This document shows positions 1 to 9,757 of a stretch of 9,757 bases of DNA, one piece after another (within the stretch, counting starts at the first letter, position 1; the number at the start of each line of letters is the position of its first letter). The notes under the pieces were generated by a model. It saw nothing but the letters and a program-made list of their open reading frames with translations, was not told the origin of the DNA and searched no databases. Both the position numbers and the translations under genes were made by a program. This DNA is from an archaeon (GTDB taxonomy: Archaea > Iainarchaeota > Iainarchaeia > Iainarchaeales > CSSED10-239): the NCBI GenBank assembly GCA_035390665.1, contig DAOOUC010000018.1, positions 1 to 9,757 of the forward strand, given 5' to 3'.

Positions 1-243
1 ATTTATCGCAACAGGATATGCCCTCCAAATCCAAAAATTTATAACCCCATTTACATTGCCTAAATATTGATTACACTTTATCAAACCATTATCATTTAAA
101 TAATTAAATGCATTATTAATTCTATTCGCCTCCCAGTTTGTTTCATCAATTATCATTTGTGTACCTATTGGTCTTGTACTGTCTTTTATTTGCGAGTTAT
201 AAATATATAGCAATAACTCTCCTGCATCAGATTGAATTGTCAT
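1..243 (-). CDS. Hypothetical protein, N-terminal 81 codons; the gene continues past the left edge of the window
   Basis: Hand translation of the reverse strand from ATG (complement of 241-243) gives MTIQSDAGELLLYIYNSQIKDSTRPIGTQMIIDETNWEANRINNAFNYLNDNGLIKCNQYLGNVNGVINFWIWRAYPVAIN, with no stop through position 1. An 81-codon open frame is unlikely by chance in DNA this AT-rich. A G-rich SD-like TGGGGGC lies 5 nt upstream of the ATG. It is absent from the ORF track, presumably because it is truncated by the window edge. No family recognised. Confidence 0.5.
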   Translation of the reverse strand, partial: MTIQSDAGELLLYIYNSQIKDSTRPIGTQMIIDETNWEANRINNAFNYLNDNGLIKCNQYLGNVNGVINFWIWRAYPVAIN

Positions 244-264
244 TTTATGCCCCCATTCAATAAT

Positions 265-286
265 TACCTTAATTCAAATTAAGGTA
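265..286. promoter_or_regulatory. Perfect 10-bp inverted repeat TACCTTAATT-ca-AATTAAGGTA; candidate operator for a dimeric DNA-binding protein
   Basis: Read directly: 265-274 TACCTTAATT and 277-286 AATTAAGGTA are exact reverse complements with a 2-nt spacer. That loop is too tight for a stable RNA hairpin, so a DNA-level site is more likely. It lies 22 nt upstream of the ATG of the 1-243 gene, just downstream (in that gene's direction) of an ATATATAT TATA-like run at 287-294. Confidence 0.4.
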
Positions 287-295
287 TATATATTA

Positions 296-374
296 GGGGT
301 GCCCAGAGGTAGTCATTTTCGGGGGGGTAGCTGTCCAATGGGAATTTTTGTGAATTCGCTAAATTCCCACCCCG
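296..374 (+). other. GC-rich nested-stem element in an otherwise AT-rich spacer; possible small structured RNA or a regulatory/recombination site
   Basis: The outer stem GGGGTG (296-301) pairs with CACCCC (369-374). The inner stem GGGAATTT (340-347) pairs with AAATTCCC (361-368) around a 13-nt loop containing GAATTC. A G7 run lies at 321-327. Strand of any transcript is unknown. No tRNA cloverleaf could be built on either strand. Confidence 0.3.
317..340 (+). repeat. Left copy of a direct repeat bracketing the R-M gene pair (TTTCG..GGGTAGCTGTCCAATG)
   Basis: The core GGGTAGCTGTCCAATG (325-340) matches GGGTAGTTGTCCAGTG (2378-2393) at 14/16 positions; both differences are transitions. Each core is preceded by TTTCG, and both copies are in the same orientation. 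The word is G/C-rich in an AT-rich genome, and both copies are intergenic. Confidence 0.45.
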
Positions 375-456
375 AGTCTCAAAAACACAAAATTAATGAG
401 GTTTTTATTTGTTTTGTCGCAAATATTTTTAATTAACTAACCAATTCGGTGATTAA

Positions 457-1158
457 ATGGTATTAGGGTTAAATAAAGGGCACAAATATGAGGATTTCAT
501 ATTTGATAGACTTGAAAAATTAAATTTAATGTATCCTGGGACTAAGAAAGAAGGTATGGCTGGGGGAGTTGATTCCATATTCTGTCATAATGGAAAGCCT
601 TATTCTTTGGAAATTAAAGATGGATTAGAAGCAGATTATGGGCAAAAAAAATTTAATTGGGATAATACAAATGGTTGGGACTGGTCAGTACATGATGAAG
701 TAACTGATTTTTACACAGGTCTTGGAGTTCTTTCATATGTGCAAGAAAAAAAAATTAAACCTAATCGCTATTTAAAAGAAAAATCTAAAATCACTTATGG
801 AGACGCTAAAGAAGATCAAACGAAATTTGAAGATAGAACGTTTGAAGTAACCGCTGATGCATTGTGGAAGTATTACTCGGCTAAAAATGTACATTATATT
901 CAAGTTGGAAAAGGATATGGTTTTTATCATCTTGATAAAGATATTGCAAAGCTTGGAACCCCGCAATTTAATTGCAGCTACATTTTAAGATTTAGGGCAA
1001 AATATCATGATAGAACAGATCGCCAACATAAAACATATTTGCCGACCCCCTGGAACTATAGTTTTTTTGCAGTACTAAAAGTTAAAACTAAACCAATACC
1101 ATCTAAATATAATATAGAAAAAAGTGACGGACAAGAATTACCACCAATAAATCCTTAA
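457..1158 (+). CDS. Putative type II restriction endonuclease (PD-(D/E)xK fold candidate), partner of the adjacent C5 methyltransferase
   Basis: 233-aa ORF with SD GGTGA 4 nt upstream of the ATG. It is convergent with, and only 10 nt from, the C5-MTase gene. It carries a PD-(D/E)xK-like signature, GGVD39-x12-E52-I-K54 (VDSIFCHNGKPYSLEIKD), with E12 available on a preceding helix. I could not recognise a specific enzyme family or specificity. Confidence 0.6.
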   Translation: MVLGLNKGHKYEDFIFDRLEKLNLMYPGTKKEGMAGGVDSIFCHNGKPYSLEIKDGLEADYGQKKFNWDNTNGWDWSVHDEVTDFYTGLGVLSYVQEKKIKPNRYLKEKSKITYGDAKEDQTKFEDRTFEVTADALWKYYSAKNVHYIQVGKGYGFYHLDKDIAKLGTPQFNCSYILRFRAKYHDRTDRQHKTYLPTPWNYSFFAVLKVKTKPIPSKYNIEKSDGQELPPINP

Positions 1159-1168
1159 TATTAGTGGA

Positions 1169-2299
1169 TTATTCTTGCTTTTTATAGTTAAATGCGTGTT
1201 TTCTTACATGCATTATCTTTGTAGCCGGTTCTTTTACTTTTTCTTTAAGTTTATCCGTTTCTAAAATGGATTTGCCCAGCGCTTTAGCCAATAAAGGGGG
1301 AACCGCATTACCTATTTGTCTCCACTGTTGAGAAACAGTCCCTTCAAAAATAAAATCATTTGGAAAACTTTGAATCGCCGCTGCTTCTCTCGCAGTAATA
1401 AATCTATTTTCTATTGGATGATAATAAGAATATCTCCCAGTCATTATTGTAGGGGATGGTTCAGATCTATTTAATCGTTGATATTTTGTTTGCCTAAATC
1501 TACCTTCATCTATTTTTTCCCAATCTACATCCAACCTAAGTTCTTTTGGTAAATAACTTAATTCATCCTTTTGATATCTTATTCCACAACCTTCTGGAAT
1601 ATATTTAATTCTTTTTAAGTCAATATCTTTTGTTATTTCTGCAGATTTTAAATCGTGATTATTTATTTTTGAACAATTATTAAAATTAGCAAACGCCTCC
1701 CCAACTGTTTTAGCGGGTTTGTCGTTATAATCAAATATTTGAATTGGCCATTTTATTTCATAACCCAATCTATTTCCTAGAAATATCGTTCGCCTTCTTC
1801 TTTCGGGGACTCCATAATGGCTAGCAGTAAGAACTCTTGGTTCTATATGATATCCTAATTTTTCAAATTCTGAAATTATCCCATCTGATATGTTCTGATT
1901 TTTTTTACTTACCATACCGGTAACATTTTCTAAAAGAATATATTCAGGATTAATTTTAGAAACGATTCTTACAAATTCTTTAAATAAAAAATTTCTGGGG
2001 TCATCTGGATTCCCTTTTCCTACTGTCGACATACCTTGACATGGTGGACCACCACAAACTAATTTTATTTCTTTATCCCCAATAATTTGTTCCAGTTTTT
2101 CGGAAGTTAATTTAGAAATATCTTCTGCAAAGACACTTGATTTAGGGTGATTTTTCTTAAAAGTATTTATCGCAGATTTATCATTATCTACTCCTAAAAC
2201 ACATGACAATCCAGCCATTTCTAAGCCTTTAGAAAGACCTCCTGCCCCACAAAAGAGATCAATAAAATAAAATTCATCTCCTTTATTATTTTTAATCAT
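1169..2299 (-). CDS. DNA (cytosine-5)-methyltransferase, type II R-M modification subunit
   Basis: The canonical C5-MTase motifs appear in order: I FIDLFCGAGGLSKG; IV GGPPCQGMS (catalytic Cys); VI LLENVTG; VIII PERRRRTIFLG; IX ITAREAAAIQSFPNDF; X QIGNAVPP. 376 aa. A TTTAAATA TATA-like box lies about 22-29 nt upstream of the ATG and there is no SD, so the transcript may be leaderless. Confidence 0.93.
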   Translation of the reverse strand: MIKNNKGDEFYFIDLFCGAGGLSKGLEMAGLSCVLGVDNDKSAINTFKKNHPKSSVFAEDISKLTSEKLEQIIGDKEIKLVCGGPPCQGMSTVGKGNPDDPRNFLFKEFVRIVSKINPEYILLENVTGMVSKKNQNISDGIISEFEKLGYHIEPRVLTASHYGVPERRRRTIFLGNRLGYEIKWPIQIFDYNDKPAKTVGEAFANFNNCSKINNHDLKSAEITKDIDLKRIKYIPEGCGIRYQKDELSYLPKELRLDVDWEKIDEGRFRQTKYQRLNRSEPSPTIMTGRYSYYHPIENRFITAREAAAIQSFPNDFIFEGTVSQQWRQIGNAVPPLLAKALGKSILETDKLKEKVKEPATKIMHVRKHAFNYKKQE

Positions 2300-2371
2300 A
2301 TTTTATCAATATTTCATAATCTATTTAAAATTGGATTTTAATATAATATAGAATTTATTTGTTTATATAGC

Positions 2372-2393
2372 TTTCGAGGGTAGTTGTCCAGTG
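2372..2393 (+). repeat. Right copy of the direct repeat bracketing the R-M gene pair (TTTCGA-GGGTAGTTGTCCAGTG)
   Basis: See the left copy at 317-340. This copy lies 6 nt beyond the stop codon of the Nudix gene (2400-2402) and about 78 nt upstream of the MTase ATG. Confidence 0.45.
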
Positions 2394-2399
2394 CAAAAA

Positions 2400-2909
2400 T
2401 TAAATTTTTACAATAAAATGTTTAATTGCTTCTCTAAAGGTGGGGGCAAAAGATTCTGGGTTTTTGTTTATTTCTTCTTTGATTTCTTCTAAACTGAAAT
2501 CTTTAAAGTATTGAATTTCTTCTGGATTTGGAGTAAACTGACTTGAAGAGATTTCTTCTTTTGTGGTGTATACTTTAAAAAAAGCTTTATAGTGGTCTTG
2601 ATGATAAAAGAAAGAACATATTTCTTCTAGTTCTAAACTTATCCCTACTTCTTCTATTGATTCTCTTATTGCAGCTTCTAGATATGATTCTCCTGCTAAG
2701 GCTTTTCCACCAATACAACAAATCCAAGTGTCTGGAAATGGTTCTTGTGTTTTTGACCTTTTAGAAAGAATAAACCTATTATTAAAAGTTCTTGGAATAA
2801 CCAAAGAACATCTATGTATGAACATCTTTTTCTTTAACTCTGATTTTGGATGAACAGCTATTATGTTACCATTAATGTCTAGCTCTTCAATTTGTTCTTC
2901 TAATGACAT
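2400..2909 (-). CDS. Nudix hydrolase (sequence pattern resembles the isopentenyl-diphosphate-isomerase-like branch)
   Basis: Nudix box GX5EX7REUXEEXGU is present as GKALAGESYLEAAIRESIEEVGI. The preceding FPDTWICCIGG, and the N-terminal 'LD.nG......H' layout, resemble type 1 IDI-like Nudix proteins, but the IDI His and the downstream Glu pair are not evident. I place the start at ATG 2909 (MSLEEQ...) rather than the track's TTG at 2918. Confidence 0.8.
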   Translation of the reverse strand: MSLEEQIEELDINGNIIAVHPKSELKKKMFIHRCSLVIPRTFNNRFILSKRSKTQEPFPDTWICCIGGKALAGESYLEAAIRESIEEVGISLELEEICSFFYHQDHYKAFFKVYTTKEEISSSQFTPNPEEIQYFKDFSLEEIKEEINKNPESFAPTFREAIKHFIVKI

Positions 2910-3035
2910 AAAAATCAAGAATTATTATTTTCCGGGCTTTCCCCAATATTCATTATACTTTTCTATTGAAAACCTTACTTCATTTTTTTTAAGTTTCTAA
3001 ATTAATGCTTTTTCTAAATCTATATTGTTTCTATT

Positions 3036-3800
3036 TCAATTTATTATAATTACATCATCAATATCTGCAATTTTTTTGTTATTATAATATATAGAAACTC
3101 TTACAATATAGTTACCTGCCGAGGTTATTTTAATTGGACCCTGGTCTGTGCCAATTATAAGAATTGTATCTGTTTCACTAAAATCATCATATCCGGCTAA
3201 TGCAACAGAATACATTTGTTCGTCTTCAGGATACATATAATCTACTAAAATATTATTTATCTTAGAATCATATGAGTGAATCAATTTGTTATTTAAATAA
3301 ACGCTGGATTTCGTAAGGAATTTATCTAAATCTAATTTTGTACATCCTGAATTTTCTATATATATGGGATAATAATATATCCAGCCTTCATTTAATGAAG
3401 GATAATATTTATATATATTAGATTTGTCTAAAAATTGATTTTTTTCAAAAGCATTATATATAGATATCTTTTCATAATTTTTATTTTCTAATTTTGCACA
3501 AAAAGCATCATTAATTATATTTTTTTGACTATCTAAATATGATATTATATTATCACATTCTTCTTGGTTGTTTTTAATATCTCCATTAAAACATTGAAAT
3601 TTATAAATCGGCTTATCAATATAAATCTTATTCTCAACTTCTTTAGTTTTATATTCAATTTTTGCAGGACATGTTGAGCAATTTAATTCTGGGCAATTAC
3701 AATCTTTATTTAATATAGAAAATAAGATTATAAAAAATATTAAAATACCTACAATTAATGGAATACCCCACCAAGTTTTAAACCAATTATTTTTATTCAT
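3036..3800 (-). CDS. Signal-anchored, Cys-rich exported protein of unknown function (third gene of the operon)
   Basis: 254 aa. It has an N-terminal hydrophobic anchor (WWGIPLIVGILIFFIILFSIL) followed immediately by a CNCPELNCSTCP cysteine cluster and an N/Y/I-rich, probably beta-rich, domain. AAGGA lies 9 nt upstream of the ATG, and the gap to the upstream gene is only 19 nt. No family recognised. Confidence 0.6.
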   Translation of the reverse strand: MNKNNWFKTWWGIPLIVGILIFFIILFSILNKDCNCPELNCSTCPAKIEYKTKEVENKIYIDKPIYKFQCFNGDIKNNQEECDNIISYLDSQKNIINDAFCAKLENKNYEKISIYNAFEKNQFLDKSNIYKYYPSLNEGWIYYYPIYIENSGCTKLDLDKFLTKSSVYLNNKLIHSYDSKINNILVDYMYPEDEQMYSVALAGYDDFSETDTILIIGTDQGPIKITSAGNYIVRVSIYYNNKKIADIDDVIIIN

Positions 3801-3819
3801 ATATTTTTCCTTTTATATT

Positions 3820-4416
3820 TTATAACCAATGTTTCTTTACCCAATTAATTATTTTTTCTTTTAAATAAAATTCCATATATAATACAAATCCAATTAGGAA
3901 TATTATGGAAATTGGAATAAATATCTTAAATACAGAAACCATTCCCATATATAAAAAAATAAAAACTAGAATAAAGAATAGTGTGGCTAAACAACCATAA
4001 GCTCCCCATATCCAAAAAGAAATTATACTTTCTTCTTCAATTTTCTTTTTTTTAGAACAACTTATATAATGTTTAGTAAGTAATTTTTCTGACACAAACT
4101 TAAATTCACAATATTTACACACAAAGTTTGATTCTCGTATCTTTGTATTTACTTCTGGAACTTCCTCATTTTTATCAGAAATAAGCCCTAAATCTAATTC
4201 TATATCTTCTATCTTTGAATTTAATATTATTGATCTTACTATTCCTACAATTAAAACCACAAATGCTATAATCCATTCTAAACTGAATTCAATTCTCAAA
4301 TTTTTAAAAGTAAATAACGGTACAAATAATAAAATAAGTATTGCAATTATAACCATTATGGCATTACCTAATCGTTGATTTTTTAACAATTTTAATTTTT
4401 GTTCAGATTTATTCAA
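3820..4416 (-). CDS. Four-TM membrane protein with a classical C2H2-type (C2HC) zinc finger in the central loop (second gene of the operon)
   Basis: 198 aa. Hydrophobic segments lie at about aa 19-37, 48-66, 130-158 and 163-185. The loop carries F-V-C-x2-C-x3-F-x5-L-x2-H-x3-C (aa 98-120, nt 4057-4125). The start is TTG, supported by AAAGGTG 5 nt upstream; the next Met falls inside TM1. Confidence 0.6.
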   Translation of the reverse strand: MNKSEQKLKLLKNQRLGNAIMVIIAILILLFVPLFTFKNLRIEFSLEWIIAFVVLIVGIVRSIILNSKIEDIELDLGLISDKNEEVPEVNTKIRESNFVCKYCEFKFVSEKLLTKHYISCSKKKKIEEESIISFWIWGAYGCLATLFFILVFIFLYMGMVSVFKIFIPISIIFLIGFVLYMEFYLKEKIINWVKKHWL

Positions 4417-4460
4417 AACAACACCTTTTTTTATAAAATATTATATTAGAATGTATATTT

Positions 4461-5483
4461 TTATATTCGTATTAATTCTTTTAACCCGTTTCTGTCTATT
4501 AATTTAATATTATTTGAATGAGCTAATTTCATTGCTGGTTTTGAAAAATAATTGTTTGTAATAACAACCCCTTCATCAGCAGAATAATGCTTTACTGCGG
4601 CAACAATTTCTTGTACTGCTTTTTCTCCCACAGTATTTGACCAACATTTTGCTTGAATTACTGTTTTTTTACCATATTTTTCTAAAACTAAATCTGCACC
4701 ATAATCTGTTGATTTTGGAGTATCTTTAACAGAATATCCTTTCTTTTTATAGATTTCAATTAATAGATTTTCAAAATCTACACCAGATAATAAATCAATT
4801 CTTTCTAATGTTATAGATTTATTTGGTGTTTTATATTTTTCATCTAAATATTTTAATTTTTGGTTTTTAGAATAGTCATTAATATCTAATAATATATCCG
4901 ATTGTTCTTTAAATATTTTCTTACTTTTTAAATATTCTTTAAAAATACAAAGCAACATTTCATTTTTTTCATTTGGATAATTCAGATCAACATATGTACC
5001 TAAATAAGAATTATAATTGCTTTTAATAGATTTACTTAATTGATTGAACATCTCTTTTTGCATTTTAGAGTTTATTTCTAATATAATTATATCTTTTAAA
5101 TCACTATCTGATAAATTCACTCCTTTGCTTTCTAATAATTGAGACAAATCTTCTATTTTAGCCTCTGGAAACCCCCTTTTATTTATATAATCGTTATAAT
5201 TTACTTCTTGCGATATGAAATTAGAAATAATCTTTTTTGTAGAATTATTAAGAGTTTCATAATTATTAATTAATTTCTGGTTTTTCTTTTCGGCTATGTC
5301 CAAGTTAAAATATAACATTGCAAGATAAGTTATTAAGAGAATTAAAAACAAGCTAAATACAATAATACTCGCCGAAGAAAGAACAAAAAAAGTTATTAAT
5401 ACAGATAATGCGACTGCCTTTAATTTTTTGTCTTGCGTTTTCCAAGATTTTCTTATTTTATTAAAAAAATTACTCGTAATCAT
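4461..5483 (-). CDS. Membrane-anchored protein with a C-terminal Mrr-type restriction endonuclease domain (Mrr_cat-like; first gene of the operon)
   Basis: 340 aa. A 37-residue hydrophobic hairpin (aa 23-59) is followed by a K/N/E-rich helical linker. The C-terminal ~110 aa (about nt 4476-4808) read VDFENLLIEIYKKKGYSVKDTPKSTDYGADLVLEKYGKKTVIQAKCWSNTVGEKAVQEIVAAVKHYSADEGVVITNNYFSKPAMKLAHSNNIKLIDRNGL. This follows the Mrr_cat pattern (FE.l...l....Gy.v......D.G.D........k..iQ.K......vg...v.e..ga......d.g..it...F...A...A....i.L.d...l), including the D...QxK catalytic arrangement. Confidence 0.75.
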   Translation of the reverse strand: MITSNFFNKIRKSWKTQDKKLKAVALSVLITFFVLSSASIIVFSLFLILLITYLAMLYFNLDIAEKKNQKLINNYETLNNSTKKIISNFISQEVNYNDYINKRGFPEAKIEDLSQLLESKGVNLSDSDLKDIIILEINSKMQKEMFNQLSKSIKSNYNSYLGTYVDLNYPNEKNEMLLCIFKEYLKSKKIFKEQSDILLDINDYSKNQKLKYLDEKYKTPNKSITLERIDLLSGVDFENLLIEIYKKKGYSVKDTPKSTDYGADLVLEKYGKKTVIQAKCWSNTVGEKAVQEIVAAVKHYSADEGVVITNNYFSKPAMKLAHSNNIKLIDRNGLKELIRI

Positions 5484-5525
5484 TTAAATCACATACAATA
5501 AATTTATTAGATTTATAGTCTGAAT

Positions 5526-5555
5526 CTCTTTAAAAATACTACTTTTACCACAGAA
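5526..5555 (-). promoter_or_regulatory. Conserved 30-nt block, copy 1 (minus strand TTCTGTGGTAAAAGTAGTATTTTTAAAGAG); candidate promoter element for the 4461-5483 operon
   Basis: It is 28/30 identical to 8683-8712. Both copies sit about 45-50 nt upstream of a minus-strand start codon, contain a TTTTTAAA TATA-like core, and are followed by similar TTATA..CT.AA spacers and a GTGAT SD. Confidence 0.45.
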
Positions 5556-5560
5556 TCTAC

Positions 5561-6385
5561 TTACTTTATACTCTTTCTTACTTCTTGATAGAGCTTATTG
5601 GCTTTCGTCATTTTCTTTTTTATGTCTGCTAGAGAAGAAATCTTGTAAAGGTCTTCTAGTTGCTCTAATATTGCGCGCGAGCCCGAGCGAAACCGGCTCT
5701 TTGGGATGTTATCTTTGGAGATGCCGGAAAGATGATAACCAGATTTGGTTGGAGTGTATCTAAGCCTAATAAGCTCTACTAATGGAATTAATATGTATTT
5801 CTGATATGCAGCAAAGGATTGAAGAAAATGATTACGATTTATTTCTTTTTCTACCCAAACTTGAAAGAAACTATTGGGCGCGAGAACCATTGCGCGCGAG
5901 CTGAGCGAAACCGGCTCACCGAAACCGGCTCTATCTAAAGCTTTTATTTTTTCTTCTGTGTCTTTCTTTAACTTTTTCTTGTCTAGTTTCTTAAACTTAA
6001 TAACTTTTGTTTTATCAAAAATAATAGAAACCTTTTCATCCTCATAACCAGAAGTATACCAAAAGACACGAGAGTGTTTTTCTATACATACATCTATTAC
6101 AAGAAACTTAGAACTTCCCTTTAAATGATAAAACTTTTGCCTAATCTTTGGATGACTATGTTCTTTTTCAAAAGAATAATCAATATTTCCTATATTTTCT
6201 AATAGCTTCTCTATTTTCTTAAATGCTTTAGATACATAATTATCTTCTACATCTATCCATATATCAATATCTGAGTATTTATCTACTCTACCATGAGCAT
6301 CTGCACCTTCAAGCCAACAAGCATAGACTTTTGGGTCCTTTTCTAGTTCTTTAAGGCTAGAGATTATGGTTTTACGAGATATCAT
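5561..6385 (-). CDS. Pol-beta-superfamily nucleotidyltransferase (aminoglycoside/lincosamide-NTase-like layout)
   Basis: 274 aa. The NTase signature G[SA]-x10-DhDh is present as LEGADAHGRVDKYSDIDIWIDV, with a third acidic strand FLVIDVCIE. The N-terminal layout resembles ANT(6)-type adenylyltransferases (LEGSxxxxxxxDxxSDxDI). AGGAG lies 8 nt upstream of the ATG. The C-terminal half carries two GC-rich in-frame repeat insertions. Confidence 0.7.
   Translation of the reverse strand: MISRKTIISSLKELEKDPKVYACWLEGADAHGRVDKYSDIDIWIDVEDNYVSKAFKKIEKLLENIGNIDYSFEKEHSHPKIRQKFYHLKGSSKFLVIDVCIEKHSRVFWYTSGYEDEKVSIIFDKTKVIKFKKLDKKKLKKDTEEKIKALDRAGFGEPVSLSSRAMVLAPNSFFQVWVEKEINRNHFLQSFAAYQKYILIPLVELIRLRYTPTKSGYHLSGISKDNIPKSRFRSGSRAILEQLEDLYKISSLADIKKKMTKANKLYQEVRKSIK
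5671..5700. repeat. GC-rich repeat unit, copy 1, inside the NTase ORF
   Basis: ttgcgcgcgagcccgagcgaaaccggctct is 21/30 G+C in a gene that is otherwise about 25% GC. It shares an exact TTGCGCGCGAGC (12 nt) and an exact GAGCGAAACCGGCTC (15 nt) with copy 2, separated by a 1-nt indel. Confidence 0.65.
5876..5932. repeat. GC-rich repeat unit, copy 2, with internal partial duplications, inside the NTase ORF
   Basis: The sequence is gggcgcgagaaccattgcgcgcgagctgagcgaaaccggctcaccgaaaccggctct. It contains the full unit plus an extra CGAAACCGGCTC and an extra GCGCGAG half-unit. It lies 219 nt from copy 1 in the same orientation. Confidence 0.65.
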
Positions 6386-6437
6386 ATACTATCTCCTATA
6401 AGAAATATTTAATAACTCTTTTGTTTCTAGGTTATTT

Positions 6438-7160
6438 ATGACAAATTTAAAAAATATAAAGCTTGTTGCCTTTGATATAGGGGATACTCTTCATCAATTT
6501 TCTCATCCTGCTATGTTACAGAAATGCTATGAAGCAGAAATTAAGGTTTTAAGAAGGGCAGGATTAAAATTTAAGACAGAAGACTACTATTTAGTAGCTG
6601 AAAGAATATGGAGAGAGGCTAGAAAGAAAAAATCTGAAAAAGATAATCTTTTTGTTCCTAAACAGATTCTTAGATATCTTGGATATCCTAATAGATTAGA
6701 TCTTGCAGAGAAGATGGGAGAGTCTTTTGTAAAGGTTTCTAAAAAATATCTTCTAAAAACAAAAAGAACCATGCCTGGTGCTATTGATATTATTAAATAT
6801 TTACATAAGAAAGGATATATTCTTGGGGTAATTAGTGATACAGAAAATCTTGGACCTAAAAAGTGGTTAAAAGAAGCGAATATTTACAATTATTTTAAAA
6901 TAATTATTCTTTCTTGTGAAGTTGGTGGGAGAAAAGCTTCTCAAAAGCCATTTATTGCTTTTAAAAAATTAGCAAATAAGCAATTTAAGATTAAACCATC
7001 AGAGATAGTAATGGTTGGCAATCTATCTGTTGATATGGATGCAAAAAAACAAGGCTTTAGAACAATATTATTCGATCCAATATGTCAAAACACAAAACAT
7101 TTTCTTTATCAGCCAGATATTAAAATTAAAACTCTAAAAGATATTAAAAAATATTTATAA
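6438..7160 (+). CDS. HAD-superfamily hydrolase (subfamily IA-like)
   Basis: 240 aa. Motif I is VAFDIGDTL, a variant in which the second position of DxDxT is Gly. Motif II is LGVISDT, the motif III Lys lies in ASQKPF, and motif IV is MVGNLSVDMDAKKQG. It is divergent from the NTase gene across a 52-nt spacer, with AGGT 9 nt upstream of the ATG. Confidence 0.7.
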   Translation: MTNLKNIKLVAFDIGDTLHQFSHPAMLQKCYEAEIKVLRRAGLKFKTEDYYLVAERIWREARKKKSEKDNLFVPKQILRYLGYPNRLDLAEKMGESFVKVSKKYLLKTKRTMPGAIDIIKYLHKKGYILGVISDTENLGPKKWLKEANIYNYFKIIILSCEVGGRKASQKPFIAFKKLANKQFKIKPSEIVMVGNLSVDMDAKKQGFRTILFDPICQNTKHFLYQPDIKIKTLKDIKKYL

Positions 7161-7826
7161 TTTACATAAACAATACATAATTACATTGTGTTTTATCTTT
7201 TTATTTACTTTCCTGGCTGTTTCTTCATTATATATTGCTTTGAATACTTCTTTTGAAGTTTTGTTGCTATCAAATAAGAAATAAGTTTTTATTTTTTTAA
7301 ATTCTTTAAATCCTTTCTTTATTACCCAATCATTATATCCTTTTGTCCTTGTGATATTAGGGTACCTGCCTCTTATGGTTTCAAATTCCCCGCCAATATC
7401 ATTTTCAACAAGTATTAATTTCCCTTTCTTCTTTAAGATTCTTAATAATTCTTTTAACACTTTTTCTTTTTTATTATTATCAAGAATTGTGCTCAATGCC
7501 CAAGTAGAATAAATAACATCAAAGGTATTGTCTTTAAATTTTGTTTTTTCTAAATCAGAGCAAGTAATTTCTATATTTTTATTAATTTTATTTTTTGCAA
7601 TCTCTAATTGTCCTTTAGCAGCATCTACACCATATAATTCTTTTGCATAAGGTTGTAACAATTCTAGATATTTACCTGTACCGCAACCTGCATCTAAAAC
7701 CACTTTATTTTTTACTATTGGTATTAGTTTTTTTAAAATATAGTTTGGATAGTCTTCTGCTTGACTTAACACTTCATAATAATCATTTAATCCATAATAT
7801 GCTTTAGCTTTTTCAGATAAGGTCAT
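7155..7826 (-). CDS. Class I SAM-dependent methyltransferase (small-molecule type)
   Basis: 223 aa. The SAM-binding motif I is VLDAGCGTGKY, post-I is LYGVD, and it also has FDVIYSTWAL and KKGKLILVE. SD GGTGA lies 5 nt upstream of the ATG. Its stop codon overlaps the HAD gene's end by 6 nt (convergent genes). Confidence 0.8.
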   Translation of the reverse strand: MTLSEKAKAYYGLNDYYEVLSQAEDYPNYILKKLIPIVKNKVVLDAGCGTGKYLELLQPYAKELYGVDAAKGQLEIAKNKINKNIEITCSDLEKTKFKDNTFDVIYSTWALSTILDNNKKEKVLKELLRILKKKGKLILVENDIGGEFETIRGRYPNITRTKGYNDWVIKKGFKEFKKIKTYFLFDSNKTSKEVFKAIYNEETARKVNKKIKHNVIMYCLCKL

Positions 7827-7838
7827 GTTCTCACCGAA

Positions 7839-7900
7839 TTAATTCTTTTTCTTTCTTACTTCCATAAAGAGCTTATTGGCTTTCTTGATTTTTTTTATTA
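7839..7900 (-). pseudogene. Relic of the 3' end of an NTase paralogue in the SDR/methyltransferase spacer
   Basis: 7851-7892 aligns without gaps to 5573-5614 (the 3' end of the NTase gene) at 36/42 identity. Read in the homologous frame it gives ...KKIKKANKLFMEVRKKKN*, against ...KKKMTKANKLYQEVRKSIK* in the intact gene. The stop codon falls at exactly the equivalent position (7839-7841 versus 5561-5563). No upstream body of the gene remains, because the SDR stop is at 7906. Confidence 0.5.
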
Positions 7901-7905
7901 TAAAC

Positions 7906-8637
7906 TTACTTATACCCACCATCTGCTATTAAAACAATTCCATTTACATAACTGGAGTCTTGTGATGATAGGAAAAAAGCAACTGATGCTATTTCTTCTG
8001 GCTTACCAAATCTTTTTACAAATATTCTTTTTTCTTCTTCTTTTATGTATTCTTTTGGTAGTTTCTTGTTTATGTCTGTTAATACCCACCCTGGAGCAAT
8101 ACAGTTTACTCTAATCTTTGGAGCAAGTTCTTCTGCTAAGTTTCTAGTAAAACTAATTATTCCTGCTTTTGAAGCATCATAGTCTGCAGAGTCTGGACAA
8201 GTAACATTTATTCCGTTTGTTGATGCTATGTTAATTATGTTTCCAAAACCTTGCTTTAACATATAAGGTGCAGTATATTTAGAACAAAAATAAGTTCCAT
8301 TTAAATTAACATCAAAAGTTCTTTTCCATTGTTTTGTTGTTTTCTTTAATAATGGAACATCATAAACTATTCCTGCGTTATTTACTAAAATATCTATCTT
8401 TCCAAATTTTTTAATAACTTGAGTAATCATTTTCTTAACTGCGGTTTCATTTGAAACATCACATTTAATTGCAATTGCCTCTACACCTAATCTTTTTATA
8501 TCTTGAACAACTTTATTTGCTTCTAGTTTGGAATTATTATAGTTTACTACAATATTCATTCCTTCTTTTGCAAATCTTAATGCAATTGCTTTTCCAATTC
8601 CTCTACTTGATCCAGTAACTAATGCAACTTTATTCAT
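7906..8637 (-). CDS. Short-chain dehydrogenase/reductase, 3-oxoacyl-ACP-reductase (FabG)-like
   Basis: Classical SDR motifs are present: TGSSRGIGKAIA (TGxxxGxG), NNAG, a catalytic Ser in IASTNG, and YDASK (YxxxK). I place the start at ATG 8637 (MNKVALVTGSS...), because the track's GTG at 8646 lies inside the GTGAT SD, 4 nt upstream of this ATG. Confidence 0.85.
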   Translation of the reverse strand: MNKVALVTGSSRGIGKAIALRFAKEGMNIVVNYNNSKLEANKVVQDIKRLGVEAIAIKCDVSNETAVKKMITQVIKKFGKIDILVNNAGIVYDVPLLKKTTKQWKRTFDVNLNGTYFCSKYTAPYMLKQGFGNIINIASTNGINVTCPDSADYDASKAGIISFTRNLAEELAPKIRVNCIAPGWVLTDINKKLPKEYIKEEEKRIFVKRFGKPEEIASVAFFLSSQDSSYVNGIVLIADGGYK

Positions 8638-8682
8638 TTTTATCACAATTTATTTACAAATTAATAAACTTATAACCTAAAA

Positions 8683-8712
8683 CTCTTTAAAAATACTCCT
8701 TTTACTACAGAA
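8683..8712 (-). promoter_or_regulatory. Conserved 30-nt block, copy 2 (minus strand TTCTGTAGTAAAAGGAGTATTTTTAAAGAG); candidate promoter element for the SDR gene
   Basis: It is 28/30 identical to 5526-5555 and sits in the same position and orientation relative to the downstream start codon. The following spacer is also alignable: TTATAacCTaAAa here versus TTATAgtCTgAAt. Confidence 0.45.
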
Positions 8713-8805
8713 GAATTATTACTGACTTCTACGACTACTTACTTGGTTGCTTTTCTTCTTTTTCTAAGTCTTTTAGATAGAGATGATTGAATTACGAGAT
8801 ATCAT
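8713..8805 (-). pseudogene. Miniature internally deleted relic of an NTase paralogue that retains both gene ends
   Basis: On the minus strand, the 14 nt starting at 8805 are identical to the NTase start (ATGATATCTCGTAA). The relic reads MISRNSIISI*, against MISRKTIISSLK in the intact gene. The 3' part carries AAAAAGAAGAAAAGCAACCAAGTAAGTAG, which resembles the NTase end (AAAAAGAAAATGACGAAAGCCAA...AAAGTAAGTAG), and runs straight into the conserved 30-nt block. About 93 nt stand in for an 825-nt gene. Confidence 0.5.
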
Positions 8806-8864
8806 AAATGATCAAATAGAACAATTTAACTTAAAAGTGCTTTAAATATCTAACTGACAGAAAC

Positions 8865-9665
8865 TCAATTAGATTTAGCTTCCAAAACACATATTTGCAT
8901 AAAATAATCCGGAGAATTTCTTAGAATATTACAATCTTCTGGTTTCATTTTTGTTGCTTGAACAAATTTAGCAACGCAAGCCTCTTGATTAATCCTATAG
9001 TCATAAATCTTATTTAAATAACTACATTCAAAAATATCATTTTTTTCTATAGCTCTATTCGTAACACAATCTTGATCATTTAAACAATTATATCTTTTAT
9101 GTTCCCATTGTTCATATATTACTGCAGATAGAAATATACACAAAACTACTGCGGTTATTATTATGCCTAATACTCTTTTTTTATCATCAAATATCTTATA
9201 GACTCCATATACCAATAATACCAACAATCCAATAACTATAAAATATACTACATAATTATCAACAGCTACAGAAAACAATGAATAGAAGGTTTTTTTCAAA
9301 AATAAAGGAACAGTCGTTGATAATAAAGTATCAAATCTCCAATTAAACATAATTCTAAATAAAAATATGATTAAGAAAATTAAATCAAATACTATTACTA
9401 TAAAATAAAATTTATTAGACTTATCTTCATTTTTAATTACTTTTTTTAAATATTTAACTCCTAGTAGTATGGTAGGTAACATTGCAAATAAAAGAAAGAT
9501 TAATGTAGGCAATAATGTTATTTTTAATTCACAACTACTAAATGCACACCAAAAACTAACAAAAGCTATAACTAAAACTTGCCATAAGACTAATATGATT
9601 AAATCCCAACCGCCAGTCTTAACTTTAATCTCTTGTTTTGATTCATCCATATCTGATCTTTCCAT
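8865..9665 (-). CDS. Polytopic membrane protein with a C-terminal Cys-rich soluble domain, unknown function
   Basis: 266 aa with five to six hydrophobic segments (for example WDLIILVLWQVLVIAFVSFWCAF, LLPTLIFLLFAMLPTILLGV, FYFIVIVFDLIFLIIFLF, VVYFIVIGLLVLLVYGVY, VLGIIITAVVLCIFLSAVIY). The final ~80 aa hold seven Cys in a spaced pattern (YNCLNDQDCVTN...FECSYL...EACVAKF...EDCNIL...MQICVLEA). GGTAAG lies 7 nt upstream of the ATG. No family recognised. Confidence 0.6.
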   Translation of the reverse strand: MERSDMDESKQEIKVKTGGWDLIILVLWQVLVIAFVSFWCAFSSCELKITLLPTLIFLLFAMLPTILLGVKYLKKVIKNEDKSNKFYFIVIVFDLIFLIIFLFRIMFNWRFDTLLSTTVPLFLKKTFYSLFSVAVDNYVVYFIVIGLLVLLVYGVYKIFDDKKRVLGIIITAVVLCIFLSAVIYEQWEHKRYNCLNDQDCVTNRAIEKNDIFECSYLNKIYDYRINQEACVAKFVQATKMKPEDCNILRNSPDYFMQICVLEAKSN

Positions 9666-9757
9666 TTTAATCTTACCAAATTATAGTTTAAAACTATTTA
9701 AATATCTGTCGTCTAGAAAGAGAATTAACTTTTTATGATATCTACAACTTTAGATAT

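What the first reader, a model, noticed from the sequence alone, without database searches (positions are those of the whole stretch)
3036..5483. Three-gene membrane-nuclease operon in a defence-type neighbourhood; candidate uncharacterised system
Three co-directional genes are separated by gaps of only 44 and 19 nt. They encode:
- a protein with an N-terminal TM hairpin and a C-terminal Mrr-type (Mrr_cat) nuclease domain;
- a 4-TM protein with a zinc finger in its central loop;
- a signal-anchored protein with a CNCPELNCSTCP cluster and a large non-cytoplasmic domain.

Tethering an Mrr-type nuclease to the membrane, and pairing it with two further membrane proteins, does not match any operon type I can name. 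The operon lies between a type II R-M pair plus Nudix gene on one side and a Pol-beta NTase directly upstream on the same strand (77-nt gap). That context is typical of defence islands.

A signalling NTase plus membrane/nuclease effector logic (CBASS-like) is conceivable. It is weakly supported, because the NTase looks more like an ANT(6)/KNTase-type enzyme and a separate promoter-like block lies between the genes.
Basis: partly seen in the sequence, partly recalled or inferred. Interest (0 to 1): 0.72.

Follow-up and report, generated by a model that had tools for sequence, protein, structure and literature searches.

The report
Membrane nuclease beside a mobile envelope cassette
The three neighbouring genes are real and were annotated correctly, but they are not one conserved system: a common kind of membrane-anchored DNA-cutting enzyme sits next to a separate two-gene cell-surface cassette that elsewhere travels with an integrating mobile element of related archaea.

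Summary
Observation confirmed. Three minus-strand genes lie at 5483-4461, 4416-3820 and 3800-3036, with gaps of 44 and 19 nt. The domain calls are right:
- g1: a hydrophobic hairpin plus Mrr_cat (E 2.8e-31), with E238/D264/Q277/K279 intact.
- g2: four TM segments plus a C2HC zinc finger.
- g3: a signal anchor, a Cys cluster and a beta-sandwich.

- The g2-g3 pair recurs in seven independent archaeal contigs, never with an Mrr gene.
- DNA homology (82-85%) starts exactly at the g2 start codon.
- In three contigs the pair lies one or two genes downstream of an archaeal phage-type integrase. One of these has a tRNA-Thr beside the integrase, and another has a D5-type primase-helicase.
- The g3 ectodomain is swapped by recombination (DUF4352 versus the window's domain).
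- g1's closest relatives are lone genes in unrelated contexts, and 24 of 28 carry a TM segment. A 2-TM plus Mrr_cat antiphage protein (Epona) is already published.
- The NTase is 96% nt-identical to a copy on another contig with different downstream genes, and it looks Lnu/ANT-like, not CBASS-like.

Best reading: a stand-alone membrane-tethered Mrr-type nuclease, probably defensive, juxtaposed with a mobile envelope cassette that may act in superinfection exclusion. Interest is modest.

The parts
4461..5483 (-). g1: 340-aa membrane-anchored Mrr-type (PD-(D/E)xK) nuclease
   Evidence: ORF. Pfam Mrr_cat E 2.8e-31. PADLOC hits only to the Mrr parts of ZorD, PDC-S02 and mREase_IV. NCBI annotates it as 'restriction endonuclease [archaeon]'.
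5289..5426 (-). g1 aa 20-65: 46-residue hydrophobic stretch, read as a TM hairpin with both ends in the cytoplasm
   Evidence: Kyte-Doolittle peak of 2.76 and an N-terminal flank of net charge +6. AF2 draws a single long helix at moderate confidence, so the hairpin is an inference.
4470..4790 (-). g1 aa 232-338: Mrr_cat catalytic domain with E238, D264, Q277 and K279
   Evidence: Pfam coordinates. These residues are invariant. pLDDT is 94-98. Foldseek hits MspJI, AF1548 and AspBHI.
4417..4460 (-). 44-nt g1-g2 spacer, unique to this genome, with a GGTG Shine-Dalgarno-like motif before the g2 start
   Evidence: Sequence. Homology to the other cassette copies ends at 4416-4418.
3820..4416 (-). 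g2: 198-aa four-TM protein with a C2HC zinc finger in the central, presumably cytoplasmic, loop
   Evidence: Seven homologues at 54-99% identity, none with a Pfam domain.
4051..4125 (-). g2 aa 98-122: zinc finger C100-x2-C103 ... H116-x3-C120
   Evidence: zf-C2H2 E 0.009. The L011 relative matches zf-met at E 1.3e-4. The CxxC is invariant.
3036..3800 (-). g3: 254-aa protein with a signal anchor, a Cys-rich stalk and a beta-sandwich ectodomain
   Evidence: It belongs to a family of 67 clusters at 50% identity, most of which have a lipobox.
3666..3785 (-). g3 aa 6-45: signal anchor plus the CNCPELNCSTCP cluster, the conserved N-terminal module
   Evidence: This module is retained where the C-terminal domain is exchanged.
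3039..3488 (-). g3 aa 105-254: Ig-like beta-sandwich domain with no Pfam family. Motifs are WYPSLxEG, NxGCTK, YPED and GxY.
   Evidence: AF2 pLDDT is about 90. PDB hits are weak and generic E-set folds: RhoGDI, the TMEM106B lumenal domain, FlaF and CARDB. No significant viral hit. Alignment of 16 relatives.
2910..4418 (-). The mobile g2-g3 cassette as defined by nucleotide homology to other contigs
   Evidence: blastn matches are 81.8% to L008 (window 2910-4416), 83.3% to L003 (3030-4418) and 85.4% to L004 (3686-4413).

Best explanation
The locus is a juxtaposition of two independent units, not one three-gene system.

**Unit 1: g1.** This is a stand-alone, membrane-tethered Mrr-family PD-(D/E)xK nuclease.
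- An N-terminal hydrophobic hairpin and a long helical linker hold an intact catalytic domain at the inner face of the membrane.
- It has no DNA-recognition domain. Targeting would therefore come from location: it would cut DNA that enters or lies at the membrane, or be released on membrane perturbation.
- It most likely acts as a single-gene anti-virus or anti-plasmid nuclease of the Epona / type IV-like kind.

**Unit 2: g2 plus g3.** This is a roughly 1.5-kb envelope cassette that circulates among related AT-rich archaea.
- In three contigs it lies one or two genes downstream of the integrase of an integrating element.
- g3 displays a beta-sandwich ectodomain on a Cys-rich stalk, and this ectodomain is exchanged by recombination.
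- g2 is its obligate four-TM partner, with a zinc finger facing the cytoplasm.
- The most likely role is one performed at the cell surface for the element, such as superinfection exclusion or another change to the envelope.

**Shown:**
- gene structures, folds and catalytic residues;
- conservation of the pair without the nuclease, and the homology boundary at the g2 start;
- integrase and tRNA linkage of the pair;
- the ectodomain swap;
- independence of the NTase.

**Inferred:**
- the topology of g1;
- the defence role of g1;
- the exclusion role of g2-g3;
- whether the three genes share a transcript in this genome.
For: **The pair occurs without the nuclease.**
- g2 and g3 homologues are adjacent in L003, L004, L005 (order reversed), L006, L007, L008 and L010.
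- tblastn with g1 finds nothing in any of these contigs. It hits only the three assemblies of the same sequence.
- The blastn homology block is window 2910-4418 and ends at the g2 start codon.

**The pair is linked to a mobile element.**
- The Phage_integr_3 integrase lies directly upstream of the pair in L004 (E 1.6e-27) and L006. In L010 (E 4.7e-22) it lies upstream with a DUF4064 gene in between.
- A tRNA-Thr abuts the integrase in L010.
- A D5_N/DUF5906 primase-helicase lies in L004.

**The g3 ectodomain is exchanged.**
- L007 and L008 are 98.6% identical up to about codon 55 of g3 and then diverge.
- The C-terminal domain is DUF4352 in L004, L006, L007 and L010, and the window's domain in L003, L005 and L008.
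- The same N-terminal stalk carries DUF4352, Ltp or TonB_C domains in other family members.

**Published parallels.**
- DUF4352 is the essential C-terminal domain of the membrane phage-resistance protein Mpr and is common in temperate mycobacteriophages (PMC12596739, PMC9262609).
- Ltp is a surface lipoprotein for superinfection exclusion, encoded right next to int in phage TP-J34 (PMC3952083).

**g1 looks like a solitary nuclease of a common kind.**
- 24 of 28 closest Mrr_cat relatives have a TM segment.
- The relatives P0007, P0027 and P0028 are solitary genes in unrelated neighbourhoods.
- Epona, an Mrr_cat domain fused to a 2-TM domain, has reported antiphage activity (bioRxiv 10.1101/2024.07.02.601686).
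Against: - The three genes are co-directional with 44- and 19-nt spacers, and no terminator-like site lies between them. Co-transcription, and a locally evolved functional link, therefore cannot be excluded.
- All three genes share a lower G+C content (0.23-0.24) than most neighbours (0.25-0.34). This could mean joint acquisition, although membrane proteins in AT-rich genomes are generally G+C-poor.
- The comparison set is small (seven pair-bearing contigs, most under 9 kb) and contains no complete genome.
- No experiment addresses any function.
- The window's g3 ectodomain itself has no DUF4352 or Ltp match, and its structural neighbours are generic. The exclusion role therefore rests on analogy.
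- AF2 drew g1 aa 19-91 as a single helix. If that segment crosses the membrane only once, the nuclease domain would face outward.
Confidence: 0.6

Rival explanations
1. One reading: the three genes form one membrane-based defence system. g3 senses an event at the cell surface, g2 transduces the signal across the membrane, and g1 cuts the incoming DNA.
For: - The genes are co-directional with tight spacing (44 and 19 nt), and g2 has a GGTG motif before its start, as internal operon genes often do.
- All three proteins are membrane-located.
- A restriction-modification pair lies nearby.
- The three genes share a low G+C content.
Against: - None of the seven contigs that carry the pair has g1.
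- Homology ends at the g2 start codon.
- g1's N-terminal 225 residues have no homologue anywhere.
- The TM-Mrr relatives checked in context are solitary genes.
- The trio is seen only in three assemblies of one and the same sequence.
Confidence: 0.1
2. A CBASS-like or other nucleotide-signalling system in which the upstream NTase makes a signal that activates the membrane and nuclease effectors.
For: - The NTase lies 77 nt upstream on the same strand.
- It gives weak Polbeta/NTP_transf_2 matches.
- The closest g1 relative, P0007, lies near a gene with a faint SMODS hit.
Against: - NTase matches fall below the Pfam cut-offs. Its nearest named relatives are the lincosamide nucleotidyltransferases Lnu(G), Lnu(B) and LinB (3jyy), all weak, and it has no SMODS match.
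- A 97.8% identical NTase on a 171-kb contig has different downstream genes, and DNA homology ends at its stop codon.
- g1 has no recognisable nucleotide-sensing domain such as SAVED or CARF.
Confidence: 0.03
3. The g2-g3 pair has nothing to do with conflict between genetic elements. It is an ordinary surface protein with its membrane partner, for example an adhesin or envelope-structure protein of a small episymbiotic archaeon, and only happens to be carried by an element.
For: - g3's N-terminal stalk is shared by 67 clusters of mostly lipobox proteins with many different ectodomains.
- A 2560-aa protein repeats the last 55 residues of g3 nineteen times, as adhesins do.
- Structural neighbours include the archaellum/S-layer-associated protein FlaF and CARDB.
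- In the window no element genes flank the pair.
Against: - The pair sits next to an integrase in three contigs.
- The cassette shows 82-85% nucleotide identity across different neighbourhoods.
- The ectodomain was recently exchanged by recombination.
- The alternative domains, DUF4352 and Ltp, have published roles in phage resistance and exclusion.
Confidence: 0.25
4. g1 is not a defence nuclease but a housekeeping membrane-associated DNA enzyme (for example in DNA uptake, repair or segregation), or it is an inactive REase-like module.
For: - It has a secondary match to NA-iREase1, the 'inactive' REase family (E 1.2e-10).
- One relative, P0028, sits among housekeeping genes.
- It has no specificity domain.
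Against: - The catalytic residues E238, D264, Q277 and K279 are all intact and invariant.
- The Mrr_cat match is 20 orders of magnitude better than the NA-iREase1 match.
- Distribution is patchy, and the N-terminus is an orphan sequence.
- Neighbours of relatives include a toxin-antitoxin gene, Fic, and SMODS/DUF6602 genes.
- A published antiphage protein has the same architecture.
Confidence: 0.15

Closest known systems
Epona, a single-gene antiphage protein from Vibrio cholerae integron cassettes (bioRxiv 10.1101/2024.07.02.601686)
   Same: It combines an Mrr_cat nuclease domain with a two-TM membrane domain in a single polypeptide that acts alone. g1 has the same two elements.
   Different: - Epona's membrane part is described as holin-like.
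- g1 has a roughly 160-residue helical linker between its membrane segment and nuclease domain, and its N-terminus is an orphan sequence.
- Epona is bacterial; g1 is archaeal.
Type IV (modification-dependent) restriction enzymes of the Mrr / MspJI / AspBHI kind
   Same: They share the catalytic fold and the E...D...QxK motif. The best structural matches are MspJI, AF1548 and AspBHI, and PADLOC mREase_IV models hit at E 2.5e-9.
   Different: g1 lacks any N-terminal modified-DNA reader such as Mrr_N or an SRA-like domain. In its place are a membrane hairpin and a helical region. Dependence on DNA modification is unknown.
PADLOC candidate PDC-S02 and the Mrr domain of Zorya ZorD
   Same: The profile matches cover the nuclease domain: ZorD E 1.1e-20, PDC-S02 E 4.8e-11.
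   Different: Only the C-terminal Mrr portion of each profile is matched. g1 has no SWI2/SNF2 helicase, and no ZorA, ZorB or ZorC genes are nearby. PDC-S02 is an unvalidated candidate.
Mpr of Mycobacterium smegmatis and phage DUF4352 proteins (PMC9262609, PMC12596739)
   Same: These are membrane-anchored proteins with a beta-sandwich domain, linked to temperate elements and reported to block phage at the membrane. The g3 variants in L004, L006, L007 and L010 carry DUF4352 itself.
   Different: The window's g3 has a different ectodomain with no DUF4352 match. Mpr has no g2-like partner, and its own N-terminus is the reported nuclease.
Ltp-type superinfection-exclusion lipoproteins of temperate Streptococcus phages (PMC3952083)
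   Same: They are surface-tethered proteins encoded immediately next to the integrase and expressed from the integrated element. One member of the g3 stalk family carries an Ltp domain (E 4.8e-31).
   Different: g3 in the window has no Ltp domain, is signal-anchored rather than lipidated, and always comes with a four-TM zinc-finger partner. The host is archaeal. No function has been tested.

Membership tests
Mrr_cat / PD-(D/E)xK nuclease superfamily (g1) | Profile match above the curated threshold | tested here: met
   PF04471 scores 108.4 bits against a cut-off of 21, E 2.8e-31, over aa 232-338.
Mrr_cat / PD-(D/E)xK nuclease superfamily (g1) | Catalytic acidic residues and lysine (E...D...QxK) present | tested here: met
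   E238, D264, Q277 and K279 are invariant in a 23-sequence alignment.
Mrr_cat / PD-(D/E)xK nuclease superfamily (g1) | Alpha-beta-beta-beta-alpha-beta core fold | tested here: met
   The AF2 model has pLDDT 94-98 with the expected order of elements. Foldseek hits MspJI, AF1548, AspBHI and Hjc.
Classical type IV Mrr restriction enzyme | N-terminal domain that reads modified DNA | tested here: not met
   There is no Pfam, NCBIfam or PDB match in aa 1-225, and the model is all-helical with a membrane segment.
Classical type IV Mrr restriction enzyme | Cleavage that depends on DNA methylation | not testable with these tools
   This needs biochemistry.
Epona-type single-gene defence (Mrr_cat plus 2 TM) | Mrr_cat fused to a two-TM segment in one protein that functions alone | tested here: inconclusive
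   The architecture is present and relatives are solitary genes.
Epona-type single-gene defence (Mrr_cat plus 2 TM) | Protection against virus infection | not testable with these tools
   This needs a challenge experiment.
Zorya (ZorD) | SWI2/SNF2 helicase fused to the nuclease, with ZorA, ZorB and ZorC neighbours | tested here: not met
   Only positions 931-1060 of the 1071-position ZorD profile are matched. The window contains no helicase or Zor genes.
CBASS or other NTase-effector signalling operon | A CD-NTase/SMODS-type cyclase | tested here: not met
   The NTase gives only sub-threshold Polbeta/NTP_transf_2 matches and weak Lnu/LinB similarity, with no SMODS hit.
CBASS or other NTase-effector signalling operon | Conserved adjacency of cyclase and effector | tested here: not met
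   A 97.8% identical NTase in L017 and L018 is followed by unrelated genes, and homology ends at the stop codon.
A conserved three-gene system (g1-g2-g3) | Co-occurrence of the three genes in independent genomes | tested here: not met
   Seven pair-bearing contigs lack g1, and the three Mrr-relative loci checked in context lack g2 and g3.
A conserved two-gene cassette (g2-g3) | Adjacency of both genes in independent contexts | tested here: met
   The pair is adjacent in L003, L004, L005, L006, L007, L008 and L010, with different upstream and downstream genes. Nucleotide identity is 72-85%.
DUF4352 / Mpr-like proteins (g3) | A DUF4352 domain | tested here: not met
   The window's g3 gives no Pfam match at E up to 0.1. 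Only the variants in other loci carry the domain.
Ltp-type exclusion lipoprotein (g3) | An Ltp repeat domain and a lipobox | tested here: not met
   The window's g3 has neither an Ltp match nor a lipobox. The resemblance lies only in surface tethering and integrase adjacency.
Type II restriction-modification pair (context, 457-2299) | A methyltransferase plus a cognate endonuclease | tested here: inconclusive
   The C5 methyltransferase is clear (E 3.4e-73). The convergent 233-aa ORF has a D39-x12-E52-x-K54 motif and a PHROG hit of unknown function, but no Pfam, PDB or plasmid match.

The most novel reading that the evidence does not exclude
The g2-g3 pair is an undescribed archaeal envelope module carried by integrating elements. 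A surface-displayed, recombinationally exchangeable beta-sandwich (g3), together with a four-TM zinc-finger partner (g2), would block entry of competing viruses or elements. In this genome the cassette has landed directly behind a membrane-tethered Mrr nuclease, so the three proteins would now cooperate as a barrier at the membrane, combining surface recognition with cleavage of entering DNA.
Probability: 0.12. Interest if true: 0.7.

Novelty: new member of a known kind. Interest (0 to 1): 0.3.

Why it matters
**What this result changes.**
- It removes a false lead. The trio is not a new multi-gene defence system, and a membrane-tethered Mrr nuclease is a common architecture that has already been published.

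**What remains useful.**
- g1 extends the Epona-like class of membrane nucleases to a very AT-rich archaeal lineage.
- The g2-g3 cassette is an uncharacterised, element-borne surface module with a swappable ectodomain. Almost nothing is known about how integrated elements of such archaea protect or mark their hosts, so the cassette is a reasonable candidate for a first archaeal analogue of prophage superinfection-exclusion proteins. That idea is still only an analogy.

Tried and rejected
**Searches that found nothing or were uninformative.**
- Scans for g2 relatives in GTDB species genomes and in IMG/VR found nothing. The element's primase-helicase also found nothing in IMG/VR. The lineage, and whether the element is viral, therefore remain unassigned.
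- A GTDB scan with the NTase found only a 35% identical Bacillota homologue.
- The sigma-70 promoter and terminator scan was uninformative in this AT-rich, probably archaeal sequence: 35 sites against 29 expected.
- Aligning the regions upstream of g2 across loci showed no shared promoter motif.
- No att-like direct repeat of the tRNA-Thr was found in L010. No flanking repeats bound the 3036-5483 segment, and the window has no tRNA.
- Rfam gave no hit in the window.

**Sequence and structure searches.**
- PDB sequence searches gave nothing for g1 or for the 233-aa ORF.
- tblastn against plasmid and phage collections gave nothing for the 233-aa ORF or for g2.
- The viral fold search of g3 gave no hit at E <= 0.001.

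**Ideas considered and set aside.**
- Low G+C (0.23) as proof of joint horizontal acquisition. Other membrane or AT-rich genes in the window reach 0.25, so it is not decisive.
- g1 as an inactive REase-like module. Rejected because the catalytic residues are intact.

Full report
**1. What is there**

The window is 27% G+C. NCBI holds its proteins under 'MAG TPA: archaeon'. The same sequence occurs in three other assemblies (L001, L002, L009).

Three ORFs lie on the minus strand:
- g1, 5483-4461, 340 aa
- g2, 4416-3820, 198 aa
- g3, 3800-3036, 254 aa

The spacers are 44 and 19 nt, and an NTase gene lies 77 nt upstream of g1.

**2. The three proteins**

g1 is an Mrr-type nuclease with a membrane segment.
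- Its C-terminal domain matches Mrr_cat at E 2.8e-31 (aa 232-338).
- E238, D264, Q277 and K279 are invariant across 23 relatives.
- The AlphaFold model has pLDDT 94-98 over aa 225-340.
- Its best PDB neighbours are MspJI, AF1548, AspBHI, Cdn1/Can2 and Hjc. The PD-(D/E)xK fold is therefore secure, and the enzyme is probably active.
- Residues 20-65 form one 46-residue hydrophobic stretch after a flank of net charge +6. I read this as a hairpin that leaves the nuclease in the cytoplasm. AF2 drew a single long helix at moderate confidence, so this topology is an inference.
- Residues 66-225 are helical with low confidence and have no homologue anywhere.

g2 is a four-TM protein. Its central loop carries C100-x2-C103-x12-H116-x3-C120. 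This gives a weak zf-C2H2 match, the CxxC is invariant in relatives, and one relative reaches the zf-met threshold.

g3 is a surface protein in three parts.
- It has a signal anchor and then the CNCPELNCSTCP cluster.
- From about aa 105 it has a confidently modelled beta-sandwich (pLDDT about 90).
- That domain has no Pfam family. Its structural neighbours are only generic E-set folds such as RhoGDI, the TMEM106B lumenal domain, FlaF and CARDB, and there is no significant viral hit.
- Relatives begin with lipoboxes, which places the domain outside the cell.

**3. Is it one system?**

It is not, on the evidence available.
- g3 has few close relatives and g2 has seven. Their contigs show g2 and g3 next to each other in L003, L004, L006, L007, L008 and L010, and in reversed order in L005.
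- tblastn with g1 finds nothing in any of these contigs.
- At the DNA level the window matches them at 72-85% identity across 2910/3030 to 4416/4418. Homology stops at the g2 start codon, so g1 and the 44-nt spacer are outside the shared block.
- g1's own relatives share only the nuclease domain. Of these, 24 of 28 have a TM segment.
- The three examined in context are lone genes in unrelated neighbourhoods, without g2- or g3-like partners: P0007 (no TM segment) and the membrane forms P0027 and P0028.

The trio is known only from a single sequence.

**4. What the pair is**

The pair belongs to an integrating element.
- In L004 and L006 it lies directly downstream of an archaeal phage-type integrase. 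In L010 it lies downstream with a DUF4064 gene in between (Phage_integr_3, E 1.6e-27 and 4.7e-22).
- In L010 a tRNA-Thr abuts the integrase.
- L004 also carries a D5_N/DUF5906 primase-helicase.
- A DUF4064 membrane protein often accompanies the pair.

The g3 ectodomain is exchangeable.
- L007 and L008 are 98.6% identical through g2 and the first 55 or so codons of g3, and then diverge completely.
- The result is a DUF4352 ectodomain in L004, L006, L007 and L010, and the window's ectodomain in L003, L005 and L008.

The N-terminal stalk is a widely used tether.
- A profile search of 1.8 billion representatives found 67 clusters.
- Most share only the N-terminal module: a lipobox or signal anchor, KYQCxDGS motifs and CPELDCSxCP.
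- That module is joined to varied C-terminal domains. These include DUF4352 (5 members), an Ltp domain (1) and TonB_C (1), plus about a dozen members carrying the window's domain.
- One g2-like protein (L011) is itself fused to an extracellular Cys-rich region. This is consistent with g2 and g3 working together at the surface.

**5. How it most likely works**

For g1, the most economical reading is a self-contained membrane-tethered nuclease. It lacks a DNA reader domain, so it would be targeted by its position at the membrane.
- Published parallels are Epona, an Mrr_cat domain fused to a two-TM domain with antiphage activity in E. coli (bioRxiv 10.1101/2024.07.02.601686), and more loosely the type IV enzymes.
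- PADLOC profiles for ZorD, PDC-S02 and mREase_IV hit only the nuclease part.

For g2-g3, the evidence points to a surface function carried out for an integrated element:
- integrase adjacency;
- a transferable cassette;
- an exchangeable ectodomain;
- alternative ectodomains (DUF4352 and Ltp) with published roles in phage resistance and exclusion.

On the last point, DUF4352 is essential in the membrane phage-resistance protein Mpr and is common in temperate mycobacteriophages (PMC9262609, PMC12596739). Ltp is the exclusion lipoprotein encoded next to int in phage TP-J34 (PMC3952083).

Superinfection exclusion is my leading guess, at roughly one in three. It rests on analogy, because the window's own ectodomain matches neither family. 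An ordinary adhesin or envelope role is a serious rival.

**6. The NTase and the neighbourhood**

- The NTase matches Polbeta/NTP_transf_2 only below the curated cut-offs. It weakly resembles the lincosamide nucleotidyltransferases Lnu(G), Lnu(B) and LinB, and it has no SMODS match.
- Its gene is 96.4% identical at the DNA level to a copy on a 171-kb contig. Homology ends at the gene's two ends, and the downstream genes differ. The CBASS-like idea is not supported.
- The 'defence island' description is half right. There is a clear C5 methyltransferase with a convergent 233-aa ORF that has a D-x12-ExK motif but no family match. There is also g1 itself.
- The Nudix and NTase PADLOC hits are marginal.
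- Beyond the NTase gene the neighbours look like housekeeping genes (a HAD hydrolase, a methyltransferase and an SDR), followed by an unassigned multi-TM protein.

**7. What remains open**

- Co-transcription of g1-g2-g3 cannot be excluded. The spacers are short, there is no terminator-like site between the genes, and g2 has a GGTG motif before its start.
- The three genes share a low G+C content (0.23-0.24).
- The comparison set is small and consists of short metagenomic contigs.
- I therefore leave about a one-in-ten chance that the juxtaposition has become functional in this genome.

**8. Verdict**

g1 is a new member of a known kind of protein. The g2-g3 cassette is uncharacterised and mildly interesting as an element-borne archaeal surface module. 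Overall interest is 0.3.

Noticed in passing
window 5668-5699 and 5873-5931 (inside the NTase gene, minus strand): A roughly 30-nt G+C-rich element, GAGCCGGTTTCGCTC(N)GCTCGCGCGCAAT, occurs twice in frame, with an extra partial copy (none expected by chance). The 24-nt copy encoding SRFRSGSR is absent from cluster members that are otherwise at least 93% identical and from a distant Bacillota homologue. The larger insert is absent from the distant homologue. These look like polymorphic in-frame mini-insertions. There is no Rfam hit, and among the 19 loci fetched the element is found only in this gene.
   Followed up: partly
window 5561-6393 versus L017 9993-10825: The NTase gene alone is 96.4% nt-identical to a copy on a 171-kb contig, with sharp edges at the gene ends. 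The neighbouring HAD gene is only 73% identical and lies 7 kb away on that contig. This suggests a gene-sized recent transfer or rearrangement.
   Followed up: partly
window 9678-9757, 8751-8851, 6404-6453 and 7852-7895: Short, mostly intergenic stretches resemble sequences in L017. Window 9678-9757 is 96% identical to the 80 nt just upstream of the NTase gene there. This is either a repeated promoter-like sequence or a 3.3-kb indel between the two genomes.
   Followed up: no
L007 1142-2464 versus L008 1-1320: The two contigs are 98.6% identical through the DUF4064 gene, g2 and the first 55 or so codons of g3, and are then unrelated. This is a clean recombination breakpoint that swaps the g3 ectodomain.
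   Followed up: yes
L011 131-1030: A 299-aa g2-like protein (two TM segments, a C2H2 zinc finger and further TM segments) is fused to an extracellular Cys-rich C-terminus that matches the Dicty_CTDC repeat (E 4.4e-10).
   Followed up: partly
P0063 (2560 aa, from the representative library): This giant protein has 19 stretches that match the last 55 or so residues of the g3 profile. The distal strands of the g3 ectodomain resemble a repeat unit of a large surface protein.
   Followed up: no
window 457-1158 (+): A 233-aa ORF convergent with the C5 methyltransferase has a D39-x12-E52-x-K54 motif and matches PHROG 26930 of unknown function (E 2.9e-17). It has no Pfam, NCBIfam, PDB or plasmid match. 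It is probably the cognate endonuclease of an unclassified family.
   Followed up: partly
window 8865-9665 (-): A 266-aa multi-TM protein has a C-terminal Cys-rich tail and no family match.
   Followed up: no
L012 263-1800: The closest relative of the g1 nuclease domain (P0007, 542 aa, no TM segment) sits downstream of a gene with a faint SMODS hit and a DUF6602 gene. DUF6602 is the domain of the published antiphage protein Damona.
   Followed up: no

Follow-up and report, generated by a model that had tools for sequence, protein, structure and literature searches.

Two GC-rich patches in a nucleotidyltransferase (NTase) gene of a DPANN archaeon most probably (about 80% by our estimate) represent three recent insertions, at the DNA level, of a short structured repeat into an active gene. 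The gene lies in the window, the whole 9,757-nucleotide stretch of DNA that was analysed (GenBank contig DAOOUC010000018.1, positions 1 to 9,757).

Repeat copies in the nucleotidyltransferase gene

The sequence at 5671-5932 was as the initial annotation had described it, with two GC-rich patches having exact blocks in common within the AT-rich NTase gene. The patch at 5671-5699 is 72% G+C in a genome of 28% G+C. The reading frame stays open through both patches, which encode KSRFRSGSRAI and DRAGFGEPVSLSSRAMVLAPNS within 5561..6385 on the minus strand. The features of the locus are as follows.

5561..6385, minus strand: nucleotidyltransferase (Pol-beta/NTP_transf_2 superfamily), 274 aa, from the ORF list and translation
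5671..5699, plus strand: copy A (site 1), 29 nt, antisense to the NTase gene; TTGCGCGC at 5671-5678, 5' arm GAGCC-C-G at 5679-5685, loop AGCGAAAC at 5686-5693, 3' arm CGGCTC at 5694-5699
5874..5884, plus strand: 5' part of copy B (site 2, outer); TTGGGCGC followed by GAG
5885..5917, plus strand: copy C (inner); AACCA followed by TTGCGCGC, GAGCTG, AGCGAAAC and CGGCTC
5918..5931, plus strand: 3' part of copy B; loop ACCGAAAC and 3' arm CGGCTC, colinear with the single copy of allele L013
5671-5682 and 5890-5901: block TTGCGCGCGAGC
5685-5699 and 5903-5917: block GAGCGAAACCGGCTC
5920-5931: additional occurrence of CGAAACCGGCTC

Copy A is translated as SRFRSGSRA and was matched by the covariance model at 5666-5701 (52.8 bits); its 29-mer is identical to copies at C2:63392 (in FtsY) and C3:31382. 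Copy C was matched at 5885-5919 (52.2 bits), and its 28-mer is identical to C14:3165-3192. It is nested in copy B, between the 5' arm and the loop of the latter, and the remainder of the copy B 5' arm (CTG) was lost on its entry. The two belong to different subfamilies (TTGC...AGCG for copy C and TTGG...ACCG for copy B), and slippage duplication is therefore ruled out. The second patch had initially been read as an extra tandem CGAAACCGGCTC plus a half-unit. Instead, a complete copy (5885-5917) is nested in a second copy of the other subfamily, the halves of which lie at 5874-5884 and 5918-5931. Both this nested architecture and the main location of the repeat at tRNA gene ends (see below) were missed by the initial annotation.

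The coding-strand 12-mer GAGCCGGTTTCG starts at 5699, 5917 and 5931 (phases 2, 0 and 1) and is read as SRFR, EPVS and RAGF, respectively, so that the same letters do occur in all three frames. That the likeness lies at the nucleotide level was borne out by sense-oriented copies elsewhere, which read LRASPSETGS, TAREPSETGS and TARESERNRL. A covariance-model search of the window added no further copies to those already noted. The window repeats D1-D3 were considered as candidates and rejected, being remnants of a second NTase copy around an SDR gene.

Structure of the repeat unit

The repeat is 28-34 nt in length and consists of TTGCGCGC, a 6-bp stem and an 8-nt loop. The consensus of its 5' segment is TTG[C/G]GCGC, and that of the conserved loop is A[G/C]CG[A/C]AAC. 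The stem sequence differs among copies with pairing kept: 97% of the cells in the stem alignment are paired, compensatory changes occur in five of the six stem pairs, and the covariation score was reached by none of 500 shuffles. A hairpin, suspected earlier from the palindromes, is present, and on this alignment its fold, with a stem that co-varies between copies, is judged to be real. Among 19-47 aligned copies the 5' TTGCGCGC and the 3' GGCTC are not complementary to each other, and the internal 6-bp stem is the sole inverted repeat. G.U (G.T) wobbles are found on the TTGCGCGC...GGCTC strand and would be mismatches if the opposite strand folded; the former is therefore the strand under structural selection.

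An H-type pseudoknot, in which the 5' UGC pairs with the loop over 3 bp, is probable (pair counts CG 30, GC 12, UG 1, other 1), with one co-varying pair as its basis, for which a single ancestral split into two subfamilies could be the source. There are at least two subfamilies, the TTGC/AGCG and the TTGG/ACCG type. Alignment columns 11/43 and 13/16/45 also co-vary; a reading of these as base triples was dropped, as subfamily ancestry accounts for them equally well. The repeat is approximately 60-72% G+C versus 28% for the genome and is free of stop codons in all six frames. Apart from tRNAs, the repeat and its surroundings gave no Rfam family match at the gathering threshold.

Empty, half-filled and filled alleles

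Orthologous NTase genes from metagenome contigs (~93% DNA identity, as mean column identity) were compared with the window. The empty sites anticipated for a mobile element were found. Sequence P0004 (locus L012, from SRR10769903) is without both patches and has 11 nt of ordinary coding sequence at the position of copy B, and P0003 (L013, from JGI 3300009780) is without site 1 and carries one copy at site 2, which is the intact single copy CTATTGGGCGCGAGCTGACCGAAACCGGCTCT. Copy C is absent from L013 and present in L014 (JGI 3300033757), an independent assembly from another sample (97% protein identity) that has both patches with one or two base differences. A search of 60 related genomes found the NTase in none outside the host genome (G000).

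Between empty and filled alleles, 18 nt are replaced by 42 at site 1 (copy A, net gain 24 nt), 11 by 32 for the outer copy B (21 nt) and 3 by 33 for the inner copy C (30 nt). The flanks show no target duplication and a loss of 3-7 nt of target, a pattern that derives from few cases, precise junctions being confined to three or four events with remodelled flanks. Because empty, half-filled and filled alleles exist, the order of events can be read from the aligned sequences: a TTGG/ACCG copy entered site 2, a TTGC/AGCG copy then entered the first where its 5' arm meets its loop, and another TTGC/AGCG copy finally entered site 1.

The host gene and its protein

The NTase has weak Pfam matches to PF18765 and PF01909, both under the curated cut-off. 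Orthologues without inserts are 249 aa in length, and the 73 homologues are mostly 249-255 aa. Longer homologues (259-275 aa) were rejected as insert carriers, their extra length being terminal and not derived from the element. The two filled alleles gave a dN/dS ratio of 0.126 when compared with each other, and comparisons with empty alleles gave 0.10-0.14; judged by these ratios, the gene is functional and still under purifying selection. An AlphaFold2 model of moderate quality (mean pLDDT 71, pTM 0.47) has low-confidence segments at 156-171 and 212-234, which take in most of site 2 and the beginning of site 1, and helices flank both segments. The surviving inserts would be read through as extra peptide between these helices. 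The gene survives because the repeat has no stop codon in six frames and the net lengths are 21, 30 and 24 nt. Since the copies entered a working gene with its frame intact, the repeat spreads at the DNA level and would supply proteins with new peptide loops.

Copies in the genome and in related lineages

The host genome (0.85 Mb, or 848 kb; 28% G+C; 86% complete) contains an archaeal SSU rRNA. With up to one mismatch the 15-mer occurs 10 times in the 848 kb, versus 0 times for the reversed control, and the repeat is therefore not due to chance. Matches numbered 22 at E<1 and 26 at E<10 with nhmmer, and 20 with the covariance model. The wider search proposed in the initial annotation thus gave 20-26 copies, located within and between genes and especially at the ends of tRNA genes. 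The genome copies, empty sites and hairpin support its view of a small mobile DNA element tolerated in-frame.

Within genes, at least six copies were found, spread over four genes of the host genome. They lie in both orientations relative to the genes, and the repeat is read in at least six frame/orientation combinations, with other frames used in FtsY, a PLD-like gene and an ATPase. The copy in the HerA-like ATPase is shared by G000, G007 and G006, and five congeners lack it; one orthologous copy of G006 is at a contig end. The FtsY copy is common to G000 and G008 and has decayed in G006, independent FtsY copies occur in G002, and a decayed copy lies in the PLD-like gene of G008. Comparison of the FtsY and PLD-like sequences indicates that copies within genes are eroded by A/T mutation until they resemble ordinary linker-coding sequence. 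Interruption of a copy at the 5' arm/loop junction was seen at window 5885-5917, C14:2806-2884, C6:18442-18527, C17:3740-3824 and G006:C8. The 100% identity among some copies could be due to gene conversion instead of recent transposition.

With the covariance model, the repeat was detected in 16 of the 21 genomes of its own family, and a further 79 genomes from the order yielded only 3 weak matches (20-22 bits). When 185,579 species genomes were scanned for the exact pattern, 11 stretches came back, 7 of them in records titled archaeon, 3 in proteobacterial MAGs (taken to be chance) and 1 in a contig that bears the label uncultured Clostridium sp. By these searches the repeat is confined to one family of DPANN archaea and occurs essentially nowhere else. 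The relative G001 has two tandem arrays with a 52-nt period, one of which ends at a tRNA-Ser gene. A CRISPR interpretation of these arrays was rejected, as the 20-nt 'spacer' shows conservation too (75-86% matches across the complete 52-nt unit); most copies are solitary, unlike CRISPR repeat arrays.

Copies at tRNA gene ends

In the host genome, 9-10 of 42 tRNA genes have a repeat copy against a mature end. When repeat and tRNA gene share a strand, the 3' end of the repeat lies directly against the tRNA 5' end; on the opposite strand it lies against the tRNA 3' end. The offset is 0-3 nt from the mature 5' end or, for opposite-strand copies, from the discriminator base. The same isoacceptors bear a flanking copy in different genera, and the pattern recurred in relatives in spot checks among the matches listed (150 of 786 tRNA rows). 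Mature tRNA gene ends are the long-lived positions of the repeat. The conservation of both structure and position at these ends across genera suggests a host function there, and the repeat may in the first place be a functional module, RNA or DNA, whose mobility is a secondary trait. It can be proposed only tentatively that the repeat is at once a new structured module of archaeal pre-tRNA flanks and a mobile element targeting the bases of stable helices, its own stem included.

Mode of spread

The behaviour of the repeat is unlike that of a classical transposase-driven inverted-repeat element. The repeat would be a non-autonomous copy-and-paste element, of which some enzyme would recognise the folded strand, joining it imprecisely at breaks beside stable helices (such as the tRNA acceptor stem or the element's own stem). 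No excised or intermediate form of the repeat was observed.

Spread through RNA is a rather unlikely alternative. The repeat would then be a pre-tRNA leader or trailer unit, released by RNase P or other processing enzymes, and the processed small RNAs would occasionally return to DNA, through reverse transcription or the RNA-templated repair of breaks, giving the intragenic copies. Both the 0-3 nt coincidence with mature tRNA ends and the flanking of the same isoacceptors in different genera are consistent with this, as are the ragged 5' ends of inserted copies (2-5 extra nt), the presence of RNase P RNA and of a reverse transcriptase gene (C13:3781-4392) in the genome, and the intron transposition among archaeal tRNAs proposed earlier (PMC4033280). 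The reverse transcriptase (~343 aa) is, however, probably of the DGR type, and a small ORF upstream of it probably resembles the Avd accessory protein. G001, G002, G006 and G008 have 9-16 copies and no detected reverse transcriptase, whereas G014, G016 and G018 have the enzyme and no copies. The reverse transcriptase was rejected as the mobiliser on its probable type and on a distribution that does not track the repeat. In addition, copies on the strand opposite the tRNA would fall outside the pre-tRNA.

It is improbable that the repeat is a classical MITE, that is, an IS deletion derivative moved in cut-and-paste fashion by a transposase acting in trans. Archaea are known to have such elements, which can form in-frame fusions with genes (PMC10969869), and the repeat resembles them in being multicopy, short, non-coding and polymorphic for presence or absence. 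It nevertheless lacks terminal inverted repeats, the internal stem being the only inverted repeat, as well as a target-site duplication, with 3-7 nt of target lost instead; at 28-34 nt it is under the usual MITE size range, and its stems co-vary with sequence not conserved. Y1 transposase (PF01797) had no match in the 86% complete host genome, and the one TnpB-like match (PF07282) was sub-threshold at 20 bits. On these results Y1 transposase and TnpB were set aside as mobilisers, although a genome of this completeness may still conceal a transposase.

It is very unlikely that the patches are spliced out of the mRNA as bulge-helix-bulge-type mini-introns, or bypassed in translation, leaving a protein without them. 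The GC clusters of yeast mitochondria are believed to be the origin of translational bypass elements (PMC4464245), which is a precedent for the latter. The net lengths of 24, 21 and 30 nt are, however, all multiples of three, though the unit is 28-29 nt; RNA-level removal imposes no multiple-of-three filter, and the lengths therefore count against it. The open ORF, the decay of old intragenic copies into ordinary in-frame coding sequence and the presence of copies in both orientations relative to genes argue likewise.

An assembly chimera or local misassembly of the repeat, to which the contig-end position of the orthologous G006 copy (common for repeats) might point, is practically excluded by the independent contig L014 with both patches and one or two base differences, the intermediate allele L013, and the intact reading frame and purifying selection.

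Comparison with known systems

The initial annotation had compared the patches with Rickettsia palindromic elements and yeast GC clusters; the analogy held for behaviour, and membership of either group did not. The GC clusters of Saccharomyces mitochondria (M1-M4, G and V classes) are palindromic GC-rich units of 30-80 bp in a very AT-rich genome. They occur as single units and tandem arrays, mostly non-coding and also in VAR1/rps3 and rRNA genes, where they alter product size; they are polymorphic between strains, and the mobilising mechanism is unsolved (PMC4464245). The archaeal repeat is similar in its size (28-34 nt, at the lower edge of the range), AT-rich genome, classes, single copies and arrays (G001), in-frame intragenic copies and presence/absence polymorphism. 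It differs in belonging to an archaeal chromosome and not an organelle, in having no sequence relation to the M, G and V classes and no flanking duplication seen, and in its conserved 8-nt loop, probable pseudoknot and strong tie to tRNA ends. The likeness is one of analogy only.

Rickettsia palindromic elements are bacterial and approximately 100-150 bp in length, and are reported to favour one frame, in which they encode a conserved peptide. They are repeats of a reduced AT-rich genome that lie in-frame in unrelated protein genes at fold-compatible positions (PMC10969869). The archaeal unit, by contrast, is ~30 nt, is read in three frames within the NTase gene alone, and has most of its copies at tRNA ends or between genes.

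REP/BIME sequences with their RAYT transposases, and the ends of IS200/IS605-type elements, are short GC-rich imperfect hairpins recognised as folded single strands, with strand-specific structure; REPs lie outside genes and begin with a conserved tetranucleotide head at the 5' end. The archaeal repeat is likewise a short GC-rich hairpin with strand-specific structure. It departs from the REP/RAYT system in that the host genome has no PF01797 match, the loop is conserved instead of the head, and copies enter ORFs.

A bulge-helix-bulge motif at the exon boundaries is the defining feature of mobile tRNA introns and leaders, and we know of no reports of them inside protein genes. Among disrupted archaeal tRNA genes, intron transposition in Thermoproteales and the split-tRNA leaders of Nanoarchaeum equitans have been described, and similar short GC-rich sequences in the discarded parts of different pre-tRNAs imply movement between loci (PMC4033280, PMC4090602). 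The present repeat is also a short GC-rich sequence attached to archaeal tRNA genes. Unlike those sequences, it abuts intact tRNA genes with no bulge-helix-bulge motif established, and has copies inside ORFs with demonstrable empty sites.

Significance

In-frame entry of short GC-rich hairpin repeats into genes has precedents in Rickettsia and in yeast mitochondria, and how such repeats spread is still unsolved. No archaeal example was described in the literature searched. Here a single gene under purifying selection provides a clean allelic series (empty, one copy, copy within copy, plus a second site) which fixes the order of events and the junctions. On the practical side, such repeats break assemblies, and the anomalies of G+C and codon usage that they cause in DPANN genomes could pass for foreign DNA.

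The repeat family ties the movable GC-rich tRNA flanks and introns of archaea to the birth of new peptide segments, two topics that are mostly studied separately. If the repeat is indeed both a module of pre-tRNA flanks and a mobile element, DPANN archaea would harbour a hairpin-recognising enzyme, or a route of RNA-templated repair, still to be discovered, and the NTase alleles would capture in progress the seeding and movement of tRNA leaders, trailers and perhaps introns, as well as the conversion of such modules into new protein segments.

GC-rich islands in the nucleotidyltransferase gene

The source genome (G000) comprised 848 kb in 21 contigs at 28% G+C, and the window was contig C18 in its entirety, 9,757 nt. 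Its SSU rRNA scored 1352 bits with the archaeal model versus 1056 bits with the bacterial model. Two islands, with G+C of approximately 0.45–0.49 per 100-nt window versus approximately 0.25 in the surroundings, were located inside the nucleotidyltransferase (NTase) ORF.

5561–6385, minus strand: NTase ORF, 274 aa
5671–5699: GC-rich island, site 1 (copy A)
5874–5931: GC-rich island, site 2 (outer copy B, with inner copy C)

The shared blocks and the encoded peptides of both patches were as given in the initial annotation, and GAGCCGGTTTCG was indeed read in all three codon phases (2, 0 and 1 at plus-strand coordinates 5699, 5917 and 5931). The genome was searched for the unit, a check proposed there, and hits were obtained with an nhmmer profile (22 at E<1, 26 at E<10) and a covariance model (20 at E<=0.01). 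The 15-mer GAGCGAAACCGGCTC gave 10 matches in G000 at <=1 mismatch versus 0 in the reversed control. An Rfam search returned no family matching the element.

Allelic series and nested insertion

NTase homologues numbered 73, with a typical length of 249–255 aa. The window allele was aligned with those of three metagenome loci (L012, L013 and L014; 93% mean column identity among the four). In this comparison, of the kind proposed in the initial annotation, L012 was empty at both sites and L013 at site 1.

Insertion events in the NTase alleles, all in element orientation
Site 2, outer copy: 11 nt AGAAATGATTT in L012 (empty); 32 nt CTA-TTGGGCGCGAGCTGACCGAAACCGGCTC-T in L013; net +21
Site 2, inner copy: CTG of the 5' arm of the outer copy in L013; AACCA-TTGCGCGCGAGCTGAGCGAAACCGGCTC in the window and L014; net +30
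Site 1: 18 nt in L012 and L013; 13 non-element nt plus a 29-nt unit in the window and L014; net +24

More distant orthologues shared the L012 sequence at both sites, and the empty state is therefore ancestral. Filled alleles had a synonymous divergence of approximately 0.19 from empty ones, so the insertions were recent relative to the split of these alleles. The inner copy at site 2 belonged to the TTGC/AGCG subfamily and the outer copy to the TTGG/ACCG subfamily, which identifies a nested insertion and rules out duplication by slippage; the repeat blocks of the "tandem extra" and half-unit described earlier were present, arranged as a copy within a copy. No target duplication was seen in any of the three events when filled and empty alleles were compared. 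Each event lost 3–7 nt of target and left a ragged 5' end, junction rules that are drawn from few events.

Direct reading of the element revealed no stop codon in any of six frames, so that length was the sole constraint on insertion; the net lengths of all three surviving events were multiples of three. The NTase dN/dS was 0.10–0.14 in all comparisons (0.126 between two filled alleles). In an AlphaFold2 model (mean pLDDT 71, pTM 0.47) segments 156–171 and 212–234 were of low confidence. The first spanned most of site 2, between helices 136–152 and 173–183; the second took in the start of site 1 (residues 230–240), the C-terminal half of which was placed in helix 235–247.

Three stretches of the window (7850–7901, 8658–8712 and 8757–8806) were 80–85% identical to the NTase 3' end, downstream spacer and 5' end, respectively. 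They surround an SDR gene (7906–8646, minus strand) and appear to be what is left, in scrambled order, of a second copy of the NTase gene, since disrupted or replaced.

Consensus and secondary structure

Oriented as TTGCGCGC...GGCTC, the copies gave a consensus of an optional AACCA/A-rich flank, TTG[C/G]GCGC, a stem of 6 bp, the loop A[G/C]CG[A/C]AAC and the 3' arm. The conserved hairpin envisaged in the initial annotation was borne out by compensating changes, with pairing kept across varied stems (GAGCCT/AGGCTC, CAGCCT/AGGCTG, GAGCTG/CAGCTC, CAACCG/CGGTTG, GAATCG/CGATTC). A set of 47 distinct copies, drawn from 17 genomes, had 97% of cells paired and double changes in 5/6 stem pairs; the covariation score was reached by 0/500 shuffles. 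The strand that reads TTGCGCGC...GGCTC contained G.U pairs, which would become mismatches in the opposite strand, so it is the former that carries the structure. Folding energies of single sequences were unexceptional for GC-rich 35-mers of this kind; the evidence for a structure comes from comparison between copies.

Position 4 of the 5' block co-varied with loop position 2 (CG 30, GC 12, UG 1, mismatch 1), and the neighbouring pairs were G-C (invariant) and U.G/U-A. The pairing was left out of the model that aligned the copies. A 3-bp H-type pseudoknot is graded only probable, since the co-variation may date back to one ancient event that separated the two subfamilies.

Copies at tRNA gene ends

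In seven G000 tRNA genes a same-strand copy stopped 0–3 nt ahead of the mature 5' end.

Same-strand 5' copy: Asn-GTT, Leu-AAG, Leu-TAG, Gly-TCC, Ser-TGA, Ser-GGA, Gly-CCC
Opposite-strand copy, element 3' end against tRNA 3' end: Leu-TAA, Ala-CGC

Ser-CGA had a half copy at a distance of 34 nt. In other genomes and genera, copies were found at the same isoacceptors (Leu-AAG and Ser-TGA in G001, Leu-TAG in G013, Asn-GTT in G008), and Leu-TAA of G006 had an opposite-strand copy as in G000; spot checks were consistent with the tRNA table. Within the acceptor stem the 5' and 3' strands are reverse complements of each other, so both arrangements put the element 3' end beside the same kind of sequence; this is easier to account for at the DNA level than by a role in pre-tRNA. 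RNase P RNA was present in G000, and spread by an RNA route, through released tRNA leaders, is therefore retained as an unlikely alternative.

In three leaders (C6:7040–7104, C19:5210–5272, C2:44850–44916) a second small hairpin, with AAAYA after it, lay upstream of the element, so that at tRNA genes the unit takes the form of a two-hairpin leader of approximately 55 nt. The upstream hairpins showed compensating changes (CCGCAG-ATAA-CTGCGG, TCGCAG-ATGA-CTGCGA, TCGTGC-ATAA-GCACGA). Intragenic copies had the second hairpin alone. Separately, a tRNA-Ile with anticodon TAT (C2:38875–38952) was found alongside tRNA-Ile GAT, which suggests that a UAU tRNA reads AUA codons and that their decoding does not depend solely on a modified CAU tRNA.

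Copies in other genes, arrays and split copies

The remaining G000 copies were intergenic, some in tandem, or lay in genes that we take, from their translations, to encode FtsY, a PLD-like protein, a HerA-like ATPase and the NTase. The ATPase copy was present in G000, G007 and G006 (at a contig end in G006) and absent from G003, G002, G009, G005 and G001; G003 read AAATAT|CTCAAAAGAG across the empty site. The FtsY copy of G000, identical (29/29) to NTase copy A, was also present in G008, with a decayed remnant CCATTACCAATAGAAACCGC in G006; in G002 the FtsY linker contained two in-frame copies of independent origin at other positions. The PLD-like copy was decayed in G008 and still recognisable. 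Intragenic copies thus decay, whereas those at tRNA ends are retained.

A second copy-within-copy was found inside a 393-codon ORF of G006. The junction of 5' arm and loop was broken in five independent places (the window, C14:2806–2884, C6:18442–18527, C17:3740–3824 and G006:C8); it represents a preferred target or, alternatively, a point of expansion. At the three other G000 places, 46–57 nt of different sequence, itself hairpin-forming, split the element, and two of these inserts contained the motif CTGG(A/G)(T/C)GCCA(A/G)(G/A)AAAT. Each such place may represent a larger composite module, or else an insertion into the hot spot used in the window.

Tandem arrays in G001 contained 4–5 units of 52 nt (element plus a conserved 20-nt spacer), in which two stem variants that differ by compensating changes took turns along the array.

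G001:C30:22270–22620 (L047): tandem array
G001:C12:18770–18996 (L048): tandem array leading straight into a tRNA-Ser gene

A second GC-rich repeat, TTTTCGGGGGGGTAGCTGTCCAGTGCGA, had at least 7 copies in G000 (C1:17924, C1:140610, C4:11011, C7:27130, C8:13553, C10:15652, C14:524), one of them approximately 40 nt from a hairpin-element copy (C14:589–614).

Distribution

With the covariance model, the element was detected in 16/21 genomes of its own family, across four genera, the genomes compared being incomplete MAGs; 79 other genomes of the order gave just three matches (20–22 bits). An exact degenerate pattern scanned over 185,579 species, one genome each, yielded 11 stretches. Seven were in records titled archaeon, and three, in proteobacterial MAGs, were taken to be chance matches. 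One lay on a contig that carries the label 'uncultured Clostridium sp.' and shares its source study with one archaeal MAG. This 10-kb contig (CAZJYV010000058.1), with an exact copy inside, is probably misbinned.

Mobilisation

New sites were gained at the DNA level, and intragenic copies were tolerated through in-frame read-through; these gains, with open reading through the copies, uphold the initial proposal of a mobile DNA element tolerated in-frame. The process would be copy-and-paste and non-autonomous: a folded strand would be recognised and joined imprecisely beside stable helices. No Y1 transposase was found in a search of G000, and the one TnpB-like match, at 20 bits, was below threshold. 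A reverse transcriptase (PF00078, 83 bits) was located at C13:3781–4392, and its presence across the family did not track the element.

C13:3571–4602 (L082:1291–2322): reverse transcriptase ORF, 343 aa, with a 110-aa ORF ahead of it
C13:2111–2207: 97-nt GC-rich stretch, approximately 1.4 kb upstream of the reverse transcriptase

The reverse transcriptase is probably of the DGR type. The 110-aa ORF, by resemblance, encodes a putative Avd accessory protein, and the two ORFs and the GC-rich stretch together suggest a diversity-generating retroelement.

Comparison with known systems

In behaviour the nearest system is the GC clusters of yeast mitochondria, which are 30–80 bp, fall into several classes, form tandem arrays, occur in-frame in VAR1 and have an unknown mobilising mechanism (PMC4464245); Rickettsia palindromic elements (RPEs) likewise enter many genes in-frame (PMC10969869). 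In location the nearest parallel comes from archaeal tRNA genes, with their mobile introns and leaders (PMC4033280, PMC4090602). The element nevertheless falls outside all of these and outside MITEs: it has neither the inverted terminal repeats nor the target duplications of MITEs, no homology to GC clusters or organellar setting, a size that differs from that of RPEs and no fixed frame as they have, and, unlike archaeal tRNA introns, no established bulge-helix-bulge motif. A full-text search of the open-access literature turned up no account of a repeat of this kind from DPANN archaea. The window contributes an allelic series with empty sites, a copy inserted within another, and intragenic copies, predicted to be translated, in a gene under purifying selection.
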